Source: Candidatus Omnitrophota bacterium (GTDB lineage: Bacteria > Omnitrophota > Gorgyraeia > Duberdicusellales > 4484-171). From it: a DNA stretch of 64,000 bases. Both the position numbers and the translations under genes were made by a program. This document shows, in pieces, positions 1-64,000 of the stretch. The stretch spans positions 19,014-83,013 of the forward strand of contig PMCS01000009.1 of NCBI GenBank assembly GCA_003154195.1, written 5' to 3'. The first letter of the stretch is position 1, and each line of letters opens with the position of its first letter. The notes beneath the pieces were generated by a model. It was not told the DNA's origin and did not search any database. It was given only the letters and a program-made list of their open reading frames with translations.

Positions 1-3
1 GCG

Positions 4-606
4 ATGGCGTATGGAGTGCAGCCGGGTATTGAATATCAATTAACCGACAATATTTCTTTAAAAGGAACCTTTTCGTATTTTACCTGGCAGGCGGTAAAAG
101 GCCGGCTTCTTGACGGCAGCCAGGCAACTAACTCCCGGAATGGCCAGGGCCTCATGCGTGCGTTTAACACGATAAGCCCGGCGGGACAGGTAGCCTTTAA
201 GGATCCTTTCAAAAACATCGGCTTGAATCTTCCTGTTTTAGCGGATATTCCGGAATTCGCGGTTTTCGGCGAATACTATAAAAATACCAGCGCTTCCGCA
301 AAGAATACTGGTTTTGCTACGGGTTTCCAGCTTGGCCAGCCCAAAATCGAAAGTTGGGCGCAATGGCAATTTAAATATGTATATTCGATGTTGGAAAAGG
401 ACGCGGTATTGGATATTTTACCGGATTCTGACCGCTATAGCGGTAAAACCGGTATACGCGCCCACAAGGGTGAGTTATCGTTTGGGTTAAGTAAGAATAC
501 GTACCTGAAATTTGCCGGCTTCCGCGTGTGGAACATCAATCAAATTGGTACTAATCGCAAAGCGCCCACTACGGTTTTCCAGGCTGATTGGAACATGAAG
601 TTTTAA
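4..606 (+). CDS. Outer-membrane beta-barrel protein, C-terminal part (5' end lies outside the window); possibly a phosphate-selective OprO/OprP-like porin given the pst operon immediately downstream
   Basis: Alternating hydrophobic beta-strand pattern and a C-terminal Phe (…WNMKF), the outer-membrane insertion signature; sits directly upstream of pstS. Confidence 0.45.
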   Translation: MAYGVQPGIEYQLTDNISLKGTFSYFTWQAVKGRLLDGSQATNSRNGQGLMRAFNTISPAGQVAFKDPFKNIGLNLPVLADIPEFAVFGEYYKNTSASAKNTGFATGFQLGQPKIESWAQWQFKYVYSMLEKDAVLDILPDSDRYSGKTGIRAHKGELSFGLSKNTYLKFAGFRVWNINQIGTNRKAPTTVFQADWNMKF

Positions 607-650
607 TGAGGTTTAGCCGAACGCGTATGCATCCATACGCAGTGAGGCTG

Positions 651-707
651 TAACCGAATTACCCTGAGCGAGCCTGCGCGAAGCACGGCGAGTCGAAGGG
701 CAATGAG
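651..707 (-). repeat. Copy of a dispersed intergenic repeat family (core TGAGCGAGC/…CCTTCGACTCG), inverted orientation
   Basis: The reverse complement matches the 23305-23346 and 39565-39658 copies (…ttgcccttcgactcg…cgctcgctcagg.taattcg…). Confidence 0.4.
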
Positions 708-768
708 TTTGAGGCTTTACTGATGTAGGTATGAAGCAGCTATAAACAAAATCAAGGAGGATAAAAAG

Positions 769-1584
769 ATGAAAAGTTTAACAAAGATTTTAGTAATGGC
801 CTTGGTGATTGCCGCGGGCTTGGGTTTTCCATGCTTTGCGGAAAAAATTGTTGTCGAAGGCTCAACTACCGTTTTACCGATTGCTCAAAAAACTGCTGAA
901 GTATTTATGCAAAAAGACAGTAGCGCCGATATCTCGGTACGCGGCGGCGGTTCAGGCGTGGGCATAGCTTCTTTACTCGACGGTACCTGTGATATCGCCG
1001 ATTCTTCGCGGCCAATCAAGGATACCGAGCTCGATAAGGCAGTAACTAACGGCAAAGATATTAAGGCGCATGTTATCGCGATGGATGGGATTGCCGTTAT
1101 CGTTAACCCGGCAAATAAAGTGGGGGCTTTAACCAAGAAACAGGTAAGGGATATTTATACCGGTAAAATTTCCAACTGGTCGCAAGTTGGCGGTGATGAC
1201 CGTAAAATCGTAGTTATTTCGCGCGATACGTCGAGTGGAACATTCGAGGCATTTGGAGAACTGGCTTTAGACAAACAAAAAGTAAGGCCGGATGCTTTAA
1301 TGCAGGCATCGAATCAGGCGATCGCGTCTACCGTAGCGCGGACACCCGACGCTATCGGTTATGTAGGTTTAGGCTTTCTTAGTTCCAGTGTCAAAGCTTT
1401 AGAGCTAGATGGCGTCGTGCCTTCGAAGGAAACTGTACTCAATAACAAATATTCTATTGGCAGGCCGCTATTTATGTATACCAATGGTAAGCCTAAGGGT
1501 TTGGCAAAAGATTTTATTGATTTTATAAAGAGTCCGGAGGGGCAAACGCTTGTGGACGAAGAAGGCTTTGTAAGCCTACATTAA
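769..1584 (+). CDS. pstS: Phosphate ABC transporter substrate-binding protein PstS (operon 1)
   Basis: Signal peptide followed by a PBP fold with GSGVG, SRP and TNG motifs; strong RBS aaggagg; first gene of a pstSCAB-phoU cluster. Confidence 0.85.
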   Translation: MKSLTKILVMALVIAAGLGFPCFAEKIVVEGSTTVLPIAQKTAEVFMQKDSSADISVRGGGSGVGIASLLDGTCDIADSSRPIKDTELDKAVTNGKDIKAHVIAMDGIAVIVNPANKVGALTKKQVRDIYTGKISNWSQVGGDDRKIVVISRDTSSGTFEAFGELALDKQKVRPDALMQASNQAIASTVARTPDAIGYVGLGFLSSSVKALELDGVVPSKETVLNNKYSIGRPLFMYTNGKPKGLAKDFIDFIKSPEGQTLVDEEGFVSLH

Positions 1585-1620
1585 TAACGCCGGCGTAATT
1601 GCTGGTTTATTATATATAAC

Positions 1621-1663
1621 GAAGCGCGCGGTGGTTCCGCCCTTTCCTTCCGCCGCGCGCTTC
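1621..1663 (+). promoter_or_regulatory. Perfect 11-bp GC hairpin (gaagcgcgcgg…ccgcgcgcttc) in the pstS-pstC intergenic region; likely partial terminator or mRNA stabiliser
   Basis: Seen in the sequence; the position matches the known pstS/pstC intergenic attenuator arrangement. Confidence 0.4.
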
Positions 1664-1709
1664 TCTTATTGTAAAAATATATGTGATTGCTTGACGCAGG
1701 TAGAAACAG

Positions 1710-2594
1710 ATGACAAAAATAAAAGAACGAATAATAAAAGGGATTTTTACGATTTTGGCATTCGCTTCCCTCATATTTTTAGTAGGCATTATTATTGTTT
1801 TATTCAGAGAAGCGCTGCCGATTTTTAAAAAGATCAAGGTATTTGAATTCATCTTCGGTAAATTCTGGTATCCGACCTATGACCCGGCGGAATTTGGAAT
1901 CTTACCTTTAATTCTGGCTTCAATCTGGGTTTCAACTGGAGCAATGTTAATTTGTGTGCCGTTGGGCGTGGGCAGCGCATTGTATCTGAATGAACTTGCC
2001 AGTCCTGGACAAAAAGCAATACTTAAGCCGTTAGTCGAGATTCTGGCGAGTATCCCTTCGATTGTATACGGTTTTTTTGGGATGGCGATACTTGCGCCAT
2101 TTTTGCAGAATTTATTTCATTTATCGATAGGCTTGTGTGCATTTACCGCCGGGTTGACTTTAGGGATTATGGCGACACCGGTAGTCTGCAGCATTGCCGA
2201 GGATGCATTAAGCTATGTGCCGAGATCGTTTAGAGAAGCGTCTTTTGCCGTAGGCGCTAACCGGTGGCAAACGCTGATCAAAGTGGTTATACCGGCTGCC
2301 GGATCGGGGATTTCGACGGCGATAATTTTAGGGATGAGCCGGGCGATAGGTGAAACCATGACAGTTTTAATGGTGGCCGGCGGGGCCGCGGTTATCCCTA
2401 AGTCATTCTTTGATCCGGTCCGGCCGATGACGGCAGCGATTGCCGCGGAAATGGGCGAGGCTCCTATGGGCAGTGACCACTATCATGCTTTGTTCGCCAT
2501 TGCGCTGATATTATTTTTGGTTACTTTTATCTTTAACGTTATCGCGGAAGTTGTCAGCCGAAAATACAGGATTAAATTGGGTCTATCAGGATAA
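1710..2594 (+). CDS. pstC: Phosphate ABC transporter permease PstC (operon 1)
   Basis: Multi-TM permease with an EAA-like loop (…ALSYVPRSFREASFAVGANRWQT…); operon context. Confidence 0.85.
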   Translation: MTKIKERIIKGIFTILAFASLIFLVGIIIVLFREALPIFKKIKVFEFIFGKFWYPTYDPAEFGILPLILASIWVSTGAMLICVPLGVGSALYLNELASPGQKAILKPLVEILASIPSIVYGFFGMAILAPFLQNLFHLSIGLCAFTAGLTLGIMATPVVCSIAEDALSYVPRSFREASFAVGANRWQTLIKVVIPAAGSGISTAIILGMSRAIGETMTVLMVAGGAAVIPKSFFDPVRPMTAAIAAEMGEAPMGSDHYHALFAIALILFLVTFIFNVIAEVVSRKYRIKLGLSG

Positions 2595-2680
2595 CCGGAA
2601 AAATGAGAAAACTCATTTTTCCGGTTAGGTGCTGCCTGACGGCAGGGAAAAATATAGTTCAGCGTTTAAAAACTAAAATT

Positions 2681-3571
2681 ATGAAAAAAGAGGATAAAAG
2701 AACTATCTGCCGACAGGCAGACAGTTCCCGAATTAAACAAAAAATAGGCTTTGGCATCATATCCCTGTGTATGTTTACTACAGTCTTGTTTTTGTTCGCG
2801 ATAATTTGCTTTATCGGTGTAAAGGGGATAAGGGTTATTTCATGGGAATTTTTAACGCAGGCACCGCGTGATTCTATGACTGCCGGCGGTGTAGCTCCCG
2901 CTATCGTGGGAACAATTTGCCTTACGTTAGGCGCAGTATTATTTTCTTTTCCTTTAGGGGTAGCCTGCGCGATATATCTTTGTGAGTATACGCCAAAGAG
3001 CTACATCGTGAATATCATAAGAATCAGTATTAATAATCTTGCCGGCGTGCCTTCGGTGGTGTTTGGTCTTTTTGGATTAGCGGTTTTCGTCAAATATTTT
3101 GGTTTCGGGGTGTCGATACTCTCAGGAAGCCTTGCTTTGGGGATTGTGGTTTTACCGGTGATTATTTCCGCGGCCCAGGAGGCGCTTTTGGCCGTACCCC
3201 AATCATTAAGAGAAGCATCGTTGGCCGTGGGCGCAACAAAGTGGCAGACAATAAAAAAGTTAGTTCTACCGGCGGCAATGCCGGGTATCTTGACTGGGGT
3301 TATTTTAAGCATCGGAAGAGTAGCCGGTGAAACCGCTCCAATTTTATTTACCGCAGCCGCCTTTTATTTAAAAGGTTACCCCAAATCTATTTTTTCCGAA
3401 GTGATGGCTCTGCCATATCATATTTATGCGCTTATGACCGAAGGTTCCCATCCGGATCAACAAACTGCGATAGCTTATGGCTGTTGTTTGATCCTTTTAT
3501 GTTTAGTTTTGTTGGTGTCAGCAATAGCGATTTTTATCCGCCAGAAGCAGAGGAGCTATTATCATGGATAA
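2681..3571 (+). CDS. pstA: Phosphate ABC transporter permease PstA (operon 1); the ORF is open from 2603 but ATG 2681 is the likelier start
   Basis: PstA-like TM core with the …[24 protein letters not shown]… loop; overlaps the pstB start. Confidence 0.8.
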
Positions 3572-4331
3572 CCAAACGTCGGTAAAGATTAAGGCACAGG
3601 ACGTAAATTTTTTTTACGGGAAACACCAGGCATTGAAAAATATAAAACTGGATGTTTTAGCCAATCAGGTTACTGCGATTATCGGCCCTTCGGGCTGCGG
3701 AAAATCTACCTTTATCCGGCTGCTTAATCGTATGAACGAATTAGTCTCCAATACTGTTTTAACCGGAAGAATTTATCTGGATGGGCAGGATATATTCGCT
3801 TCTTGCGTTGATTCAGTCGAGATTAGGCGGCGTGTCGGGATGGTATTTCAAAAACCCAACCCCTTTCCCAAGAATATATTTGAAAACATAAGTTACGCTC
3901 TCGAGGTTAATGGCATTAAAAATAAACAATTTGTCGAAGAAAGGGTGATAGAATCTTTCAAGAAGGCGGCGTTATGGGATGAGGTGAAAGACCGGCTTCA
4001 TGACAGCGCGCTAAAATTATCCGGCGGACAACAGCAAAGGCTTTGCATTGCCCGTTGCCTGGCGATCAAGCCGGAGGTGATTTTGTTCGACGAACCCTGC
4101 GCCAGCCTCGACCCTATTTCGACGCGCAAGATCGAAGAGCTGATTCTGGAGTTGAAAAAAGATTATACTATTGCTATAGTTACGCACAATATGCAGCAGG
4201 CGGCAAGGGTATCTAACTATACTGGTTTTTTTCTTTTAGGCGAGTTGATCGAGTTTGATAAAACTGAAACGATATTCAAGTCTCCCAAAGATCAGCGGAC
4301 AGAAGATTATATTACAGGGAGGTTCGGATAA
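3564..4331 (+). CDS. pstB: Phosphate import ATP-binding protein PstB (canonical; operon 1)
   Basis: Walker [11 protein letters not shown]-loop VFQKPNPFP, signature LSGGQQQRL, Walker B ILFDEP, H-loop VTHNM. Confidence 0.9.
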
Positions 4332-4332
4332 T

Positions 4333-4731
4333 ATGAAAAGAATCTTATTTGTTTGTATAGAAAATTCCTGTCGTAGCCAGATTGCGGAAGGGTTTGCGAG
4401 GTTTTTCGGTAAAGATATTTTAGAAGCATACAGCGCGGGTTCGCGGCCTTCGGGAAAAATAAATCGTATGGCGATAGAAGTCATGCAGGAAATCGGTATT
4501 GATATCTCACGTCAGAAATCAAAAGGATTTCAGGAATTAGCGGTAAAGGGGTTTGATTATGTTGTTACGCTTGGTTGCAAAGACGTATGCCCTTTTATAC
4601 CGGCAACAGAACATATAGAATGGCAAATCAGCGACCCTGAGGATAAGCCAATAGAGTTCTTCCGAAAAGTCAGAGATGATATAAAAGTTAAAGTAGAAGA
4701 ACTTATACAAAATATTGAAGAAACAAAATAA
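4333..4731 (+). CDS. Arsenate reductase (thioredoxin-coupled ArsC) / low-molecular-weight protein-tyrosine phosphatase family protein embedded in pst operon 1
   Basis: N-terminal CX5R P-loop (VCIENSCRSQIAEG), about 130 aa, LMW-PTP/ArsC fold; ATG at 4333 immediately after the pstB stop. Confidence 0.65.
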   Translation: MKRILFVCIENSCRSQIAEGFARFFGKDILEAYSAGSRPSGKINRMAIEVMQEIGIDISRQKSKGFQELAVKGFDYVVTLGCKDVCPFIPATEHIEWQISDPEDKPIEFFRKVRDDIKVKVEELIQNIEETK

Positions 4732-4741
4732 GGGGGATACT

Positions 4742-5413
4742 ATGCAAAGGCATTTAGATGATGAATTAACCGGCTTAAAGACAGAGATACTCAGGATGGG
4801 GGTGATGGTGGAGGAGTCCATTTTTAAATCGGTTGAAGCCCTCAAGCAATTAAATGCCGATGACGCCCGGCAAGTGATTGTAGATGATAAGCTAATCGAT
4901 GAGCTGGAATTAAAAATCGAAGAGAAAAGTTTGAATCTTCTGGCTCTATACCAGCCGATGGCGGTTGATTTAAGATTTATCGTAATGGCGATGAAGATTA
5001 CTACCGATTTAGAACGGATGGCTGACTTGGCTGTTGATATCGCCCAACGCGTTCTGGAGATTGTTGATAAGCCGCCTTTAAAGCCGTTGATTGATATTCC
5101 TAAGCTTACAATTATCGCCCAGCAGATGACCAAAGACGCTATCAACGCGTTCGTAAACAAAGATTCCGATGCTGCCGCTAAAATGATTTTGATGGATTCG
5201 CAAGCGGATGATTTACGCAATGTTGTGCAACAAGAGCTAATCAATGATTATATGGCTAAAGATCCGACTACTGCTGACCGGGCTGTTCCACTTTTACTGA
5301 TCGCCAGGCATCTTGAACGAATATGCGACCATGCTACCAACATCGCAGAAGATGTAATTTATATGGTGAATGCCGCTGTTGTTAAACATCATCCCGAAAA
5401 AATTAAAGATTAG
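4742..5413 (+). CDS. phoU: Phosphate signalling complex protein PhoU (operon 1)
   Basis: Two PhoU repeats (…DLERMADLAVDIAQR… / …ARHLERICDHATNIAEDV…); RBS aagggggat before ATG 4742. Confidence 0.85.
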   Translation: MQRHLDDELTGLKTEILRMGVMVEESIFKSVEALKQLNADDARQVIVDDKLIDELELKIEEKSLNLLALYQPMAVDLRFIVMAMKITTDLERMADLAVDIAQRVLEIVDKPPLKPLIDIPKLTIIAQQMTKDAINAFVNKDSDAAAKMILMDSQADDLRNVVQQELINDYMAKDPTTADRAVPLLLIARHLERICDHATNIAEDVIYMVNAAVVKHHPEKIKD

Positions 5414-5478
5414 AAGCTATTTTTTAAAATGCTAAGGATTATGGTTTGACGGCATAAATCCCGGACGTTAAAAAAAGT

Positions 5479-5525
5479 AAAACCTTCGTTGGTTTGATTA
5501 TAACTGGCGAAGGTTTTTTGTTTTG
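5479..5525 (+). terminator. Candidate rho-independent terminator after phoU (operon 1)
   Basis: aaccttcg…cgaaggtt stem followed by ttttttgttttg. Confidence 0.4.
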
Positions 5526-5661
5526 ATTTATATAATTTCGAGGAAAAAAATTTTACATAGATTTAACATTGGTTTAATCGGAACATAATATAAGGGTAAT
5601 AGAATAACATTTAGATTAACTGGAATAATACAGGTATTGCGCTTCTAAAAAGGAGGTCTGA

Positions 5662-6513
5662 ATGTTAAAAAAATGGCTGTTCGTTCTAATTACGATTTCC
5701 TTCACAACTTCAGCTTTTGCGGCAAAAGATAAAAATTCGATACAGGTCAAAGGCTCGGATACCATGGTTAACCTGGGCCAGGCCTGGGCGGAGAAATACA
5801 TGGAGAAGAATCCTACTGATTTTGTGGCAGTTACCGGCGGCGGGTCAGGCACAGGATTATCAAGCCTCATAAGCGGCACTTGCGATATAGCTACGAGTTC
5901 CCGGAACATCAAAGAAAAAGAAATCTCTCTCGCTAAGCAGAAAGGCATAAACCCTAACGAAATCAAAGTTGCCTTAGACGGCCTTGCGGTGGTAGTTAAT
6001 CCGAATAATCCTGTTGGTAAACTTACCTTAGCCCAACTCGCGGATATTTTTACCGGAAGGGTCACTAATTGGAAGGAATTGGGAGGCAAAGGTGAGAAGA
6101 TCGTTGTGCTCTCGCGCGAAGTCAATTCCGGAACTCACGTTTATTTTAAGGAGCACGTATTAAGAAAAAATGATCCTAACAGCAAAGAAGAATTCGTTTC
6201 AAGCGCTTTAATGCTTTCGTCTTCCCAGGCGATTGCTGATGAAGTGGCGGGAAATTCCGCCGCCGTTGGGTATTACGGAATGGGCTACATATCGAAAAAG
6301 CAAAAACCCTTGAGCTTAGCCAAAGATGAAAAGTCGGAATATGAAATGCCGACGATAGAGAATGTCGTAAATGGGAAGTATCCTATTTCAAGGCCGTTAT
6401 TCCTTTACACCAATGGCGTACCGACAGGCCTGGTAAAGAAATTTGTAGATTTTACACTTTCCCAGGAAGGCCAGGATATTGTTTTGGCAACTGATTTTGT
6501 TCCGATTAAATAA
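5662..6513 (+). CDS. pstS: Phosphate ABC transporter substrate-binding protein PstS (operon 2)
   Basis: Signal peptide, PBP fold with GGGSGTG/SSR motifs; RBS aaaggagg. Confidence 0.85.
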   Translation: MLKKWLFVLITISFTTSAFAAKDKNSIQVKGSDTMVNLGQAWAEKYMEKNPTDFVAVTGGGSGTGLSSLISGTCDIATSSRNIKEKEISLAKQKGINPNEIKVALDGLAVVVNPNNPVGKLTLAQLADIFTGRVTNWKELGGKGEKIVVLSREVNSGTHVYFKEHVLRKNDPNSKEEFVSSALMLSSSQAIADEVAGNSAAVGYYGMGYISKKQKPLSLAKDEKSEYEMPTIENVVNGKYPISRPLFLYTNGVPTGLVKKFVDFTLSQEGQDIVLATDFVPIK

Positions 6514-6551
6514 AATTACCTACGGGTGATTTTATCCCGTTAGCGAGAATA

Positions 6552-6677
6552 CCCCCGCCGTTAGGCGGGGGATGACAACAGGATGGGACGTCGCCCCACC
6601 CCGTGGGGCTCCAGTTTAATCCCGACGAGTATGTGAAAATTATCGTAGAGAATTTTCACATATTTTACGAGTCGGGG
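6552..6677 (+). promoter_or_regulatory. Cluster of GC hairpins (cccccgcc-gtta-ggcggggg; ccccaccccgtgggg; tgtgaaaatt…aattttcaca nested in cccgac…gtcggg) between pstS2 and pstC2
   Basis: Seen in the sequence; same position as the operon-1 hairpin. Confidence 0.4.
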
Positions 6678-6691
6678 TAATCTTAATACTA

Positions 6692-7555
6692 ATGCGTAGA
6701 TTAAAAGAATTCATTATTGAAAAACTCATTCTAATCTGCGGGTTAGCTTCAATATTTTTTGTGGTGTTGATTTTCCTTTTCTTGCTCAAAGAAGGGCTTG
6801 CGGTATTTAAGACGGTAAGCCCTTTTAAGTTTCTCTTGGGCAAGAGCTGGTACCCCATTTCAGAACCGCCTCAGTTAGGAATTCTTCCGTTAATCCTTGG
6901 CTCTTTACTGGTTACTGCCGGCGCGGCGATCATTTCTATTCCCATAGGAGTGGGTTGCGCAATTTATATCGCCGAGATAGCGCCATTAAGAATCAAAGAG
7001 ACCCTTAAAGCAGGGATTGAATTATTGGCAGCCATTCCCAGCGTAGTTTTAGGATTTATCGGTATGATAACCCTCGTTCCATTAGTAAAGTCAATTTTTC
7101 ATTTACCAACCGGATTAACCGCTTTATCCGGTTCAATAATGCTGGCTTTTATGGCCATGCCGACAATAGTTTCAATTGCTGAAGATGCATTATATTCTGT
7201 ACCTAAAACGTATAAAGAAGGCGCTCTCGCGCTGGGAGCGACACACTGGCAGACAATATGGCGAGTAATGCTTCCGGCGGCATCAAGCGGCATCCTTGCG
7301 GCAGTTATGCTTGGGATTGGCAGGGTAATCGGTGAAACAATGGCCGTGATGATGATCACGGGTAACGCCGCAGTCATACCAAATAGCATTTTAGCGCCGG
7401 TTAGAACTTTGACTGCTACTATCGCCGCGGAAATGGGTGAAGCGGTAGTAGGCAGCGAACATTATTTTGCTTTATTTGCTATTGGCATAGTTCTGTTTGT
7501 TATTAGCTTTGCGATTAATGTAACCGCGGACTTATTCTTGCACAAGAGGCAGTAA
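6692..7555 (+). CDS. pstC: Phosphate ABC transporter permease PstC (operon 2)
   Basis: Homologous to operon-1 PstC (…EDALYSVPKTYKEGALALGATHWQT…). Confidence 0.85.
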   Translation: MRRLKEFIIEKLILICGLASIFFVVLIFLFLLKEGLAVFKTVSPFKFLLGKSWYPISEPPQLGILPLILGSLLVTAGAAIISIPIGVGCAIYIAEIAPLRIKETLKAGIELLAAIPSVVLGFIGMITLVPLVKSIFHLPTGLTALSGSIMLAFMAMPTIVSIAEDALYSVPKTYKEGALALGATHWQTIWRVMLPAASSGILAAVMLGIGRVIGETMAVMMITGNAAVIPNSILAPVRTLTATIAAEMGEAVVGSEHYFALFAIGIVLFVISFAINVTADLFLHKRQ

Positions 7556-8403
7556 TGAAAAATCCTTATCGAACACAAAAGATTGCATTTTTCTTTTTAT
7601 TCCTGGCGACACTTTTAATAGTGGTTCCGGTAGGCTTAATCGTTGTCGTTATTATTCAAAAAGGACTGCCGGCAATCAACTGGCAGTTCGTTTCGGATAT
7701 GCCAAGACAGGGGATGCGTGCCGGCGGCATATTCCCGGCGATCGTAGGAACGATATATTTAGTTACCGGCGCTATTATCTTTGCTCTGCCGATAGGGCTT
7801 CTCGCGGCCATATACTTAAGCGAATATTCAAAAGATAACTTACTTACCCGGCTTATAAAATTAGCCATCGTGAATCTGGCGGGTGTGCCTTCGGTAGTTT
7901 ATGGGCTTTTTGGCCTGGCCCTTTTTGTAGTATTTTTTAAATTCGGCGCATCAATTATTTCCGGCTCGCTTACCCTGGGGATCATGATTCTCCCCGTAAT
8001 TATTACTACTTCACGCGAAGCCTTGGAAAGTGTACCGTATTCTTTTCGTGAGGTAAGTTTATCTTTAGGCGCAAGCAAATGGCAAACCATACGCCACATT
8101 ATTCTTCCTAATGCCCTCCCGGGTATATTAACCGGAACCATTTTAGGTTTAGGAAGGGCAGCGGGAGAAACGGCACCGATTCTTTTTACGGTTGCTGCTT
8201 TTTATCTGCCACGATTACCCAATTCTATTTTTGATCAAGCAATGGCGCTGCCGTACCATCTTTATGTCATTTCAACACAAGTGCCTAATGTCGACGAGAA
8301 GATAAGGTATGGAACAGCGCTTGTTTTGCTGGCGTTAGTTCTCTTCATGAATTTAGTGGCAATAATTATTCGATATAAGTTCAGAAAGAAGAAAAAATGG
8401 TAA
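7555..8403 (+). CDS. pstA: Phosphate ABC transporter permease PstA (operon 2)
   Basis: Homologous to PstA1 (…REALESVPYSFREVSLSLGASKWQT…). Confidence 0.85.
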   Translation: MKNPYRTQKIAFFFLFLATLLIVVPVGLIVVVIIQKGLPAINWQFVSDMPRQGMRAGGIFPAIVGTIYLVTGAIIFALPIGLLAAIYLSEYSKDNLLTRLIKLAIVNLAGVPSVVYGLFGLALFVVFFKFGASIISGSLTLGIMILPVIITTSREALESVPYSFREVSLSLGASKWQTIRHIILPNALPGILTGTILGLGRAAGETAPILFTVAAFYLPRLPNSIFDQAMALPYHLYVISTQVPNVDEKIRYGTALVLLALVLFMNLVAIIIRYKFRKKKKW

Positions 8404-9143
8404 AAGTTGACATAAAAAATCTTAATATCTGGTTTGGTTCCGTGCATGCCCTGAAGCAGGTAAGCATGGTAATACAGGCTAACGAAATCTTAAGCGTAAT
8501 CGGTCCTTCCAACAGCGGTAAGACAACTTTTTTAAGAACGCTTAATCGTTTAAGTGATTTAAACCAGAATTTTAGAATGACCGGAACAATAAAGCTTGAA
8601 CAAGAAGATATCGGGAATATTGATACGGAATTATTGCGTAAAAAAGTAGGCATGGTATTTGCGCTGCCGCTCCCGCTTCCCCTGTCTATTTTTGATAATG
8701 TGGCTTACGGGGTAAGGATGCACGGCACGAAAAACAAGAAAATACTGAGAGAGATAGTGGAGGTATCGTTGAACGAAGCCTATCTCTGGGAAGAGGTAAA
8801 AGATAGGTTAAATGAATCAGCTTTTAAATTGTCCGGGGGCCAGCAACAGCGTTTGTGTATCGCTAGAACCCTTGCCGTTGAGCCGGAGGTAATTTTATTT
8901 GACGAGCCCTGTTCGGGGCTCGATCCTATATCCACCGCAAAAGTAGAAGATGCCCTGGTTAAGCTAAAACAAAAATACACGATAGTCCTGGTAACCAACA
9001 ATGTAAAGCAGGCAGCCAGGGTTGGTGATATGACCGCTTTCTTTTTAGGCGGCGAACTTATTGAACTGGATAAAACAGACAAGATTTTTACCGCGCCGCA
9101 AGACAAACGCACGGATGGTTATATCAGAGGAAAATTCGGATAA
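8397..9143 (+). CDS. pstB: PstB paralog with degenerate catalytic motifs (operon 2, first of two)
   Basis: Walker [10 protein letters not shown] (atypical), Q-loop Gln replaced (VFALPLPLP), H-loop His replaced (VTNNV), but canonical LSGGQQQRL signature and Walker B. Confidence 0.8.
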
Positions 9144-9184
9144 TCCCCTTCGGGGAGGAAGCGCGACAAAAGAAGGAGGCTCCA

Positions 9185-9940
9185 CTGGCCAAGATTATAA
9201 CTAAAAATTTAAACTTTTGGTACACAACATTCCAGGCCTTGAAAAATGTTGGCTCAAGCATAGAGGCAAACAGGATTACCGCTATAATCGGGCCTTCGGG
9301 ATGCGGTAAATCTACTTTGCTTAGGGTCTTCAACCGTATGAATGACTTGATTGAAGGCGCGCGTACGGAAGGAGAAGTTCTCATCGACGATACTGATATA
9401 CTGGATCCCCGCACAGATTTAGTAGTTTTACGTAAAAAAGTAGGGATGGTATTCCAGAGGCCTAATCCGTTTCCGCTATCAATATATGAAAATATTGTTT
9501 TTGGAGAAAAGATTCACGCGGATCGCTTAACAAGAGATAAATTAGATGAAATTGTTGAGAGAAGCCTGGGGGATGTTCTTTTGTGGGATGAATTAAAGGA
9601 TCAGCTTAATGAACCGGCCATGAGGTTATCATTAGAGCAGAAACAGAGACTTTGCATAGCCAGGCTTATTGCCGTTAAGCCCGACGTATTGTTAATGGAT
9701 GAGCCTTGTTCTACTTTAGATCCGCAGGCAACAGCAAGAGTCGAAGAATTAATGCGTGAACTAAAGAACAGATATACTATAATAATAGTTACTCATAATA
9801 TGCAGCAAGCAGCACGGGTTTCCGACGATACGGGTTTTATGCTTTTAGGCGAACTGATAGAGTTTGGTAAAACACATGAAATATTTACCGCGCCGCAAGA
9901 CAAACGCACGGAAGATTACATTACCGGAAGGTATGGATAA
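9185..9940 (+). CDS. pstB: PstB paralog with canonical Walker A/Q-loop/H-loop but degenerate signature motif (operon 2, second). Proposed CTG start at 9185; the first canonical-type start in frame is TTG 9239
   Basis: [23 protein letters not shown], signature LSLEQKQRL. The conserved N-terminal beta-strand [21 protein letters not shown] is encoded upstream of the TTG, with no ATG/GTG/TTG in frame after the 9071 stop; perfect SD aaggagg at 9172-9178. Confidence 0.7.
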
Positions 9941-10042
9941 AAATATCCCGCTTCGTGATCACGCCGAAATTCTCTACGATAGTTTCGGCGTACTCGCGGG
10001 ATTTCGCTAAACAAAAAATTTTTGTGCTCAAGGAGGTTAGAA

Positions 10043-10720
10043 ATGGAAAGACATGTCGACCAGGAACTAAAAGAACTGAATAAAGATATCTTAAAGATGG
10101 GCGCTTTAGCAGAGGAAGCCATCTACAAATCCATCGAAGCGTTGAAGAACAGGGACAGGGAAATGGCCGGGAGTGTCATAGAGAATGATTCCAATATTGA
10201 TAAATTGGAATTAGCCATAGATGAAAAGTGTATTGATTTGATAGCGCTCTACCAACCTATGGCCAAGGACCTCCGTTTTATTACAACCGGCATGAAAATA
10301 AATAGTGAATTGGAAAGGATAGCGGATATTGCAGTAGATATTGCGCAACGTACGCTTGAAATAGTAGACAAACCCCTTTTAAAGCCGCTGATTGATATAC
10401 CTAAGTTAACCGCTATTGCGCAAAACATGGTAAAGATGTCCATCGATGCGTTTGTCAAGGGCGATATTGCCTTAGCGAAAAAAGTTTTATTATCTGATTC
10501 CGAAGCTGATCAGCTTCGGAATGTTATACAAAAAGAGCTTATTGAAGATTATATGGTTAAAGACGCAGCTACTGCGCCAAGGGCTGTCCAGCTGTTGTTG
10601 ATCGCTCGTTTTTTAGAGCGCATATGCGATCATGCGACGAATATCGCAGAAGACGTGATTTACATGGTTCAGGCAGAAGTTGTGAGGCATCACCCCGAGA
10701 AATTAAAGAATGGAAAATAA
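10043..10720 (+). CDS. phoU: PhoU (operon 2)
   Basis: Two PhoU repeats; RBS aaggagg before ATG 10043. Confidence 0.85.
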   Translation: MERHVDQELKELNKDILKMGALAEEAIYKSIEALKNRDREMAGSVIENDSNIDKLELAIDEKCIDLIALYQPMAKDLRFITTGMKINSELERIADIAVDIAQRTLEIVDKPLLKPLIDIPKLTAIAQNMVKMSIDAFVKGDIALAKKVLLSDSEADQLRNVIQKELIEDYMVKDAATAPRAVQLLLIARFLERICDHATNIAEDVIYMVQAEVVRHHPEKLKNGK

Positions 10721-10805
10721 AAACTATTGATTTAGCTTATCATGTATCCAGATATATTTTTTGTACCGTGCGCTGTTTTGTCTAAACAAATGTTTTCTTT
10801 TTTCC

Positions 10806-10865
10806 CATCCGCGCAAGCGGATAGCGGATATTTATTTTTTACTGCGTAAAAAATAAATATTATAT
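10806..10865 (+). promoter_or_regulatory. Conserved bipartite element, copy 1: GC hairpin (catccgcgcaagcggat) plus AT-rich palindrome (atttattttttac-tgc-gtaaaaaataaat); terminator-like
   Basis: Near-identical copies at 16000-16048 and 47659-47717. Confidence 0.4.
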
Positions 10866-10953
10866 TAGTTGAAAGTTTTTTGGTTATAGGGTATCATATT
10901 ACCACTCATATTTAAAACTTTATAATATAGTATTCATACATCTTGGGGCAAAA

Positions 10954-11652
10954 ATGTTTATTCGTATACTGTCTTCATTATCATTCTGTATATTTTTTGC
11001 TTCCTGCGCCGCGACCCAAAACACGATACAAAATAACTCTGCCGTACGCGCCGGGGTGCCAAGCATTGAGCCTTATAATTCTGCCCTTTCTTCTTGCGAT
11101 CATCCTGCCTTAGAAAAAACTCAATATTACATCGTAAAGCCGGGCGATTCCTTGAGGCTGATCGCGGAAAAGTTTAATCTAAGCATAGAAAAAATAATCG
11201 AAAAAAATCATATCGCTAAACCCGGTAATTTACGCGCCGGCCAATTAGTGATTATCCCCGGCACTGAATATGAAAAAGTAAACGCAGATTTCTTTTGGCC
11301 GATAAACGGCAAAATCGTAAGTTTTTATGGTGAGAATACCGACAGCATAAAGAACAAAGGGCTGAAAATAAAAACAACTTCTCAGGCCAACGTAAAAGCG
11401 GCGCGGGATGGAGAAGTGATTTTTTCCAACTATCTCAAAGGGTGGGGAAAAACCATCATCCTGAAACATAACGGCAATTTTTACACGGTCTACGCGAATT
11501 TAATCGACACCGCGACAAAAGAAGGCTCAAGCGTAAAAAGAGGCGAAGTTGTGGGGAAATTAGCGCTGAATAAAAAAAATGGCGAAGATACCTTATATTT
11601 TGAAATAAGAAGGGGGTGCCTGCCGCAAGACCCCATGAAGTATCTCCGGTAA
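10954..11652 (+). CDS. LysM-domain / M23-family (NlpD/EnvC-like) peptidase-like lipoprotein
   Basis: Signal with Cys, LysM (YYIVKPGDSLRLIAEKFNLS…), C-terminal M23/LytM-type domain apparently lacking catalytic His motifs; sigma70-like promoter ttgaaa-17-tatcat upstream. Confidence 0.7.
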   Translation: MFIRILSSLSFCIFFASCAATQNTIQNNSAVRAGVPSIEPYNSALSSCDHPALEKTQYYIVKPGDSLRLIAEKFNLSIEKIIEKNHIAKPGNLRAGQLVIIPGTEYEKVNADFFWPINGKIVSFYGENTDSIKNKGLKIKTTSQANVKAARDGEVIFSNYLKGWGKTIILKHNGNFYTVYANLIDTATKEGSSVKRGEVVGKLALNKKNGEDTLYFEIRRGCLPQDPMKYLR

Positions 11653-11767
11653 AATGAAACAAGGGGATTAGGGCATCGGGGGATTAGGGCATCGGGGGAT
11701 TAGGATTTGGAGATTAGGATATCCCGCATCGGGTTTTTTCCTGATTCCCCAATTTCCCAATTCCCAA
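11653..11767 (+). repeat. Tandem G-rich 16-bp repeats (GGGGATTAGGGCATCG x2 plus degenerate copies) followed by cccaatt repeats
   Basis: Direct repetition visible in the sequence. Confidence 0.5.
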
Positions 11768-13414
11768 ATGCTGATACCCTGGTTTCCTGATATCCTAAAA
11801 AGAAATTACTATACTTTTAGACTCGGCAAGGTTGGTATAAATTTTATGGATGAAAAATTGTTGTGGGAAACCAAGTTTTCCACATTAGATAAAAGAATAA
11901 AGGATTTTAGCCTGGGGTATCGGCAGAATATCGCGATCTTGGGAAATGACCAGGAAGAAATATCCTACCTTCTGGAAAGCTACCTTGAACAAAACAAATC
12001 TGACGATACTGTTTATATCCATATACCGGCTTCCTATATAAATAAAAAAGAATTCTTTAAACGAGTGGCTTTAGATATATTAAGCAGCTACTCCCATAAC
12101 GAAGGAAACCTTGACAGCTTAATAAACTTAAACAATCCCTCCTTAACCGCTACGACAAATTTTATCCGTAATACCCTCAAAAAAAATACCTTAACGCTGC
12201 TGGATACGCTGGAAGTTATCAATAAATTTCTGAACGAAAGTAAACGTAAAAGTATTCTCATCGTAGAGGACTTTTTAAAAATGGCAGAACTGTTCGGCAA
12301 CTGCTTCAAAGATTTCTCCAAATTTATAATGCTGCAACGCAACTGCATGATCATTCTTGCCTCTTCCTGCACAAGAGAAACACAAAGAATATTTTCCGAT
12401 GATTTAAACTTATTATTCGGAAATTTCGAAAAAATACTTTTGGACGAAAATACTTTTTTTGATAACTATATGCATCTGAAGCGTAAACTCCAGCCGATAA
12501 ATCCCTCGCCGCTCTTTATTTCTTTTTTTGTGAATATTCTCGGCTCAAACGTCATCTATTACGATGTCATTGCCGAAAAGATAAAAGCCGGCTATACCGA
12601 TAACGCCGAGGAAAAAGTAATCGTGGAAACGTTGACCAATTCTCTTTACGCGAAAGAAACATATTTATTCCAAAAAATGCTTAAAAAAGTAGATTTGCTT
12701 AAAGAAAGATTTAAGGATTCCGACTTAACCATAAAAATACTTATTGCCCTGGGAGAAGGTTACCTGAGAAAAGATGAGCTGGTTTCGTTAAACCTTTGCG
12801 AGCGTAAGCTTCTGGTTTCCAAACTTAACAAATTATGCGATTGCAGTTACGTTGAAGCGTGCGGCAATATTTATAAAATACAGGACCCGCTGTTTGCTTT
12901 CTGGATTTCACGCGTTTTCAAAATACATTTTCTGTCTTACGCCGGCAACGCCAAAACCCGGGCGGCAGCATGGGAAAAAATGCTGCAACAGGATATTTGT
13001 TTATTTAAGGAAGACTTTTTTAAAGATAAAATTAAACGGATACTGGAATTACTCTCTTATTTTAAAGACGATACTTTAAAAGTAGGTAAAGACCGCTGCA
13101 AACTTCCCTGCGTAGAAAAAACAAAACTTTTGTCTTATTCGGATACGAACATCCACTTCTTGATCGGCGAAGGCCGGGAAATAATTTTTGCGGGGATCAA
13201 AGAAAAAAATATCACCGACAACGACGTGATCGAATTTATTGAAAAGAGTAACGGCATCAAAGGCAAAGGCGTAAAAAAAATACTGATGTCGTTGGAAAAA
13301 TTTACGCCGGAAGCTCAGCTTATCGCAAAGAATAACCGGTTGATCACCTGGGATATAAACGAAATAAACCATTTGATGAAACTGTACAATAAGCCGACAA
13401 TCCCCATCAATTGA
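11768..13414 (+). CDS. Large hypothetical protein (548 aa) with no recognisable catalytic motifs; true start may be ATG 11846
   Basis: Long ORF with typical codon use; no Walker or other motif recognised by eye. Confidence 0.5.
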   Translation: MLIPWFPDILKRNYYTFRLGKVGINFMDEKLLWETKFSTLDKRIKDFSLGYRQNIAILGNDQEEISYLLESYLEQNKSDDTVYIHIPASYINKKEFFKRVALDILSSYSHNEGNLDSLINLNNPSLTATTNFIRNTLKKNTLTLLDTLEVINKFLNESKRKSILIVEDFLKMAELFGNCFKDFSKFIMLQRNCMIILASSCTRETQRIFSDDLNLLFGNFEKILLDENTFFDNYMHLKRKLQPINPSPLFISFFVNILGSNVIYYDVIAEKIKAGYTDNAEEKVIVETLTNSLYAKETYLFQKMLKKVDLLKERFKDSDLTIKILIALGEGYLRKDELVSLNLCERKLLVSKLNKLCDCSYVEACGNIYKIQDPLFAFWISRVFKIHFLSYAGNAKTRAAAWEKMLQQDICLFKEDFFKDKIKRILELLSYFKDDTLKVGKDRCKLPCVEKTKLLSYSDTNIHFLIGEGREIIFAGIKEKNITDNDVIEFIEKSNGIKGKGVKKILMSLEKFTPEAQLIAKNNRLITWDINEINHLMKLYNKPTIPIN

Positions 13415-13500
13415 AATTTTCGCTGGAAAACCAGCAAAAATTTCAATTGCCCCCGTAAGCCAAAAAGTCGGGAGAGGATTGCGAATCTCTGAGGCCTTTA

Positions 13501-13998
13501 ATGAGAATTTTGGTAATTTCCGACACGCATATACCGGTTACGGAAAAAAAATTACCCCCTATAATCGAAGAAGAAGCAAAAAAAAGCAACTGCTGTCTTC
13601 ATGCCGGAGATATGATCGATTATGAAACATTTGAACAATTATCTAAACTGGTAAAAGTATACGCCGTATGCGGCAATATGGACCAGGACCAGGTAAGAAA
13701 AAAGTTACCCGCCAAAGAGATTGTGACCCTCGATGATATCACAATCGGCCTTATTCATGGCCAGGGCGCTCCCGCGACTATAATCGATTATATCAACAAG
13801 GAATTTGCCGCCGATCTTGAACGAATAGATATTATTGTCTACGGCCACACCCACTGTCCCTCCGATAAAGAGATAAACGACAAAATTTATTTTAACCCGG
13901 GATCGCCTACCGATCGAGTATTCGCTCCTTATTGTTCCTACGGCATTTTAGAAATAAATGGCCGCGATATTAAACGGAGGCTCGTTAAAATTGAATAA
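13501..13998 (+). CDS. Metallophosphoesterase (YfcE/MJ0936-type phosphodiesterase)
   Basis: ISDTH, GDM.D, GNMD and GHTH metal-binding motifs. Confidence 0.75.
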   Translation: MRILVISDTHIPVTEKKLPPIIEEEAKKSNCCLHAGDMIDYETFEQLSKLVKVYAVCGNMDQDQVRKKLPAKEIVTLDDITIGLIHGQGAPATIIDYINKEFAADLERIDIIVYGHTHCPSDKEINDKIYFNPGSPTDRVFAPYCSYGILEINGRDIKRRLVKIE

Positions 13999-14485
13999 AC
14001 TTTGGGCGCCGTGGCGGATAAAATATCTCACGCAAAATAAAATACGGGGATGTATCTTTTGCCGTGCCGGTAAAGCCGGCAAAAGTAAAAACGAACAAAA
14101 CTTCGTGGTCGAACGCTCACCTCATTCATTTATCATCCTGAACGCCTTCCCGTATAATAACGGCCACCTGATGGCCGTTCCGCGGCGTCACGTAGATGCC
14201 CTGGATAAATTAAACGATGGGGAAATTTTAGATTTAAATAAATCTACTCTTCGGGCGATACGGTTATTGCAAAAAACATTAAAACCCGACGGCTTTAATG
14301 TAGGCATGAACCTGGGCAAAATTGCCGGTGCGGGCATAGAAAAACATATCCACATACATATCGTCCCCCGCTGGCAGGGAGATACAAATTTTATGCCGGT
14401 GCTAGCCGACACGAAGATAATTTCGCAAAGCCTTCATGATTTATATAAACTGCTTACAAAAGCGAAAACATTGACGGTAGAATAA
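13991..14485 (+). CDS. HIT-family (histidine triad) protein; likely TTG start at 13991 overlapping the upstream stop (ORF is open from 13958)
   Basis: HIHIHIVPR histidine-triad motif, N-terminal CIFC zinc motif. Confidence 0.75.
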   Translation: MNKLWAPWRIKYLTQNKIRGCIFCRAGKAGKSKNEQNFVVERSPHSFIILNAFPYNNGHLMAVPRRHVDALDKLNDGEILDLNKSTLRAIRLLQKTLKPDGFNVGMNLGKIAGAGIEKHIHIHIVPRWQGDTNFMPVLADTKIISQSLHDLYKLLTKAKTLTVE

Positions 14486-14519
14486 AATCTGGTATGATAA
14501 ATTAGTTTGGTGATATTTT

Positions 14520-14727
14520 TTTTGCGAAACAAACCCCCTTCGGGGGTTCACCGCCTCCCTGAATAATATATCTAAGGAAGCGGGATCCCGCCGAGTGAAG
14601 CGCAGGCGGGAAATTCGACTATCCCCTTACGGGGATAATTCAACTAAGCCCGGAGTACCGGGCAAGTTTCATTACCGCCTCGCGCGGCGTTCCTTCGGAA
14701 CTTGCGCTCGGCGAAGTCTCATTAATT
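14520..14727 (+). promoter_or_regulatory. Highly structured GC-rich 5' leader of the HD-GYP gene with several UUCG-type tetraloop hairpins; candidate cis-regulatory RNA
   Basis: aaccccc-ttcg-ggggtt, atcccc-ttac-ggggat, cccgg-agta-ccggg, gttcc-ttcg-ggaac; shares the 15-mer aagcgggatcccgcc with 39681-39695. Confidence 0.3.
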
Positions 14728-15762
14728 ATGAAAAAATATAAACAGATATTTTCCACATTCCATACGGTATATCGCCTGATCACTGCTTCCAGCAACGTAT
14801 CGAATTTCTTAAGCGGCGCGTGCCGCCTTTACAAAAATTCTTTTAAACTGGACAGGGTCGTGATCATCTGTAAAAACGTAAATTACAGCCTCTATATAAA
14901 AATACGCATGGAAAATAATTGCCAATATGAAAAAAAGGGCGGCATCTCTATCCTGACCAAAAGAGAAAAAGAAATATTGAACCGGGAAAAAGAAATATCT
15001 TTCCCTAACCGGCTGTTTTACCCTCTTGTTTTTTCTGAAACGTTAGGCGTTATTTATATAAAACGCGGCCCCCCCAACGGCCCCTTCACGGAATTGGAAA
15101 AAAAATGGTTTTTCTCGCTTTCCGAAGAAATAAGCGTCGGCCTGAAGATTTTCAATTTATACCGTGAAGAAAAAAAGATGATCATCAGCTACGTTAAATC
15201 TCTTACGAAATTATTAGACCAGTATGTTCCCACGTCATACCTGCATACCAAAAATATATTCCGTTTCATAAGGATGCTGGGCAAGGCGATGAAACTTTCC
15301 GAAGCGGAAATAAAATCCCTGGAATACGCGTCGCTTTTGCATGACGCGGGTAAAATACAGCTTCCCTCGGCGATATTGAAAAAACAAAGGCCGCTTACCG
15401 ACGAAGAATTCAAAATAATCAGGAAACACCCCCGCGAAGGCGTTGAATTGATAAAAGATTTGGATATCCTTAAACCTGTTATCCCGATAATCCTGCACCA
15501 CCATGAACGATACGACGGCTCGGGTTATCCTTCACGTTTAAAAAAAGAACAGATACCGATCGGCTCAAGAATTCTTTCCATAATTGACGCGTTTGACGCA
15601 ATGTATTTCGGAAGGCCCTACCGAAAAAAAATACCGCTGCCGGAAATAGAGCAGGAAATCAAAAAGGAATCGGCGAAACAATTTGACCCCAAAATCGTCG
15701 ATATTTTTTTGAAAATATTGCGCCGGAAAGCAACGCCGAAAGAATTACGCTTTTCGAAATAA
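14728..15762 (+). CDS. HD-GYP domain protein (cyclic-di-GMP phosphodiesterase family) with an N-terminal sensor region
   Basis: HDAGK…HHERYDGSGYP motif block. Confidence 0.75.
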   Translation: MKKYKQIFSTFHTVYRLITASSNVSNFLSGACRLYKNSFKLDRVVIICKNVNYSLYIKIRMENNCQYEKKGGISILTKREKEILNREKEISFPNRLFYPLVFSETLGVIYIKRGPPNGPFTELEKKWFFSLSEEISVGLKIFNLYREEKKMIISYVKSLTKLLDQYVPTSYLHTKNIFRFIRMLGKAMKLSEAEIKSLEYASLLHDAGKIQLPSAILKKQRPLTDEEFKIIRKHPREGVELIKDLDILKPVIPIILHHHERYDGSGYPSRLKKEQIPIGSRILSIIDAFDAMYFGRPYRKKIPLPEIEQEIKKESAKQFDPKIVDIFLKILRRKATPKELRFSK

Positions 15763-15766
15763 AAAT

Positions 15767-15797
15767 GCCCTGAGATAAAACCGCAGGGCATTTTTAT
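15767..15797 (+). terminator. Rho-independent terminator after the HD-GYP gene
   Basis: gccctg…cagggc stem followed by atttttat. Confidence 0.5.
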
Positions 15798-15999
15798 CCA
15801 CCTCCGCTTCGCGGAGTAAAAAACATCCCTTTCGTCACACCCTCTCTCCATTGGAACAATTCAGCGAAAGGAAAAATATTTTATCCCGAAGGTTAAGGAT
15901 ATGTTGATTTTTCCCAAAAATATTTTATAATGCTATTTAAGGTAAGGGCGTATTCTTGCTATAATCGATACCGGCGATAAATTTAGTGTATGCTTTTAT

Positions 16000-16048
16000 G
16001 TTTTTCATCCGCGAAGCGGATGAAAGATATTTTTTGCGGAGCAAAAAA
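16000..16048 (+). promoter_or_regulatory. Conserved bipartite element, copy 2 (catccgcgaagcggatg + atattttttgcggagcaaaaaatat) ending at the ATG of the SPOR gene
   Basis: See 10806 and 47659; extended -10 tgctataat at 15957-15965 upstream. Confidence 0.4.
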
Positions 16049-16049
16049 T

Positions 16050-16667
16050 ATGAAAGGAAAACAATTATATTTTTTTGAGTCCGACGAAGAAAAAAATATG
16101 CAAAAACGCAATATAGTAAATTTACCCCTGGACACCCTGATCATGTTCTCAATCGTTATCGCGCTATTGTTTGCTCTGATGTTTTCGCTCGGCGTAGAAA
16201 AGGGAAGAAAAATAGCGTATGCCTTAACGGAAAAAAATGAAATAAAACATGAGGCCGCCGTTTTAGATACGCCGGCGCCTGTCGGCGCTTCAGCCCCTAA
16301 AAAAATAATTTCCTCGCCGGGTGAAATTTACCAGAACCTTAAAACGCAAATACCGAACGCCCCGCGGCTGCAAACGGCAAATCTTGCGCCGGCGCCGGTT
16401 GAGGCCATTGCTTACGATACAAATGAACAAACGGCCGAAGAAAATACAACCAATAAATACCTTATCCAAGTCGCAACTTTCATGAAAGAAAATGTCGCCA
16501 ATCAGGAAGCAAAAAGCTTAGAAAAAAACGGTTATCCTGTATTGGTAGCGAAAAAAGGGAAATTTATCGTAGTCTTTGTAGGAAACTTCAAGGGCACGCA
16601 AGAAGCGCAAAAAAATATGAAAGAGTTAAAAAAGAAATATAAAGATTGTTTCTTAAGGAGGCTATAA
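16050..16667 (+). CDS. SPOR-domain protein (septal peptidoglycan-binding), single N-terminal TM helix; ORF is open from 15990
   Basis: C-terminal SPOR-like block YLIQVATFMKENVANQEAKSLEKNGYPVLVAKKGKFIVVFVGNFKG. Confidence 0.65.
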   Translation: MKGKQLYFFESDEEKNMQKRNIVNLPLDTLIMFSIVIALLFALMFSLGVEKGRKIAYALTEKNEIKHEAAVLDTPAPVGASAPKKIISSPGEIYQNLKTQIPNAPRLQTANLAPAPVEAIAYDTNEQTAEENTTNKYLIQVATFMKENVANQEAKSLEKNGYPVLVAKKGKFIVVFVGNFKGTQEAQKNMKELKKKYKDCFLRRL

Positions 16668-16921
16668 TGAGTTTACATCCGTCTTTAAAGCGGGCAGAAA
16701 AAATGGCAGCCAGTCGTTCGGTCATGAAACGCAGCGAAAGAATCAAATGGCTGGTGGAAAAAGGCATATGGAAAGAAAAAGACCGCGTGGTCGGCCTCGC
16801 GAAAATCAAAGTAGTAAAAGTAAAAACAGCTAAGAAAGAAAAGAAAGAAGAGAAGCCGGCAGAAGGCGCCGCTGTTGCCGCGCCGGCTACGGCAACTACT
16901 GCCGCGCCCGGAAAGAAGTAA
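16667..16921 (+). CDS. Small basic hypothetical protein (84 aa) with an Ala/Lys-rich tail
   Basis: Perfect RBS taaggagg 5 nt before ATG 16667; overlaps the upstream stop as TAATG. Confidence 0.5.
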   Translation: MSLHPSLKRAEKMAASRSVMKRSERIKWLVEKGIWKEKDRVVGLAKIKVVKVKTAKKEKKEEKPAEGAAVAAPATATTAAPGKK

Positions 16922-16928
16922 ACGATTT

Positions 16929-17837
16929 ATGACAAAACGCCGACGAACGGTACTTTTCGGGTTAAGCCTGGCAATTCTGAGCACGGCGTCGGCCCAGGAC
17001 TACCGGGCCGTTAAAGATAAGGTCACCATCAGGGCGGACTCCACGGTTACTTCCGCCTCCCTCGGCTGCCTCAAAAAAGGCCACACCGTAAAAGTAATCG
17101 GTGAGAGGTACGACTGGTACAAAATTATTCTGCCTAAAGACTTCCTCTGCTATGCCGCGACGCAATTCTTAACCAAACAAAAACCAGACAACAACCGGCT
17201 TACCGTTTCCGCCAACCGGTTGAACTTACGCGATAAACCATCTCTGGATTCGGATATCATCGGCAGCGTAAAACAAGGCGACATGTTAACGGCCGCCGGC
17301 GAAAAAGACGGTTGGTTTAAAATAAAAGGCTATCCGCACGCGCATGGCTGGATTCATAAAAGTTTCTTGCAAAAAACCGAGCCCCCGCCGGAGGACTCTG
17401 CCTTGCTCGCGCAAAAACAAAACTTTACCACGCAGATGCGCGGATTAAGGGAGGCTGCCGGGGAAAAGAAAAAAGAGATTCGCGGCCGGTTAATCGAGAA
17501 GGGAGACGCGATTATCCCGCAGTTGGAATCTTATTTAGATGATGCCGCCGCGGCCAAAGACAGCATCGCCTATGATATAATTTATATCTTAGGCGAAATC
17601 GGAAAAAAGAACCTGAAGGCCGCAGACGATTTCTTAGACAAAACCGGCAACGGATCACCGTCGATATCCGCGGCGTATCTGGATATCGCCCAGGATATCC
17701 TTGAGCCGAGGCAAAACCGTAAACCTTACTTTTACCTCGCGCAAAACAATAAACTAACGATAAAGGATATCGAAATCGCTAAAAAAAATTTACAGAAATT
17801 ATACGGTCGGCGGTTTAACGCAAACATACCCAAATGA
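16929..17837 (+). CDS. Secreted protein with two bacterial SH3 (SH3b) domains and C-terminal HEAT/ARM-like repeats
   Basis: Signal peptide; two …VTIRA.S…G.L.KG..V.VIGE..DWYKI… SH3b-like segments. Confidence 0.6.
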   Translation: MTKRRRTVLFGLSLAILSTASAQDYRAVKDKVTIRADSTVTSASLGCLKKGHTVKVIGERYDWYKIILPKDFLCYAATQFLTKQKPDNNRLTVSANRLNLRDKPSLDSDIIGSVKQGDMLTAAGEKDGWFKIKGYPHAHGWIHKSFLQKTEPPPEDSALLAQKQNFTTQMRGLREAAGEKKKEIRGRLIEKGDAIIPQLESYLDDAAAAKDSIAYDIIYILGEIGKKNLKAADDFLDKTGNGSPSISAAYLDIAQDILEPRQNRKPYFYLAQNNKLTIKDIEIAKKNLQKLYGRRFNANIPK

Positions 17838-18424
17838 CCCTGATCCTGATAGTTTTAATAACGCTTTCCCTTGCCGCCGGAGAGTACGCCCGCGCCCGGA
17901 TTGCCGACAATTTAGGCGATTCAACCCCCTATGAAACAAATCGGTTAACCCCCAACCCTTTAAGGCACGTTGATATCTTCGGCTCAATTATTCTTCCCCT
18001 GATAATTCTGGCAATCACCGATGCGAGCATAGCGATAGGATACGCTAAACCTGTTGCCGTTAACCCCTATTACTTCAAAAATCCCAAAAAAGGCACAATG
18101 CTGGTGTCCCTGGCCAGGCCTTTGATCAATACCGCAACCGCGGTTATCTCGATTCTGCTCATGAAACTAACCGGAGGAACTTTTGCCGGTGATTTATTTT
18201 TTCGCTATGCCGTAATAAGTATCGGGTTGGCGATATTCAATCTTATGCCGATACCGGGTTTTGACGGTTTTAAAATCGTAACGGCCCTCTTGCCTTACGA
18301 AACAGCCCACCGCCATCTTAAAACGAGGATTATCGGAATTATCGTTATATTGGTAATAGTGCTGATGGGCCTGCCGGAAAGATTTTTTTCGTTCCTGACC
18401 GGCGCTTTAACCGGAAGAATATAA
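17834..18424 (+). CDS. Site-2-protease-family (YwhC-like M50) membrane protein homolog with degenerate zinc site
   Basis: GEYARARIADNLGD…RLTPNPLRHVD aligns with the family's HEFAHAWAA…GDPT…RLTLNPLAHID; both HExxH histidines are replaced. Confidence 0.6.
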   Translation: MTLILIVLITLSLAAGEYARARIADNLGDSTPYETNRLTPNPLRHVDIFGSIILPLIILAITDASIAIGYAKPVAVNPYYFKNPKKGTMLVSLARPLINTATAVISILLMKLTGGTFAGDLFFRYAVISIGLAIFNLMPIPGFDGFKIVTALLPYETAHRHLKTRIIGIIVILVIVLMGLPERFFSFLTGALTGRI

Positions 18425-19530
18425 TGAAAATAATAAAAATTAACCTGAAAAAAAATCCATATAATATCTATATCGGACACGGCATATTAAAAAATATCCC
18501 GTTTTATATCAAAAACTGGGATCTCGGCAACCTCGGCATAATCCTGACATCGCCGATAATTTATTCGCTCTACAAAAACAGTATCAAAAAAAATTTTCCT
18601 TCCGGCCGCTACAAAATCATCACGGTCGCCGACGGCGAAAAAGCCAAATCAAAAGAACAGTTGTTTTACGCGATAAATAAAATCCTTAAATTAGACGGGT
18701 GGGATAAAAGGCCTTTCATCTTATGTCTCGGGGGAGGAACAATCGGCGATTTAGGCGGGCTGGTTGCCGCTTTATACAAACGCGGCATACCCTACATACA
18801 AATACCTACTACCTTACTGGCTCAAATCGACGCGAGCATCGGCGGTAAAACCGCGATCGACTTAAAAGAAGCAAAAAATATCCTGGGCGCGTTTTATCAG
18901 CCGAAAGCTGTTTTTATTGACCCCCTGTTCTTAGACACCTTGACCTTAAAAGAATTGAAAGAGGGGATGGCGGAAGCGATAAAATACGCCATGATCGAAG
19001 GTAAAAACTTTTTTACCTTTCTGAAAAAAAACAGCCGCGGAATAATGGAGCTTAACCCGCCTTTGATTTTAAAACTCATCAATACCTGCTGCCGCATAAA
19101 AGCAAAAATAGTGGAGCGCGACGAAAGAGAGGAGAAGGGTTTACGCACCATCCTTAATCTCGGCCATACCCTCGCGCACGCGCTCGAAGCGTCGTCAAAA
19201 TACAAAAAAATATCGCACGGCCAGGCCGTATCAATAGGGCTGCTCTATGCCGCCGGATTATCGTTAGCTCTGGGAAAATGCGATAAGAAAAAAGTGGACG
19301 CCGTCAGGGAAATCATCGAAGCGTTCGGATTACCCGTCGATATTTCCTTTGATTATCCGAAACTATTACGCGCTTTCAAATATGATAAAAAATTTATCTC
19401 GGGAAAGGTACGGATGGTTCTCATAAAAGACATCGGGAATTTAGAAATAACCGACGGGATACCTTTAAAAAAAATAGAAGGATCGCTGAGGTTATTTAAC
19501 GGGAAAAAATGCCGTTCGCTTGCTCTTTAA
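18424..19530 (+). CDS. aroB: 3-dehydroquinate synthase (AroB) family
   Basis: GGGTIGDLGG…IQIPTTLLAQIDASIGGKTAIDL and LNLGHTLAHALE motifs. Confidence 0.7.
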   Translation: MKIIKINLKKNPYNIYIGHGILKNIPFYIKNWDLGNLGIILTSPIIYSLYKNSIKKNFPSGRYKIITVADGEKAKSKEQLFYAINKILKLDGWDKRPFILCLGGGTIGDLGGLVAALYKRGIPYIQIPTTLLAQIDASIGGKTAIDLKEAKNILGAFYQPKAVFIDPLFLDTLTLKELKEGMAEAIKYAMIEGKNFFTFLKKNSRGIMELNPPLILKLINTCCRIKAKIVERDEREEKGLRTILNLGHTLAHALEASSKYKKISHGQAVSIGLLYAAGLSLALGKCDKKKVDAVREIIEAFGLPVDISFDYPKLLRAFKYDKKFISGKVRMVLIKDIGNLEITDGIPLKKIEGSLRLFNGKKCRSLAL

Positions 19531-19637
19531 AAAGCTTCAAAAAGACCCCTATGCCCTAAGTTGGGGCGAAAGATTACGCGCAAAACGCTAATGAAAAGAG
19601 CGTTTTTCGGGTTAATCGGGTTTTTTATCCGGCGGCA

Positions 19638-19666
19638 TTGACAAAACGATAAAAATATGCTATACT
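19638..19666 (+). promoter_or_regulatory. Near-consensus sigma70 promoter (TTGACA-17 bp-TATACT) upstream of the PilZ gene cluster
   Basis: Hexamers and spacing read directly from the sequence. Confidence 0.45.
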
Positions 19667-19735
19667 ATCTTAGAAATTGGAAGCGTTTTCAGTATATAAT
19701 ATTAACGTACGATAGCTTTACAAAGAGGACGAAAA

Positions 19736-20068
19736 ATGGAAGAAAGAAGAAAAAACCAAAGAGTAGGAGTAGCCTTTCCTGTTGAGTGCGCCTTACCTGC
19801 CAAAAAAGATTACTTTTATACCGTAGCCAAAGATTTAAGCCACCACGGCGCGAAAATAATAATTAATGATTTTTTAGCCAAGGGCGATATTATAAAAGTA
19901 AATTTGAACATGATCGACAAAATGCTTTATTTAAGAGCGAAGGTAGCCTGGTGCAGCAAAGAAAGGACTTCCTGCGAAAGATATATCGCGGGACTGGAAT
20001 TCGTGGCGCCCAACAAGGAAAACGAAAAAGAACTCTCCTGCTTTTTAAATAAAATCTACAACTCTTAA
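19736..20068 (+). CDS. PilZ-domain protein (c-di-GMP receptor family)
   Basis: RRKNQR (RxxxR) and DLSHHGAKI (D/NxSxxG) motifs. Confidence 0.7.
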   Translation: MEERRKNQRVGVAFPVECALPAKKDYFYTVAKDLSHHGAKIIINDFLAKGDIIKVNLNMIDKMLYLRAKVAWCSKERTSCERYIAGLEFVAPNKENEKELSCFLNKIYNS

Positions 20069-20126
20069 TCCGGCCGAATTTCCCGAAAAAACAGAAATTT
20101 CACCGCAAGGTGGTTAAAAAAATAAT

Positions 20127-20285
20127 ATGGCAAAATCTGAAGAAAAACGTAAAAATTGCGCGCAATGCAACAAATCAATGAAAAGGGTAGATTGGTATTA
20201 CCGTAATGACGGCTATTTCTGCAATAAATCCTGCTTCAAAGAACACCTCAAAAAACAGGCGCAGGAACAACCGAAGCCCGCTTAA
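20127..20285 (+). CDS. Small (52 aa) zinc-ribbon-like protein between the two PilZ genes (not in the supplied ORF track)
   Basis: MAKSEEKRKNCAQCNKSM…GYFCNKSCFKEH: CxxC…CxxxC. Confidence 0.4.
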   Translation: MAKSEEKRKNCAQCNKSMKRVDWYYRNDGYFCNKSCFKEHLKKQAQEQPKPA

Positions 20286-20301
20286 AAAATCCTTGAATAT
20301 G

Positions 20302-20682
20302 ACTGAAAGAAGAAAGTATCCGCGAATAGCTAAATCCTTGCCCTTAAAGATTTCCGATGACGGCCAATTCGATATCGTCACGGAAACTAAGAATATCAGC
20401 GCCAACGGCGTATATTGCTGCGTAAGCAAACCAATTAAAAACTTGACCAAATTAAGCATAATATTACTTATACCCTTCCAGAAAAACAAAAAAGAAAGTA
20501 TTCGAAAAGTAAAATGCGAAGGCATCGTGGTGCGGGAAGACGAAGCGGAAAACATAAAGGACAACGGAAAACACCCTTATCGCATCGGCATATTCTTCAA
20601 TAATATAAAAGAACGCGATAAAAAAAGTCTTGCTACCTATATCGACTCGCATCTGACGGCCGGCAGCAATACCCCCATTTAA
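20302..20682 (+). CDS. PilZ-domain protein (second copy); ORF is open from 20206
   Basis: ERRKYPR and NISANGVY motifs. Confidence 0.65.
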   Translation, partial: TERRKYPRIAKSLPLKISDDGQFDIVTETKNISANGVYCCVSKPIKNLTKLSIILLIPFQKNKKESIRKVKCEGIVVREDEAENIKDNGKHPYRIGIFFNNIKERDKKSLATYIDSHLTAGSNTPI

Positions 20683-21233
20683 TGCTTTATAAGGCTTACC
20701 CCTTACCCGTAAAATTCGTCTGCGCTTTTATTTATTCCGACCCCGCCGTTTATCAGCAGACAAAATCGATCATGGAAAGGAAATTCGGCCGGGTAGACTT
20801 TGAAAGCCAAACCATCGATTTTAATTTTACCGACTATTACGAAAAGGAAATGGGTAAAAACCTGACAAGGCGGTTTATTGCTTTCACGAAATTAGCCCGG
20901 GCCGATAATTTTGTGAAAATAAAAGATTTTTGCCTGAAACTGGAAAAAAAATTCGCGCGGAATAACAAACGAATCATAAATATCGATCCCGGCTATCTGA
21001 CCGAAGCAAAACTGGTGCTGACCACGACCAAAGACTTCCACCACCGGATATATATCGGAAAGGGGATTTTTGCGGAGGTCACGCTCAGTTTTTGTAAAAA
21101 AGAGAACAACTTCCTGGATTTTCCCACTACTTTTCCCGACTACCGCACGCAAAGATATAAAGACATTCTTTTAGGCATCCGCTCGACCTATAAAGAACAG
21201 TTGAAACTTTTGCCTTCCCGTAAAATCAATTAG
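20682..21233 (+). CDS. Conserved hypothetical protein (DUF4416-like)
   Basis: LPVKFV…INIDPGYL…HRIYIGKGIFAEVTL pattern recalled for that family; no function inferable. Confidence 0.45.
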   Translation: MLYKAYPLPVKFVCAFIYSDPAVYQQTKSIMERKFGRVDFESQTIDFNFTDYYEKEMGKNLTRRFIAFTKLARADNFVKIKDFCLKLEKKFARNNKRIINIDPGYLTEAKLVLTTTKDFHHRIYIGKGIFAEVTLSFCKKENNFLDFPTTFPDYRTQRYKDILLGIRSTYKEQLKLLPSRKIN

Positions 21234-21274
21234 CCGAAAGGATACATAAAGAAATAATCTTGGGAAATTCGGGG

Positions 21275-21496
21275 AAATTCGGGGGACAGCTACCATAATT
21301 ATCCTTGACACCCTGTCTGCTTTTGCTACAAATTCGGGGGACAGCTACCATAATTATCCTTGACACCCTGTCTGCTTTTGCTAAACTTACCCCATGCCGA
21401 GAATGGCCAGAGCAAATTCGGGGGACAGCTACCATAATTATCCTTGACACCCTGTCTGCTTTTGCTAAACTTACCCCATGCCGAGAATGGCCAGAG
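21275..21496 (+). repeat. Tandem array U,(U+V),(U+V) immediately upstream of and overlapping the RAYT start; U carries the REP-like motif GGGGACAGCTACCATAATT; V duplicates the RAYT 5' end including ATGCCGAGAATGGCCAGAG
   Basis: Three near-identical direct copies at 21275, 21330 and 21415. Confidence 0.7.
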
Positions 21497-22143
21497 TAGT
21501 TATACCCGATATACCCCACCATATAATCCAAAGAGGTAATCGCCGTCAGCCGGTATTCTTTTCTGATGCCGATAAAAGAGCCTACCTGGATTATCTTCGT
21601 CTACATGCAAAGCCGGCCGGAATAAGCATCTGGGCATATTGCCTGATGGACAACCATGTACATTTAATCGCTGTGCCTAGGCATGAAGACAGTTTTGCCG
21701 ATGGCTTAAGCGAATCTCACAAACGTTATAGCCGTATGGTAAATTTCCGGGAAAACTGGCGCGGCCATCTCTGGGAGGGGAGATTCAAATCTTACCCATT
21801 GAATGAATTCCATCTATACGCGGCGATAAGATACGTTGAAAGAAATCCCGTACGCGCTAAAATAGTAAGACAAGCCTGGCAATACCCCTGGTCAAGCGCT
21901 CAATCTCATGTAAAGAAGGAAAAAGACAGTATTGTGGATAATTGTTTTATCTCTGATGAAATAAAAAACTGGGCAGAATATATCGCCCAAGAAGACAACG
22001 ACAACGATCTGGTACTATTCAGAAAACATTCCAACACAGGGAGGCCGCTGGGGGATAATAAATTCATCGATCTTCTTGAGGGGATAACCGGACGCATATT
22101 ACACAGGAAAAAACCCGGCCCAAAGATGGTCAAGGACAAATAA
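21478..22143 (+). CDS. IS200-like Y1 HUH transposase / REP-associated tyrosine transposase (RAYT), copy 1
   Basis: MPRMARVVIPDIPHHIIQRGNRRQ…, HUH motif DNHVHLIAVP, catalytic Tyr in AIRYVERNPV. Confidence 0.8.
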   Translation: MPRMARVVIPDIPHHIIQRGNRRQPVFFSDADKRAYLDYLRLHAKPAGISIWAYCLMDNHVHLIAVPRHEDSFADGLSESHKRYSRMVNFRENWRGHLWEGRFKSYPLNEFHLYAAIRYVERNPVRAKIVRQAWQYPWSSAQSHVKKEKDSIVDNCFISDEIKNWAEYIAQEDNDNDLVLFRKHSNTGRPLGDNKFIDLLEGITGRILHRKKPGPKMVKDK

Positions 22144-22160
22144 TTATGGTAGCTGTCCCC
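22142..22160 (+). repeat. Inverted copy (aattatggtagctgtcccc) of the 19-mer directly after the RAYT1 stop
   Basis: Exact reverse complement of ggggacagctaccataatt. Confidence 0.6.
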
Positions 22161-22200
22161 AGAATTACCAGAATTACAAAGACCTTATAACAGTCCCCAT

Positions 22201-23145
22201 ATGATAAATAGCCGAAAAATCAAAGCCTTAGAAAAAATAGCCAAACCCCTCAACGACCGCCTTAAGGAATGCGACCTTTGCCCCCGAAACTGCAAAATCG
22301 ACCGCTTTAAGCAAAAAGGGTTCTGCAGCGTAGGCAGCCAGATGATTATCTACACGGCTTTTTTACACACCGGCGAGGAACCGCCGTTAATAACCGGGAA
22401 GGGGAGCGGAACGATATTTTTTTCCGGCTGTAACCTGAAATGCTGCTACTGCCAGAATTATAAATTTTCCCACACCCCGGAAGGCCGGATAGTAAGCGAG
22501 GAGGAGTGCGGCCGGATCATGCTTAACCTGCAAAAAAAAGGCGCCGCCAATATCAACCTGGTAACGCCCACGCATTACCTTCCCTTGATACTCAATGCAC
22601 TGCGGATAGCGTTTAAGAACGGCCTGGATATACCCCTGGTTTATAACACCTCCGGGTATGAAAAAACGGAGATCATCCGCCGGCTCAAAGGTATCGTCGA
22701 CGTCTACCTTGCCGACGTAAAATACATCTCCGGCGAAACCGCGGGAAAATATTCCCGGGCGGAAAACTACCCGTTTTACAACCAGGAAAGCCTGCGGGAA
22801 ATGTACCGGCAAAAACCCGCAGTTTTAGACGCAGACACACTGAAGGAAGGGTTAATCGTACGCCACTTGGTTTTACCGGGCCACAGCGAAGAAACCCGGC
22901 AGATTCTTTGCTGGATTAAAAAAAATATGCCCGACGCGCTGGTCAGTATAATGTTCCAATACCAGCCGTATTTCGAAGCCGCAAAATATCCGGAAATAAA
23001 CCGGATAGTAAGTTTAGAAGAATTCACCCGGATAAAAGAACTGGTCGACGAACTTGGCCTTCCCGGATGGGTACAGGAATATACCCCTGAAGAAAAACTG
23101 GCCGGAGTCTATTTCGAACCCCTTTCCGAGGATTTGTTGGAGTAA
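22201..23145 (+). CDS. Radical SAM enzyme (AmmeMemoRadiSam-system / PFL-activase-like)
   Basis: CNLKCCYCQN CxxxCxxC cluster, upstream CDLCPRNC…FCSVG motif. Confidence 0.7.
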   Translation: MINSRKIKALEKIAKPLNDRLKECDLCPRNCKIDRFKQKGFCSVGSQMIIYTAFLHTGEEPPLITGKGSGTIFFSGCNLKCCYCQNYKFSHTPEGRIVSEEECGRIMLNLQKKGAANINLVTPTHYLPLILNALRIAFKNGLDIPLVYNTSGYEKTEIIRRLKGIVDVYLADVKYISGETAGKYSRAENYPFYNQESLREMYRQKPAVLDADTLKEGLIVRHLVLPGHSEETRQILCWIKKNMPDALVSIMFQYQPYFEAAKYPEINRIVSLEEFTRIKELVDELGLPGWVQEYTPEEKLAGVYFEPLSEDLLE

Positions 23146-23304
23146 GAAGGCTCCTGCCAAACCACCAAAAAACATACCTCAAAAACTCTCAGAAACCCCC
23201 TTTTAAGCTATAGAACCGACAAAAGCATATCAGGGGATACCTAAAAAATCACCTCCTTAAAAACGTTTTAAAACCGTAAAATCAGAAGAATTTACCCCAA
23301 TTAG

Positions 23305-23346
23305 TCCTTCGACTCGCTATCGCTCGCTCAGGATAATTCGACTACA
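23305..23346 (+). repeat. Copy of the CGCTCGCTCA/CCTTCGACTCG dispersed repeat family
   Basis: tccttcgactcgctatcgctcgctcaggataattcgactac. Confidence 0.4.
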
Positions 23347-23559
23347 TCCAGCTCTGATTTCAAATAAAACCAGAGCTGGGTAAGTCTCATTAAGAAACAA
23401 GCACATTTACCGCTATTTATAACATAATCATTCAAGATAAACAGATAACGCAGAATATACCTAAAACGGTAAAAGGTCCGGCGTCATTTCACAGGAAGTT
23501 ATCCCGAATGGAAAAAATCAATACTGTCTTGCCATTCCAGCGATTTCTGATATTTATAA

Positions 23560-23590
<31 letters not shown>

Positions 23591-23748
23591 GCTATATTCC
23601 CCTTGTTTTCATTGTTTAGTTGCTAATGGGGTTTTTAAACGGGATTTTATCTTCTTTTGAGGGTTATTCTTGCGGACAAAACGCACTCTCATCTACAGCA
23701 GTTTCCGGCGGGAAAATAGATTTTATTTTTGGTAAGTTTTAAGGTAGT

Positions 23749-24057
23749 CTATTTTCCCGGAGGGTTATCCGGGGAAGAATTTATCCGGATGATTTTTCCT
23801 TTCGCCAACCCTTCGGCAATCACGTGACGCGCTGCCTTAAGGATCCGGCCGAAGGTCTGCCGGGATATGCCCATATGCCCGGCTGCAGCCTCCTGTTCCA
23901 GGCCTTCGTAGTCGGCAAGCCGAATGGCTTCAAAATGGTCCAAACCGAGCTCGACTTCGTCGGGCCGGCCGGGCTTACCCCGGGGGCTGAATTGCCGGAT
24001 ATCCGGTTCCTTATCGATTACCCGTTGTTTCTTAGGACGTCCTTTTGGTTTCATCAT
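23749..24057 (-). CDS. DUF134/UPF0251-family small DNA-binding protein (sigma-70 region-4-like HTH)
   Basis: MMKPKGRPKK…VELGLDHFEAIRLADYEGLEQEAAAGHMGISRQTFGRILKAARHVIAEGLAKGKII pattern. Confidence 0.55.
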   Translation of the reverse strand: MMKPKGRPKKQRVIDKEPDIRQFSPRGKPGRPDEVELGLDHFEAIRLADYEGLEQEAAAGHMGISRQTFGRILKAARHVIAEGLAKGKIIRINSSPDNPPGK

Positions 24058-24438
24058 AAAAAATTACTCCGTAATTTTTTATCGGTCATGAAAACCTGCG
24101 GGTTTTCCGTCAAAAACGAGACTTTCCCTTTATTTTATTGTGAAATAAACCCCCCGGTTATTATGAGCGTATGCTCATAAATAATATACAAGATTTCCGG
24201 CGAAACTCAAGCGGTTTTTAGGTTAAGACGAGTATCTTTCGCAAGACAGATTTTTGAAGCTCCCCCGACGTGTTCCGGCGGAAAAATCTCTCCGAAGCCT
24301 CTTCACTGTAGGTGACGGGCGAAGGCGGATTAAAACATGGGGCAACAAAAAACGGCAGCAAAAAGCGGTATTGTAAAAATCTTCGGCGGAAGCGCCTTAA
24401 AATTTTCGGTGACTATCGGACAGACCTTAGGGCTGTCC

Positions 24439-27400
24439 CTACTTCCCCCACGCCTTCCCCGCCAATTCATCAATCGTCTCCTTCGCCGAGACATCCTTCA
24501 TAAACGTAATCACGAATTGCAGGCGGTCGAAATTGGGATTCAGGGGACTGCTGGTTATGGCTTTATCCAGGCCTTCACCTTTGGTTTCCAGGTTAAAGTT
24601 ATTAGCGGTGACGTCGATGCCGCCTAAAGGCGTTGAGCCGGTTGTGTCCGTTAGGTCTGTTGAGCCCGTTAAAGGAAGCGGCGAGGCGGCGGATTTTGTC
24701 TTAACCGTTGCTACCGGGGAATTTCCCCGGCCCATAAATTGACCATTGAAAGGGGTTACTTCTTCCTCGAGACTTCTATGCAATGCGGAATATTTCTCTG
24801 CCTGCTTTTTGTTCCCTACAAGCCGATAAAGATCGGCCATATTTTTATAGTATTCCAAAATAGATACGGCACGCGAGTAACCGATACCTTTTTTACCCCC
24901 TGTATAATGATAATCAGTGGGTACCAACTTCTCAAGTATAGCAAGAGCCTTGATGGCCGCGGAACGCTCCTGGTTCGGTTCACCGATTTCATGGTAAAGC
25001 TCTACCAGTTTTAGATAGTCAAAAACTAAACCTTTTTTTTCTTCATTAAAAGGAGTTGGCGAAATTTTTTCATCGGCGTTTCGATAAACCGCGGGAATCT
25101 CCCGTTCTATTATTTTGATTTTTCTGGCATATACCTCGGCCTCTTTCTCCGGCATATGAGTATCCCTATACAGTTCCCGAAAACCGTCAAGAACATCAAG
25201 GGAGTCCGGCGATAATTCCAAAGCCTTGCGCAACGCACCTAATGCCTTATTGAAATATGTCCCTTCTGTCAAAAACCGCTCGGCGCCATGGATAATCCCT
25301 ATACTGGTATAAGTTACGCTTATTCCCATATAAGCATGAATATTATTTGGGTCAGATTTCAGCGCTTTCCGGTAAAGTTCCAATTGTTCTGGATATGGGG
25401 TGATATAGGCGTCATCTCTGTGCGCTACGGCCAGATAAGAACGTATCATCCCATCGTTAACACCCAATCTTATCTGTTGGGGCAAATCCTGCCTTATCGC
25501 GTCGTTGGCTTTTAGATACACCCCGTAGGGATGGAATAAATCGTAGAGAATAAAAGGTTGGCTTATTCCTACTTCAGAATTAGCAAGATCGACAATAACA
25601 GAACGCCCGCCTGGCAATCTTACCAGGGAAGCAATATGCAGTGTCCAGCCTCGCCGGTTGTGCCGGACAACTTCCATCGGTATCGCATCGTACCTTAAAG
25701 CCCTCGCGAGAACTAAAAATAATTGGGTTCCGCCGATGCAATTAGCTTTTTTCACCTCTAAAACGACATTCAAATCAAAAGGATATACCCCGGATTCAAT
25801 ATTAAATTTACCCTTAATCGCGGCGTATAATTCCTTAAGCCTTCCTGCCTCGTCCCCACCCGGGCTAAAGCGATAAGTATTTAAATCGGGAAACAAATTA
25901 ACTAATTCATGAACGATAGCTTGCCGTGATTTTTTATCGTAACCGAAATCCTCAAGTTGCTTACGCATCTCAAACTGCTGCCGTACATTTTGCAAAGCCC
26001 CCTCATGTTCGGAATCGCCCGCGCGATTAGCCGCGGTAATGGGCTCAGATCGATAACTCCGCTGCGGCGGTTGAGACGAAAGTAACTCATGGCCGGCGTC
26101 GGTAAGGCCCAAAATCCGCAGCTTGTCTTTCACTACTTTTCCCGCTACTGCTGCCACTCCCGCCAACAAACCGAATAAAAAAAGACCCCTGCGGGACATA
26201 TCTACCGGCGAGGCAGCGGCTGGCGAAAGTTGGTCTCTCGGAAAAGTTATAATAACAGTCGTGCCTATTACATTTTCATTGCTGACATCCATAATTCTTT
26301 TTCCATTTTGATATTGCGTAAACTGATATCCTGTATCGTTTTCTCGTTCGGAAACAAAAGAAATTTCGAAATTCCCTTTAGCTGTGTCTAAAATAGAACG
26401 TGTCGCATATCCTCGCCCAAGTGGTTTTGAGGTTCTATATTCGCCATTAACCCAGCTCTGGAAAATATCTTTTCTTATCCCTGCTCCATTATCAGATAAG
26501 ATTACCCTTGTTCCACCAGTCTGAGAATCACGCTGTATAAAAAATGATATTGCAGCTTTTCCAGAAACCTGCCCACGAACACTATCATCAGTAATATTAT
26601 CAATTCTCTCATAGACAGCATCAACAGCATTATCCACAAGATGGCCAACAATACTGGCCACACGCCCCTTGTCAACCGATGAAAGCTGGCTGTCTCTTAA
26701 AATAGTCAGAATATCTGCGACGATTTTTTTATCACCTGCGTTTCCTAAATATATTTGGCGAGCATCTGTAGAAAGCGCGCCTGGCGGCATATATGGGAAC
26801 TTCTCAGTAAAAATAGGGAAATTAATCGAAGCAGCGCCGTTGGCCGCAATAGATCCCGCCGCCGTCGGCGAACCTAACGGCACGGCCCGTTCTGGCCGGA
26901 ACAGGGTTGGCGAGGCGGCAACTTTTTTTCCAAAAGGAATCGTCCAGGTTACAGTAGTACCGGCGGTAATGCGGTGTCCCACGCTAACCTCATTATGGGA
27001 ACGGTATCTTCTCATGACATGCGCGCCGTCTTGGTGATGATAGGTATCGAATTCGATTGTCCCGCCGTAGCGGTTGACCAGCGCATCACCGTAATAGTTA
27101 CGCACATCGGTACCTACTCTTCCCAATGTCTCATCTTCCCTGCGCTTTTTTGTGCTAACAGGTTCATCGCTGAAAAGACGGCCCAGGGTGTCGACGGTTA
27201 TCCCTATACCGTTATCGCTAACTTTTATCACCAGACGGTCGTGCTCCACGCTAAAGCTGACTTCTATCATCCCTTTATATTCAGTTTCTTGCCTGGTCGC
27301 TTCCTTCGCGATACCGTCAATCGCATTATCCAGGGCCCCGCTTAAAGAAATTTGGAATGTACCATACTCATCATCACCTATCCATAAAACGGGATAATCG

Positions 27401-28926
27401 AGAGCAAGACGCAACGGCGATATTCCATGCAGTTGACTTGCGATGTCGGGAAATATTCCTAATAATACTCCGGACAAATTATTCGCTATGCCAAGTAAGT
27501 CATGAGTTTTCGTATGGGGCTTGATGATAAAATCAAAGGGTGGTAATTTTTTTTGCCACGGGATGTTTACAGATTTGGCTTTGCCTGGCGTTTTTTGGCC
27601 TGCATCGGGCGAAGATACGCTTTTATCCTTGTCTACAGCTCCTAGCGCTCTGCCTACTTCTTTACCTGTTAACTCTTCCTGCGTCAAAAACGCAGACCCA
27701 ACAGCCTTTAGTCTCCCTAAGCACGAATTTGCTGCCGGGTTTACGCCGACCTGCAAATTTAATTCCACGCGCATTGTTTCTCTAAAAGCCTCCGCTCCAA
27801 ACACCATCCCTCCAGAAGTATACCTGCGCCTTACCGGGTTTTTCCCCAATCGTTCTTCTTTCTTTACGCAGTTATATACTCCTTTTTTATAGGCTTCTAC
27901 GTAGAGGTTAAAAATCTTATCTTTTACGTTTTTGTCCTTTAGGTCTATCCCGGATATCTTCCCCTTATCGATGTAGGATTTATAGAAGGAATCTTTGAAT
28001 TTCTTACGGAACCAGACGGCGAGGACGAGAGAGTTATAGATCTGGCGCAGCGTGGCAAAGTTCTTGCCGTGGTTGACTTCCTGGTTGACTTCAGGGAGGA
28101 TGACTTCTTTGAAAACCCTTGACGCAATTTCTTCAGTTTTTCCTTTTTCGTCCTTCGTCCTTCCTCCCTCGTCCTTCTTTGTTTTTTCATCCTTCATCCC
28201 TCGTCCTTCATCCTTCGGTAGATTACGCTGCTGCGCCACGTAATCCCTCTCATGCATGACTTTTAAGCTCGCCTCGAGGACAAACGCCGTGTCTCCTTTC
28301 TCATAGACGACGCTCTTCTGAGGCATGACCCAAACCTTGTTATAAGTATTAACATCCTTCATCCCTCGTCCTTCATCCTTCATTACTGCCGTTACGCTGT
28401 CCCAGTATCTCTTTCCCAGTTCTGTTCCGGGGTAGGTCAAAGAAGAAACGAGTTGCTTCAGGCAGTAATCCTGGCCTAACAGATCTTTGCCGAGATCGGT
28501 CAGGGCTAAATTGTCTGAAGCAACACGTTCTCCTTCAAACGGTGACAGGTTGACCCATAACTCTTCCTGGGGAAGAGTTAACCCTGCCAGAAAATACTTG
28601 ATCAGACGGTCGGCTTCTTCTTTAGATACGTCATCTTTATTGGCAGTATCGACGAGGAATTCGATATTGAGAGGGTTTTTAGGATTAAAACGTAAGCCCT
28701 TCAAGACCGGGTAAGAGAATTTTTCGGATACTGAAAGGAGTTTGGTGGGTAGAGGGAGATTATAGACACTAGACGCCGGTTGCGGCGCGGGCACGACTTC
28801 GGATAAAGCCAGTGGGCTGAGCGAAGAAAAAAATACCGCCAAGGCCAGAAATACGGCGATAGCTTTGAAACCCGAGGACGTACGGCAATACGCCCCTCCG
28901 TTTTTTCGGGGGATTATTTGGGTCAT
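24439..28926 (-). CDS. 1495-aa multidomain membrane protein: TM, KDEG-repeat low-complexity segment, two GHKL/HATPase_c-like domains, second TM, transglutaminase-like Cys-His-Asp protease-like domain, TPR repeats
   Basis: N-box/G1/G2-like blocks (LDNAIDGI…VSDNGIGI…RYGGTIEFDT; HLVDNAVDAV…LSDNGAGI…GRGYATRS); KANCIGGTQLFLVLARAL…WTLHIA…VIVDLAN; TPR-like LELYRKALKSDPNN…. Confidence 0.65.
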   Translation of the reverse strand: MTQIIPRKNGGAYCRTSSGFKAIAVFLALAVFFSSLSPLALSEVVPAPQPASSVYNLPLPTKLLSVSEKFSYPVLKGLRFNPKNPLNIEFLVDTANKDDVSKEEADRLIKYFLAGLTLPQEELWVNLSPFEGERVASDNLALTDLGKDLLGQDYCLKQLVSSLTYPGTELGKRYWDSVTAVMKDEGRGMKDVNTYNKVWVMPQKSVVYEKGDTAFVLEASLKVMHERDYVAQQRNLPKDEGRGMKDEKTKKDEGGRTKDEKGKTEEIASRVFKEVILPEVNQEVNHGKNFATLRQIYNSLVLAVWFRKKFKDSFYKSYIDKGKISGIDLKDKNVKDKIFNLYVEAYKKGVYNCVKKEERLGKNPVRRRYTSGGMVFGAEAFRETMRVELNLQVGVNPAANSCLGRLKAVGSAFLTQEELTGKEVGRALGAVDKDKSVSSPDAGQKTPGKAKSVNIPWQKKLPPFDFIIKPHTKTHDLLGIANNLSGVLLGIFPDIASQLHGISPLRLALDYPVLWIGDDEYGTFQISLSGALDNAIDGIAKEATRQETEYKGMIEVSFSVEHDRLVIKVSDNGIGITVDTLGRLFSDEPVSTKKRREDETLGRVGTDVRNYYGDALVNRYGGTIEFDTYHHQDGAHVMRRYRSHNEVSVGHRITAGTTVTWTIPFGKKVAASPTLFRPERAVPLGSPTAAGSIAANGAASINFPIFTEKFPYMPPGALSTDARQIYLGNAGDKKIVADILTILRDSQLSSVDKGRVASIVGHLVDNAVDAVYERIDNITDDSVRGQVSGKAAISFFIQRDSQTGGTRVILSDNGAGIRKDIFQSWVNGEYRTSKPLGRGYATRSILDTAKGNFEISFVSERENDTGYQFTQYQNGKRIMDVSNENVIGTTVIITFPRDQLSPAAASPVDMSRRGLFLFGLLAGVAAVAGKVVKDKLRILGLTDAGHELLSSQPPQRSYRSEPITAANRAGDSEHEGALQNVRQQFEMRKQLEDFGYDKKSRQAIVHELVNLFPDLNTYRFSPGGDEAGRLKELYAAIKGKFNIESGVYPFDLNVVLEVKKANCIGGTQLFLVLARALRYDAIPMEVVRHNRRGWTLHIASLVRLPGGRSVIVDLANSEVGISQPFILYDLFHPYGVYLKANDAIRQDLPQQIRLGVNDGMIRSYLAVAHRDDAYITPYPEQLELYRKALKSDPNNIHAYMGISVTYTSIGIIHGAERFLTEGTYFNKALGALRKALELSPDSLDVLDGFRELYRDTHMPEKEAEVYARKIKIIEREIPAVYRNADEKISPTPFNEEKKGLVFDYLKLVELYHEIGEPNQERSAAIKALAILEKLVPTDYHYTGGKKGIGYSRAVSILEYYKNMADLYRLVGNKKQAEKYSALHRSLEEEVTPFNGQFMGRGNSPVATVKTKSAASPLPLTGSTDLTDTTGSTPLGGIDVTANNFNLETKGEGLDKAITSSPLNPNFDRLQFVITFMKDVSAKETIDELAGKAWGK
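28150..28390 (-). repeat. In-gene tandem 7-mer repeats (tccttca/tccttcg on the + strand) encoding (M)KDEG(R)G repeats
   Basis: Seen in the sequence at 28150-28240 and 28355-28390. Confidence 0.5.
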
Positions 28927-29118
28927 GAATAATCACCTTACTATTATCCCAACTTTTGCGTTAGAGCATGGCAAAAAACGCTGACTGGTGATTATAATTT
29001 AACATATCTAATCGGGAAAAACCGGATAAAAGGCAGGTTTTTTGGGGGTTTTTGAAAACGTTTACCGAAGCGGCTTTTCTGATGTTTGTGTCCGAAAGTA
29101 CCTACGGAATAAGTTTTT

Positions 29119-30186
29119 TTATTTTGTTTTTGCTCTCACCGCCCATCTCAATATCGCGCTCTTCGAGCGCGGATTATCATACCGCTCCTGGGGTGTCGGC
29201 CGGATGGGTTCGCGGCAGATATCGGAATATGCCCCCGTCGCCAATCCTTCATCGAAAAACCGGGCAACGCGGTTATCCTCGCCCGAGTGAAACGTCAGGA
29301 TTGCCGCCCGGCCGCCGGGCTTAAGGCAAATCGGCAGGTTTCTCAAAAATTGCTCGAGAGCGGAAAACTCATCGTTGACCGCGATGCGCAATGCCTGAAA
29401 AGTTCTCCTGATCGAAGTCGTTATTTCCTCCCGGGGATTTTCAAAAGATACTCCGGCCAGCGCCTCCCGTATGGCATCAGCCAGCGCAGTAGTCGTAGCA
29501 ATCATATTTTTGTTTTTATGAATCGCCCGGGCGATCTCGCACGCGTAAGGTTCGTCGGAATTGGCAAAAAGTATCTTCTCCAGGGCTTTTTCCGATATCG
29601 ATTTGACCAAGGCCGACGCAGGCTGGCCCCTTTGGGAGTTAAACCTTAAGTCGAGCGGCCCTTCTCTTTTAAAAGTAAACCCTCGCGAAGGATTATCAAG
29701 CTGCATCGATGAAACGCCGAGGTCGGCAAGAATGAAATCAAAACCGCCGCCGGCAGAATCAAGCAGTTTGGGGATACCGGCGAAGTTTATACGCCGGGCG
29801 ACAAATTCATTTTCGTTAAAGCCGGCCTTCCTGAGACGGGCCTCCGTGCGCGCTAATTCTACAGGGTCAACGTCGATACCAAAGATACGCCCTCCCGGGC
29901 TGACACGCGCCAGCAATTCCTGCGCGTGCCCACCAAAACCCAGTGTCGCGTCCAATCCAACCTGGCCGGGCTCAGGCCTAAGCGCTTCGATGACTTCCTT
30001 AACGCAAATCGAACGGTGCATCCCCGCGGGTGTCTTGCCGCTTTTTATGATCTTTTTTACATCGTCGGCATATTTTTCGAAATTAAGCTCTTTATACTTT
30101 TCTTCAAACCGGCGGGGATGCGTGCCCTTATAGCGTACGCGCCGCTTTCTTTTAGGTTCCTCATTACTTATGGTAGTATTTTCCAT
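29119..30186 (-). CDS. rsmH: 16S rRNA (cytosine1402-N4)-methyltransferase RsmH (MraW) with an N-terminal basic extension of about 55-65 aa; ORF is open to 30219
   Basis: TLGFGGHA, DVDP, ADLGVSSMQLD, TFHSGED, RSKSAILRWAV motifs. Confidence 0.8.
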   Translation of the reverse strand: MENTTISNEEPKRKRRVRYKGTHPRRFEEKYKELNFEKYADDVKKIIKSGKTPAGMHRSICVKEVIEALRPEPGQVGLDATLGFGGHAQELLARVSPGGRIFGIDVDPVELARTEARLRKAGFNENEFVARRINFAGIPKLLDSAGGGFDFILADLGVSSMQLDNPSRGFTFKREGPLDLRFNSQRGQPASALVKSISEKALEKILFANSDEPYACEIARAIHKNKNMIATTTALADAIREALAGVSFENPREEITTSIRRTFQALRIAVNDEFSALEQFLRNLPICLKPGGRAAILTFHSGEDNRVARFFDEGLATGAYSDICREPIRPTPQERYDNPRSKSAILRWAVRAKTK

Positions 30187-30190
30187 CGCC

Positions 30191-30892
30191 CTATCCGATA
30201 TTTTCTTCCAGCTCCCCAATGGATTCGCTGACTCGATGAAGCAAGGCGATGAGGCCGGCGCAGGATTTGTTTAAATCCGGACAAGCCTGGCGCAGGCCCC
30301 TTAACGCCTCAAGCGAACCGGTGACGGCCTTGGCGCAGACATCAAGCTGGGCGACACCGTCATGCAAGCCAAACTCATCTTTATCGTCCGCCGCCAGGAT
30401 ACCGGTTAAAGCGCGTTTCATTTTTACCGCCAACAACATGTGGTAGCGGGCGATAGTTTCAGTTTCTTTTTTTGCCGCGGGGTATTCCCGATAGGCGTAT
30501 TGGATAAACTTATGGGCGAAGCCCATATACTTATCGCATAACCCTGTTACCGGATGTTTATCGACGCGGCGCCCTGTCTCCCCTTCTTCCTCCACACTTT
30601 CCTGAGCGTCAAAAGCATCAGTATCGGTATCATGCTCTACCGCGAAATCCTCTAACCCCTGGAGCGCGTTACCAAAATGGGCTTCAAATATCTCCGGGAT
30701 GATTTCATGGTCATCGGGGTCGCGGCCAAGTGAAATATTGGTGACCTTTTGCTCAAATTCTACCTGGTAGACCCGGCATTTATTCTGGATAGAATCGGGG
30801 CATTGCTCGCACCACCGGTCGCAGAAATTATAGGGCGACTTCTTTTTAAGCCGTTCGTTTTCCTTGCGTATCCGCTCAATTCGTTTTGGCAT
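30191..30892 (-). CDS. Hypothetical protein with an N-terminal Cys cluster (CDRWCEQC…C) and an acidic middle region
   Basis: ORF only; no family recognised. Confidence 0.45.
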   Translation of the reverse strand: MPKRIERIRKENERLKKKSPYNFCDRWCEQCPDSIQNKCRVYQVEFEQKVTNISLGRDPDDHEIIPEIFEAHFGNALQGLEDFAVEHDTDTDAFDAQESVEEEGETGRRVDKHPVTGLCDKYMGFAHKFIQYAYREYPAAKKETETIARYHMLLAVKMKRALTGILAADDKDEFGLHDGVAQLDVCAKAVTGSLEALRGLRQACPDLNKSCAGLIALLHRVSESIGELEENIG

Positions 30893-31007
30893 CTTTTTAA
30901 CCCAAAAAGTATATCATGCGCCGCCTAAAATCAAACTCGGCACCTTCTATTAACCTTGAATTTTAAATGGCGGGAAAAAATATCGCACCAATTATAAATT
31001 GGCAGGG

Positions 31008-31355
31008 TTATAAATCTTTTTCGTCCACGTGGAATTTGTGGAGCATTCGATGCGCGACCGGCGATAAAACGATTCCCATCACGGCGATAAACACGAGCCC
31101 GCTGAAAAGAGCATAAAACGAAGCGAAAATTTTCGCGGCGTTGTTAACTAGCGAGTTTACCGGGCCCATGCCGCCTAAAATCATCGACGCGTTTAACAAC
31201 GCGTCGACCCACCCAAGGCCGGCAATCCAATGATATCCGGCAACCCCGATAAGCAAGGCGGCTAAAATCAATAAAACGGCGGCGGCCAGGCACCGCCCCA
31301 ATCTTTTTATGAAAACCAGAACCGAAGCTACTTTTTGGTGTTTGCGTTCGAACAT
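31008..31355 (-). CDS. Small membrane protein (2-3 TM), hypothetical
   Basis: Hydrophobic segments; no motif. Confidence 0.45.
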   Translation of the reverse strand: MFERKHQKVASVLVFIKRLGRCLAAAVLLILAALLIGVAGYHWIAGLGWVDALLNASMILGGMGPVNSLVNNAAKIFASFYALFSGLVFIAVMGIVLSPVAHRMLHKFHVDEKDL

Positions 31356-31494
31356 ATCTAAGAAAAAAGCCGCCCGCTTATGCCCAGGAAAACCTTTTAT
31401 TCTCCTTCGCCAAATCTTGCCACAGGATGGCTACGGAGATATGAAGCTAGATATCCCACGCCCTGCCTGCCGCGGGGAATACATTTGTGCTTCA

Positions 31495-32853
31495 TTACCT
31501 GACTTCTTCATAAAGTAAATATTCCGCGTCAATCAATCCCTGGCGATAAGCATTCTCTAATGAGTCCTTGAATGTTTGCATACCTTCGTTTTTACCGGTT
31601 TGGATAATCGACCGGATCTGCGCCCAATCGCCGTTTCTGATTATGCTTTTAACCGCGTCGGTAGAAGTCACGACTTCCGAAATAAGAGTAAACCCGCTCT
31701 TATCCATTCGCGGCAGTAACAGCTGGGTCGTCACGCCTCTTAGAACCAGCGCCAACCGGGAAAGCATATGGCGCTGCACCTCGGGAGGGAAAAAAGATAT
31801 TACCCGATCCAGGGCTTGAGTGGAATTAGCCGCGTGTAAGGTAGTAAATACTAAAATGCCGCTTTCGGCCGCGGTAATCGCTACTTCCATGGTTGCCTGG
31901 TCTAAAATTTCTCCGATAACCAATACGGTCGGGTCCTGGCGAAGGGCATTTCTCGCCGCGTTGGCAAAAGAAAGAGTGTCTACCCCTATCTCTCTTTGTT
32001 TTATAATACACTTTCGATCGGTATGCAAATACTCGATTGGGTCTTCCAGGGAGACGATTACCCCCTTTTTTTCTTGATTATATAGCTCCACTAAAGAAGC
32101 GATGGTCGTACTTTTACCGGAACCGGTCCTTCCCGCGATGATAATCAATCCGCTGTTATTATTCAACCATTTCTCGACCACGGGAGGAACTCCGATCTCC
32201 GAAGGTAAAGACACCCGATAGGGTAAAAGCCGGAATACCGCTTCGACTTTACGCCGCTGCATATGCATATTTACGCGGAACCGGATCTCTTTGCTGTAAG
32301 TATAAACAAAATTCAGTTCTTTTTCCGCCAAAAACTTCTTATGCCGATCCCTATCCAGCATCCCAAACAATAAACACTGCAGGCTATGCGAGTCAAAAAC
32401 TTCGCCTCCGGCGGTAACCCACTCTCCGATCTTCTTCATCACCGGAGGATAGCCTACGGTAAAATATATATCGATGACATTCTTTAAATTAACCCCCTGC
32501 AAAACCTTTTTTATATTAGCCCGGCGCAGGAAATCGTCTAGCTTGCCTTTATCCTCATCGTTGATTTTATCAATCTGGACGCCGACGATATATTCCTTAT
32601 CATCACTAACCTCGATTCGTGCCACGCGCCCTTCGAAAGAAATTTTATCCGCATCCGAAACAAGCATAGTAATTTTGAGCAGACTGCTCAACTCCATTAG
32701 TTCCTTACAAACAAAACCTACCCCCAGCAGCCCCATGTCTTGTCCGTAGACCTTAACCGCGATACCCAATTTACCGCTATCGAGAATTTTTTCATATTGC
32801 ATGGGAAAACGTATCAGCGTTCTTTCTTCCCGGCGATTATTTTTTCCTTTCAT
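31495..32853 (-). CDS. PilT/PilU-family type IV pilus retraction ATPase with an N-terminal PilZ-like domain (PilZ-PilT fusion); ORF is open to TTG 32895
   Basis: Walker A GRTGSGKST, PilT core (…LVIGEILD…TLHAANS…); N-terminal RREERT (RxxxR) plus D.S..G-like region; SD gggagg before ATG. Confidence 0.75.
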   Translation of the reverse strand: MKGKNNRREERTLIRFPMQYEKILDSGKLGIAVKVYGQDMGLLGVGFVCKELMELSSLLKITMLVSDADKISFEGRVARIEVSDDKEYIVGVQIDKINDEDKGKLDDFLRRANIKKVLQGVNLKNVIDIYFTVGYPPVMKKIGEWVTAGGEVFDSHSLQCLLFGMLDRDRHKKFLAEKELNFVYTYSKEIRFRVNMHMQRRKVEAVFRLLPYRVSLPSEIGVPPVVEKWLNNNSGLIIIAGRTGSGKSTTIASLVELYNQEKKGVIVSLEDPIEYLHTDRKCIIKQREIGVDTLSFANAARNALRQDPTVLVIGEILDQATMEVAITAAESGILVFTTLHAANSTQALDRVISFFPPEVQRHMLSRLALVLRGVTTQLLLPRMDKSGFTLISEVVTSTDAVKSIIRNGDWAQIRSIIQTGKNEGMQTFKDSLENAYRQGLIDAEYLLYEEVR

Positions 32854-32900
32854 TCCCCCTCCCATTATTGGCAGCGGCCTGTCAAAAACAAACAAATTTC

Positions 32901-33010
32901 AACCACATGATTGCACAGATTTCACTGAAAAATATAAATTCCGATAATGTAAAAAACTGAAAATCTTAAAAATCTGTGAAATCTTGTGAAATCAGTGGTT
33001 GCAGTTTTTA
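32901..33010 (+). repeat. MITE-like ~110-bp element with terminal inverted repeats aaccacatgatt.cacagatttcac; copy 1
   Basis: Matches 49398-49509. Confidence 0.5.
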
Positions 33011-33165
33011 TATCGCTTATAGTCTATCAGCTTAAAGACAAACAGCAAACAAGATACAGCACTCTTTAATTATAACAAAACGGGCAGGTTTTGGTAGAGT
33101 TTTAGCTTTTTATTTGAACTGCGGAAAACCGCCAATTTATTCGGCGGATGCCCGCCTTGCCCGCG

Positions 33166-33247
33166 GCTTCGCCGTGAGGCGAGCCGAGCAAGGCGAAGCA
33201 GGAATGCGGGGCAAATAATTCCTGCCTCGCTCGCCTCACGGCGAAGC
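33166..33247 (+). repeat. Long imperfect inverted repeat (gcttcgccgtgaggcgagc…/…gctcgcctcacggcgaagc) forming a ~30-bp-stem hairpin; contains a CTCGCTCGC core
   Basis: Seen in the sequence; GC-rich within AT-rich DNA. Confidence 0.5.
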
Positions 33248-33352
33248 CGTGGGCCTTATAGCTCATCAAGGCGGGCCGCCGCAGTCTGGCGGGATCATTT
33301 AGGTGAAGCCGGCGACGAAGTCGGCGGTAATTCACTTATATTTTAGCAGAAC

Positions 33353-33913
33353 TCAAAACGATGCCCTGAAAACATAGCTTATGGAGTTTTTTTTGAACTG
33401 GGGGCGGCCTTTGATATGAAAAACTTTCACGCTGAGCCTATCCTTTACCCATTCCTCTACATCTTTGGCTTTAAAGTACAGGTAAAATATATCCACTCCC
33501 AGAAGATCCCGCCACTTTTCCCTCAACACTTCTTTACCATCGCTATTTGTATTACTATTATCGGTAATTTGTGTTTTGAAATTAAAGTTATACCGGGTAT
33601 AAGCAAGTTTCTCCTGGGTGTCGCGGTAAGACACGTAAACTCTTTCGCCGGCATAACCTTTTTCCCGAATAAGCATCATCCAGCTATAATAGGTTAGATA
33701 ATCCGGGCGCAAGCGTACGGCCTTATCCGGTTTAGGGTTGAAATCGGATAAGTAAAGCGCTGGGGAATGGAAAAAATTTATCTGGCTGATTGAGCTAAAA
33801 GGTAGGATTTCTATAGCGCGGCCGTCGTCCTGCGCGCAAGCACTGGACGCGAAAGAAAAAATAACAATCCCGCCGATGATGGCCGCTATTTTCAGATGTT
33901 TCACATAGAACAC
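33353..33913 (-). CDS. Hypothetical secreted protein (signal peptide, AxA cleavage)
   Basis: ORF plus signal peptide only. Confidence 0.45.
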   Translation of the reverse strand: MFYVKHLKIAAIIGGIVIFSFASSACAQDDGRAIEILPFSSISQINFFHSPALYLSDFNPKPDKAVRLRPDYLTYYSWMMLIREKGYAGERVYVSYRDTQEKLAYTRYNFNFKTQITDNSNTNSDGKEVLREKWRDLLGVDIFYLYFKAKDVEEWVKDRLSVKVFHIKGRPQFKKNSISYVFRASF

Positions 33914-34351
33914 GCTCCTTCATCGCTAATTCGCCAAAACCATAACTGCTGAGGAATAAAACTCAGCCCATGCTTTGGCGAGTTAGATGTTTGAAAACCT
34001 TATGGTTTTTCCGCCAATGGCGGACTCACCTAAATATTTATTAATTGTGGCAAGCAAACTTTCCTTCAATTTGAATATAACACGATATCCTCTATAAACC
34101 CAATTTTTAGCAAGTAAATATTCTTTATATCTCCTTGATTACCAGGATGTTGCATCGCGATAAAAATAGTTATTGGAAGATTGGGTTAAAAATGCGGTTA
34201 ATTGGAAATGCGATTCAGATATTTTTCTGGAAAGGGAAAGCTTGCTCGCCAAAAGTTGGAAACTTTTGGCGAAGTCTCGCCTTGGCGGAAAAACCGTAAG
34301 TTTCCATATACCTAATCTGAACGAGCTTTTTTAGTTTTACTTCCGGCTCGT

Positions 34352-34639
34352 TCAGATTAGAAATAGTTCCTGGAGAAATTCGCTTACCGGGTGGGTGTCT
34401 TTTTGTTCAGCTTTCCTGATCAGTTCGATAAGTTTGCCCTTAGCAGAAACAGCTTCGCGGATTTTTTCGAGATTAAAATCGATCTCGCCGTCAAAATAGG
34501 CGCATAAATCATCCATAAATTTTTCGACGGTATAGCCGGTAAAGTAATCGTGCAATTTTTTTCGGCGCTCGCGCGCCCGGCGCCGCTCTTCTTTAATATC
34601 GAAATCCGGCTTTTCTTCGCGGGAATCTTCCTGTTTCAT
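34352..34639 (-). CDS. Small hypothetical protein (95 aa)
   Basis: ORF only. Confidence 0.35.
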   Translation of the reverse strand: MKQEDSREEKPDFDIKEERRRARERRKKLHDYFTGYTVEKFMDDLCAYFDGEIDFNLEKIREAVSAKGKLIELIRKAEQKDTHPVSEFLQELFLI

Positions 34640-34650
34640 TTTTTGTTTTT

Positions 34651-35886
34651 CTATACACGGTTCGGCAGCGGTTTAAAAACATAACCAAAACTCTGCGGTA
34701 CGAAGTTTTCATTGAACTGGTTGTTGAAAAAATCGTCGGTCATGCCGGCGATAAAATCAACTACCGCGCGCTTGACCGGGGTTTCCCTGCGATAACGCCT
34801 GCTCATGCGCTGCCAGTAGTGGTAGGCGAAAGAATTATTATCACGGCCTTTTATATTATCGTAATATTTATCGAACAACCGCGCAAACATATCGGCGATC
34901 TTATCGCTTTGGGTCTTGATCTGCGGATTAAAATAAATATTTTCGTGGTTGAATATCCGCAGTTCGCATAAAGCGTCAAAAATATCATTACTGAATTCTA
35001 AAAACGGCTTATTGTAGCTGTTGGCGATTAAATCCATCACCAGGGTATTGATAATCTCATTATTGGAACTACCCAAGACTTTTCTTATTTTTGAAGGAAT
35101 GTCCGGGCGTTTTATCAACCGGACGGTTATCGCGTCTTCGATATCCCTGCCGATATAGGCAACAACATCGCAAATCCTTACCACGCAGCCCTCAAGCGTC
35201 ATCGGCCTGATTTTTTTACCGAAACTGCGGTCAAGGAAACACTTTCGATATTGCTCCCGGAAAACTGCCCAATCCTTAAGTTTATCCGGCTCGTATCTCG
35301 GGCTAAGCATCTCCCCGTTATGCGCCAGAATCCCATCCAGCACTTGCAGGGTAAGATTCAAGCCCTGGCCGTTTTTTTCAATATCTTTTAAGAAGCGTGC
35401 GCTTTGAACATTGTGGCTGAATGAACCTATCTTGTGAACATGGCATATTTTATCGAGAACCTTTTCGCCATCGTGGCCGTAAGGGACATGCCCGATATCA
35501 TGGCCCAGAGCAATCGCCTCAACCAAATCTTCGTTTAACCGCAGGGCCCGGCCGACCACCCTTCCGATCTTCGCGACGAACTGAACATGGAGAACACGAT
35601 GAGTGATGTGGTCGTTCTCAAAAAGATAAAATACCTGGGTTTTATCGATGTACCGTGCGTAGGACTGAGAATGGATAATCCGGTCGGTATCATGGAAAAA
35701 AGCCGGGCGGATATTGCGCGCGTCAGGCACTTTTTCGCCCTGCGAAGAAAAACGCACGGCGCAGCTGCTGGGGCAGGCGTATTGGGAAAGAATATTTTTT
35801 TCCCGGACAAGATTAACTTCGATTATTTTTTTAAAGATATCGGTTTTACGCAACATAATATATCCTGGGCATAAGACCTTATCCAA
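34651..35886 (-). CDS. dgt: dGTP triphosphohydrolase-like HD-domain protein
   Basis: …HITHRVLHVQFVAKIGR…ALGHDIGHVPYGHDGE… HD motifs, N-terminal …GR…E…R.F..D.DRI…. Confidence 0.75.
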   Translation of the reverse strand: MDKVLCPGYIMLRKTDIFKKIIEVNLVREKNILSQYACPSSCAVRFSSQGEKVPDARNIRPAFFHDTDRIIHSQSYARYIDKTQVFYLFENDHITHRVLHVQFVAKIGRVVGRALRLNEDLVEAIALGHDIGHVPYGHDGEKVLDKICHVHKIGSFSHNVQSARFLKDIEKNGQGLNLTLQVLDGILAHNGEMLSPRYEPDKLKDWAVFREQYRKCFLDRSFGKKIRPMTLEGCVVRICDVVAYIGRDIEDAITVRLIKRPDIPSKIRKVLGSSNNEIINTLVMDLIANSYNKPFLEFSNDIFDALCELRIFNHENIYFNPQIKTQSDKIADMFARLFDKYYDNIKGRDNNSFAYHYWQRMSRRYRRETPVKRAVVDFIAGMTDDFFNNQFNENFVPQSFGYVFKPLPNRV

Positions 35887-35916
35887 ATTTCATTTTAAAT
35901 TACCCTTTGGACGTTG

Positions 35917-35977
35917 GCCATTTTAAATTTTTAAAAAATGAAAAATGTGAAATGACAAATGATAATTTTAAAATGAA
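35917..35977 (+). repeat. Conserved ~60-bp AT-rich intergenic element (gccattttaaatttttaaaaa.tga.aaatg…tgataattttaaaatgaat), copy 1
   Basis: Near-identical to 46297-46357. Confidence 0.4.
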
Positions 35978-35980
35978 TCT

Positions 35981-38900
35981 TTATTTGCCCTTTTCTTCCT
36001 CCGCTTTCCTTTTCCTTTCTTCGATTACCCTCTGGGTAACTTCATAAGGCACTTCCGTATACTTGGCAAATTCCATGGAACAGCTGGCGCGGCCGCTGGA
36101 AAGTGAACGCAATGCCGTGGTGTAACCGAATAATTCCGAAAGGGGCGCCTCCGCGGAAATCACCTTCTGGTTATTCCGTGAATCCATGCTTAAAACTTTA
36201 CCCCGATGCGAGCAGACATTGCCGACAACAGCTCCGGCGTAATCTTCCGGCGTGGTTATCTCTAGTTTCATCTGCGGCTCAAGCAATACCGGCGCGCACT
36301 TGGTAAACGCCTGGCGGAAACAGCCGATGGCCGCCATCTTAAACGCTAATTCCGAAGAATCGACCTCATGGAACGAACCGTCCACAAGATTAGCCTCAAT
36401 ATCCGCTACCGGATACCCGGCGAGGCCGCCCCTCCGCATCGCTTCGACTAACCCTTTTTCCACAGCGGGGATAAAGTTCCGGGGGATCGCCCCGCCGACA
36501 ATACTGTTTTTGAATTTAAACCCCTCGCCGCGGGCGGCGGGTGAGAATTCGATAACCACATGGCCGTACTGGCCGCGGCCGCCGGATTGTTTAACGTGTT
36601 TGTATTCTTCGGAAGCCCCCTTACCGATCGATTCCCGGTAAGCCACCTTAGGCTTTCCCACTACCGCTTCGACGCCGAATTCATGCTTCAGCCGGTCCAC
36701 GATGATTTCCAAGTGGAGCTCGCCCATACCGGTCAAAATCGTTTCCTTGGTTTCTTCATCGGATTGAACCATAAACGTAGGGTCTTCTTCCGCCAGCTTC
36801 GCCAGTCCTTTAGCCAGTTTATCCTGGTCGGCGCGGGTCGCCGCGGCAATGCTGAGCGATACCACCGGCGTGGGAAATTTTATCGACTCAAGCAACACCG
36901 GATACTCGACATCACAAAGCGTATCGCCGGTAATCGTACTGCTCAGGCCGACTGCGGCGGCGATTTCTCCGGCAAAAACGCTGTCCCGGGATTCGCGCTG
37001 GTTGGCGTGCATCTGGAAAATCCGGCCAATCCGCTCTTTCTTATCTTTGGTCGCGTTCAAGACATAGGATCCGGCTTCCATTGTCCCGGAATAAACCCGG
37101 AAATAGACCAGCTTACCCATATGCGGATCGGTTTGGATCTTAAATGCCAGGGCGGTAAAGGGCTCATCATCCTTAGCGTAGCGAATGATTTCTTTTTCCG
37201 GATCGTTGACGTCATGCCCCTTGATCGGAGGCAGATCCAGGGGCGAAGGGAGATAATCGATAACCGCGTCCAAAAGTTTTTGCACGCCTTTATTTTTAAA
37301 TGACGCTCCGCAGAGAACCGGCACTGCCTTGCCGGCTATCGTCCCCTTGCGAATCGCGGCTTTTATTTCTTCGTTAGTTATCGTCGACTCCGCTTCGAGA
37401 TATTTTCTGGCTAAATCGTCGTCGAGGGAAGCCGCTTTCTCAATCATTTTGTGGCGGTATTCGACCGCCTTATCTTTAAGCTCCGCCGGAATTTCTTCAA
37501 TATTGTAGTCCTTGCCCAGAGAAGTATCTTCATAAATATAGGCTTTCATCTCCAGAAGGTCGATAATGCCTTTAAAATTATCTTCGGCGCCGACCGGGAT
37601 AACCAGCGGTATGGCGTCGGCGCCTAATTTATCCTCGATTTCTTCGAGGACCTTAAAGAAATCGGCGCCCAGACGATCCATTTTATTCACAAATGCCACT
37701 TTCGGAACATGATACTTTTCCGACTGGCGCCAGACCGTTTCCGACTGCGGCTCGACGCCGCCTACAGCGCAGTAAAGCGCCACCGCGCCGTCAAGGACAC
37801 GTAAACTGCGCTCCACTTCCACGGTAAAATCCACATGCCCCGGCGTATCGATAATATTGATACGGTAGTTGTTCCAAAAACAAGTCGTGGCGGCACTGGT
37901 GATGGTAATCCCCCTTTCCTGCTCCTGCTTCATCCAATCCATCGTCGCCTTGCCGTCATGGACCTCGCCGATCTTATGGGAACGGCCGGTATAATAAAGA
38001 ATACGCTCGGTAGTCGTGGTTTTCCCGGCGTCGATGTGCGCCATAATCCCGATATTGCGCAATTTAGAAAGATCGATATGCGCTTTAGCCTCTTTGGCGT
38101 CTTTCGCGGTTTTATCTTTCGGCGCTTTTTCTTCGGGAGAAGCCGTTTCTTGCGGTTTTTGCTCCGGCGCGGCGGCTTCCGGACTGGTTTTGTCTTCCTG
38201 AACCGGCGGCAGCTCTTCCGGTTCTGCCGCTTCCGGCGCGGCAGTCGCTGCCGAGACCGCCGGAACTTCGGCTTCGGCCGCAGGAGCGGCCGGAACATTT
38301 ATCTTTTCCGGCGCGGTCGAAATCGGCGCCGGTTCTTGTTTATTTTCTTCCCGGGGTTCAACCGAAGTTTCCCCGCCGGCCGTCTCACCCGTTTCCGCCT
38401 TTGGTCGAGGTTCGGCCGGCACGGCTTCCTTTTTTTCCTCTTCGGGCGCGTTTTCCGCGGCCGGAGCCGCGGCCGGAACCGCCGGCGGAACCACCGACGA
38501 TACGGACTCAACCTTAGCTCCGCCGTTTACCCCTTCCGGCTCCGGGCCGGCGACAATCGTTTCTGCCTCAACTTTTTCTTCTTTTCCCTGAGGCTTCGCT
38601 TCTTTCAATTCCGGCTCGACTTCCGTTTTAACCGCGGCCGGCAAAACCGCCGCCTTTTCTTCTTTTCGGCCGAAAACTTCTTTAGCGATCTTATCTAATT
38701 CGCTGGGCGGCTCGGCGTTTATGGTTTCGGCTTCCGGCTCTTTTTTCCTTGCTCCCGGTTCCGGCCGTAACTGCTTAAGTGTTTCCTCTTTTTCTTTTAA
38801 GCGAGTTAACAGGAAATCGTACTCTTCTTTGGAAACCCAGCTGCTGGCGGTACTCTTCTTTTTAAAGTCGCCGACGATCGTGCTGAGTTCTTTCACCTTG

Positions 38901-39451
38901 ATGCCGGCGTCTTCAACTTCTTTCAGGTGTTTTTTTATCTGGGCTTTGAGAAGGTTACTCTCCTCGGCCAATTCTTTATTTTTTGCTTCCAGCGGCGCCA
39001 CTCGTTCCTGCGTTTCGCGTATTGTTTTAGACAACTTGACATTTTGAGAAAATTGCTCGTCTCGCTCTTTCTCTTTACCAAGCACCCTCTCCTGCAATTG
39101 AGCGTTTTCTTTTTTAAGCTGCGCCTGGCGTTCCTCGAATTCCTCTTTTTTTACTGTCCCCTCTTTCAATGCCGCTTCCCTTCCCAGGGCCGCGGCCAGC
39201 TCAACTTTAACCTTAGCGGCTTCGAGCCGGGAAGAATCCAATTCCGATTGTATCGCGGCGATTTGTTCTTCCGGCTTTATTTTGGGACGGGCTTCTTTTT
39301 TAAATAACGTTAGTTTGGCTTTCGTTTCGGCAGGCTTAGGCGCCTTTTTCTTTTCCCGGCTACCCATCCCTCGGGAAGGTATAAAAAAAACGGCAAGCAA
39401 AGCTCCCACACATAGAATAACAAATAAACCTATCAAAAACATCCCATCCAT
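35981..39451 (-). CDS. fusA: Elongation factor G homolog with a ~460-aa N-terminal extension (TM helix, coiled coil, Pro/Ala/Glu-rich linker)
   Basis: Complete EF-G (G1 AHIDAGKTT…DTPGHVDF…NKMD, domains II-V). No canonical start codon at the expected EF-G N-terminus; the same frame is open 1.4 kb further upstream. Confidence 0.7.
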
Positions 39452-39564
39452 ATCGCCTCAAACCTCTTCGCTTCAGAGCAATGGAGCTAAGCATCACCAT
39501 GTAGCATCGGGACAAGTTTTATTGCCCGGCGTTAATTTTACTATGTCAAAATTAGTACTAAACT

Positions 39565-39658
39565 CATTGCCCTTCGACTCGTAGTTCGACTTTGTTCACT
39601 ATCCCTCGAACATCCCGAGCGAAGTCGAGGGACTGTCGCTCGCTCATGGTTTCACCGC
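39565..39658 (+). repeat. Copy of the CCTTCGACTCG…CGCTCGCTCA dispersed repeat family
   Basis: cattgcccttcgactcg…gtcgctcgctcatgg. Confidence 0.4.
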
Positions 39659-39735
39659 CCCCATAGATACCTATATAAAGAAGCGGGATCCCGCCAAGGG
39701 CGGGAAATTTTTCCGGCTGTATCCAGCCGGAAAAA

Positions 39736-40653
39736 TTAAATATATTCCACCATCCGCTCCAACGCGGTTTTTGCCTGCTTGATGATTTGCTCATCAAGCT
39801 CAATTTCATAGATCTCATGGCTTAAAGCCCGATGCAATTCGTTCAAGGTTGTCTTTTTCATATTTATACAGGTACGCGCGGTTCCCAGAGAATAGAATTC
39901 TTTTTGGGGATTTTCTTTTTGCAGCCGATAGACAAGCGCCTCTTCGGTTCCAATGATAAACACTTTAGCGCCCGATTCTTTGGCACGCTTTAACATCCCC
40001 GCCGTAGAAACAACATAGTCGGCCTTTTCCAATATTTCACTGCGGCATTCGGGATGCGCGAGGACTTCCGCCTCGGGAAAATTTTTCTTCGCTTCTTCTA
40101 AGTCTTTTAAGGTAAATTGTTCGTGCACATAACAAAAACCCTGCCAGACAATAATTTCTTTTTCCGGAACATTTTTCTTAACCCACCAGCCTAAATTCTT
40201 ATCCGGCACAAAAATAACTTTTTTTGCCGGGATGCCCCGGACGACCTGTATAGCGTTGCTGGAAGTACAACATACATCGCTCAGCGCTTTTACGCTTGCC
40301 GCAGTATTGACATAGCTGACCACCCAGGCGCCGGGATGTTTCTTTTTTAATTCCTCGACTTCTTCCGGTTCAATCGTATCCGCCAGGGGGCATCCGGCCT
40401 CTAAAACCGGTAAAATAATTCTTTTTTGCGGCGAGAGTATCTTGGCGGTCTCCGCCATGAATTTAACCCCGCAAAAAATAATTAGCTTCTCGACGAGCTT
40501 GGCGGAAATCCGGGAAAGCTCCAGTGAATCCCCCAGGTAATCGGCGACATTCTGGATATCGGGAATCTGGTAATTATGCGCCAGGATTACCGCGCCTTTT
40601 TCTTTCTTCAGCCTCTGGATTTCGGCGTTTAACACTTCCCGATTAATGCTCAT
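39736..40653 (-). CDS. nadA: Quinolinate synthase NadA
   Basis: Full-length NadA-like (…ILAHNYQ…FCGVKFMAETAKIL…). Confidence 0.85.
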   Translation of the reverse strand: MSINREVLNAEIQRLKKEKGAVILAHNYQIPDIQNVADYLGDSLELSRISAKLVEKLIIFCGVKFMAETAKILSPQKRIILPVLEAGCPLADTIEPEEVEELKKKHPGAWVVSYVNTAASVKALSDVCCTSSNAIQVVRGIPAKKVIFVPDKNLGWWVKKNVPEKEIIVWQGFCYVHEQFTLKDLEEAKKNFPEAEVLAHPECRSEILEKADYVVSTAGMLKRAKESGAKVFIIGTEEALVYRLQKENPQKEFYSLGTARTCINMKKTTLNELHRALSHEIYEIELDEQIIKQAKTALERMVEYI

Positions 40654-40740
40654 TGCTTATCTCATTAGAATAATGATGACCGCCGATGAGAAGATGCAGA
40701 TGACCACAGATAAAATAATCAAATTCCCAACAGCTATCTG

Positions 40741-40775
40741 CGATCATCTGTTTCTTTTAATCCGCGATCATCTGC
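40741..40775 (+). promoter_or_regulatory. Direct repeats gcgatcatctg (x2, 24 bp apart) plus an agatgcagatg upstream copy between nadA and glnA; ATCTG-motif family
   Basis: Seen in the sequence. Confidence 0.3.
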
Positions 40776-40778
40776 GTA

Positions 40779-42866
40779 TCACAGGACTAAAAGCAAATCC
40801 TGGTATTTCGCCAGCGGCCAGAACTCCCACGCCACCACAGTCTCGGCGTAATCTACGGCCGCCCGTAATCCGCCTAACGCTTGGCTTCCTTTTTCGGCGT
40901 AGAGATGCGCTTTTTTAAATAAATCGTTTTCTTTTTCGCAAACCGCCAGCGCTTTTTCCAAACCGGCGATGCCGTCTTTAATCTCGTTGTATACTTTTTC
41001 AAGATTCTTAATGTCGGCGGCAATCGCTTTATTTTTTGCGCTGAACCGGGCCGCCTTACCGGCCAGGTTTATCTGTTGCAAAACGGCCGGTAAAATATAA
41101 GTTTCGGCGATTTCGCGCGCCGTTTTGAACTCGACATCTTTAAGCTTGATGTACATATCAAGTTTTATTTCCACCTTGGAATGCAATTCCCGCTCCGAAA
41201 GAATCTTGTATTTCGTAAATAGTTCGACCGCGGGTTTTTCGATTAACATCTCCAGGGCCGCCGGAGTGGTCTTCTTATTGGGTAGGCCTCTTTTTTCCGC
41301 TTCCTCGTGCCACTGGGCCGAATAGTTATTTCCCTCAAACCGCACCCGCTTGGTTTCCTTGATAATATCTTTCATCACCAGAAAAGCGTTGGTTTTGGCA
41401 TCGCCTTTCTTAGCCGATATCCTCCGGTTGATTTCATCGTAACCGTACGCTACCAGGAGATTCAACAGCGTAGCCGCTTCGGAACAATTTTGCGACGAGC
41501 CTACGGCCCGGAATTCAAATTTGTTGCCGGTAAAGGCGATCGGCGATGTGCGGTTACGGTCGGAGGTATCCTTGGCAACCCGGGGAAGATTTTGCACGCC
41601 GATATTGATATGTGATATTTTCTGCTCGGTTACCTTGCCGATCCCCTCGATTACATCGAGAATCGCATCAAGGTATTCCCCCAGATAAACCGACATAATC
41701 GCCGGCGGCGCTTCGTTGGCGCCGAGCCGATGGTCATTGCCGGCATCGGCGACTGCGGCGCGCAGCAAGCCGCCGTATTTATTGACGCCCAGTAAAATCG
41801 CGCCCAGCGTCATCAGAAAGCTCATATTTTGCCTGGGCGAAGATGAAGGCTCAAGATAGTTAACACCGGTGTCATCACCCAGCGACCAGTTAAAATGCTT
41901 GCCGGAACCGTTTACGCCGGCTAACGGCTTCTCGTGCAATACTGCTACCATATCATGCTTGTCGGCAACCTTGGTGATAATATCCATCAACTGCAGATTA
42001 TGGTCAACCGCCAGATTAAGCTCTTCGTAAAGCGGCGCTATCTCAAATTGGTTGGGCGATACTTCATTATGCCGCGTCTTAGACGGTATCCCGCGGCGGT
42101 ATAACTGGATATCGAATTCTTCCATAAACATGATTACTTTGTCTTTGATTGCCGCGAAATAATGGTCTTCCATCTGCTGGCCTTTTGCCGGCGGCGCGCC
42201 AAAAAGCGTCCGGTTGCAAACCTTTAAATCAGGGCGCCTGGCGCAAAGCTTTTTAGAAAAAAGAAAATATTCCTGTTCCGGCCCGGCGAAAACCTTGATT
42301 CTTTTCGCGGCGGTATTGCCTAATAATTTCTGCAGCTTCAAAGCGGAATCGTTCAATGCCTTCATCGAACGAAGCATTGGCGTTTTTAAATCAAGCACGT
42401 CGCCGGTCCACGATAAAAATACGGAAGGGATAACCAGGGTTTTTGTGTCGCCCGCTTCCAATAAAAACGCCGGGCTGGTAGGGTCCCAGGCGGTATAGCC
42501 TCTGGCCTCAAACGTGGAACGGATTCCTCCCGAAGGAAAGGAAGAGGCGTCCGGCTCCGACTGGATGAGCTGCTTGGCCGAAAAACGTTCGATGATTTCA
42601 CCGTCTTCGCCGTAAGTGATAAAGGCGTCGTGTTTCTCGGCGGTGCCGCCGCGCTGCGGCTGGAACCAATGGGTAAAATGCGTCGCCCCGTTTTCCAACG
42701 CCCATTCCTTCATCGCGTGAGCAACATCCGGCGCGATTGCTTCATCCAAGGGCTGGCCGTACTGTATCGTATCGATAAGCTTGGAATAAATGGTTTTACT
42801 CAGCTTAGACTTCATCACTTCCTTATTAAAGGTAAGCTCTCCGAATATCTTAGTTATGTCAGGCAT
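40779..42866 (-). CDS. glnA: Glutamine synthetase type III (GSIII)
   Basis: ~695 aa with the GSIII-type N-terminus (MPDITKIFGELTFN…) and a GS catalytic region. Confidence 0.8.
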   Translation of the reverse strand: MPDITKIFGELTFNKEVMKSKLSKTIYSKLIDTIQYGQPLDEAIAPDVAHAMKEWALENGATHFTHWFQPQRGGTAEKHDAFITYGEDGEIIERFSAKQLIQSEPDASSFPSGGIRSTFEARGYTAWDPTSPAFLLEAGDTKTLVIPSVFLSWTGDVLDLKTPMLRSMKALNDSALKLQKLLGNTAAKRIKVFAGPEQEYFLFSKKLCARRPDLKVCNRTLFGAPPAKGQQMEDHYFAAIKDKVIMFMEEFDIQLYRRGIPSKTRHNEVSPNQFEIAPLYEELNLAVDHNLQLMDIITKVADKHDMVAVLHEKPLAGVNGSGKHFNWSLGDDTGVNYLEPSSSPRQNMSFLMTLGAILLGVNKYGGLLRAAVADAGNDHRLGANEAPPAIMSVYLGEYLDAILDVIEGIGKVTEQKISHINIGVQNLPRVAKDTSDRNRTSPIAFTGNKFEFRAVGSSQNCSEAATLLNLLVAYGYDEINRRISAKKGDAKTNAFLVMKDIIKETKRVRFEGNNYSAQWHEEAEKRGLPNKKTTPAALEMLIEKPAVELFTKYKILSERELHSKVEIKLDMYIKLKDVEFKTAREIAETYILPAVLQQINLAGKAARFSAKNKAIAADIKNLEKVYNEIKDGIAGLEKALAVCEKENDLFKKAHLYAEKGSQALGGLRAAVDYAETVVAWEFWPLAKYQDLLLVL

Positions 42867-43017
42867 ACAATCTCCTTCGCTAAAAGTTATAGTTACGATA
42901 CCTATTGAGCCATGCTTATGGCCAATAAAGCTACCGATATATTTCAGGAAAGTCTTATTTTAGCAGGGTTTTAAAGCAAATCAATCATTTTGCGTATCTT
43001 GGGGAATTATATTAATT

Positions 43018-43689
43018 TTACTGCGGCCGGTCGTTCAACAAAAGCAAGGTGAAACCTCCGTCGGCCCGTTGCCGTAAATAAGTTATTTGGGCATTTTCGA
43101 GATAAACACTAAGGCTATGGCCTAAAATTTTTTCAATCAGTTTCTTGCCGCATGTGCCATGCCCGACCAGAAGGATAGTTTTGTCTTTATACCAAAAACT
43201 TTTAACCAGATTCCGGTACAAATCCTCCACCTGCCGCGTCCCCTGCTCATAATAGTCGGACAAGTAATAACAGCGCTTACCTTCGACAAGGGAAAAGTAT
43301 TGGCGTTCGCCCGGCACCACATTCACCAACCGGCCGCTCAAGGCGCCCTTTGTCGGCGTAAAACCATGCTTACCGCTGGAACAACACTCGGCCAGTTCCG
43401 GCCAGATATAAGCGATAGCGCCGTGTTTTTTAAGATAAGGCAGGATGGTCAACCGGGCGCGGGTCAGCGGGCTTGCTAAAATAATGTCAAACTTAAACTT
43501 TTCCAGTTTGACGACGACATTCTGGGTCTGGCGGCGGCCGATGGCAGTCAGGGTATCGCCGTTATTCCCCGAATAATCGCCGCCGGCGTTGCCGATAGTT
43601 TCAGCGTGGCGAAGGAAAATAATATCAAGCGGAAAAACTTCTATCGACAGGCATAAAAACAGCAAAAAAAGGGATAATATTTTTTTCAT
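43018..43689 (-). CDS. Histidine phosphatase superfamily (phosphoglycerate-mutase-like) protein with signal peptide
   Basis: IIFLRHAET.GN…LTAIGRRQ… RHG-type motif; C-terminal LVGHG. Confidence 0.65.
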   Translation of the reverse strand: MKKILSLFLLFLCLSIEVFPLDIIFLRHAETIGNAGGDYSGNNGDTLTAIGRRQTQNVVVKLEKFKFDIILASPLTRARLTILPYLKKHGAIAYIWPELAECCSSGKHGFTPTKGALSGRLVNVVPGERQYFSLVEGKRCYYLSDYYEQGTRQVEDLYRNLVKSFWYKDKTILLVGHGTCGKKLIEKILGHSLSVYLENAQITYLRQRADGGFTLLLLNDRPQ

Positions 43690-43724
43690 TGAGAGATTAT
43701 AAATAAAAACGTTTAATTTGAAAA

Positions 43725-44240
43725 TTACTTTTTTGCCGTCACCGTGATTTTGTCACCGGTGATCTTAGCATTGGGAATAATAATTTTTTTGTTATTGTCG
43801 CCGGCGATAATAGTGCTGAATATTTGTATTTCCTTTACCTCTCCGCTTGCTCCGTCCGCTTCAATAAAATCTCCTACCTCGAACGGATGGAGTATCACAA
43901 TCATCACCCCCGCGGCAAAATTAGCCAGCGAACCCTGAAAAGCCAAGCCGATCGCCAGGCCGGCGGCACCGACCAAGGCGACAAAAGAAGTCGTCTCTAC
44001 CCCCAGCTTATTAAGGACGGCGATAAATACAAAAATCAGCAGAGTAAAATATGTAATGTTTTTTAAAAAGCTTACGAGCGTTCTGTTTAGTTTGGTTTTG
44101 CGCAACGATTTCTCTACCAGATTAGCAACAATAAGGGCTAACCACCGTCCGAAAACAAAGATGACTATTGCAAAAATAATCTTCATGCCGTAGTCAACGA
44201 CTAACAAGCGCGCTTTGTCAACCAAAGCTATATTGTCCAT
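43725..44240 (-). CDS. MscS-like mechanosensitive channel family protein (short form, 171 aa; C-terminal domain absent)
   Basis: GAAGLAIGLAFQGSLANFAAGVMIVILHPFEVGDFIE TM3/beta-domain signature. Confidence 0.6.
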   Translation of the reverse strand: MDNIALVDKARLLVVDYGMKIIFAIVIFVFGRWLALIVANLVEKSLRKTKLNRTLVSFLKNITYFTLLIFVFIAVLNKLGVETTSFVALVGAAGLAIGLAFQGSLANFAAGVMIVILHPFEVGDFIEADGASGEVKEIQIFSTIIAGDNNKKIIIPNAKITGDKITVTAKK

Positions 44241-44302
44241 ACTCCCTCCTCCCTAAATCAGGGGTTCTGTCAAAATCTTACCTTAAAAAAATCGTAATAT
44301 CG

Positions 44303-45490
44303 CTATCGCGTCAATCCCGCCACAAATCCCGACGCCCAGGCCCAGGCCAGATTATAACCGCCACGCGGGGCTTTGATATCGATAATCTCGCCACAGAAAT
44401 AAAGATTTTTGACGATGGCCGATTCCAGGGTGCCGATTTTAATCTGCGACACTTCGACTCCTCCGTCGGTAAATTCCGCCTCGTTCCAGCCCCGGGTGCC
44501 GGAAACTTTAAACCGCCGGTCTTTCAGGACGGCGGCAATCGTATCCGCGTCGCCACCCCCGGCTAACTCCTTGGAAACTATCCGGAACTTATTGGGCAAG
44601 ATGCCGGTAAATAAATCTTCCCGTGAAAAGCCTTTGCTTAACCGCCGCTTAAATTCTGCGGCTAACGCGTCTTTATCCATAAACGGCGCCATATCCACCG
44701 ATATTTCTATATCACGGCCATAGCCGCGGTGGATCGCGCAGGATACCGGCCGGCTCATATCGATAATTGCCGTTCCCGATAAACCGTATTTAGTAAAAAT
44801 CAACTCGCCGTCGGCGATAGAAACTACTTTACCGTCGACGATGCCCTTAACCCCGGCGAATATTTTCTGGCCCTGCAAGAGATGACAAAAAGGATCTTTT
44901 GCCGTTAACGCGACGGAAACCGGCATCGGCGTAATAATCTTATGGCCGAGGCCAGCCGCCAGGTCATAGCAGCTTCCGTCCGAACCTAATGCCGGATAAG
45001 TCCTGCCGCCGCCGGCAATAAGCAGTTTTCCACAAAAAACCTTTTTGCCGTTTTTCGCCAGGACGGCATAACCGCCGTCTACTTTGGATATTTCACTTAC
45101 TTCAAAGTTTAACTCGACTGGCACCGCCAGATTTTTTATTTCGATTTCCAGAACGCTTAAAACCGAAGATGCCTGGTTGGTAACGGGAAAAATACGGCCG
45201 TCCTGCGAATAGACGGTTAACCCCAAATCTTTAAAAAATTCGATTATTTTTTCTTTTCCGAATTGGTAAAAAATCGATTCGACCAGCCCTTGCGCCTGCG
45301 GATTATAAAAAGACGGTCCGATGTTGTCGTTGGCAAGGTTACACCTTCCGCCGCCTGAAGCTAATATCTTCTTACCGGCAACCGGCATCCGTTCGCAGAT
45401 TAAAACCGTTTTATTTTTCCTTGCGGCGCTTATCGCGGCCACCAAGCCGCTCGCCCCCGCGCCGATAATCACGATGTCGTATTTTTTCAT
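44303..45490 (-). CDS. HI0933/BaiN-like NAD(P)/FAD-dependent flavoprotein; ORF is open to GTG 45514
   Basis: YDIVIIGAGASGLVAA dinucleotide-binding motif; …GGGRCNLAN…. Confidence 0.75.
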   Translation of the reverse strand: MKKYDIVIIGAGASGLVAAISAARKNKTVLICERMPVAGKKILASGGGRCNLANDNIGPSFYNPQAQGLVESIFYQFGKEKIIEFFKDLGLTVYSQDGRIFPVTNQASSVLSVLEIEIKNLAVPVELNFEVSEISKVDGGYAVLAKNGKKVFCGKLLIAGGGRTYPALGSDGSCYDLAAGLGHKIITPMPVSVALTAKDPFCHLLQGQKIFAGVKGIVDGKVVSIADGELIFTKYGLSGTAIIDMSRPVSCAIHRGYGRDIEISVDMAPFMDKDALAAEFKRRLSKGFSREDLFTGILPNKFRIVSKELAGGGDADTIAAVLKDRRFKVSGTRGWNEAEFTDGGVEVSQIKIGTLESAIVKNLYFCGEIIDIKAPRGGYNLAWAWASGFVAGLTR

Positions 45491-45664
45491 ATCGTTTGGA
45501 GAAAAATAAACCACGAAATACTTTTATCCTCAGATTATAGCGATTATCAGATTACAAACAAAAACAAGACCAAAAAATATCTAGTCCACAGATTACTCGA
45601 ATTGTCACAGACAAACACGAAATACACGAAAAAAATAATATTGCTTATGCCTATCGGTGATAAA

Positions 45665-45730
45665 AACTTAATTTCTTAATCCGTGAAAATCTGCGTAATC
45701 TGTGGATGAAAATATTTTTAGTTTTTAATT
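45665..45730 (+). repeat. Partial copy of the ~90-bp ATCTG-triple-repeat element (…aatccgtgaaaatctgcgtaatctgtggatg…)
   Basis: Matches the cores at 54254, 55111 and 58351. Confidence 0.4.
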
Positions 45731-45747
45731 CTATCCGGGTCTATCAT

Positions 45748-46212
45748 TTACCTGTCTTTCTTTTCATTATCCTCGATTTTTTCCACATCGATAACATTAT
45801 CGTATTCGTTTCTCTCCGGCCCGGGCGAAGCGGAATATGTTGTTTTATGAAAACAAAAAGTTTTTCCGGCCTTCGGCCTGGTAAAAGCATCCGCGACAGA
45901 GCTGATAACGCTGAACCACAACGCGCCCCAGAATGCCGCCCAAAAGTCAACGACATTAAACCCTTTCACCAGCTTCGCGGCCAGGTAAAACATAAAACCG
46001 TTGATGAAAAAAGTAAAAATTCCCAGTGAAAATATATTCAGCGGTAGTGTCAACGCCAATATCAACGGCCGCAAAAACGCGTTAACCAGGCCCAGGGTCA
46101 AAGCCGCCACCGCCAGCGTGTCCCAGTGGTCAACGGTTATTCCGGGTGAGATTTTTATCACCAAGAACAAAACCAGGATATTAAGAAACCATTTTATAAT
46201 AAATTTGTCCAT
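45748..46212 (-). CDS. Phage-holin-family-4-like / small 4-TM membrane protein
   Basis: …LILALTLPLNIFSLGIFTFFINGFMFYLAAKLVKGFNVVDFWAAFWGAL… pattern. Confidence 0.5.
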   Translation of the reverse strand: MDKFIIKWFLNILVLFLVIKISPGITVDHWDTLAVAALTLGLVNAFLRPLILALTLPLNIFSLGIFTFFINGFMFYLAAKLVKGFNVVDFWAAFWGALWFSVISSVADAFTRPKAGKTFCFHKTTYSASPGPERNEYDNVIDVEKIEDNEKKDR

Positions 46213-46296
46213 AGACTAAACTCTCTTAGCCGCAAAGACACCAAGGCACTAAGATTATAAATGCGTTATTTAATTTTAAATTGTTAATTGGTCATT

Positions 46297-46357
46297 TGCC
46301 ATTTTAAATTTTTAAAAATGATAAATGCTCAATGCCTGATGATAATTTTAAAATGAA
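46297..46357 (+). repeat. Conserved AT-rich intergenic element, copy 2
   Basis: See 35917-35977. Confidence 0.4.
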
Positions 46358-46401
46358 TTAATTATTGGTTTTGGTGTCTTTGTGCATTGGTGGCTGATTC
46401 T

Positions 46402-47403
46402 TTATTGTTCCACGTTTATTTCCCTTAAATACTTCGCGTTTTTTTCGGGAAGGCTGGTATTAATATACATCCCCGAACCGAATTCAAAACCCAGAGAGGA
46501 GTTGACTCGTGGGATCAGGCTGATATACCAGTGAAAATAAGCGGTATTTTTTTCTTTGGTAGGGATGGAACGTACCGTATAATTATAATCCGGGTTATTT
46601 AAACCACGGTAGACCTTCATCAGGGTAACCTTTAAGACCTTCGCCAGGTCTCTTATTTCTTCTTCGTCAATCTCGGAAAACGACGCCATGTGCCGTTTGG
46701 GAAAAATCCAGAGATGAAACGGCGAAAACGCGGCATAGGGCACGAAGGAAACAAATTTAGCGCTCTCCAGCACTATCCTCTCCTTAGCCCTCAACTCATC
46801 GGCTAAGCAATTACAGAATACGCATCGGCCGGTATCGTCAAAATAACCGGTTGCGTGCTCCAACCTTGTCCTTACCTGTGGCGGCACGATGGGCGTGGCG
46901 ATAATCTGGGAGTAAGCGTGCTCGATCGATGAGCCGGAAATCAAACCGTGGTTTTTAAAAATGGTAACCGCTTCGATATTTTTATCGCGGCCTAAAACTT
47001 CATACCGGTTTTTATAAGCGCGCAAAATATTAGAAACATCTTCTTCGGAAGCAAAGGCGATAAGAAAATTGTGCTTAGGGTGCTCAATAACGATCTCATG
47101 CGCCCCATAACCGGCCATAGAGTGGAACGTCCCGTTAACCACTCTCTCCCCTTTCCCCGCGGCTGAAAGGACGCCGAATTTATTTGGCACCACCTTTACC
47201 CGCCAACCCTTGCCTGAACCGAGGCAAAAAAGTTCCTGCTCAACCCGGCTTTCATTTCCCGGGCAAAACAAGCAATCGCTCTTATGCTCCGTGATCTGGC
47301 GGTCGGCTTTACGATTATCGACATAATCCCGGGGAGTTAACCCCTTATCGGATGCGATGATAACCCATTCCCGCGATATTAAATTCTGCCGTATTTCGGA
47401 CAT
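46402..47403 (-). CDS. Galactose-1-phosphate uridylyltransferase-like (GalT/HIT-superfamily nucleotidyltransferase)
   Basis: CLFCPGNE zinc motif in the N-terminal half, duplicated HIT-like halves, …HLWIFPKRH…. Confidence 0.6.
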   Translation of the reverse strand: MSEIRQNLISREWVIIASDKGLTPRDYVDNRKADRQITEHKSDCLFCPGNESRVEQELFCLGSGKGWRVKVVPNKFGVLSAAGKGERVVNGTFHSMAGYGAHEIVIEHPKHNFLIAFASEEDVSNILRAYKNRYEVLGRDKNIEAVTIFKNHGLISGSSIEHAYSQIIATPIVPPQVRTRLEHATGYFDDTGRCVFCNCLADELRAKERIVLESAKFVSFVPYAAFSPFHLWIFPKRHMASFSEIDEEEIRDLAKVLKVTLMKVYRGLNNPDYNYTVRSIPTKEKNTAYFHWYISLIPRVNSSLGFEFGSGMYINTSLPEKNAKYLREINVEQ

Positions 47404-47589
47404 AGGTATCTCCTACCAATCGATTATTTTATAGTTTTATTTCTCTTCCACCGGCCGGGATTATTCGAATATTATCTTTTCCGTATAACGATAATTATAC
47501 CTTCATCCCTGTTTTCGGCAAAGGAATATTTATCAAAAAACATTACGACAATATAAGCGAAATAACGGCAAGTAGAAGTCATTTACCTC

Positions 47590-47618
47590 TTGACACATTA
47601 TTATTTTTAGAATACTAT
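47590..47618 (+). promoter_or_regulatory. Sigma70-like promoter TTGACA-17 bp-TACTAT upstream of the XRE-cupin regulator
   Basis: Read directly from the sequence. Confidence 0.45.
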
Positions 47619-47658
47619 TAAAATAACTTTTTTCGGATCAATTTACGAACAAAAGCTT

Positions 47659-47717
47659 TACACATTTTCATCCGCGAAGCGGATGATATTTATTTTTTTA
47701 CGAAGTAAAAAAATAAT
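47659..47717 (+). promoter_or_regulatory. Conserved bipartite element, copy 3 (catccgcgaagcggatg + ttatttttttacgaagtaaaaaaataa) ending at the ATG
   Basis: See 10806 and 16000. Confidence 0.4.
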
Positions 47718-48290
47718 ATGGAAATACACGAAAAAATAAAACTCATCCGCCGGCAAAAAAAACTAAAGCTCGCCGATGTCCATCGTACGATTAAAAAGAT
47801 ATTCCGGGATAACGCCGTGACCTACCGCACGCTCCAGCGAATCGAAGCGGGCGAACCGGGCGGCAAAGAAACTTCTCTCTACCAGGTCTGCGTCGGGCTG
47901 GATATCACCTCCCGGGAATTAAAAGAAAGTACCGAAGAAAAATCATCTCTCGCCGAACATACTAAAAGGTATAACCGTTATGGCCGCCATTACTTTGACA
48001 AAAATACTTACGCCGAGATTCTCACCGGCCGGCACGAACCCTTCACCGCTCTATTTTATTCGGTAAAAAAGGGGCAAAAAACTAAAACCGAGGTAAGTTC
48101 CGGCGATATAAAAGAAAAATGCCGCGAATGGCTTTTTGTACTCAAGGGAGGGATAATCGCCGTAGTCGGCGAAAAAAAATGGCGACTGGCAAAAGGCGAC
48201 TGCCTCTCTTTTGAGGGTCATGCCCCGCACTACTTCGAAAACCGGTCCGGCAAAGACGCTTCGTTTATCCTCGTCCGCTGCCCTAAATAA
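47718..48290 (+). CDS. XRE-family HTH plus C-terminal cupin-domain transcriptional regulator
   Basis: N-terminal HTH_3-like region (IKLIRRQKKLKLADV…), C-terminal cupin (…GDCLSFEGHAPHYFEN…). Confidence 0.7.
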   Translation: MEIHEKIKLIRRQKKLKLADVHRTIKKIFRDNAVTYRTLQRIEAGEPGGKETSLYQVCVGLDITSRELKESTEEKSSLAEHTKRYNRYGRHYFDKNTYAEILTGRHEPFTALFYSVKKGQKTKTEVSSGDIKEKCREWLFVLKGGIIAVVGEKKWRLAKGDCLSFEGHAPHYFENRSGKDASFILVRCPK

Positions 48291-48383
48291 CAAAACCCCT
48301 TGACAATGCAAAATTAGGAAGTATAGTATCATTTCGTCAATATTATAGCGGACAAAAGCATCTATCAAGCCAAGGAGATTGCA

Positions 48384-48626
48384 ATGAGCAGGCGCTGCGT
48401 TATCTGTCATAAAAAAACGTTATACGGCAATTCCATTACCCGGCGCGGTATGGCCAAAGCAAAAGGCGGCGTGGGTAAAAAGATTACCGGTACCACCAAA
48501 AGAAAATTCTTCCCCAATCTGCAAAAACGCAGAATAATTATCGAGGGTAAGCTTACCCGCGCCTTCGTCTGCGTAAAATGCATCAAGGGCGGCAAAGCAA
48601 TATTCCCCACCAAAAAAACAGTGTAA
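48384..48626 (+). CDS. rpmB: 50S ribosomal protein L28
   Basis: MSRRCVICHKK…FFPNLQKRR…FVCVKCIK: L28 pattern with a C4 zinc ribbon. Confidence 0.7.
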   Translation: MSRRCVICHKKTLYGNSITRRGMAKAKGGVGKKITGTTKRKFFPNLQKRRIIIEGKLTRAFVCVKCIKGGKAIFPTKKTV

Positions 48627-48803
48627 CCTACAAATAGTACGTCAACCGCAATCCTGCTGGAGTTCGATCTGGCGGGATTTTTTGTTTCTAACCCTTCAAA
48701 AACAAAAATTTTCACCACAAAACACACAGTCTGCTTGCGGGCTTTGCGCCTTTGCGGGAAAATGCTTCTGGAAATAAAACGAGGTTTGCTTTATAATACA
48801 TCC

Positions 48804-49379
48804 ATGCGGATAAAAATAGCCGTCGCATTATCTTTCCTCATTCTTTTCTGCGGATGCGCTTACCTGAGCTACGTCAAAGACCCCTTCGCCGGCATCCCCG
48901 CCTTCGCCAGAGTAAACGATAATCTCTACCGCGGCGGATACCCAAAAGCCAGGGGATACGCGGAACTTAAAAAAATCGGCGTTAAGACAATCGTAAACTT
49001 AAGCGGTAAGAATAAATATTCGCAGTCTGAGCAAAAGGCTTGCGTGGAATACGGCTTTAATTTTGTCCATATCCCCTTAAGCGTCTACACCTGGCCGGAA
49101 GACGAAAAAGTGCTGAAATTTTTAGAAACAATCCTCAATCCCGCTAACCAGCCGGTATTCGTCCACTGCGGCAATGGGCGGGATTGCACCGGCGCGATGA
49201 TTTCCGTTTATCGGGTAATTCTGGAGCACAAAGGCCCCAAGGAAGCCTATAGAGAAGCTCTAAGCTACGGCTTCTGGCCCTATCGCGGGGAAGTAGTGTT
49301 GAAAAGGTATATTCACCAGTTGAAAGACCGGAAGGTTTTTTACGATTTCGTGGAAAAATATAAACCGCAGAATCAATAA
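48804..49379 (+). CDS. Dual-specificity / tyrosine protein phosphatase family protein with signal peptide; ORF is open from 48735
   Basis: CX5R P-loop HCGNGRDCTG. Confidence 0.65.
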   Translation: MRIKIAVALSFLILFCGCAYLSYVKDPFAGIPAFARVNDNLYRGGYPKARGYAELKKIGVKTIVNLSGKNKYSQSEQKACVEYGFNFVHIPLSVYTWPEDEKVLKFLETILNPANQPVFVHCGNGRDCTGAMISVYRVILEHKGPKEAYREALSYGFWPYRGEVVLKRYIHQLKDRKVFYDFVEKYKPQNQ

Positions 49380-49397
49380 AAAATTAGTTAAAAAACC

Positions 49398-49509
49398 AAA
49401 AACTGCAACCACATGATTACACAGATTTCACTGATTTCAGATTGATTTTGTATTTTTTTACATTATCGGAATTTGTATTTTTCAGTGTAATCGGTGGAAT
49501 CTTGTGGTT
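49398..49509 (+). repeat. MITE-like element, copy 2 (inverted relative to copy 1)
   Basis: Shares aaaaactgcaacca…ttttttacattatcggaattt.tatttttcagtg…tgtggtt with the reverse complement of 32901-33010. Confidence 0.5.
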
Positions 49510-49529
49510 AAAATTCATGGGGACATGCA

Positions 49530-49895
49530 ATGACTTTATTTCGTAAAAATTTTTTAGTTCTCTTCATGGTTACATTATTCTTTTCCGTTCCCAACGCCTA
49601 TGCCCTGTCCACCCCGCATCACCTTTACGTTATTTCCCGTAAATTGGTAGAAACCGTCGGCGGGACGTTTTACGGCATCTTTGTCCAGGGGCCGAAAAAC
49701 GTTAAAACCGCCTACCACGCCGAAGTGTGGGAACAGGAAAAACCGGAAAAACGGGGAAAATTAAAGTATAAAACGGTTGGGGTATTGCGCGCGCCGGGAG
49801 AAGAAGCCAAAGGCATCATCGACGGCATCACCGACAGCGTGAAATCCCTGGGCAGTGCCGGCAAAGAATTCATCTCGATCTTCTTCGGGGATTAA
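49530..49895 (+). CDS. Hypothetical secreted protein (121 aa)
   Basis: Signal peptide; ORF only. Confidence 0.45.
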   Translation: MTLFRKNFLVLFMVTLFFSVPNAYALSTPHHLYVISRKLVETVGGTFYGIFVQGPKNVKTAYHAEVWEQEKPEKRGKLKYKTVGVLRAPGEEAKGIIDGITDSVKSLGSAGKEFISIFFGD

Positions 49896-49945
49896 TCCCA
49901 AATAATGAGTTTTTCAAACCCATTATTTGGGATTAGTATTTTTTA
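49894..49945 (+). terminator. Rho-independent terminator (14-bp perfect stem aatcccaaataatg/cattatttgggatt plus T-run)
   Basis: Seen in the sequence directly after the stop codon. Confidence 0.6.
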
Positions 49946-50017
49946 ATATTTTTGTATTATTATAATTTGACAAAATATGATTTTTATGGTATATTTTAGT
50001 TGAAGGAGTTAATACTT

Positions 50018-50287
50018 ATGCTAAGAAAGCTCGGTCAAAACTATCAAATTGCTTTACCGCGTTCTTTTGTCGCCGCGCTGCACCTGCGTGCCAACGACTA
50101 TCTGGATATCGAAATAAAAGATAATAAGATAATTATCGAACCGCAGGTGATGATACCTAAGGCCCAGGCCTACTTCTACACCCCCGAATGGCAAAAGGAA
50201 GAAGCTTGCGCTGACGCCGACATAAAGAGCGGAAAAACCACCAAAACCAAAAATATAAAAGAGTTGTTTGATGAACTGGATAAATAA
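50018..50287 (+). CDS. AbrB/MazE/SpoVT-type antitoxin
   Basis: LRKLGQNYQIALPRSFVAAL…IEIKDNKIIIEP swapped-hairpin domain; RBS aaggag; ATGA overlap with the toxin gene. Confidence 0.65.
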   Translation: MLRKLGQNYQIALPRSFVAALHLRANDYLDIEIKDNKIIIEPQVMIPKAQAYFYTPEWQKEEACADADIKSGKTTKTKNIKELFDELDK

Positions 50288-50544
50288 TGCATATCGAAGC
50301 AACCCCTACTTTTATCCGGCTCTATAAAAAACTGCCGCCGGAAATCAAAGAACGCGCTAAAAAAATCCTGGAACTTCTGGAAACTAACCCTTCCTACCCC
50401 TCATTAGGCCATAAAAAAATGGCAGGGCAAACCGATATTTACGAAATCCGCGTATCCGACAACTACCGCATAACCTATCAAAGAATCGGCTCAACCGCGT
50501 ACTTGCGCAAAATCGGCACGCATAATCTTCTACAAAACCCCTGA
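50287..50544 (+). CDS. RelE/ParE-family toxin
   Basis: …YEIRVSDNYRITYQRIGSTAYLRKIGTH… RelE-like C-terminus. Confidence 0.7.
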   Translation: MHIEATPTFIRLYKKLPPEIKERAKKILELLETNPSYPSLGHKKMAGQTDIYEIRVSDNYRITYQRIGSTAYLRKIGTHNLLQNP

Positions 50545-50563
50545 GAAATAAGTATTTTTCTGG

Positions 50564-53410
50564 TTAAATACCGCAGGCGCTTTTAAAGGAGCAGTAGGAA
50601 CAGCGTTGTTCATCAGGAACAGCCACAAAATCCACTTCCGGATTGATAATCTCCTCGAAAATAAAATCCAGCGCCCGCAGGCACACCGTCATCACTTCTT
50701 CCCGCTGTTTCGCTTCCGCGGGACGGATAAAAGGAAGCAGGTCCAGGGTGCGGATATTGTAAAGCTGAGCGTTGACCTGTTTTCCGGGAAATTGGCGGGA
50801 AATAAAATAGTAATAAATCGGCAGTTGGAACGACTTCATACTCTCGCTGATATTTTGCCGGGTCAGCTCCATTTTGGAAAGCCCGGAAAGGCTCTTGGGT
50901 TGGACGTCGCTGGAACCGGTCTTATAATCGATGATAACAATCGAATCGTCGCGCAATTCATCGACCCGGTCGGCGGTATAGCCGAAAGTAACCTCGTGTT
51001 TGCTCAGTTTCATCACCCCTTCGATTCGCTCTTCCAGGGCAAGGATCTTCTTAACATCGCGCCGCTTCTCTTCTTCCAGGAATTTGCGCATCCGGTCCTG
51101 CAAGATCCCCCACAACAAAAACGAATCGGATTTCATCCTCCGCTTGATCGTCTCGTTAAAGCGCTTTTCCATCACGTTAAAAAAATAGCGGGAGAATTCT
51201 TCATCGATTATCGGTTGAACTCCTTTGAACTTACCGAGGGTTTCTTCCAGCAATTCGTGAATAAAAGTGCCGATACTATCAGCCCGCGGGTCATCAAGCA
51301 GCCCCCGCTTTTCTTTCAGCCCCAGGCAATAAGTATAATAAAATTTCAACGGGCAGGATAAATAAACATTCAGGCGGCTGGCGGAATAACGGTCGGCCAA
51401 TAACCGCGCAACCATCTCCGGGGTTTTCTTCGCGGTATTTTGCGGCAAACTCGGCGCCAGGTTAAACGCCGCGCGCTGCGGCTCCAGCACATCGAGCCGT
51501 CCCGTTTCCTTCTGTCTCTGCCAGATCAACTCTTCGACAAAACGGCTCTTTTCTTTCTCTTTGGTCTCCTCATAAATCAAATGGACGCGTTTAGCGCCGT
51601 TGATCAGGCGCATAAACTGGTAGCGCTGGATTTCCTCTTCTTTTTCCAGGCGGTTTATCCCCAACTGCAGCATCACTTCCCGCGGGATCAGCGGCTCGTA
51701 AATCTTAAGCCGGGGCATTACCGATTCATTTAAATCCAAAGCAATCACATTATCGAAATTAAGCGAACGGGTCTCAAACAACCCTAAAATCTGCAGCCCT
51801 TTAAGCGGTGAACCGGAAAACGATAAGAGTTCGCTCTTTATCTTCTGCAAAAAAATCAGCCACAGTTCTTCGGGATTAAACTTTTCATGCTTAAAACTTA
51901 ATTCCGCCAGCTCGTCCTTAACGTTAAAGAGTTTTTCCAACGCCTTAATATTAAACGGGTAATTGCCGATATAACTTTTCCGGCTCAGCGTGTCTAAAAG
52001 CGCTTCCAGCACTCGGCTAAATCCGGCAAAATCATTTGTCGCTTCCCAGCCGCGCAACACCGTATCGTGGACATATTTTAAAATCGCCCGGCAATCATCA
52101 AGGCTGACCTTGATCTCGCCGGCCTTTAAAATCTCCAGGGCCCCGCGGTAGATCACCGTTTCCTTCTCAATTGCTTCTAAATCAATGAATAAAGTTCCGC
52201 CGATATCCGATTCGATTTCACCGTCCAACGCCTCTTCCAATTTGTGGACGAGCACCCGCGTCGCCTCATGGCCAAACCCGGCGTCGATATTTTTGATCAA
52301 GGGATGGCGCATCACCTGCAGATAATCCCGCGCGTAGTATTTATCCCCCTTCTTACTCTCCACCGCCCGCACCAGATATTCGAACAAACTGCACACCACA
52401 CTGCGCTTTAACGGATAGCCCATCGATACATTAAACTCATCGACATTGGAAGAAATCTCCGACAACAACGGCACTACTGCTTCCGGTTGGGGCAGTAAGA
52501 TAAGGGTCTTCTCTTTATCGCTGATGGTGTTTATGATATCGCGGCAGATGCAGACCTGGGAGTGAAGGTCAAAGCCTTCATGCAAAGAAAGATTAACTTT
52601 GACGCTTTGACGCTTTGACGCGCTTAATGCGCCGGGAACAATTGAGGAGCCGAATAACTTGGCATTGTGGGCTAAAACTGGCCATTCGGCTTCGTCGCCC
52701 TGGAAAATACAGCTCCCCTTTCTCGAATCGAGCACGGCTTTAATAATCGCGCCCTCGGTGGCGTGGAGATAAAAAAAGTTACAGAACAATACCGCGTCGA
52801 AGTCATCTAAATTATTCCCGGCGGCCAGAGCGCCGGCCGCTGAATAACGCTTGCCGCGCGCCATCACGCCCTGCTTAGCCAATTCCTCATGATAAAGCTT
52901 GCGCAACACTCCCATCGACTCAAGAAGCTTATTAATACTCTCCGGAACATCAAACCCGATTTGCGCGCTGGCCTTGATCGAAAGTAACTTCTCATCGGGA
53001 ATTCCTTCCAAATCAAGCTGTTCGATGAACGAAACCACTTCCCGCGCCCAGGGCAAGAATTCATTAAAGCTTTTCTTCTCCTTTAACACCCCGGATGCGT
53101 TCTTCTTCGCCAATTTATACAAAATATAACCGGCATCTAAATCGGATATCCCGGCCAGCGGTTTCCCCTGCCCGACCAACCAATCGACAAAATCATCCAT
53201 GGAAAAAACCTTAGGCGGGACGAAACTGGTGCCGATTCGATTAGCGAGTGCTTTGCGCAAAAACAAGCCGGGACGTTTGCCGCCAAAGACACAGGCGACG
53301 CGGGAATAGTCGGTGGTCTTGCCGAAGCGGTCGAGAATGATATCCGCCAACCGCTCAATAAAATTCTCGCCGAAAGATAGGGTTATCGATTTAATATTAT
53401 TTGCGCCCAT
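50564..53410 (-). CDS. AddB-like PD-(D/E)xK nuclease-family protein with C-terminal Fe-S cysteine cluster; ORF is open to 53446
   Basis: C-terminal …IIDYKTG… nuclease motif and CSYCSFKSACG cysteines; 950-aa size typical of AddB/RexB-type subunits. Confidence 0.65.
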   Translation of the reverse strand: MGANNIKSITLSFGENFIERLADIILDRFGKTTDYSRVACVFGGKRPGLFLRKALANRIGTSFVPPKVFSMDDFVDWLVGQGKPLAGISDLDAGYILYKLAKKNASGVLKEKKSFNEFLPWAREVVSFIEQLDLEGIPDEKLLSIKASAQIGFDVPESINKLLESMGVLRKLYHEELAKQGVMARGKRYSAAGALAAGNNLDDFDAVLFCNFFYLHATEGAIIKAVLDSRKGSCIFQGDEAEWPVLAHNAKLFGSSIVPGALSASKRQSVKVNLSLHEGFDLHSQVCICRDIINTISDKEKTLILLPQPEAVVPLLSEISSNVDEFNVSMGYPLKRSVVCSLFEYLVRAVESKKGDKYYARDYLQVMRHPLIKNIDAGFGHEATRVLVHKLEEALDGEIESDIGGTLFIDLEAIEKETVIYRGALEILKAGEIKVSLDDCRAILKYVHDTVLRGWEATNDFAGFSRVLEALLDTLSRKSYIGNYPFNIKALEKLFNVKDELAELSFKHEKFNPEELWLIFLQKIKSELLSFSGSPLKGLQILGLFETRSLNFDNVIALDLNESVMPRLKIYEPLIPREVMLQLGINRLEKEEEIQRYQFMRLINGAKRVHLIYEETKEKEKSRFVEELIWQRQKETGRLDVLEPQRAAFNLAPSLPQNTAKKTPEMVARLLADRYSASRLNVYLSCPLKFYYTYCLGLKEKRGLLDDPRADSIGTFIHELLEETLGKFKGVQPIIDEEFSRYFFNVMEKRFNETIKRRMKSDSFLLWGILQDRMRKFLEEEKRRDVKKILALEERIEGVMKLSKHEVTFGYTADRVDELRDDSIVIIDYKTGSSDVQPKSLSGLSKMELTRQNISESMKSFQLPIYYYFISRQFPGKQVNAQLYNIRTLDLLPFIRPAEAKQREEVMTVCLRALDFIFEEIINPEVDFVAVPDEQRCSYCSFKSACGI

Positions 53411-53415
53411 ATAAT

Positions 53416-54000
53416 TCAATAAAATTGTCCTGTAGGGGCCGGGCATGCCCGGCCCGTTAATATCATGTCTGGTTCGCGATTCGGTGATTTAAGATTTATT
53501 ATGTTTTCATTATCATCAGCCCATTTTGCAGGGTTATTAATTATGTATTCACGTATATTTTTTAATGATTCTTCCGTACGTATATGATGGTCATAGAAAA
53601 AACGCTGCCATTTAAATGAATTATTATTCAATTTATTAATTTGCCGCGAAACGGCTGACTTGAACGACCCGATTATAACCGATAAATTGTTATTTTTTTT
53701 ATTTTGATTAACGGGACGGGCATGCCCGTCCCCTACAGGACTATTGATTATTATTATCCCATGTATATGGTTCGGCATAACGATATATTCATCTAACTCA
53801 ACGTTGGGACAATGGCACGCAATCTCTTGCCAGGCTTTCCTGACGATTACTCCATATTCGTTTAAAACCATGCAATCACCTTTAATCTGGCCGAATAATT
53901 CTTTGTGATTATACGTACAAATCGTCACATAATAATACCCTGCCTTGGAATAATCATATCCTTTTAATCTGATTGCTTTTCGTTTCGGAAATTCTTGCAT
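53416..54000 (-). CDS. REP-associated tyrosine transposase (RAYT), copy 2
   Basis: KRKAIRLKGYDYSKAGYYYVTICT…, HUH MPNHIHGII, catalytic Tyr IREYIINNPAKW. Confidence 0.8.
   Translation of the reverse strand: MQEFPKRKAIRLKGYDYSKAGYYYVTICTYNHKELFGQIKGDCMVLNEYGVIVRKAWQEIACHCPNVELDEYIVMPNHIHGIIIINSPVGDGHARPVNQNKKNNNLSVIIGSFKSAVSRQINKLNNNSFKWQRFFYDHHIRTEESLKNIREYIINNPAKWADDNENIINLKSPNREPDMILTGRACPAPTGQFY
53429..53460 (+). repeat. Perfect 20-bp GC palindrome GGGCCGGGCATGCCCGGCCC (with cctgtag… flank) inside the RAYT2 3' coding region
   Basis: Seen in the sequence; self-complementary. Confidence 0.65.
53708..53739 (+). repeat. Second perfect 20-bp GC palindrome GGGACGGGCATGCCCGTCCC (inverted partner of 53429-53460) inside the RAYT2 coding region
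   Basis: Seen in the sequence; encodes an SPVGDGHARPVNQ insertion between the HUH and Tyr motifs. Confidence 0.65.
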
Positions 54001-54151
54001 TTTATTGCGTAAATTTTAGCCACGAATCACGGTGCGAAGCGAAGCGTAGCCTCCCCTTAGAGACGAATTACGCAAATGGGATATTTTTCCCGCAAAGGCG
54101 CCCGCCTAGCCAAGCAAGGCAAGGCTGGCAAAGAACGCAAAGAAAAAAATC

Positions 54152-54166
54152 ATGGTAGCTGTCCCC
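54152..54166 (+). repeat. REP-like motif atggtagctgtcccc (= GGGGACAGCTACCAT on the RAYT2 coding strand) 150 bp upstream of RAYT2
   Basis: Same 15-mer as the RAYT1-associated repeats. Confidence 0.55.
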
Positions 54167-54210
54167 GAAATTTCCTCTGTGGTAAATATTTTTATCTTAT
54201 TCGCGAGATT

Positions 54211-54300
54211 TGTGTTATTCGTTGTTAAAATCTTTCCCCGCTTTTTCTTTCTTAATCTGTGAAAATCTGCGTAATCTGTGGACAAAATTTTTTGTTTTCT
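54211..54300 (+). repeat. ~90-bp conserved intergenic element with triple ATCTG core (aatctgtgaaaatctgcgtaatctgtggac) followed by an A/T tract; copy A
   Basis: Copies at 55081-55160, 58307-58394, partial at 45665-45730. Confidence 0.5.
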
Positions 54301-54387
54301 CCCGTATTTTATCTTTTCAATTATGCGCGGATAGAATTAATACAAGCCCAGAGATAAGACAAACGAACACTTACGGCAACGGTGGGG

Positions 54388-54804
54388 TTATTTTAACTTT
54401 TTATTTTTTGTTTCTAAAGAAAAAACGAGTTTGGGATAATCGATAGTAAGGATGAAGCTGCTCAAAAAGCTTTTTACGCCAAGCAGCGGCACATGAAGGT
54501 TGGGCATGAAATCTATCAAAATATTATTAATTTCGAAATCATCAATCTTGACACAAACCGTATGGGAATAGGCAAGAGTTTTGCCGTTACCGGTATTAAT
54601 TTCTTTAGCAAAACCGGACTGTAAATCATGCCCTAAAATCGGAGCATACAAAGCCGGTAAGGCGCACTCATCGGCTCCGGTATCGATCAGGCCGTAAGCT
54701 TTAACGCTTTTGCCGGTATGAGGATTTTTAATAATTATCGCCAGCCATGGACGCGGGGTATCTTGAGGAGAGAATTTGGAGAAAGGTAAATTTCTTAAAT
54801 TCAT
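54388..54804 (-). CDS. Retropepsin-like (clan AA) aspartic protease
   Basis: LIDTGADECALP active-site motif. Confidence 0.7.
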   Translation of the reverse strand: MNLRNLPFSKFSPQDTPRPWLAIIIKNPHTGKSVKAYGLIDTGADECALPALYAPILGHDLQSGFAKEINTGNGKTLAYSHTVCVKIDDFEINNILIDFMPNLHVPLLGVKSFLSSFILTIDYPKLVFSLETKNKKLK

Positions 54805-54992
54805 TAGTAAATTTGAACCACATCATTTAAAGGGACAAAAATCACAACCGGTTCTTTACAGCCTTTATGCAAAGCTTTTTCGTAAGCTTCCTGGGGCGTA
54901 TCGCCGTCGCCGACAACGGTATTTTTCCCAAAATCTTTTATCGCGACATACCTGCCCCTGTATTTTTTATCTTTTATCAATACCTGCGTCAT
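54804..54992 (-). CDS. Small DUF5678-like protein (62 aa); start/stop-overlapping partner of the aspartic protease gene
   Basis: …YRGRYVAIKDFGKNTVVGDGDTPQEAYEKALHKGCKEPVVIFVP… pattern. Confidence 0.45.
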   Translation of the reverse strand: MTQVLIKDKKYRGRYVAIKDFGKNTVVGDGDTPQEAYEKALHKGCKEPVVIFVPLNDVVQIY

Positions 54993-55080
54993 ATATTTTC
55001 TTCTTTTTTTAAGATGGTAATTATACCGTGATGCTAAAATTCTAAAGGCTATGGCATTTTTGTCAATGAATATTTACCCC

Positions 55081-55160
55081 ATAATTCTCCTTCATCCTTC
55101 TTGCTTTACTCTGTGAAAATCTGTGTAATCTGTGGACAAATTTTTTTCGTTTTATCTATC
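55081..55160 (+). repeat. ~90-bp ATCTG element, copy B (ctctgtgaaaatctgtgtaatctgtggac)
   Basis: See 54211. Confidence 0.5.
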
Positions 55161-55161
55161 T

Positions 55162-55968
55162 TTACAAATCAGCCCTGTACTTCGCAATCAACGACGGAAC
55201 GACCGTATCGGCGTTAGCAATCAAATCGGCCTGGGCGTCTTCGAATAAAAACGGACGCAATTCTTCCGCCTGCTTTTTTAATTCCGCCGGCGAAAAGCTC
55301 TTAACTCTTTTAGCAATAACCTCCAGCGGGTTTTCCTTGATCCCCAACGAAGCCAGGACTTTCCGGTTAATCGGATAATTTTGGGAAAGCATAAAAATTA
55401 TATCGTACAGGTGCCGCGCCCGCGTTTTTTTAACCAGGGCGTCGATTTTATCGGCAAACAGCGCGCTCTTGTCGGTGCAGCCGCAGGTAAAAATCTCCCC
55501 AAAGCCGTTGATTACTTCGCTTTCCCTGACGATTTTCCATTTGGGCGTATTCGTCTCAATTTTAATGACAATCCCGGCTTTCTTCGAATACGCCGATTTA
55601 ACATTATACGCTTTTTCGATTTCCGGAAAGATTAAATTCCCCGCGAAAATATTACGCCAATGCTTAAAATTAACATCGGCAATAATGTTAGAACGGGCCA
55701 GCTCGGTTTTTACCTTATCCAGCAAGGTTTCAAACTGCCCCCCGGAAAGCTCATCGCAGTTAAAATCAAGGTCTTCAGAAAACCGTTTTAGATTATGCAC
55801 CAGCCGCAGGTATGTCCCGCCGGTAAAATACAGATGCTTACCGGTATCGGCCTTATAAATCTCTTTTAAAATCAATACCTGCAAATATTCGCGCAATACC
55901 CCGCGCATCTTATTACCCGGCATGCCCCGCAGTTTTGCCTGTTCGGTTAAACTCTCATAGGTCAGCAT
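55162..55968 (-). CDS. AbiEii/AbiGii-family nucleotidyltransferase toxin
   Basis: …REYLQVLILKEI…LYFTGGTYLRLVHNLKRFSEDLDF… family signature. Confidence 0.75.
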   Translation of the reverse strand: MLTYESLTEQAKLRGMPGNKMRGVLREYLQVLILKEIYKADTGKHLYFTGGTYLRLVHNLKRFSEDLDFNCDELSGGQFETLLDKVKTELARSNIIADVNFKHWRNIFAGNLIFPEIEKAYNVKSAYSKKAGIVIKIETNTPKWKIVRESEVINGFGEIFTCGCTDKSALFADKIDALVKKTRARHLYDIIFMLSQNYPINRKVLASLGIKENPLEVIAKRVKSFSPAELKKQAEELRPFLFEDAQADLIANADTVVPSLIAKYRADL

Positions 55969-56569
55969 AAATCACCTCTTCTACGTCGATATTATACTGC
56001 TTAGCGTATTTTTCCAGTTTCTTCTTATTCATCCCCGCGATAATGTTTTTATCCATCCGCTCTTCGCCTAAGATTGCCCGCTTCTTCCCGCGAAAGGTTT
56101 TAAAATGGACAAAATCGATTAAAGCCTTTTCCGGTTCGGCAATCAGGACATCGAAATCTCCCTGCCGTTCCACATAATAACCGCCAAACGCCTCTTTTTT
56201 TATCGTCCGGTAAATAAATAACCCGTGCAGGTTCCTGAATTTACGGGTAGGCTTGGTAGTAATCGAAGTCACCGCCATCGATACTTCCGGAATAACGCTG
56301 TAATGGGATAAAGCCGTCTCCAGGGAAACATACGACGGCGCGTATAAGCGGTTGGCAATATGCATATCGGAAATAGCATATTCCTCAGGATAAATCAATT
56401 CATAAAAATCTCGCTTCAATGCCCGGATAAACCCCTTTCCTTTCCAGCGATAAAGCAGTTTTTTAAGGCTCTCTTTTTTCTCCCGCGGGTAAAAAGAAAG
56501 CACATCCTCGCTGGTGAAAAGATAGTATTTTTTTCCCGATAATGTTTTATAAAATTCTTCGAATTTCAT
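55955..56569 (-). CDS. AbiEi-family antitoxin / transcriptional regulator
   Basis: Sits directly upstream of and overlaps AbiEii; AbiEi-like sequence. Confidence 0.65.
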   Translation of the reverse strand: MKFEEFYKTLSGKKYYLFTSEDVLSFYPREKKESLKKLLYRWKGKGFIRALKRDFYELIYPEEYAISDMHIANRLYAPSYVSLETALSHYSVIPEVSMAVTSITTKPTRKFRNLHGLFIYRTIKKEAFGGYYVERQGDFDVLIAEPEKALIDFVHFKTFRGKKRAILGEERMDKNIIAGMNKKKLEKYAKQYNIDVEEVIYADL

Positions 56570-56623
56570 AGTATTTCACATAAAGAATATATATGTCCTT
56601 TACCTGAAATAAGTATACAATAT

Positions 56624-58252
56624 TTAATGTGGGTTGTCAAGGGCGTACAACGCTTCCCGCGAAAGCTTAAGGGCTTCGTCAGCCAGGTATTCATCGAGCA
56701 GCATTTGCCGGTTGATAAAGCCGTCAGGCGTGATTTCGATGATGCGATTAGCCAGGGTCTGGATAAACTGGTGGTCCTGCGAAGAAAAAAGCAATGTTCC
56801 GGTAAAATTCTCCAGGCCTTTGTTGAGAGACGTGATCGATTCCATATCCAGGTGGTTGGTGGGTTCATCCATCACCAATACATTCGCGCCGGTGAGCATC
56901 ATCCGCGCGAACATGCAGCGGACCTTTTCGCCGCCGGAAAGCACGCTCACGCTCTTAAGCGTCTCGTCCCCGGAAAATAACATCTTCCCCAGGAAACTGC
57001 GGATAAAATCCTCCTCCTTATTGCCGGAATACTGCCTCAACCAATCAATAAGGTTCAAGCCGGACTCAAAATATTTTTTATTATCTTTGGGGTAGTAGGC
57101 GACCAACGCTGACGCGCCCCACTTATACGTACCACTGCCGGGGGTTAATTGGCCCATGATCGTCTCAAACAACGCCGTCTTGACCAGGTCATTGCGGCCT
57201 AAAAACGCGATGCGCTCTCCTTTTTGCACGCTCAAGGTAAAGTCATTAAGCATCGTCCGGCCATCGGCCGCGATACTCATGTGTTCGATATCCAGAATAT
57301 CATTACCCGCTTCTTTCTCGCTTTTAAAATAAATATGCGGGTAGCGGCGCGACGAGGGCTTAATATCATCCAGGGTCAGTTTCTCCAGAAGTTTTTTACG
57401 GCTGGTGGCCTGCCGCGATTTTGAAGCATTAGCGCTGAAGCGCGCGATAAATTCCTGCAATTCCTTGCGCTTTTCCTCGATCTTTTTGTTCGAATCGGAA
57501 CGCTGGCGCAAAACTAATTGGCTCGATTCATACCAGAAAGAGTAATTACCCGCATACAGCTGTATCTTGCCAAAATCAAGATCGGCGATATGAGTGCACA
57601 CCTTGTCGATAAAATGGCGGTCATGGGAAATAACGATAACGGTATTCTTAAACTCATATAAAAACTCCTCAAGCCATAAGTTAGTTTCGACATCTAAATG
57701 GTTAGTCGGCTCATCCAGAAGTAATATATCCGGGTTCCCGAACAGCGCCTGCGCTAAAAGCACGCGCACTTTCTGGCTCGATTCAAGCTGTTTCATCTTT
57801 AAACCATGCAGCTTTTCCTTAACGCCCATCCCGCTCAACAGCTTTGCCGCCTCACCTTCGGCATCCCAGCCATTGAGTTCGCCGAATTCATGCTCCAGCT
57901 CAGCGGCAAGCATGCCGTCAGCGTCGCTGAAATCAGGCTTGGCATATAAGGCGTCCTTTTCAGTCATGATCTCATAGAGCCGTTTATGGCCCATGACAAC
58001 GGTAGCCAGCGCGGTATATTCATCATAGGCGTACTGGTCCTGCTTGAGCATCGATAAACGTTTACGCGGCTCAACACTCACTTCTCCGGCGCTGGGCTCG
58101 ACTTCTCCGGCCAAAATCTTCAGAAATGTAGTTTTGCCGGAACCATTGGCGCCGATAAGGCCATAGCAATTACCCGCCGAAAACGTAGCATTCACATTTT
58201 CGAACAAAGGTTCTTTGCCAAATCGTAAGGTAACATTAATCGCGGATATCAT
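56624..58252 (-). CDS. ABC-F family ATPase (two tandem ABC domains, no TMD)
   Basis: Two Walker A sites (GANGSGKTT, G.NG.GKT), two LSGGE/LSGGEK signatures, inter-domain linker. Confidence 0.85.
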   Translation of the reverse strand: MISAINVTLRFGKEPLFENVNATFSAGNCYGLIGANGSGKTTFLKILAGEVEPSAGEVSVEPRKRLSMLKQDQYAYDEYTALATVVMGHKRLYEIMTEKDALYAKPDFSDADGMLAAELEHEFGELNGWDAEGEAAKLLSGMGVKEKLHGLKMKQLESSQKVRVLLAQALFGNPDILLLDEPTNHLDVETNLWLEEFLYEFKNTVIVISHDRHFIDKVCTHIADLDFGKIQLYAGNYSFWYESSQLVLRQRSDSNKKIEEKRKELQEFIARFSANASKSRQATSRKKLLEKLTLDDIKPSSRRYPHIYFKSEKEAGNDILDIEHMSIAADGRTMLNDFTLSVQKGERIAFLGRNDLVKTALFETIMGQLTPGSGTYKWGASALVAYYPKDNKKYFESGLNLIDWLRQYSGNKEEDFIRSFLGKMLFSGDETLKSVSVLSGGEKVRCMFARMMLTGANVLVMDEPTNHLDMESITSLNKGLENFTGTLLFSSQDHQFIQTLANRIIEITPDGFINRQMLLDEYLADEALKLSREALYALDNPH

Positions 58253-58306
58253 AAGAAATTAAGATTGGAAATCCCGGGGAAACCGGATTCCTCCATTTGT
58301 ATGGTT

Positions 58307-58394
58307 CGTGTAATTCGTTGTTAAATTTTTCTTTGCCCCCTTCTTTTTCTCAATCTGTAAAATCTGCGTAATCTGTGGTTAAAAATTATTGTTT
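58307..58394 (+). repeat. ~90-bp ATCTG element, copy C (caatctgtaaaatctgcgtaatctgtggtt)
   Basis: See 54211. Confidence 0.5.
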
Positions 58395-61300
58395 TTATTT
58401 TATCTCCTCCACTTCCCCACTATCAAAATAAACCAGATACCCCTTTATCTTCTTACCCGGATATATCTCCCCCACAATTTCTTTATATTCTTTTACCTGC
58501 TCGACATGCGCCGCGAAATTATCCTTCGAACTCTTAAAATCGATCAGCACCGCATCCTCCGCCACAATCAACCGGTCAATGCGTTTTAAATTGCCCCGTT
58601 TGTCGGCTACTTCGTATTCGCAAAAGACCAGCGCTTTATCCGTATAGAAAAATGGTTTTAAATCCGGCTGTTTCAATAAAGTGAGCGCCTTCTTCTCGTA
58701 AACGCTAAAATCATCAATTTGCGGAAATAATATTTTGGCATCGTTGATTGCCCGCGCCACCGCTTCTTTTTCTTTTCCCTTCGCCGGCGCCGTAATCCGG
58801 GAAAAAATCGCGTGCAAGACCGTTCCTTCTAAAATCACCTGCCGGCGGCACAGGCTTCCCTCGTCGCCGAATTCTTCGCGCAATAGTTTAATCCAGTTGC
58901 CATAACAGGAAGGCTTGATATACTCCGCCATATCGCTTTTAGCCTCTGACTTTAATCCCGCGACGGGCTTACCCAGCTCGACGTTAGCGCCAGGAAAAAA
59001 TAACCGGGCAAGGTTAGCGGCGTTAGCGCTCTTTTTCGGCAGAAAAGCATAAATCTCATCTTTGGCGCGGGTTAACGCGACATAGATATTATTTAATTCA
59101 TCGACGCAAGCCCGGGCGTAAGCGGCCTCATATTTTGCCGCCAGGGTTTCGCTGAAAAGACAATGGGCCTGGGTGATACGCAATAACCCTAAATCCGGGG
59201 CGTGAGCCTGGTCCACATAAGCCGACTTCATCTTACCGTCGGCAGGGTTGATGTCCATACGTAAAAACGGGATGACCACCACATTATATTCCAGGCCCTT
59301 AGCCTTATGGACGGTCAGCACTTTAACTGCCTCACTAAGCCTGGCGTTAACAAAAAAATCTTCTTCGGGGAAATCGCTCTCGAAAAACTTTAAGAAATCG
59401 CCGAGCCCCGGATAATCATTTTCCTGTTTTTTTATCACCTCTAAAAGCTTCATAAAAAATCCCTGGCTTTGGGGAAAAAGCCGGCCCAGTTCGAATTTCG
59501 CGTAAATATCCACCGTCAGTTCGTAGTTAGAAATAAATCCGACGCTGCGGAAAAATTCATCGAAAAACTTACCCCAGAGCGCGGGGTATTTTTTCCGGAA
59601 TAACCGGTATAGCCGCGCCTCCGGCAATTCCTTAGCCTTACGGGAATTAGTGCCGAATAAAAATCCGGCGGCTTCCTCGCGCGGCAAGCCGGCAGCGTTC
59701 GTAAAAATATCGCTTAAAATAAACAGAGCGAAACTGTTATCGTCGATCGGCGAATGCAGGAATTTGAGCAGATTCACCAGGGCGGCGACATGGGGATTGC
59801 GCCGGACATCAAGCGTCTTCTCCGACTCCACGGGAATACCCGCTTCAATCAACCAGGAACTGACCGCCTCGACGTCGTTATTATCGCGGCAGAGGAACGC
59901 GATGTCTCCCAGGGAAAAACGCTTCCGAGCGGAGGCGACGATCTCTAAAATCTTAGGCCGGATAAAATCATTACGCGCCTGGTTGCTGTCGGCATCGACG
60001 CGCTCGACGCGCACATACCCGCCGTTTTTACCGAAAGATACTTTTTGATGGGCATTACCGAAGGTATCGAGAATCTCCCGGCGCGCCTGGGCGCTAAGGC
60101 CAAAATCGTCGCCCGCCAGCGTTGCGGCTAAATTATCCCGCGAAAAGATGTGGTTGTTAAATTCAACGATTTCCTGCCGGCTGCGCCAATTGGTATCCAG
60201 TATCGAAGTTTGCGCGCCGAAACGGCCATAGCCACGCCGGACCTCGTCGAACAGCCGGGCCTCACCGCCGCGGAAGCGGTAAATCGCCTGCTTCCGGTCG
60301 CCGACGTAGAAAAACGTCCCGCCCGCGGAAAGAGCGTCTTCGACCATCAACTCTAAATTACGCCACTGTAACGAGCTCGTATCCTGGAACTCATCGATCA
60401 AATAATGCCGGTAACGCGCGGAAAGACGGTAATAAATCTCCGCCACGCTCAACCCCTCTTCGCCAAAAAGCGAACGCGCGAAGCGGTTAAGCTGCTCTAA
60501 AAACAGGACATCGTCCTTGCGGGAAAAATCTTCGAAGTAACGCTGGGCCTGCGCGAACAGCCGGACATAAGGGTTATACGCCACGGTCGCGTCAAGTTCA
60601 GCGAGGCCGGTGATTTTACGCCGTAGCGCCTGCCACTTTTTCACGAAACCGGCGGGCGCGATTTTCTTCTTATTCATCGGCGGTTCGTCCTGGGCTAAAA
60701 GCTTCGATAAATTGGCGATATCGAAAAAATCGTCGTGTTTTTCCAGGAACCGGCCGAGCCACCCGCCAAACGGGCCGTTGATACCCTCGGGAAGATGATT
60801 CTGCAGATCCTGAAGCTGGGCGAATATTTCTTTTTTCGCGGCAAGCACGTCTTTAGAGCCGCCTTTATAAGGGGCGAATTCGCCGCCGTAACAATTAGTC
60901 AGCGCGAACAATCCGCGCAGCATCTCTAAAATATTTTCTTTGGGGAACCAGCCGGTCCGCGCCTCGACAAAGAGATAATGGCGCAGAAACTCGGTAAAAA
61001 TTCCCAGAAGTTCTTTGTCCGAAACCGTCTCATCGACCGCTTTATCGAAAGCGTATTCGATATAATCGGCATAGCCGCGCCGAATGCCGAAACTGGCGGA
61101 ACGGCCGATATTTAAAGCGCAGCCCAAAAGCAAAGCGTTGATAAACGAATCGATTGTCTGGACACTGAAAAAATTATAATGGCGGATGAGTTCGTCTAAA
61201 ATCGCGCGGGCGCGCTCCGGCGATTCTTTTTCGGATAGGTTTAAAGCATTTAGGATATCCTGTTTTTCCTGGGGGCTGGTAAACTTATCCAGAGCGATTT

Positions 61301-61511
61301 TCTTCAAAAACTCTAAAATCCTTTCTTTCATCTCCACCATCGCTTTATTGGTGAAGGTTATCGCGAGAATATTGCGTAAAGGGCTGCCGCCCGGCGGAAG
61401 GCCGCGGTCAAAGATAAGCTCCAGGTATCGCTTAGCCAGGCAGTAAGTCTTACCTGAACCGGCGGAAGCTTCTACGATAAAAACATGGGCCTTTTCGGAT
61501 ACTTTCTCCAT
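58395..61511 (-). CDS. AddA-like UvrD/Rep-family helicase with C-terminal PD-(D/E)xK nuclease domain
   Basis: N-terminal FIVEASAGSGKT Walker A, UvrD helicase motifs, C-terminal …RIDRLIV…VLIDFKSS nuclease motif. Confidence 0.8.
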   Translation of the reverse strand: MEKVSEKAHVFIVEASAGSGKTYCLAKRYLELIFDRGLPPGGSPLRNILAITFTNKAMVEMKERILEFLKKIALDKFTSPQEKQDILNALNLSEKESPERARAILDELIRHYNFFSVQTIDSFINALLLGCALNIGRSASFGIRRGYADYIEYAFDKAVDETVSDKELLGIFTEFLRHYLFVEARTGWFPKENILEMLRGLFALTNCYGGEFAPYKGGSKDVLAAKKEIFAQLQDLQNHLPEGINGPFGGWLGRFLEKHDDFFDIANLSKLLAQDEPPMNKKKIAPAGFVKKWQALRRKITGLAELDATVAYNPYVRLFAQAQRYFEDFSRKDDVLFLEQLNRFARSLFGEEGLSVAEIYYRLSARYRHYLIDEFQDTSSLQWRNLELMVEDALSAGGTFFYVGDRKQAIYRFRGGEARLFDEVRRGYGRFGAQTSILDTNWRSRQEIVEFNNHIFSRDNLAATLAGDDFGLSAQARREILDTFGNAHQKVSFGKNGGYVRVERVDADSNQARNDFIRPKILEIVASARKRFSLGDIAFLCRDNNDVEAVSSWLIEAGIPVESEKTLDVRRNPHVAALVNLLKFLHSPIDDNSFALFILSDIFTNAAGLPREEAAGFLFGTNSRKAKELPEARLYRLFRKKYPALWGKFFDEFFRSVGFISNYELTVDIYAKFELGRLFPQSQGFFMKLLEVIKKQENDYPGLGDFLKFFESDFPEEDFFVNARLSEAVKVLTVHKAKGLEYNVVVIPFLRMDINPADGKMKSAYVDQAHAPDLGLLRITQAHCLFSETLAAKYEAAYARACVDELNNIYVALTRAKDEIYAFLPKKSANAANLARLFFPGANVELGKPVAGLKSEAKSDMAEYIKPSCYGNWIKLLREEFGDEGSLCRRQVILEGTVLHAIFSRITAPAKGKEKEAVARAINDAKILFPQIDDFSVYEKKALTLLKQPDLKPFFYTDKALVFCEYEVADKRGNLKRIDRLIVAEDAVLIDFKSSKDNFAAHVEQVKEYKEIVGEIYPGKKIKGYLVYFDSGEVEEIK

Positions 61512-61597
61512 AGCGGGTATTATATAGCGTTAAAAAAAATTAAAAACTAAAAAATTTATTGTTGACGCGAAACATTTTATAAAGTATATTAATATCG

Positions 61598-61885
61598 ATG
61601 GAAAAATCTACCGTATTGGAAAGTATTATTAACGAAGTCATGTGCGGTTACTTCCGGGAAGAAAACGATACCTGCAAATGCCCGGCCTGCAAGGAATATA
61701 TCGTCGCCACGCTGATGAAGCGTTTATCCCCCCAATTTGCCGAGATGCTGAAAGATAAAAAGGCGATTCGGGTGCAAGTCGTAGACAATCAAATCAAAGC
61801 CGATGTGATGCGAGAATTCATGTCGGTAATCAGCTCCCTCAAAAACAACCCCCAAGCCAGCATCGGCTGCGTTAACAATAAGTAA
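61598..61885 (+). CDS. ComFB-family protein (cyclic-dinucleotide-binding small protein family)
   Basis: …CKCPACKEYIVATLMKRLSPQF… matches the C.C..C…A.ALN.LPP.Y ComFB pattern. Confidence 0.5.
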   Translation: MEKSTVLESIINEVMCGYFREENDTCKCPACKEYIVATLMKRLSPQFAEMLKDKKAIRVQVVDNQIKADVMREFMSVISSLKNNPQASIGCVNNK

Positions 61886-61951
61886 ACCCCGTTAGAGAAC
61901 TTCGTTCTCTAACGGGGTAAAGGTAAATTACCAACCCGTTCCTGCAAATAT

Positions 61952-62476
61952 CTAATTTTCTTTATTCACCCTCACAACATTCGGCGAGATTACCAGGCCA
62001 TAAACCAGCAAAAACAAAGAATAAAACAATAGTACCAATCCAAAAATAGTGACGGCCGTCCATAATCCTTTATATTTTATCATCCCTAAATTTATTGCAA
62101 ATTCCTTGGGCAAAATAAGAATGATTATTGATAAGGGGAGGGAAAGAATCAACCGGGGAACCTGGCTATATCCCTGGATATTCATAATCTTCTTAAAAGT
62201 CAAATCTTTCCCAAACATCCTCACGATCATTTTCAGGCAAAAAGCCGTCAAAAGAAAACTCAGAACACCGTAAGCTAAAAAGATCACATATGACAAAAAT
62301 TTTGAATTAAACTTTTCCGCGACTATTCCGAAAAAACCTTTTTGGGCCGCCCGCGCGTAACCAAAATATAATGATATCAAAAAACTAACCCAATAAAACT
62401 TGACGTAAGGAAGATCCAAGAGTGTTTGCTTCGGCTTTACGAACATCCCGATAAGAGCCCTGAGCTGTTCTTTCAT
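61952..62476 (-). CDS. Polytopic membrane protein (Yip1-like), hypothetical
   Basis: 4-5 TM segments; weak family resemblance only. Confidence 0.4.
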   Translation of the reverse strand: MKEQLRALIGMFVKPKQTLLDLPYVKFYWVSFLISLYFGYARAAQKGFFGIVAEKFNSKFLSYVIFLAYGVLSFLLTAFCLKMIVRMFGKDLTFKKIMNIQGYSQVPRLILSLPLSIIILILPKEFAINLGMIKYKGLWTAVTIFGLVLLFYSLFLLVYGLVISPNVVRVNKEN

Positions 62477-62558
62477 CGTTTTACCTCCTTAATTTGTTTG
62501 CATACTGCGAAACGCACCATGCTGGAATTATAGCATAGATTCGAAAGCCTGTCCCTAC

Positions 62559-63617
62559 CTATATCTCCACCAATTCATAATCCATCGCTCCCAGGCCGAT
62601 GCTCTGGCCGTATTCAAGCTGGCGCAGGTAATTTATCTGGGGGTGGGCTTTTTTCAATGGGTCCTCCTGGTTTTGCGCCAAAATTAAATCAACGCCGGCT
62701 TTATCGATTGCCACCGGGTCGTCGCTGAACAACACGCCGATATCCGGGATAAAACCTTCATCTTCTTTGTTCATGCAATCACACTCAGTAGTAACATAAA
62801 GTAAAAAATTGGCGTAAACGCAGTTCTTCACCGATTTAGCCGCGGCATAGGCGTATTCAGCGACTTTTTCCGAGATAAAATCAGAATCGTTGGCCCAGGA
62901 AATATCTACCGCGCCATAACGGCACACGCTCAGGCATTGGGCGCAGCCGATACACCGTTCTCCGACAATCGCGTATTTGTCACCCTGTTTATCAATTGCT
63001 GCCACGGAACAATTAGCAAAACAGGCGCCGCAGGCGACGCATCGATCTTTATGGATAAAAGGGCTGACCGTGCAATGCTGGGCAAGTTTTCCCCGGCGCG
63101 CCGCGCAGCCCATGCCTAAATTTTTCACCGCGCAGCCAAAACCGGTCAGCATATGGCCGGTCATATGCGATAAAACAATCAGGGAATCGATATCTTTCAG
63201 GATAGCGGCCAGGTAACATTTCTCAAAATGTTTCTTGTAGATTTCCTTTTCGATAAAGTCCGCGCCCTTCATGCCGTCACCGATCATAATCGGCAGGTTA
63301 AGTTTGCCGAAGCCGTGGCCGGCCGCGATACTAAGATGGTCCACGCTGTTGCCGCGCCGGCCGTGATAAAGGGTATTGGTGTCGAATAAAAACGCTTTGG
63401 CGCCCGATTCTTTCAGGAAATGCGCCAGCTTAAACAGGTAATTGGGGTTGATGAAAGATTTATTGCCCCGTTCGCCGAAATGGATTTTCAGGCCTAAAAA
63501 ATCGTTTTTCTTGATCGCAGCGCTAAGGCCGAGGCGTTCAAACCCGTCGAGAACGAGCTGGGGGTTCTTGAAGAAATCTTCGTGGGTCCCTTTTTTGAAA
63601 AATACTTTTGGCTTCAC
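62559..63617 (-). CDS. DUF362-domain protein with 2x[4Fe-4S] ferredoxin insert
   Basis: DUF362-like N-terminus and C-terminus; CVACGACFANC and CIGCAQCLSVC clusters. Confidence 0.7.
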   Translation of the reverse strand: MKPKVFFKKGTHEDFFKNPQLVLDGFERLGLSAAIKKNDFLGLKIHFGERGNKSFINPNYLFKLAHFLKESGAKAFLFDTNTLYHGRRGNSVDHLSIAAGHGFGKLNLPIMIGDGMKGADFIEKEIYKKHFEKCYLAAILKDIDSLIVLSHMTGHMLTGFGCAVKNLGMGCAARRGKLAQHCTVSPFIHKDRCVACGACFANCSVAAIDKQGDKYAIVGERCIGCAQCLSVCRYGAVDISWANDSDFISEKVAEYAYAAAKSVKNCVYANFLLYVTTECDCMNKEDEGFIPDIGVLFSDDPVAIDKAGVDLILAQNQEDPLKKAHPQINYLRQLEYGQSIGLGAMDYELVEI

Positions 63618-63619
63618 GC

Positions 63620-64000
63620 AAATATTATAAGGGAAATAAGCTAATTAGCCATTATTTTTTGTTAATCACCTGCATGCGAACGGACGCTCGTGCCAGTCCC
63701 GCCATAGGCGGGGAATGAATTGTTTCCCGCTTCGCCTTCGGCTTCGCGGGACTCGCTATATGTTTGTATAAAGATGAATCGCGCGCGCAAAGGGCGGTCA
63801 ACGGCCATTCGCCTGTGAGACTTACCCCTTAAGAAGAGTTGAGGGAACAATCCGTTCGCGAGAGCGGAAGCCCAACTTCGCGTTCGCGCCGATGTCTCAT
63901 CGGCGCGAACACCTGAACCAGCCGCCCCGCCCCGGTCGGCTTAAGCGACGCGGCAAATTATTCTATAGCCTCCCGAACGGCAGGATCGTAAACCTTCAAG
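63620..64000 (+). other. GC-rich (~58%) structured non-coding region at the window edge; candidate ncRNA or regulatory RNA (truncated by the window end)
   Basis: Perfect hairpins cccgcc-atag-gcggg and gttcgcgccgatg-tctc-atcggcgcgaac; no long ORF. Confidence 0.3.

Follow-up and report, generated by a model that had tools for sequence, protein, structure and literature searches.

Two adjacent, complementarily degenerate PstB subunits in an Omnitrophota phosphate transport operon most likely form a heterodimer with a single consensus ATP site

The window analyzed here, a stretch of 64,000 nucleotides taken as a whole, carries two pst operons that are set apart by a terminator-like hairpin (Table 1). 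The second of these, operon 2, differs from operon 1 and from the canonical PstSCAB system in that it has two different NBD genes instead of one, which we call pstB-a and pstB-b. Both lie in the same pst-operon context, accompanied by pstS, pstC, pstA, and phoU genes, and the last 7 nt of pstA2 also belong to the beginning of pstB-a. Scanning the entire window for Rfam families and tRNAs returned no matches. A small hairpin in the pstB-a/pstB-b spacer was considered as a regulatory element and rejected, since its folding is no better than that of shuffled sequence (z = 0.53) and it is missing in another locus (L025).

Table 1. Coordinates of the operon 2 genes, of the codons discussed in the text, and of two neighboring features, given as positions in the window.
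Feature	Position	Strand	Remarks
pstB1 of operon 1	3564..4331	+	Fully canonical PstB, internal comparator; H-loop stretch VTHNMQQ
Terminator-like hairpin between phoU1 and pstS2	5479..5517	+	16-bp stem, then T-run
pstS2, phosphate-binding protein of operon 2	5662..6513	+	TIGR02136 PstS family, 264.9 bits (cut-off 206.6)
pstC2, permease	6692..7555	+	TIGR02138 PstC, 295.5 bits (cut-off 196.45)
pstA2, permease	7555..8403	+	TIGR00974 PstA, 300.5 bits (cut-off 193.45); ORF list
pstB-a	8397..9143	+	NBD with degenerate Walker A, Q-loop, and H-loop side; canonical LSGGQ
Codon N39 of PstB-a	8511..8513	+	Fourth position of Walker A, a glycine in canonical PstB
Codon A89 of PstB-a	8661..8663	+	In place of the Q-loop Gln (E. 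coli Q98)
LSGGQ signature of PstB-a	8829..8843	+	Canonical; would complete the consensus site
Codon N201 of PstB-a	8997..8999	+	In place of the H-loop His (E. coli H210)
pstB-a/pstB-b spacer	9144..9184	+	41 nt; Shine-Dalgarno AAGGAGG at 9173-9179
pstB-b	9185..9940	+	NBD whose Walker A, Q-loop, Walker B, and H-loop are canonical; signature degenerate (LSLEQ); probable CTG start
Codons L150-E151 of PstB-b	9632..9637	+	In place of the two signature Gly (E. coli G156/G157)
phoU2, last gene of operon 2	10043..10720	+	TIGR02135 PhoU, 204.7 bits (cut-off 130.25); ATG at 10043 after AAGGAGG

The two pstB ORFs of operon 2 are both intact. Membership in the PstB family was judged by the NCBIfam TIGR00972 equivalog cut-off of 343.2 bits, applied to the whole protein. 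PstB-b (367.9 bits) and PstB1 of operon 1 (394.2 bits) are both over this cut-off, and PstB-a passes it marginally with 345.7 bits. These scores bear out the observation from which this work started, made from the sequence without database searches (the sequence-only reading), that operon 2 contains two pstB genes in tandem. PstB-a and PstB-b are approximately 50% and 58% identical to E. coli PstB, respectively, and both have the NBD architecture of canonical PstB without a regulatory domain. When PstB-a was aligned to E. coli PstB (PDB 9k3x) with phmmer, there were zero gaps across the motifs. This level of identity to a solved PstB, together with the ungapped motifs, already fixes the fold of PstB-a.

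The alignment allowed us to assign the catalytic residues of both proteins. In PstB-a, Walker A reads GPSNSGKTT, with N39 aligned to G46 of E. coli PstB and with K42 kept. A89 takes the place of the Q-loop glutamine, and N201, within the stretch VTNNVKQ, takes the place of the H-loop histidine. PstB-a retains the signature LSGGQ (residues 145-149) and the Walker B residues D169 and E170 (ILFDEP). PstB-b has a canonical Walker A (GPSGCGKST), Q91, Walker B D172/E173 (LLMDEP), and H204, and its signature is LSLEQ, in which L150 and E151 align with the two glycines of E. coli PstB. Both proteins conform to the Walker A pattern GxxxxGK[ST] and the Walker B pattern hhhhDE, and the Walker B catalytic glutamate has not been lost: PstB-a still has E170, as do all a-type sequences from the loci described below. 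The sequence-only reading had held that PstB-a keeps its signature and has lost the Q-loop glutamine and the H-loop histidine, and that PstB-b is canonical in Walker A, Q-loop, and H-loop and degenerate in its signature. These assignments held on alignment to the solved E. coli structure, which confirms that the substituted positions are the catalytic Q-loop, H-loop, and signature residues. The description of the PstB-a Walker A as atypical stands only in part. N39 does replace a glycine, but the GxxxxGK[ST] pattern is still satisfied, and the asparagine is lineage-specific and the weakest of the degeneracies listed.

There is no ATG, GTG, or TTG at position 9185, where pstB-b had been said to begin. 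The codon there is CTG, located 5 nt past the AAGGAGG at 9173-9179, and relatives have an ATG at the exact position that matches it. The same spacer followed by CTG is present in two other species. Public gene calls place the start of pstB-b at an internal ATG, which yields a protein of 200 aa from which Walker A is lost; 5' of that start, the same reading frame codes for a perfect first strand and for Walker A. We therefore rejected the internal ATG, which would delete Walker A, and also the first canonical start, a TTG at 9239, which would drop the conserved first beta-strand. CTG at 9185 is the probable start codon of pstB-b, and it appears to be because of this codon that gene callers shorten PstB-b in the lineage of the window.

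The substitutions are not peculiar to this genome. All 120 of the closest homologues of PstB-a have the H-loop asparagine (VTNNVKQA), and all 120 have LSGGQQQRL as well. At each of the 64 loci that contain both genes, representing 64 GTDB species labelled as Omnitrophota, Planctomycetota, Krumholzibacteriia, and Elusimicrobiota, the a-type gene is directly followed by the b-type gene. The usual order is pstS-pstC-pstA-a-b-phoU, which is complete in 43 loci. In most of the 44 a-b junctions that were scored, the ATG of the b-type gene overlaps or adjoins the stop codon of the a-type gene, which suggests that translation of the two genes is usually coupled at such junctions; in the window, the 41-nt spacer lies between them instead. 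The Q-loop alanine and the H-loop asparagine are each found in 100% of the a-type sequences from the loci, and all 64 b-type sequences (100%) have both the leucine and the glutamate in the signature. The Walker A asparagine is present in 96% of a-type proteins from 80 loci; the wider a-type family has glycine or arginine at this position (e.g., GPAGSGKTS), so we rejected it as a defining a-type feature.

We also looked at which positions distinguish the two types, counting a position as class-specific if it is at least 90% conserved in each class. Twelve conserved positions set the a-type proteins apart from b-type and from canonical PstB alike; of these, nine belong to catalytic motifs, namely three to Walker A, two to the Q-loop, and four to the H-loop stretch. 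Within the catalytic motifs, invariant changes specific to the b-type are confined to the two signature glycines. More divergent a/b pairs are found in Sorangium sp. So ce260 (a-type VFATP and VTNNTKQ, b-type LTSEQ), in a Gemmatimonadaceae genome (b-type LSAEQ), and at a high-GC locus, L081 (b-type LPLEQ), and the Q-loop alanine is present in 105 of 105 scorable homologues of the divergent a-type protein P0185. The core common to the divergent pairs is replacement of Gln by Ala in the Q-loop and of His by Asn in the H-loop of the a-type protein, together with replacement of the second signature glycine by Glu in the b-type protein. In total, the records in which the a/b pair occurs carry the labels of six or more bacterial phyla. 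A search of other genomes for the same complementary substitutions had been suggested at the outset, and it recovered them at 64 of 64 paired loci and in the divergent pairs. Given this invariance in 120 close homologues and across all paired loci, the complementary pattern is not due to chance.

Both genes are under strong purifying selection, with dN/dS values of 0.03-0.10 for pstB-a and pstB-b. Pairwise distances among a-type proteins correlate with those among their b-type partners (r = 0.90, slope 0.98), and the two genes evolve in step and at equal rates. In a neighbor-joining tree, the a clade is recovered in 28 of 30 bootstraps and the b clade in 25 of 30. Each stands apart from the canonical PstBs sampled, and the two are not resolved as sisters. 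When the motif columns are masked, these values fall to 5 of 30 for the a clade and 19 of 30 for the b clade. Given this drop, which leaves the a clade with weak support, a single origin is likely, not proven.

Cryo-EM structures of Pst show that each ATP site is formed by Walker A and Walker B of one PstB and LSGGQ of the other, and that PstC and PstA of such a type I importer must each carry an NBD, so that two are needed (PMC12976172). In this geometry, the P-loop of PstB-b, which has the Q-loop glutamine and H-loop histidine on its own side, faces LSGGQ of PstB-a, and the P-loop of PstB-a, which has neither residue, faces LSLEQ of PstB-b. The two NBDs are non-identical and their deviations lie in the same composite site. 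Since the P-loop, Q-loop, and H-loop changes of the a-type protein and the signature change of the b-type protein are thus brought together, one fully consensus site would be left. The proposal of one consensus and one degenerate site in an a/b dimer is thereby supported both by the motif mapping and by the published site geometry. In an a/a dimer, both sites would be without Gln and His, and in a b/b dimer, LSLEQ would face both sites; a consensus site would therefore arise only in the a/b dimer and in neither homodimer.

Taken together, we consider it most likely that operon 2 encodes a PstS-PstC-PstA importer driven by an obligate PstB-a/PstB-b heterodimer with one silent site. In such a heterodimer, site 1 would consist of Walker A, Walker B, Q91, and H204 of PstB-b and LSGGQ of PstB-a, would be fully consensus, and would hydrolyze ATP. 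Site 2 would consist of the P-loop of PstB-a with K42 kept, A89, and N201, and of LSLEQ of PstB-b, and is most likely catalytically silent. Nucleotide is probably still bound at site 2, since PstB-a keeps the P-loop Lys and Thr, the Walker B Asp-Glu, and aromatic A-loop residues, and this site would then serve as a stable hinge or in an allosteric role, like the degenerate sites of exporters. Instead of permitting stable binding, the leucine and glutamate of the b-type signature might also block ATP-dependent closure at site 2. From this arrangement we infer that one ATP rather than two would be spent per cycle. For the histidine importer, one active site has been reported to be enough (Nikaido and Ames 1999, as cited in PMC3971661).

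Loss of the Walker B glutamate has been called a hallmark of degenerate sites (PMC7544095), and PstB-a keeps E170, so residual hydrolysis at site 2 is possible. If both sites of the a/b dimer hydrolyze ATP, with the second slowed or re-tuned, the transporter would be kinetically asymmetric and would still spend two ATP, and the conservation of K42 and D169 together with E170 in PstB-a agrees with this. Nevertheless, we regard it as unlikely, given that one site has lost its Q-loop Gln, its H-loop His, and both of its signature Gly, which makes three independent catalytic elements, that these replacements are invariant over deep divergence, and that in other ABC ATPases mutating either the H-loop His or the second signature Gly by itself nearly abolishes hydrolysis. 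In addition, the degenerate signature LNVEQ of Pdr5/Cdr1 has a glutamate at the second glycine position (PMC7756269), and the site that contains it does not hydrolyze ATP (PMC8421411). PstB-a could also be mainly a regulatory or signalling pseudo-ATPase that couples the state of the transporter to PhoU/PhoR or senses nucleotide or Pi, with no share in the power stroke and perhaps without permanently holding the NBD place on PstC/PstA. The marginal family score of PstB-a would fit such a role, as would the position of phoU after the a/b pair in most loci, the known interaction of PstB with PhoU and PhoR (introduction of PMC12096839), and an orphan a-type gene on a short Elusimicrobia contig (L062), which is away from any pst genes and has no b-type gene or pstA adjacent to it. 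We find this role quite improbable, in that two NBDs are required (PMC12976172) and operon 2 supplies only a and b, a b/b dimer would be without a consensus site, and PstB-a is still full-length and has the very element that site 1 requires, a canonical signature. A regulatory role and a heterodimer with one silent site do overlap, because a degenerate site can be regulatory.

That adjacent PstBs form a heterodimer is not automatic. E. faecalis has the only tandem-PstB system that has been studied genetically, and there PstB2 alone can support uptake, PstB1 and PstB2 are non-equivalent, and excess PstB2 can replace PstB1 (PMC12096839). By analogy, PstB-a and PstB-b might form alternative homodimers on PstC2A2 depending on conditions, or one of them might serve operon 1. 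The two defective sites that either homodimer would have make this very unlikely, as do the equal evolutionary rates of the two genes, the placement of the b-type gene directly after the a-type gene at every paired locus, the usual overlap or adjoining of the two frames at the scored junctions, and the fact that operon 1 already has its own canonical PstB1. Finally, sequencing errors or the decay of one copy into a pseudogene had been named beforehand as findings that would refute the proposal, and the lack of an ATG, GTG, or TTG at the N-terminus of pstB-b, along with its truncation to 200 aa by gene callers, could be taken in this sense. Such an explanation is exceedingly improbable and was set aside as excluded: the same substitutions recur in the 120 close homologues and at the paired loci of 64 independent species genomes, the dN/dS values are those of constrained genes, the first strand and Walker A are in frame upstream of the called start, and the CTG with its Shine-Dalgarno sequence is common to two other species.

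The a/b pair can be compared with several known systems. Canonical PstSCAB, with its PstB homodimer (E. coli; PDB 9k3x, 9k3y, and 9k3s; PMC12976172), has the same NBD architecture, whereas in operon 2 the Gln of the Q-loop, the His of the H-loop, and the Gly-Gly of the signature are all missing from one composite site. Tandem pstB genes are known in Firmicutes and cyanobacteria, and those of E. faecalis have canonical motifs (PMC12096839); the B. subtilis PstBA/PstBB pair has been modelled as a heterodimer (PMC11466899). Operon 2 resembles these systems in having two adjacent, non-identical pstB paralogues within one pst-phoU operon, with an NBD pair presumed or modelled to be heterodimeric. 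Judged against the published description, PstB-a and PstB-b are set apart from Enterococcus PstB1/PstB2 by their motifs, which are canonical there and degenerate in operon 2. A further comparison is with the heterodimeric or asymmetric ABC transporters that have one consensus and one degenerate site, namely TM287/288, TAP1/2, CFTR, MRP1, PatAB, and Pdr5/Cdr1, in which P-loop-side changes in one NBD are likewise combined with signature changes in the partner; in LNVEQ of Pdr5/Cdr1 and in LSLEQ of PstB-b alike, Glu has replaced Gly at position 4 of the signature. The likeness is one of presumed working principle and not of family membership: these exporters and channels have another transmembrane fold, and the importer of operon 2 is of type I, depends on a binding protein, and has its NBDs as free-standing subunits. 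Degenerate-site exporters also usually lose the Walker B Glu, which PstB-a keeps. The parallel with heterodimeric exporters that the sequence-only reading had drawn is sound for the complementary substitutions in a single composite site and does not extend to the Walker B glutamate. RbsA and NupO, which have fused tandem NBDs (PMC11466899), are, like operon 2, uptake systems with one ATP site off consensus.

We found no description of a degenerate PstB pair in the full-text literature on PstB, tandem pstB, and degenerate ABC sites, of which our coverage was incomplete, and within that literature the arrangement remains undescribed for Pst, as originally claimed. The consensus/degenerate ABC heterodimer is already known as a kind; here it would occur in a binding-protein-dependent importer. 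We see roughly even chances that the pair marks a large, old, and unrecognized class of Pst importer with an obligate PstB-a/PstB-b heterodimer and a single catalytic ATP site, its members coming from records labelled Omnitrophota, Planctomycetota, Elusimicrobiota, Krumholzibacteriia, Myxococcota, and Gemmatimonadota. If so, no earlier natural family of type I importers that depend on a binding protein would have had a consensus/degenerate NBD pair. For each phosphate taken up, such importers would use one ATP, and their silent site could hold nucleotide as a hinge or feed regulation to PhoU/PhoR signalling.

How many ATP are used per substrate and whether both sites are needed are old questions for ABC importers, and work on both has so far relied mostly on homodimers that were made half-dead by engineering, for instance those of HisP and MalK. 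The a/b pair appears to be a natural, conserved, and selected half-dead version of a well-understood importer, for which the fully canonical sister operon next to it provides a control from the same genome and the solved E. coli structure a template. Because a cultured organism, Sorangium, also has the variant, it is directly testable. Annotation pipelines label both PstB-a and PstB-b as plain PstB. The lineages that carry the pair are understood to be mostly energy-limited, and if only a single site hydrolyzes ATP, they would take up Pi at half the ATP cost.

The first 11 kb of the window contain two complete pst-phoU operons arranged head to tail on the plus strand, and the nearest named homologues come from Candidatus Omnitrophota metagenome-assembled genomes. 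All operon 2 products corresponding to the PstS family, PstC, PstA and PhoU pass the respective NCBIfam cut-offs. All three ATP-binding subunits (NBDs) also exceed the 343.2-bit threshold of the PstB equivalog model, with scores of 394.2 for PstB1, 367.9 for PstB-b and 345.7, a bare pass, for PstB-a. The ArsC-like gene of operon 1 reaches 111 bits with TIGR02689 and 100 bits with TIGR02691, under both cut-offs; an arsenate reductase-like gene of the low-molecular-weight phosphatase type would fit with arsenate entry via Pst. Scans of positions 1-64000 revealed neither tRNA genes nor Rfam matches at the gathering threshold. At approximately 36-40 kb, GC content rises to ~0.52 and AT skew is strongly negative.

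Features of the two pst operons in the window
Feature	Positions	Strand	Remark
Operon 1, whole	769-5413	+	canonical single PstB
pstS, operon 1	769-1584	+	
pstC, operon 1	1710-2594	+	
pstA, operon 1	2603-3571	+	
pstB1, operon 1	3564-4331	+	
small ArsC/LMW-phosphatase-like gene, operon 1	4330-4731	+	between pstB1 and phoU1
phoU1, operon 1	end at 5413	+	
Terminator-like hairpin	5479-5517		between operons 1 and 2
Operon 2, whole	5662-10720	+	a/b PstB pair
pstS, operon 2	5662-6513	+	
pstC, operon 2	6692-7555	+	
pstA, operon 2	7555-8403	+	
pstB-a, operon 2	8397-9143	+	
pstB-b, operon 2	9185-9940	+	
phoU, operon 2	10043-10720	+	

Catalytic motifs were assigned by alignment to E. coli PstB (PDB 9k3x), in the numbering of the published E179Q mutant, which makes E179 the catalytic Glu (PMC12976172). 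The alignment with PstB-a is gap-free over the motifs, and it confirms that the residues named as substituted in the sequence-only reading are the catalytic ones: PstB-a has lost the Q-loop Gln and the H-loop His while keeping LSGGQ, and PstB-b combines a canonical Walker A, Q-loop and H-loop with a degenerate signature. The Walker A of PstB-a, which had been called atypical, is so in that Asn replaces a Gly, but it still matches GxxxxGK[ST]. Every motif of PstB1 is canonical.

Catalytic residues of the tandem PstB proteins and of E. coli PstB
Motif	E. coli PstB	PstB-a	PstB-b
Walker A	G46, K49	N39, K42 (GPSNSGKTT)	canonical, K42
Q-loop	Q98	A89	Q91
Signature	LSGGQ (G156/G157)	LSGGQ (145-149)	LSLEQ (L150/E151)
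Walker B	D178/E179	D169/E170	D172/E173
H-loop	H210	N201	H204

These substitutions are conserved. VTNNVKQA and LSGGQQQRL are present in each of the 120 database proteins most similar to PstB-a (84-100% identity), and GPSNSGKTT in 111 of them. Surveying GTDB with a single genome for each species yielded 80 loci, and the complementary substitutions sought in other genomes were present at every locus holding both genes (64/64): the gene immediately after the a-type gene (H-to-N, Q-to-A) is a b-type gene whose signature reads L[ST]LE[QE]. The submitters' labels for paired loci include Omnitrophota, Planctomycetota (Sedimentisphaerales, Phycisphaerae), Krumholzibacteriia and Elusimicrobiota (Endomicrobiaceae and rumen lineages). 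At 43 loci the full order pstS-pstC-pstA-a-b-phoU is present, and a canonical pst operon lies directly upstream of the a/b operon in ~8 related loci, as it does in the window. The control set, 11 Paenibacillus/Gorillibacterium matches (~60% identity), consists of single canonical PstBs. Five further loci have the a-type gene alone, and in at least two of these (L020 and L063) the locus ends at or just past the gene. One locus truly departs from pairing: on a 2.8-kb Elusimicrobia contig (L062, 640-1386), an orphan a-type PstB has an HNH-like gene on one side and hpt on the other, with neither a pstA upstream nor a b-type gene downstream. This copy may genuinely stand alone or may result from misassembly.

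The arrangement extends well beyond these relatives. Of the 150 cluster representatives (50% identity) nearest to PstB-a, approximately 10 are a-type; degenerate signatures, LSAEQ and LTEEQ among them, occur in several others. One divergent a-type representative, P0185 (GPAGGGKTS, VFATP, VTNNLRQ), is encoded in a high-GC genome after pstS-pstC-pstA and before a b-type gene with LPLEQ. Its nearest homologues, which include proteins from Sorangium sp. So ce260, Polyangiaceae and Gemmatimonadaceae, are all a-type (119/119), with Q-to-A in 105 of 105 scorable proteins, VTN in the H-loop of 112 of 113, and LSGGQ in 117 of 119. The complete Sorangium sp. So ce260 genome encodes pstS, a fused pstC-pstA, an a-type, a b-type (LTSEQ) and phoU; both permeases form one 594-aa PstC-PstA protein (L084 3220-5004, CP150320.1). 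The b-type signature in a Gemmatimonadaceae genome is LSAEQ. Comparison of close and divergent pairs (LSLEQ, LPLEQ, LTSEQ, LSAEQ) thus shows a universal core of Q-to-A and H-to-N in the a-type and the second signature Gly to Glu in the b-type, with the Walker A Asn and the Leu of LSLEQ as traits of particular lineages. Several other cluster representatives carry an LS[LIV]GQ signature. At L083 (1962-2783), a single PstB-like NBD, P0167, with LSIGQ as its signature and LAQKPFPLP as its Q-loop, is encoded downstream of two permease genes and upstream of a haem/sirohaem biosynthesis cluster; if it homodimerises, both sites would have a deviant signature.

Comparing the window with nine relatives gave dN/dS values of 0.04-0.06 for pstB-a and 0.03-0.10 for pstB-b. 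Decay of one pstB copy is effectively excluded. Across 64 loci, pairwise distances between a-type genes track those between b-type genes closely (r = 0.90, slope 0.98), and therefore the pair has been inherited, and has been under constraint, as one unit. Twelve positions set the a-type apart, being conserved within it and different from both the b-type and canonical PstB; three of these fall in Walker A, two in the Q-loop and four in the H-loop stretch, nine in all. Within the catalytic motifs, invariant changes specific to the b-type affect only the two signature Gly residues. PstB-a and PstB-b are only ~53% identical, so the duplication is old. Neighbour-joining trees separate a-type and b-type clades (bootstraps 28/30 and 25/30), and with the motif columns masked both clades persist in the best tree, with bootstraps falling to a weak 5/30 and 19/30, respectively. 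A single origin is likely on these trees, though short of proof.

The true N-terminus of pstB-b has no canonical start codon. Initiation appears to occur at a CTG (9185), which a strong Shine-Dalgarno sequence, AAGGAGG, precedes by 5 nt. Most relatives lack the 41-nt spacer between the genes (region 9144-9187 with the CTG) and have an ATG at this position, overlapping or adjoining the pstB-a stop; the inserted spacer, Shine-Dalgarno sequence and CTG are common to two other species (L006 6745-6810, L025 6745-6800). In public annotations pstB-b is called from an internal ATG, and the resulting 200-aa product lacks Walker A. The truncation is an artefact of annotation, since a perfect first strand and P-loop are encoded in frame just upstream.

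In Pst cryo-EM structures, one PstB docks on PstC and one on PstA, and each ATP is bound by the Walker A/B of one PstB and the LSGGQ of the other; since Pst has no regulatory domain, ATP alone holds the NBDs together (PMC12976172). Mapping onto this geometry bears out the proposal of one consensus and one degenerate site in an a/b dimer: on it, all a-type and b-type deviations fall in one composite site, leaving the other fully consensus. An a/a dimer would lack Gln and His at both sites and a b/b dimer would place LSLEQ opposite both, so that a/b would be the sole combination with a working site, and alternative a/a and b/b homodimers are effectively excluded. Given this and the strict gene linkage, an obligate PstB-a/PstB-b heterodimer with one catalytic site is the best explanation and, in our judgment, quite probable.

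The putatively silent site 2, formed by the PstB-a P-loop side and the PstB-b signature, probably still binds nucleotide, because PstB-a retains K42/T43, D169/E170 and the aromatic W12/F13. Slow turnover at site 2 is a less probable alternative, favoured by the Walker B Glu, E170, which PstB-a has kept, unlike classic degenerate sites (PMC7544095). The degenerate site of Pdr5/Cdr1, whose signature LNVEQ has the same Gly-to-Glu change as the LSLEQ of PstB-b, does not hydrolyze ATP (PMC7756269, PMC8421411). A rival to the single-site heterodimer gives PstB-a a mainly regulatory role tied to PhoU.

Tandem pstB genes are already known in Firmicutes and cyanobacteria, and a 2025 E. faecalis study describes such paralogues as previously unstudied in any microbe (PMC12096839). 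For B. subtilis PstBA/PstBB, a heterodimer model has been presented that makes no reference to degeneracy; the only degenerate sites pointed out in that paper are those in the fused NBDs of RbsA and NupO (PMC11466899). As the sequence-only reading had supposed, no account of a PstB pair with such degeneracy came to light in the full-text literature searched, the coverage of which is incomplete. For experiments on the a/b pair, the adjacent canonical operon 1 is a natural internal control. The consensus/degenerate heterodimer principle is already familiar, but a conserved, multi-phylum class of Pst importers with such a PstB pair appears to be unrecognised so far.

Follow-up and report, generated by a model that had tools for sequence, protein, structure and literature searches.

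A two-hairpin element that looks like a lineage-specific RNA punctuation module in a Candidatus Omnitrophota bacterium

Copies of the element in the window

The window, by which we mean the whole 64-kb stretch of DNA analysed here, from an uncultured Candidatus Omnitrophota bacterium of peat, carries three plus-strand copies of one element (S1, 10806-10860; S2, 16003-16051; S3, 47668-47716), all with the same layout: a GC hairpin (CATCCGC-GAA-GCGGATG; HP1) followed on the same strand by an AT-rich palindrome (HP2). A preliminary description had reported a bipartite element at three sites, and its presence is borne out. It also exceeds chance: a shuffled window would contain the hairpin pattern 0.13 times on average, a 15-mer search allowing at most 3 mismatches returned 10 matches against 3.0 expected, and the palindrome pattern matches in the 64 kb solely at the places of S1, S2 and S3. 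The copies and their surroundings are as follows.

10806..10822, plus strand: HP1 of S1, a variant, CATCCGCGCAAGCGGAT (CATCCGC-GCAA-GCGGAT), with a GNRA loop and one extra loop base
10828..10860, plus strand: HP2 of S1, ATATTTATTTTTTAC-TGC-GTAAAAAATAAATAT, a perfect 15-bp palindrome
15802..15816, minus strand: HP1-like hairpin CTCCGC-GAA-GCGGAG, adjoining a terminator-like hairpin after an HD-domain gene
15904..15931, plus strand: promoter-like TTGATT-16-TATAAT, 74 nt upstream of HP1 of S2
16003..16025, plus strand: HP1 of S2, TTTCATCCGC-GAA-GCGGATGAAA, flagged as terminator-like
16027..16051, plus strand: HP2 of S2, ATATTTTTTGC-GGA-GCAAAAAATAT, 11-bp stem
16050..16667, plus strand: SPOR-domain gene (Pfam SPOR match), its start overlapping HP2 of S2
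24056..24082, minus strand: solo hairpin of the same design and unrelated sequence, ATAAAAAATTAC-GGA-GTAATTTTTTAT
47590..47618, plus strand: promoter-like TTGACA-17-TACTAT, 50 nt upstream of HP1 of S3
47668..47686, plus strand: HP1 of S3, TCATCCGC-GAA-GCGGATGA, then TATTTATTTTTTT; flagged as terminator-like
47690..47716, plus strand: HP2 of S3, TTATTTTTTTAC-GAA-GTAAAAAAATAA, 12-bp stem, ending 1 nt before the ATG at 47718
47718..48290, plus strand: XRE-HTH/cupin gene, starting 1 nt past HP2 of S3; its upstream neighbour is divergent

S2 and S3 align with 77% identity across 60 nt, and the folding z-scores of the three copies against shuffles range from -4.6 to -5.4; together with the covariation described below, these values uphold the idea of a shared, structured two-hairpin unit. 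The HP2 loop, earlier given as 3-5 nt, has 3 nt in S1, S2 and S3 alike. In S2, the 17-nt core of HP1 (CATCCGCGAAGCGGATG, 16006-16022) has its stem lengthened by U·A and U·G pairs, with a predicted stability of -14.4 kcal/mol at 37 °C. Its HP2 has GC/GC, not AC/GT, as the inner pair and a predicted energy of -8.8 kcal/mol at 37 °C and -15.9 kcal/mol at 10 °C; the GGA loop and the next G form GGAG at 16038-16041, 8 nt 5' of the ATG at 16050, whose A and U are the final two stem bases. This start codon is genuine (the orthologue N-termini all read MKGKQL.FF), and the promoter-like site ahead of S2 would place the copy within a leader of about 110-120 nt. The XRE-cupin start is also genuine, the open reading frame opening with the usual HTH N-terminus, and the good promoter announced at 47590 upstream of S3 corresponds to a promoter-like site, so placed that S3 probably lies inside a 5' UTR.

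The claim of a leader element at three genes thus holds for S2 and S3, which abut genuine starts, but not for S1. The latter has an HP1 stem that is shorter than usual with an imperfect 3' arm, and an HP2 loop (TGC) that corresponds to the usual GCA read on the opposite strand; it is located 86 nt 3' of the phoU stop. Promoter-like sites at 10869-10926 lie between S1 and the LysM/M23 ATG at 10954 and, because S1 is upstream of these sites, it is not in the leader of that gene. Two further hairpins are related in design. The solo hairpin at 24056-24082 is AT-rich and of reversed polarity, its stem finishes with the A and U of the DUF134 ATG (24057-24055), and no HP1 lies ahead of it. The hairpin at 15802-15816 has the GCGAAGC apex in common with HP1, yet is not a bipartite copy.

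Family, structure and placement of the element

We collected 15 distinct bipartite copies, namely the three of the window, one (L053) in another Omnitrophota genome and 11 on fen metagenome contigs. These contigs have the GC content of the window, do not overlap it and have another repeat in common with it; contigs and window presumably come from one genome. At least 10 solo HP2 copies accompany the 15 bipartite copies in about 220 kb, solo and bipartite copies alike being intergenic, and the AT hairpin occurs at at least 24 sites, including the interior of the rRNA operon and tRNA 3' ends. The genes behind the copies encode SPOR, XRE-cupin, Adk, Prs, RecO, NUDIX, glycosyltransferase and Wzz-like proteins and tRNA-Leu. 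A septal or cell-wall regulon, which the identity of the first targets had suggested, is contradicted by the copies before adk, prs, recO, the NUDIX and glycosyltransferase genes and tRNA-Leu: the element looks like a lineage-specific RNA "punctuation" module and not like a regulator of cell-wall genes.

Scanning a genome collection for HP1 plus a T-run gave at least 105 matches, nearly all of them generic terminators from many phyla, and one unrelated Clostridiales repeat family; among the matches listed, only L053 is a true bipartite element. L084 was set aside as a resemblance only, and L120, from the metagenome scan, as a coding-sequence false positive. The viral contigs scanned contain zero copies. 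At gathering score, Rfam has no match in the window and finds only rRNA and tRNA in nine loci, while a permissive Rfam scan at the element returned only chance-level snoRNA and leader matches (E ≥ 0.35) and no riboswitch at threshold. The apparent invariance of HP1 is partly a matter of ascertainment, because the metagenome search pattern held 13 of its 17 bases fixed; the extra copies found with a covariance model are variants, and we have withdrawn the invariance as a sign of a sequence-specific factor, these 13 bases having been preset by the search.

Across the family, HP1 has a GC stem of 7-15 bp, a C(GAA)G apex and a U-rich stretch next to it, and its predicted stability at 37 °C ranges from -10 to -16 kcal/mol; HP2, separated from it by 4-12 nt, has an AU-rich stem with arms of 9-15 bp. 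Covariation is seen at 9 of the 13 pairs of HP2, with a score of 0.343 against 0.143 in shuffles (0 of 500 as high); sliding the partners brings it to 0.08 or less. The HP2 arms switch jointly between GC/GC (nine copies) and AC/GT (four), the sole hybrid being a G·U pair. The outer pair of HP1 covaries as well (CG in seven copies, UA in four, UG in two), and one variant copy, CATTCGC-GTAA-GCGAATG, has a compensatory change within this stem. G·U pairs sit on the strand of the gene only, their antisense equivalent being an A·C mismatch, and every hairpin lying 5' of a gene has its GNA loop on the sense strand. MFE and centroid folds contain the two independent hairpins alone, with no alternative antiterminator fold, and there is no room for a leader ORF at the element. 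The 5' flank is variable and merely pyrimidine-rich; the 3' flank is T, TA, TAAT or TAATT, then ATG. Neither terminal inverted repeats nor a target-site duplication could be seen, no flanks being repeated among the 15 copies.

The coupling to gene 5' ends is tight. Orientation matches the downstream gene in 13 of 14 copies (p = 0.002), and in L119 copies on both strands within 14 kb track their genes and not the direction of replication. The lone exception is an antisense copy within the 16S-tRNA-Ile spacer of the rRNA operon. A sense-strand terminator in that spacer would be harmful. Although ATG was absent from every search pattern used to find copies, 11/14 copies have the first base of the start codon at -3 to +1 nt relative to the HP2 stem end, and in another copy HP2 finishes on +1 of tRNA-Leu. 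In an unbiased histogram, the distances from hairpin to ATG peak sharply at -3 to +1 for 150 kb of this lineage, with no peak for 119 kb of relatives. Between one and three nucleotides of the AUG are inside the HP2 stem in six of the 10 ORF-abutting copies scored, the AUG following directly in the remainder. Copies are therefore not scattered without relation to gene starts, the finding that would have spoken against the preliminary description, and the palindrome does lie at the translation-initiation region as proposed there, HP2 pairing the bases just 5' of the AUG.

HP2-like hairpins are also found next to tRNAs, on the 5' as on the 3' side, and at the 3' end of 16S: five of the six tRNAs in the fetched loci have a 5' hairpin, four have another immediately past the 3' end, and TATAAT stands ahead of the HP2-only leader of tRNA-Met. 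These hairpins lie beyond any translation role. Hairpins of unrelated sequence and the same design are found before tRNA-Val, at 24056-24082 in the window and in L125.

At protein-coding genes there is a further link to translation. GGA loops, which create GGAG, occur in six of the 11 ORF-abutting copies and in none of 10 others (Fisher p = 0.012); in these GGA-loop copies GGAG lies 8-10 nt ahead of the ATG, and the 16S 3' end contains CCUCC. Two GAA-loop copies are followed by a separate GGGAG or GGGGG and then ATG, and five ORF-abutting copies have GAA, GCA or CGAC loops without an SD-like sequence. Sequestration of the ribosome-binding site in the strict sense, as once proposed, does not fit, the SD-like GGAG being unpaired in the HP2 loop and not part of the stem. 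The predicted stability of HP2 roughly doubles from 37 °C to 10 °C.

With regard to transcription, good promoters are found 43-74 nt upstream of HP1 in S2, S3 and L053; those of S3 (50 nt) and L053 (43 nt) are sigma-70-like (10-11/12), and in both cases the upstream gene is divergent. A promoter directly 5' of HP1 is not a constant feature (5/15 copies within 160 nt against 3.5 in shuffles), and a promoter within the element that would give a leaderless transcript was also rejected, a -10 hexamer at the right distance being present in S3 only (S2 has GGAGCA at the corresponding position). A lenient terminator rule, which asks for 5 T or more among 8 nt beginning 0-2 nt past the stem, is satisfied by HP1 and its U-rich tail in 10/15 copies, and this lends the suggestion of a shared terminator partial support. 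A strong terminator or classical attenuator is not supported: the uninterrupted T6+ run starts 4-12 nt past the HP1 stem in 14/15 copies, a geometry that is poor for an efficient intrinsic terminator, and, besides the missing antiterminator fold, transcription must for the most part continue across the copy between secY and adk, because adk has no promoter-like site behind that copy.

A transcribed module and its alternatives

The explanation that we put forward, tentatively but as one with real plausibility, is that of a transcribed module combining a leaky terminator or protective hairpin with a structured ribosome-loading hairpin. The element belongs to a dispersed, lineage-specific family of two adjoining RNA hairpins located in the transcribed 5' flank of genes, either the 5' UTR or the space between two cistrons, and oriented with the gene. 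HP1 may act as a leaky intrinsic terminator, as a protective hairpin or as both, and would shield the downstream gene from upstream transcription. The U-run doubles as the 5' arm of HP2, the A-rich tract up to the start codon serving as its 3' arm. HP2 would thus package the ribosome-loading region, with GGAG displayed in the GNA triloop and the AUG at the base of the AU-rich stem, and this stem would be expected to damp translation initiation, more so in the cold.

Selfish or neutral DNA is a serious alternative, albeit an unlikely one. Here the element would be REP- or MITE-like palindromic DNA without a dedicated function, mobilised by an enzyme that acts on single-stranded DNA, for instance the window's RAYT-like Y1 transposase, and its position and orientation would be whatever purifying selection tolerates. 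The element is indeed many-copy and confined to one lineage, and it is missing at the syntenic sites of six other Omnitrophota: neither the SPOR and LysM/M23 sites in four syntenic loci nor secY-adk in two more contain the element, and a covariance model found no matches across these 119 kb. The secY-adk junction is a clean pair of filled and empty sites, with a gap of 125 nt in this lineage, exactly between the colinear SecY C-terminus and the adk ATG, and an overlap or 3 nt in two relatives. This absence from syntenic sites therefore indicates recent acquisition, which suits selfish spread and function alike. Long variants with a 71-nt insert within HP1 occur at two loci (91.5% identical), so the variants themselves get copied. 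Moreover, both apices are GCGNAGC, the sequence of a very stable DNA mini-hairpin (PMC13037366), and a RAYT-like gene is present at 21478-22143 and not at the syntenic place in relatives (Pfam Y1_Tnp; NCBIfam REP_Tyr_transpos with E = 2.7e-14 and 53.3 bits, where the curated cut-off is 80).

This gene, however, has its own, different inverted repeats of 27-30 nt (AATTCGGGGGACAGCTACCATAATTAT), which are absent from the rest of the fetched loci, and by the covariance model there is no HP1 or HP2 beside it; HP1/HP2 is consequently ruled out as its cognate REP. HP1 and HP2 are not inverted copies of each other, as a REPIN would require, and the marks of insertion sought in the flanks (terminal inverted repeats, target-site duplications) are not visible. 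Spacers and HP2 loops vary widely between copies while the stems covary, and the copies are therefore old and selected for pairing. Also against mere tolerance are the orientation, which follows the gene and not replication, the placement within a few nucleotides of start codons and the GGA-loop enrichment at ORFs, both of which need selection at the RNA level, and the recurrence of the same hairpin design in the unrelated sequences at tRNA-Val, 24056-24082 and L125.

A role in RNA processing seems to us improbable. An endonuclease would cut at the HP2 3' base or in the HP1-HP2 spacer, thereby freeing leaderless mRNAs that begin with AUG as well as mature tRNA 5' ends, while the upstream RNA would keep HP1 as a protective cap at its 3' end. 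At ORFs (-3 to +1 nt) as well as at tRNAs (0-3 nt), HP2 ends where the functional RNA begins, a coincidence that a translation signal alone leaves unexplained, and the frequency of hairpins at tRNA ends and at the 16S 3' end points the same way. Leaderless transcripts would be in keeping with the relatives, which appear to use such transcripts, TATAAT being found 6-7 nt before the SPOR ATG in L130 and L131, and with the Y1 gene of the window, which has TTGACA-N16-TAAACT 6 nt before its ATG; some copies, for their part, lie between cistrons with no promoter behind them. On the other side, no nuclease has emerged as a candidate, a hairpin removed before translation would have no use for the GGAG loops that are enriched at ORFs, and the distance from stem end to AUG shifts by a few nucleotides, with the AUG often within the stem. 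Furthermore, RNase P, which normally produces the 5' ends of tRNAs, has no need for a leader hairpin. It is equally doubtful whether hairpins made of a U-run, a GNA loop and an A-run form a general RNA punctuation system of this lineage that operates through a hairpin-recognising endonuclease.

We also give little credence to the copies being ordinary intrinsic terminators of upstream genes that share a stem, the A-tract being nothing but the usual A-richness before starts in a compact genome. The HP1 stem with its T-run is common across phyla, as the generic matches of the genome scan illustrate, the lenient rule is passed by two thirds of the copies, A-rich sequence ahead of ATG is frequent in this genome, and two copies are placed as terminators would be, S1 after phoU and a variant with truncated HP2 (L121, 5498) 47 nt past an ORF. 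But the S3, L053 and tRNA-Leu copies face divergent upstream genes and have nothing to terminate, and S2 is both 244 nt past a gene already equipped with a terminator-like hairpin and downstream of a promoter-like site. The A-tract exactly complements the U-tract and covaries with it over 9-15 bp, which is no by-product of A-richness; the setback of the U-run and the necessary read-through at secY-adk tell against terminators as well. Finally, a double-stranded DNA operator for a dimeric regulator, suggested by the near-perfect palindrome with its 3-bp centre and by one copy directly before the gene of an XRE-cupin regulator that could be autoregulated, is hardly credible in view of arm lengths of 9-15 bp, at least 24 sites with some inside the rRNA operon or at tRNA 3' ends, GNA loops and wobble pairs specific to the sense strand, and arms that change together where independent half-sites would give about 6/14 hybrids.

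The element is a concrete cis element of about 50 nt whose second stem ends on the first nucleotides of start codons and tRNAs. To our knowledge, nothing is known about the control of gene expression in the uncultured Omnitrophota. If the proposed module is real, a portable "insulator plus ribosome-loading" cassette would have spread before unrelated housekeeping genes, with a bearing on operon break-up and retuning at junctions such as secY-adk. If processing were to prove true, it would represent a new way to leaderless mRNAs and tRNA 5' ends, independent of promoter position, and a natural counterpart to the Csy4-type insulators of synthetic biology. For annotation, strong terminator-like hairpins in Omnitrophota should not be taken for operon ends. 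The element might also be used as a compact natural part in synthetic biology and possibly as a lineage marker for peat metagenomes.

Comparison with known systems

Like intrinsic terminators and attenuators, the element has a GC-rich hairpin and a U-rich stretch in leaders or between cistrons. It differs from them in that the U-run is set back by 4-12 nt and is itself paired with the downstream A-run and, from attenuators in particular, in having neither an antiterminator alternative nor a leader peptide nor an aptamer. Read-through is moreover necessary at one copy at least. Translational operators and RNA thermometers, such as the phage MS2 replicase operator and fourU, place a hairpin at the start codon that melts with temperature or is clamped by a protein. 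HP2, which contains or abuts the start codon and has a modest, AU-rich predicted stability, may be likened to these; its U-run, however, pairs with an A-run and not with the SD, and the same design also flanks tRNAs and rRNA.

Correia elements of Neisseria (100-150 bp, with terminal inverted repeats and TA target duplications) and other MITE-like repeats alter transcription, RNA processing and mRNA stability of their neighbours. The present element is reminiscent of Correia elements as a small dispersed repeat near gene starts, but it has about 50 nt, two internal hairpins, a fixed orientation and no terminal repeats or duplications. REPs, which act as mRNA stabilisers or attenuators, are found mostly 3' of genes, and a REPIN consists of two inverted copies of one REP, whereas the element has two different hairpins in a fixed order, placed directly against the following gene at its 5' end. 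The likeness to REP, BIME and REPIN-RAYT systems lies in short, multi-copy, lineage-specific extragenic palindromes in transcribed intergenic space and in the presence of a RAYT-like gene in the window (PMC3337134, PMC3116915), though the repeat that flanks this gene differs from the element, unlike in a cognate REP-RAYT pair.

At the left end of IS200, a first inverted repeat is a Rho-independent terminator that shields tnpA from impinging transcription, and a second forms a 5'-UTR stem-loop that limits ribosome access (PMC4513863). The IS200 left end is nevertheless followed by a Y1 transposase ORF and paired with a right-end hairpin, while housekeeping genes and a tRNA, and no transposase, follow the copies of our element, which at about 50 nt is dispersed on its own, unlike the IS200 left end. 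Transcription of IS200 starts between the two hairpins, which in the element are merely 4-12 nt apart, and the SD is paired in IS200, whereas the element has GGAG in a loop and the start codon at the stem base. With its two successive inverted repeats just 5' of an ORF, the IS200 left end is nonetheless the closest analogue for the way in which the element may work.

Architecture and census of the element

The preliminary description had placed a GC hairpin (HP1) and an AT-rich palindrome (HP2) at three sites of the window, and both are confirmed there as described:

10806-10860, + strand: variant element copy S1 (GCAA loop, HP1 imperfect, HP2 a perfect palindrome of 15 bp)
16003-16051, + strand: element copy S2, HP1 and HP2, abutting the SPOR ATG at 16050
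47668-47716, + strand: element copy S3, HP1 and HP2, abutting the ATG at 47718

The HP1 core is CATCCGC-GAA-GCGGATG, a GC hairpin being present at all three sites; HP2, a few bases 3' of it, consists of a T-run, R, C, three loop bases, G, Y and an A-run. S2 and S3 are 77% identical over 60 nt, and each of the three copies is predicted to fold as two adjacent hairpins (z-scores -4.6 to -5.4). The HP1 pattern is far commoner in the window than expected from shuffles, and the HP2 pattern has no match in the 64 kb beyond S1, S2 and S3. In the strain copies, which exact protein matches locate on metagenome and MAG contigs (ENA WOOD18 scaffolds, NCBI GCA_003154645.1, JGI), the element is identical. 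The leader position proposed for all three genes holds for S2 and S3, which abut true starts (the SPOR orthologues all have the N-terminus MKGKQL.FF), and not for S1, which lies 86 nt 3' of phoU and is separated from the LysM/M23 ATG by promoter-like sites.

A scan of representative genomes with HP1 plus a T-run gave at least 105 matches; among the matches listed, nearly all are generic terminators from many phyla and one locus, from another Omnitrophota (L053), holds the full bipartite element, downstream of a TTGTCA-16-TATAAT promoter-like site and abutting the ATG of a Wzz-like gene. A metagenome scan, with two stem pairs free and the ATG outside the pattern, gave 18 loci and about 11 further distinct bipartite copies, leaving out one false positive (L120), same-locus duplicates and re-matches to S2 and S3; the "invariance" of HP1 is in part an artefact of the search pattern. 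The contigs bearing these copies have a GC content of 44-47%, as in the window, do not overlap it, have another repeat in common with it and probably belong to the same species or one genome. The genes 3' of the copies are adk, prs, recO, a NUDIX gene, a glycosyltransferase gene, the gene of a 565-aa protein, two small or unknown ORFs and tRNA-Leu(CAG); a further copy is antisense to an rRNA operon, within its 16S-tRNA-Ile spacer. Since these genes are mutually unrelated, the idea of a cell-wall regulon, raised by the septal and cell-wall targets first noticed, is ruled out.

Comparable hairpins occur elsewhere. In gut Clostridia, an unrelated, highly repeated element, CATTCAAAATAGCATCCGCGAAGCGGATTCCTCTTTTTTATGACTCCCTGTTTCGACCACTCC, has the same hairpin at more than 20 loci (L016, L022, L029, L032, L035, L039, L048, L056, L062, L065, L067 and others) in Clostridiales bacterium Firm_04 and in Ruminococcus and Oscillospiraceae MAGs. 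A LacPavin MAG labelled Kiritimatiellaeota (L084, 960-1780) has CATCCGC-GCA-GCGGATG three times, at intervals of about 370-400 nt; the surrounding DNA is GC-rich and repetitive, with heptamer repeats of the GTCAGAG type, and two of these hairpins are followed by the short palindrome ATGAATTTTTG-CCT-CAAAAATTCAT. The L084 copies resemble the element and are not of the same family.

Covariation and coupling to gene starts

The HP1 stem has 7-8 bp (more in some copies) and a predicted stability of -10 to -16 kcal/mol; its outer pair covaries (CG 7, UA 4, UG 2), and a variant copy has the compensatory change CATTCGC...GCGAATG. When 14 bipartite and 10 solo copies of HP2 were aligned on the loop, 9 of 13 pairs covaried, with a score of 0.343 versus 0.143 in shuffles (0/500 reached 0.343) and no more than 0.08 when the partners were slid. 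The HP2 stem is 9-15 bp long, and the ATG starts -3 to +1 nt from its end in 11 of 14 copies; at tRNA-Leu the stem end is the tRNA +1. In an unbiased histogram of the distance from the 3' end of every hairpin to the next ATG opening a long ORF, 150 kb of this lineage yield a sharp peak at -3 to +1; 119 kb of relatives yield no peak. Of 14 copies, 13 are oriented with the gene 3' of them (p=0.002); in one 14-kb locus with copies on both strands, each follows its own gene. G·U pairs are confined to the sense strand, and the sense-strand loops are G-N-A in all hairpins 5' of a gene. GGA loops are found in 6 of 11 ORF-abutting copies versus 0 of 10 others (p=0.012); such a loop gives GGAG 8-10 nt before the ATG, and the 16S 3' end of the lineage has CCUCC. 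Together, covariation, start coupling, orientation, sense-only G·U pairs and loop identity point to a function at the level of sense-strand RNA rather than of a double-stranded operator. The element is a structured intergenic repeat or leader hairpin with one unusual and well-supported property: the end of the second stem falls on the first nucleotides of the downstream gene.

Lineage restriction and other repeats

Every homologue of SPOR and Adk carries the name Candidatus Omnitrophica or Omnitrophota, and the nearest are just 45% (SPOR) and 66% (Adk) identical, which indicates that the lineage branches in isolation within an uncultured phylum. The element is absent from four syntenic Omnitrophota loci despite the kept order LysM/M23 ... 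HD-SPOR-SH3-M50; 5' of SPOR, the relatives have either a TATAAT 6-7 nt from the ATG (leaderless-looking) or a leader with an SD. The secY and adk genes overlap or are 3 nt apart in two relatives; here they are 125 nt apart, a stretch that has the element at its end and fits exactly between the SecY C-terminus, which is colinear, and the ATG of adk. A covariance model found no copy in 119 kb of relatives. The missing counterparts mark the element as a lineage-specific acquisition. Two loci hold long variants (L121 2263-2390; L116 1836-2110, - strand) with a structured 71-nt insert in HP1 that is 91.5% identical between them and contains a further CCGAAGG hairpin, so that variants are themselves copied; L116 also has a 66-nt hairpin-forming insert in the HP2 loop, the HP2 arms still closing on the ATG. 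An Rfam search of both loci found nothing.

Selfish REP-like DNA would account for the lineage restriction and for filled versus empty sites, but it leaves covariation, orientation, start coupling and GGA enrichment unexplained; we consider it unlikely, if worth keeping in mind. The window does contain a RAYT-like Y1 transposase gene:

21478-22143: RAYT-like Y1 transposase ORF (NCBIfam REP_Tyr_transpos, 53 bits, below cut-off)
21273-21496 and 22140-22169: flanks of this ORF, with the 27-30-nt inverted repeats, AATTCGGGGGACAGCTACCATAATTAT, that bound the gene

A REP-RAYT relationship with the element was tested and rejected, as the repeats of the Y1 gene are its own, differ from the element and are not dispersed. 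The upstream repeat, promoter and first codons form a tandem duplication of 2-3 units of 84 nt, TTGACA-N16-TAAACT stands 6 nt before the ATG (leaderless-looking), and the gene is missing from the syntenic place in four related genomes.

The window holds further repeats:

32969-33015, 45676-45722, 54252-54298, 55106-55152, 58349-58395: second dispersed repeat, about 47 nt (TTAATCTGTGAAAATCTGCGTAATCTGTGG...), built of AATCTGTG-like sub-repeats, intergenic, on both strands
32881-32928, 49387-49434: inverse copies of this repeat
35887-35978, 46268-46358: AT-rich intergenic segment of about 90 nt (ATTTxATTTTAAATT...TTTAAAATGAAT), copies 82% identical, one directly 3' of the galT-like gene near S3
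33150-33294: GC-rich, long imperfect palindrome (...GCGGCTTCGCCGTGAGGCGAGC...GCTCGCCTCACGGCGAAGCCGTGGG...)

An 89-nt stretch of the last is 92% identical to metagenome contig L111 (5178-5266), making it another dispersed repeat common to both sequences. The GC skew switches sign at about 12-16 kb, which is also the peak of the cumulative skew; upstream lies a nearly complete second pst/phoU-like gene set (repeat families 4132-5406, 8944-10707).

Boundary hairpins and possible function

A covariance model found HP2 alone at several places, and two hairpins of unrelated sequence abut start codons:

Solo HP2, downstream of a TATAAT box, its end 1 nt before tRNA-Met
Solo HP2, 2 nt before tRNA-Ala
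Solo HP2, directly 3' of tRNA-Val, tRNA-Ile and tRNA-Ser
Solo HP2, 2 nt past the 3' end of the mature 16S
Solo HP2, in the 16S leader
24056-24082, - strand of the window: start-codon-abutting hairpin, unrelated sequence, GGA loop
Locus L125: start-codon-abutting hairpin, unrelated sequence

The 5' hairpins of tRNA-Ile and tRNA-Val differ in sequence and have the same design (C(GAA)G apex, AU-rich outer arms), ending 0-1 nt before the tRNA. These placements indicate that boundary hairpins are a habit of this genome, the bipartite element being the most repeated version. In the rRNA operon of L123 (2380-3080, 4590-5100, - strand) a small hairpin stands at every junction (after the 16S 3' end, before and after tRNA-Ile, before and after tRNA-Ala), with loops including UUCG, GCAA and GAA; the spacer also contains a sequence complementary to the 5' flank of the 16S, presumably the processing stem, and the tRNAs are without encoded CCA. 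In related Omnitrophota (L129 5015-5630, L130 9960-10012, L131 9890-10012), the SPOR ATG has -10 boxes 6-7 nt upstream of it, and -10-like boxes stand almost directly against the tRNA-Gly +1, which suggests that leaderless mRNAs, and perhaps leaderless tRNAs, are widespread in the phylum. A processing signal giving leaderless mRNAs and tRNA 5' ends is the sole reading to account for the same boundary rule at ORFs and tRNAs; we think it improbable.

Good promoter-like sites (consensus matches only) lie 43-74 nt upstream of the element at S2, at S3, where one had been noted, and at L053, two of the three facing divergent genes; from these matches the element would be transcribed. Where the upstream gene is close and co-directional, the copies have no promoter-like site and would therefore lie between cistrons. 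HP1 is terminator-like: together with its U-rich tail, it passes a lenient rule for terminators in 10 of the 15 copies. A strong terminator or classical attenuator does not fit, because the predicted folds offer no alternative (antiterminator) structure, 4-12 nt separate HP1 from the clean U-run and adk would have to be read through at the secY-adk copy. HP1 is best matched by a leaky terminator, or by a hairpin that would protect or insulate, and the antisense placing of the rRNA-operon copy agrees with some sense-strand polarity; that the copies are plain terminators is disfavoured, and we think it as improbable as the processing signal. HP2 would package the ribosome-loading region: the U-run would pair with the A-rich sequence preceding the AUG, so that the loop carries the SD-like GGAG and the AUG lies at the base of the stem. 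At 37 C, HP2 has a predicted stability of -4 to -15 kcal/mol, which roughly doubles at 10 C, and it should damp translation initiation. The first interpretation is partly supported; its protein operator at HP2 is very improbable, given the sense-only G·U pairs, the strand-specific loops and the covariation. Although not a member of the IS200 family, the element has its closest working analogue in the left end of IS200, where a terminator hairpin is followed by an SD-sequestering stem-loop (PMC4513863).

Follow-up and report, generated by a model that had tools for sequence, protein, structure and literature searches.

The window analysed here is a stretch of 64,000 nucleotides from Candidatus Omnitrophota bacterium (GCA_003154195.1 PMCS01000009.1:19014-83013), and the locus under study within it is a TIRtron, a mobile element of about 0.9 kb in which one Y1/HUH tyrosine-transposase gene lies between TIRs. 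Together with its outer micro-repeats the element spans window positions 21262-22177. The genes and features considered below are as follows (a slash in a sequence marks a join):

20682..21233, + strand: DUF4416 gene, the upstream neighbour, on the left side of the insertion site (Pfam DUF4416, 4e-56)
21262..21284, + strand: outer micro-repeat GGGAAATTCG, 2.3 copies (TRF), a tandem copy of the TIR outer 7 nt plus the G-run
21275..21328, + strand: U1, the outermost left-end copy, with TIR 21275-21302 and the -35 TTGACA; junction J1 (GCTA/C/AAATTC) abolishes its -10
21329..21412, + strand: unit 2 (C+U+V), with TIR, promoter-like site 21360-21387 and decoy ATG 21394; it terminates at J2 (CCAGAG/CAAATTC)
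21413..21496, + strand: unit 3, the working left end, with TIR 21414-21441, promoter-like TTGACA-16-TAAACT 21444-21471 and the true start codon at 21478
21478..22143, + strand: TIRYT gene (RAYT1), encoding the 221-aa Y1/HUH transposase (motifs NHVH, LWEGRF and YVERNP; Pfam Y1_Tnp)
22140..22169, - strand: right-end TIR (inverted-repeat search, 30 nt, 93%), overlapping the stop codon TAA at 22141-22143
22159..22177, + strand: outer micro-repeat CCAGAATTA, 2.1 copies (TRF), the mirror image of the left micro-repeat
22201..23145, + strand: radical-SAM gene, the downstream neighbour, on the right side of the insertion site (Pfam Radical_SAM, 8.6e-11; synteny)
53416-54000, - strand: second Y1 gene (RAYT2), 194 aa (motifs NHIH, WQ and YIINNP)
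54129..54175, + strand: solo right-end remnant of a second TIRtron, a TIR with about 20 nt of gene 3' tail and without the gene

The arms of the inverted repeat found by repeat search (21273-21302 and 22140-22169) bracket the gene and are 30 nt long and 93% complementary; the flanking repeat that a sequence-only reading of this DNA had put at 19 bp is therefore real, and longer than claimed. The TIR itself, of about 28 nt (28-30 nt), is non-palindromic and has the 13-nt core GGGGACAGCTACC. A 15-mer, GGGGACAGCTACCAT, occurs five times in the 64-kb window, where 0.05 occurrences are expected by chance, namely at 21282, 21337 and 21421 on the + strand and at 22146 and 54152 (54152-54166) on the - strand, and all five copies contain GGGGACAG, which matches GGGGWSAS. 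A putative sigma70-type promoter-like site lies directly inside the left TIR and faces inward. No second ORF was found inside the element, and no Rfam family in the element region or in the whole window.

At the left end, TRF reports a repeat of period 55 in 2.0 copies (21275-21383) and one of period 84 in 2.0 copies (21329-21496), both with 100% matches, and a separate repeat search returned the same three copies. The left end is thus triplicated with the start of the gene included, as had been claimed, and the proposed order U,(U+V),(U+V) is borne out by the tokenised sequence, ...CTTGGGAAATTCGGGG[U]C[U][V]C[U][V]TAGTT..., in which GGGG directly precedes the first U. The array (21275-21496) reads U(54)+C+[U+V]+C+[U+V], and its copies are 100% identical. 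U has 54 nt (AAATTCGGGGGACAGCTACCATAATTATCCTTGACACCCTGTCTGCTTTTGCTA), and V has 29 nt (AACTTACCCC followed by ATGCCGAGAATGGCCAGAG), carries the -10 box and has as its gene part the first 19 nt of the 221-aa ORF, that is, the start codon and 16 bases. The description of V as the promoter-proximal region plus the first codons of the gene holds for the -10 box and these 19 nt, but the first copy in the array is without an intact promoter, having lost its -10 box at the junction; intact promoter-like sites (TTGACA-16-TAAACT with an upstream TG) are present only in units 2 and 3 (21360-21387 and 21444-21471). Unit 2 keeps a complete promoter-like site, which is therefore predicted to drive the 17-codon ORF (21394-21447) opened by the decoy ATG at 21394.

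The junctions define how the units are bounded. J2, the 84-bp junction, shows zero microhomology, and the stretches of identity (L=8, core=13, R=63) add up to the period of 84 exactly. J1 and J2 have an identical right side, CAAATTCGGGGG, and the two extra units accordingly share a start 7-8 nt outside the core. With this common outer start they have different internal end points (54 or 83 nt inward), the longer unit (83 nt inward) taking in the promoter and six codons. J1, which belongs to the 55-bp event, needs one untemplated C or a later G>C change.

Class of the transposase and nature of its repeats

The 221-aa protein matches Pfam Y1_Tnp (5.8e-10), and its sole relative in the PDB is the E. 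coli TnpAREP (4ER8, E=5e-4), with which the HuH and catalytic Tyr regions are aligned. The ORF carries the motifs DNHVHL (the NHVH of HuH), LWEGRF (the WE of the W-motif) and YVERNP (the Y-motif). Key motifs of TnpAY1 subclass 2.1 are NHVH/NH[YF]H, W[EQ] and YIELNP/Y[IV]HLNP (PMC6006769); because the three motifs and the length of the present protein fit this description, its assignment as a TIRYT of TnpAY1 subclass 2.1, Bertels group 1, is secure (subclass 2.1 corresponds to RAYT Group 1; Bertels et al., 2017, PMC5581495). For subclass 2.1, automatic and manual searches gave no REPs, and the authors equate the subclass with TIRYT and describe a conserved C-terminal HTH-like domain (Bac_DnaA_C / HTH_23 / HTH_28-like; PMC6006769). 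In the window protein a C-terminal tail of about 80 aa (86 aa) is present and conserved among homologues, and Pfam gives no HTH match in it even at E<=10. TIRtrons were described as a RAYT-like gene between long TIRs unrelated to REPs, many of these TIRs sharing GGGGWSAS and being found also as singles, dimers and groups (Di Nocera et al., 2013, PMC3733652). The architecture of RAYT1, a Y1 gene with non-REP TIRs, is repeated in L011, L015, L028, L035, L036 and L021, and in P. aeruginosa L079. The Omnitrophota element is an added member of this already described, little-studied TIRtron/TIRYT kind. TIRYTs (TnpAY1 subclass 2.1) form the second-largest branch of the Y1 HUH transposase family; in the searchable literature, where TIRYTs scarcely appear, we found no TIRYT biochemistry.

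The locus had first been labelled a REP-RAYT-REP unit. Of that label the RAYT-like Y1 gene and the inverted repeats stand, but the repeats are unfolded, low-copy and of the TIRtron type. When the repeats were folded as single-stranded DNA, neither the left end (z = +0.09, +0.90) nor the solo copy at 54152 (z = +1.23, +0.55) showed more structure than shuffled sequences; the right end is marginal (z = -2.57, -1.16), and only because the outer micro-repeat pairs with the AT-rich inner part. Copy number appears low: the 64-kb window has a single solo copy, and exact copies number 1-5 per Omnitrophota MAG. A search of 185,579 species genomes for the exact 19-mer GGGGACAGCTACCATRATT gave only 17 stretches; 11 of the 17 are in Omnitrophota MAGs, where the copies comprise full elements, truncated ends and TIRs standing alone. 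The TIR was accordingly rejected as a REP (negative hairpin test, no GTAG foot on a stem, apparently low copy number).

The second Y1 gene of the window, RAYT2, fits subclass 2.4 because of its NHIH, WQ and YIINNP motifs and its 194 aa. It has GTAG-footed hairpin REPs of its own at 53432-53455 and 53713-53736 (-10.9 and -9.6 kcal/mol; z -3.2 and -3.6), one of which sits in frame within the RAYT2 gene, an arrangement known for subclass 2.4 (PMC6006769). No similarity between the RAYT1 and RAYT2 proteins was detected by BLASTP. The 15-mer had also been reported at RAYT2, and it does recur there, at 54152, as the fifth copy in the window, so that the motif is present away from the element; RAYT2 has its own REPs, however, and the 15-mer nearby belongs to a decayed right-end remnant of another TIRtron and is not RAYT2's repeat. 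At this locus a 49-nt fragment aligns to the right end and the last ~20 nt of full elements (80%, blastn), and no TIRYT coding remnant was found beside the solo copy by tblastn.

A classical REP-RAYT-REP (REPtron), in which a domesticated single-copy RAYT had seen BIME-like proliferation of REPs on its 5' side, would draw on the RAYT-like protein, on the letters GTAG within the repeat (GGTAGC), on the one further copy elsewhere in the window and on the clusters of the core in many metagenomes. We nevertheless consider it very improbable. The repeats are non-palindromic and apparently low in copy number; the protein scores 53.3 bits with NCBIfam REP_Tyr_transpos (NF047646), under the cutoff of 80; the class defined by its Y-motif and W-motif is the one reported without REPs; the pair of genuine GTAG REPs in the window goes with RAYT2; and, as detailed below, homologues of 63-78% identity do not share synteny, and relatives show an empty site. 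For annotation this means that a RAYT between inverted repeats should not automatically be named a REP system.

Insertion site, homologues and array states

Homologues of 63-78% identity lie in four unrelated contexts (a zinc-finger gene/BaxI, the inside of a type II secretion operon, AbiEii/TraG, and an integrase in a 1.55-Mb genome), every one bracketed by TIRs of the same kind, and homologues down to 37% identity (37-78%) share these ends in unrelated contexts. The 63% homologue has a co-varying TIR, GGGGACACAACAC, and the TIR of L021 carries GGGGACAC as its GGGGWSAS match. In most homologues the -35 TTGACA lies 9-10 nt inside the 15-mer; the TIR-to-TTGACA spacing of unit 3 is repeated in L011, L028, L033, L035, L036 and L038, and the overlap of right TIR and stop codon in L011, L015, L028 and L021. 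Truncated and solo ends are present in other MAGs, and a second end, 98.9% identical, occurs in the same MAG (L035/L037).

The nearest relatives outside the population, L077 and L078 (DUF4416 65% identical), have no Y1 gene at the site. Their synteny is M50 - DHQ synthase - PilZ - PilZ - DUF4416 - radical SAM, and the DUF4416 and radical-SAM genes overlap by 22 nt, with nothing between them. Because these syntenic relatives have an empty site, the window element is an insertion at the junction of two formerly overlapping operon genes. Within the population no empty-site allele was found, all contigs with an identical DUF4416 protein also holding the element. A search for target-site duplications in six full elements gave L015 as the one significant case: there a 57-bp direct repeat of the target flanks the element (score 102 against a shuffle maximum of 30), which sets the termini outside the core by 5-11 nt on the left and by 7 nt on the right. 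The candidate target duplication in the window, (A)TAGCCGAAA at 21230-21239 / 22207-22217, is not above the shuffle background.

The identical protein, in the same synteny, is encoded in at least 15 further independent contigs, and the array was seen in three states:

State A, [U][V]: L003, L004, L005, L008, L010 and L046 (6 assemblies)
State B, [U]C[U][V]: L001, L002, L007, L042, L047 and L048 (6 assemblies)
State C, [U]C[U][V]C[U][V]: the window, L009, L043 and L045 (4 assemblies)

L045 stops exactly after the second V, and L006, from the same sample, begins inside U. Where ungapped comparison holds, 0-2 SNPs in up to 6 kb separate the flanks from those of the window; in L001 and L007 the register is lost at N runs or an indel. 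Homologous exchange in B could not give the junction CCAGAG/CAAATTC of state C, and recombination between identical repeats could turn C into either B or A. Across this near-clonal natural population the number of array copies appears to differ.

The state tracks the assembly project, WOOD18 giving B, MEGAHIT k141 mostly A and JGI mostly C, so that the assemblers themselves could account for some of the apparent polymorphism. If this were carried to the array as a whole, the array or its copy-number variation would be a product of short-read assemblers that expanded or collapsed repeats, a view that could appeal to the correlation of state with project or assembler and to the one sample whose contigs break exactly inside the array (L045/L006). 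We give this little credence. The three-copy state was recovered independently four times, comparable arrays are present in the 24.3-kb record of P. aeruginosa and in many unrelated contigs, and the 55-84-bp units fit within a read and within k=141, so that each state has to be backed by spanning k-mers of its own. That the array might be an assembly artefact private to the window, a concern raised when it was first noticed, is unlikely, since at least three further metagenome contigs (L009, L043 and L045) were independently assembled with state C.

Origin of the array

Tandem duplication anchored at an element end is found elsewhere in the family. At the right end of L067 (76% identity) there are five copies, in units of 24, 25, 46 and 59 bp with differing lengths of the gene 3' end. 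In L061, L065, L073 and L055 the tandem units are clean or almost so, with an outer boundary 6-10 nt from the core, the L065 junction holding 4 filler nucleotides (CAGT). In P. aeruginosa NZ_CP116719.1 (L079), a plasmid-collection record listed as linear and of 24.3 kb, homologues of 36.6% identity have perfect 32-bp TIRs (AAAGGGGACAGATTTATTTTCCCTACTCTAAT, which contains GGGGACAG) and duplicated left ends with periods of 77 and 65. Arrays of the exact 13-mer core were found at 26 metagenome loci of 36-72% GC; a literature search for this core returned no relevant match. Short repeats also lie at the outer edges: at other loci, 34 of 93 distinct core copies have at least one extra copy of their own outer 6 nt + GG upstream, where 2.1 are expected, and the outer sequences are lineage-specific (AATTCC, AATAAT, AAATCT, AGTTCC, TATTCC and others). 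We take the outer micro-repeats to be micro-duplications and not a conserved site. Because the same junction geometry recurs in relatives, we conclude that end-anchored, inward-variable tandem duplication is a property of the element family.

Two sets of candidates were set aside. Core doublets in L054, L056, L059, L062 and L074 have a spacing of 53-54 bp and flanks without similarity; the doubled left end of L054 and several of the 53-54-bp doublets were rejected as duplications on account of these dissimilar flanks. The N-terminal extensions of P0019, P0060 and P0104 were rejected as read-through of arrays, being translated TIR and micro-repeats and not duplicated gene starts.

Our preferred reading, to which we assign a probability of roughly 0.55, joins the TIRtron identity of the locus to two successive end-anchored duplications, with the transposase as their most likely cause, and to the loss of copies by recombination. 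What was called a triplication of the left end would consist of two successive end-anchored tandem duplications, each extra unit starting at the element terminus, 7-8 nt outside the core, and running 54 or 83 nt inward. A nick made by the transposase in one strand, at the TIR's outer edge, would leave the enzyme bound to the 5' end; brief synthesis from the free 3'-OH would follow, after which the displaced 5' end would be joined again to the nascent one. In a variant of this scheme, a left-end fragment cut at an internal pseudo-end would be re-inserted at the terminus. Identical copies would later be lost by homologous recombination, which would explain the one-, two- and three-copy states in a near-clonal population.

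The case for the transposase, here most likely the agent of duplication, is built on where the junctions fall, and the mechanism is inferred from their positions. The outer boundary of the array, 7-8 nt from the core, agrees with the terminus set independently by the L015 insertion. The causes proposed at the outset included replication slippage and abortive transposition; simple slippage is disfavoured for the 84-bp unit because of its zero microhomology, and an end-directed event akin to abortive transposition fits best. The nick site, the strand and the polarity are likewise inferred, from junction positions only, and, the ends being inverted repeats, orientation relative to replication gives no inference on the strand that would be cut. 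GC skew changes sign near 12 kb.

Some observations sit less easily with the transposase. Fillers, as in J1 (C) and L065, are also typical of host illegitimate joining, and the short outer micro-repeats could come from slippage on G-runs. Possibly, then, the array arose by host illegitimate recombination or by template switching at a replication obstacle, either a TIR-bound protein or pairing of LE and RE in single-stranded DNA, with the transposase in a non-catalytic role and with copy number shifted by unequal recombination. The fillers (C in the window, CAGT in L065) and the micro-repeats bounded by G-runs are typical of slippage and illegitimate joining, identical repeats expand and contract readily, and boundaries at the edge of a bound protein would also appear end-anchored. 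Against this stand the zero microhomology at the 84-bp junction, the fact that two independent events used exactly one outer boundary, which is the terminus defined in L015, and a pattern common to left and right ends and to lineages of 36-72% GC. We consider an origin by host processes less likely, though it is a serious alternative. The 57-bp target duplication of L015 is a separate matter, explained neither by the transposase model, because HUH 'peel-and-paste' transposition makes no target duplication, nor by host illegitimate recombination.

Selection could also have a part. The array might be kept as useful, the extra promoters and the decoy start tuning or phase-varying the transposase or read-through into the radical-SAM gene, with copy number under selection. 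Since the insertion separated two translationally coupled genes, expression downstream would, on this account, have to come from the element; there are two intact promoter-like sites rather than one, in addition to the 17-codon decoy ORF; and copy number varies with 0-2 SNPs in comparable flanks. The arrays of relatives, however, lie also at right or solo ends, with no promoter involved, and usefulness would account for persistence and not for origin. We regard a selected array as distinctly improbable.

A broader proposition, which we put forward tentatively and hold to be rather doubtful, is that TIRYTs may catalyse a new 'nick at repeat edge, extend, rejoin' reaction that makes tandem copies of their own termini. 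If so, the products would range from 9-bp micro-repeats to 84-bp units with a promoter and the start of the gene, and the reaction would act as a hypervariable switch on transposase expression and would also be what gives rise to clustered TIR/REP-like arrays across phyla; the junctions would then map the TIRYT cleavage site in vivo for the first time, ~7 nt outside GGGGACAGCTACC. In any event, the locus and its relatives add clear evidence of TIRtron insertion, in the form of an empty site in syntenic relatives, and well-defined termini. The recurrent footprint of end-anchored tandem duplication predicts where, and on which side of the TIR, the enzyme acts, and this prediction of cleavage is directly testable, the P. 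aeruginosa homologue, WP_033954923.1, offering a tractable host. The added value thus lies in junction footprints that predict a cleavage position and, possibly, in a hypervariable promoter-bearing end.

Comparison with known systems

The element shares with the IS200/IS605 family (IS608, ISDra2) a Y1 HUH enzyme and ends set by enzyme-specific cleavage sites a few nt outside a recognition element. IS200/IS605 elements have subterminal hairpins, no TIRs, a Y...Q motif and often a tnpB partner, and make no target duplication, whereas the present element has TIRs, no hairpins, YVERNP and no second ORF. With the REPtron of E. coli TnpAREP it has in common the HUH/Tyr core, a gene between inverted copies of a repeat that is found elsewhere too, clustered repeats, and an enzyme proposed to cut and rejoin at repeat edges. 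REPs, however, are GTAG-footed hairpins present in hundreds of copies, and the associated gene is single-copy and vertically inherited; here the repeats are unfolded and rare, and the gene moves between contexts.

The closest likeness is to subclass 2.1 (RAYT Group 1) and to the TIRtrons. The protein shares with the former NHVH, WE and the Y...NP motif (YVERNP against YIELNP/Y[IV]HLNP), an extra C-terminal region, the lack of REPs, a patchy distribution and occurrence on plasmids; it differs in its length (221 aa against a median of 238), in having R and not L as the fourth residue of the Y-motif, and in the lack of a Pfam HTH in its C-terminal 86 aa. With the published TIRtrons (PMC3733652) the locus shares a RAYT-like Y1 gene, long non-REP TIRs with GGGGWSAS, a TIR that either overlaps the gene ends or keeps a short, constant distance to them, and a low to moderate number of TIR copies that occur as singles, dimers and groups. 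It departs from them in its host phylum, Omnitrophota, and in a 13-nt core, GGGGACAGCTACC, that is exactly conserved although the L054 protein is just 38% identical. Moreover, the left-end copies carry a promoter and the first codons of the gene, and their number appears to differ between members of a near-clonal natural population.

The second Y1 gene of the window and its REPs

RAYT2 is the second Y1 gene of the window, and its sequence fits an assignment to subclass 2.4 of TnpAY1. The gene and its two REPs, which are mutually inverted, are as follows:

53416-54000, - strand: RAYT2, 194 aa, motifs NHIH, WQ and YIINNP
53432-53455, + strand: RAYT2 REP, GTAG-footed GC-rich hairpin
53713-53736, - strand: RAYT2 REP, GTAG-footed GC-rich hairpin

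These are the only copies of this REP in the 64-kb window. One of them lies inside the gene as an in-frame insertion; the other, inverted, is found at the gene 3' end, where it also overlaps the predicted start of a 960-aa ORF (50564-53446). Between the inverted REPs (53423-53740), the translation of the + strand is similar to the RAYT2 protein, itself encoded on the - strand (tblastn, 34.5% over 113 aa, E=2.6e-7), a likeness that could be due to an inverted internal duplication or to a composition effect.

At another locus (L061, 61-150 and 329-532), a decayed TIRtron end, formed by an array of three cores and a 30-aa gene fragment, directly adjoins a fragment of a subclass-2.4 RAYT, as in the window. 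The two cases may reflect a common insertion preference or a coincidence.

Doublets and composite clusters of the TIR core

Doublets of GGGGACAGCTACC, two direct copies 53-54 bp apart, occur in GC-rich metagenome contigs (L051, L054, L056, L059, L060, L062, L070 and L074) and are otherwise unrelated in spacer and flanking sequence. The arrangement looks like a conserved spacing and not like a recent duplication. In L054, the doublet makes up the left end of a TIRYT gene that shares 38% identity with that of the window. One composite cluster is present at five places (L063, L064, L066, L071 and L072) in a single large-genome assembly (contigs Ga0207690_10000001 to _4; 0.75-0.81 Mb, 69% GC). It consists of four direct and two inverted core copies followed by a terminal, promoter-like TTGACA..TATACT site, and no TIRYT gene was found near the cluster at any of the five places.

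Other repeats of the window

GAAAATCTGCGTAATCTGTGGA represents a separate, intergenic family, with four copies in the window against 0 expected. This family, the pieces related to it and the remaining repeats are located as follows:

45685-45706, 54261-54282, 55115-55136 and 58358-58379, all + strand: GAAAATCTGCGTAATCTGTGGA
32914-32928 and 49420-49434: pieces related to the GAAAATCTGCGTAATCTGTGGA family
9087-9115 / 9884-9912, 16002-16023 / 47665-47686 and 28188-28216 / 28353-28381: other exact repeats, 22-29 nt long, among them TTTACCGCGCCGCAAGACAAACGCACGGA and TTTTCATCCGCGAAGCGGATGA
11663-11704: GGGGATTAGGGCATCG, a repeat with a 16-bp period

A 54-aa in-frame insertion (translation ..KITQIILRRCSNLCNLI..) sets the TIRYT homologue P0006 (281 aa) apart from P0004, and looks like a repeat of the GAAAATCTGCGTAATCTGTGGA kind. 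The 16-bp-period repeat lies near the maximum of the cumulative GC skew (about 12000), before which the skew is positive and after which it is negative, a switch in sign resembling that at a replication terminus or origin.

Surroundings of TIRtrons at other loci

Three TIRtron copies are found in P. aeruginosa (L079, NZ_CP116719.1; 14239-14931, 16538-17230 and 22170-22862), surrounded by orphan modules of a toxin/immunity-like kind, with DUF637, EndoU, deaminase and endonuclease genes, and a segmental duplication spanning about 5.6 kb includes two of the three. The TIRtron of L015 is inserted in a secretion operon, between T2SSC and the next gene, and 57 bp of target DNA is directly repeated on its two sides (2840-2910 and 3690-3750), with two differences. 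This repeat is far longer than the usual target-site duplications, and a flanking repeat of this sort is unexpected for the peel-and-paste transposition of HUH elements.
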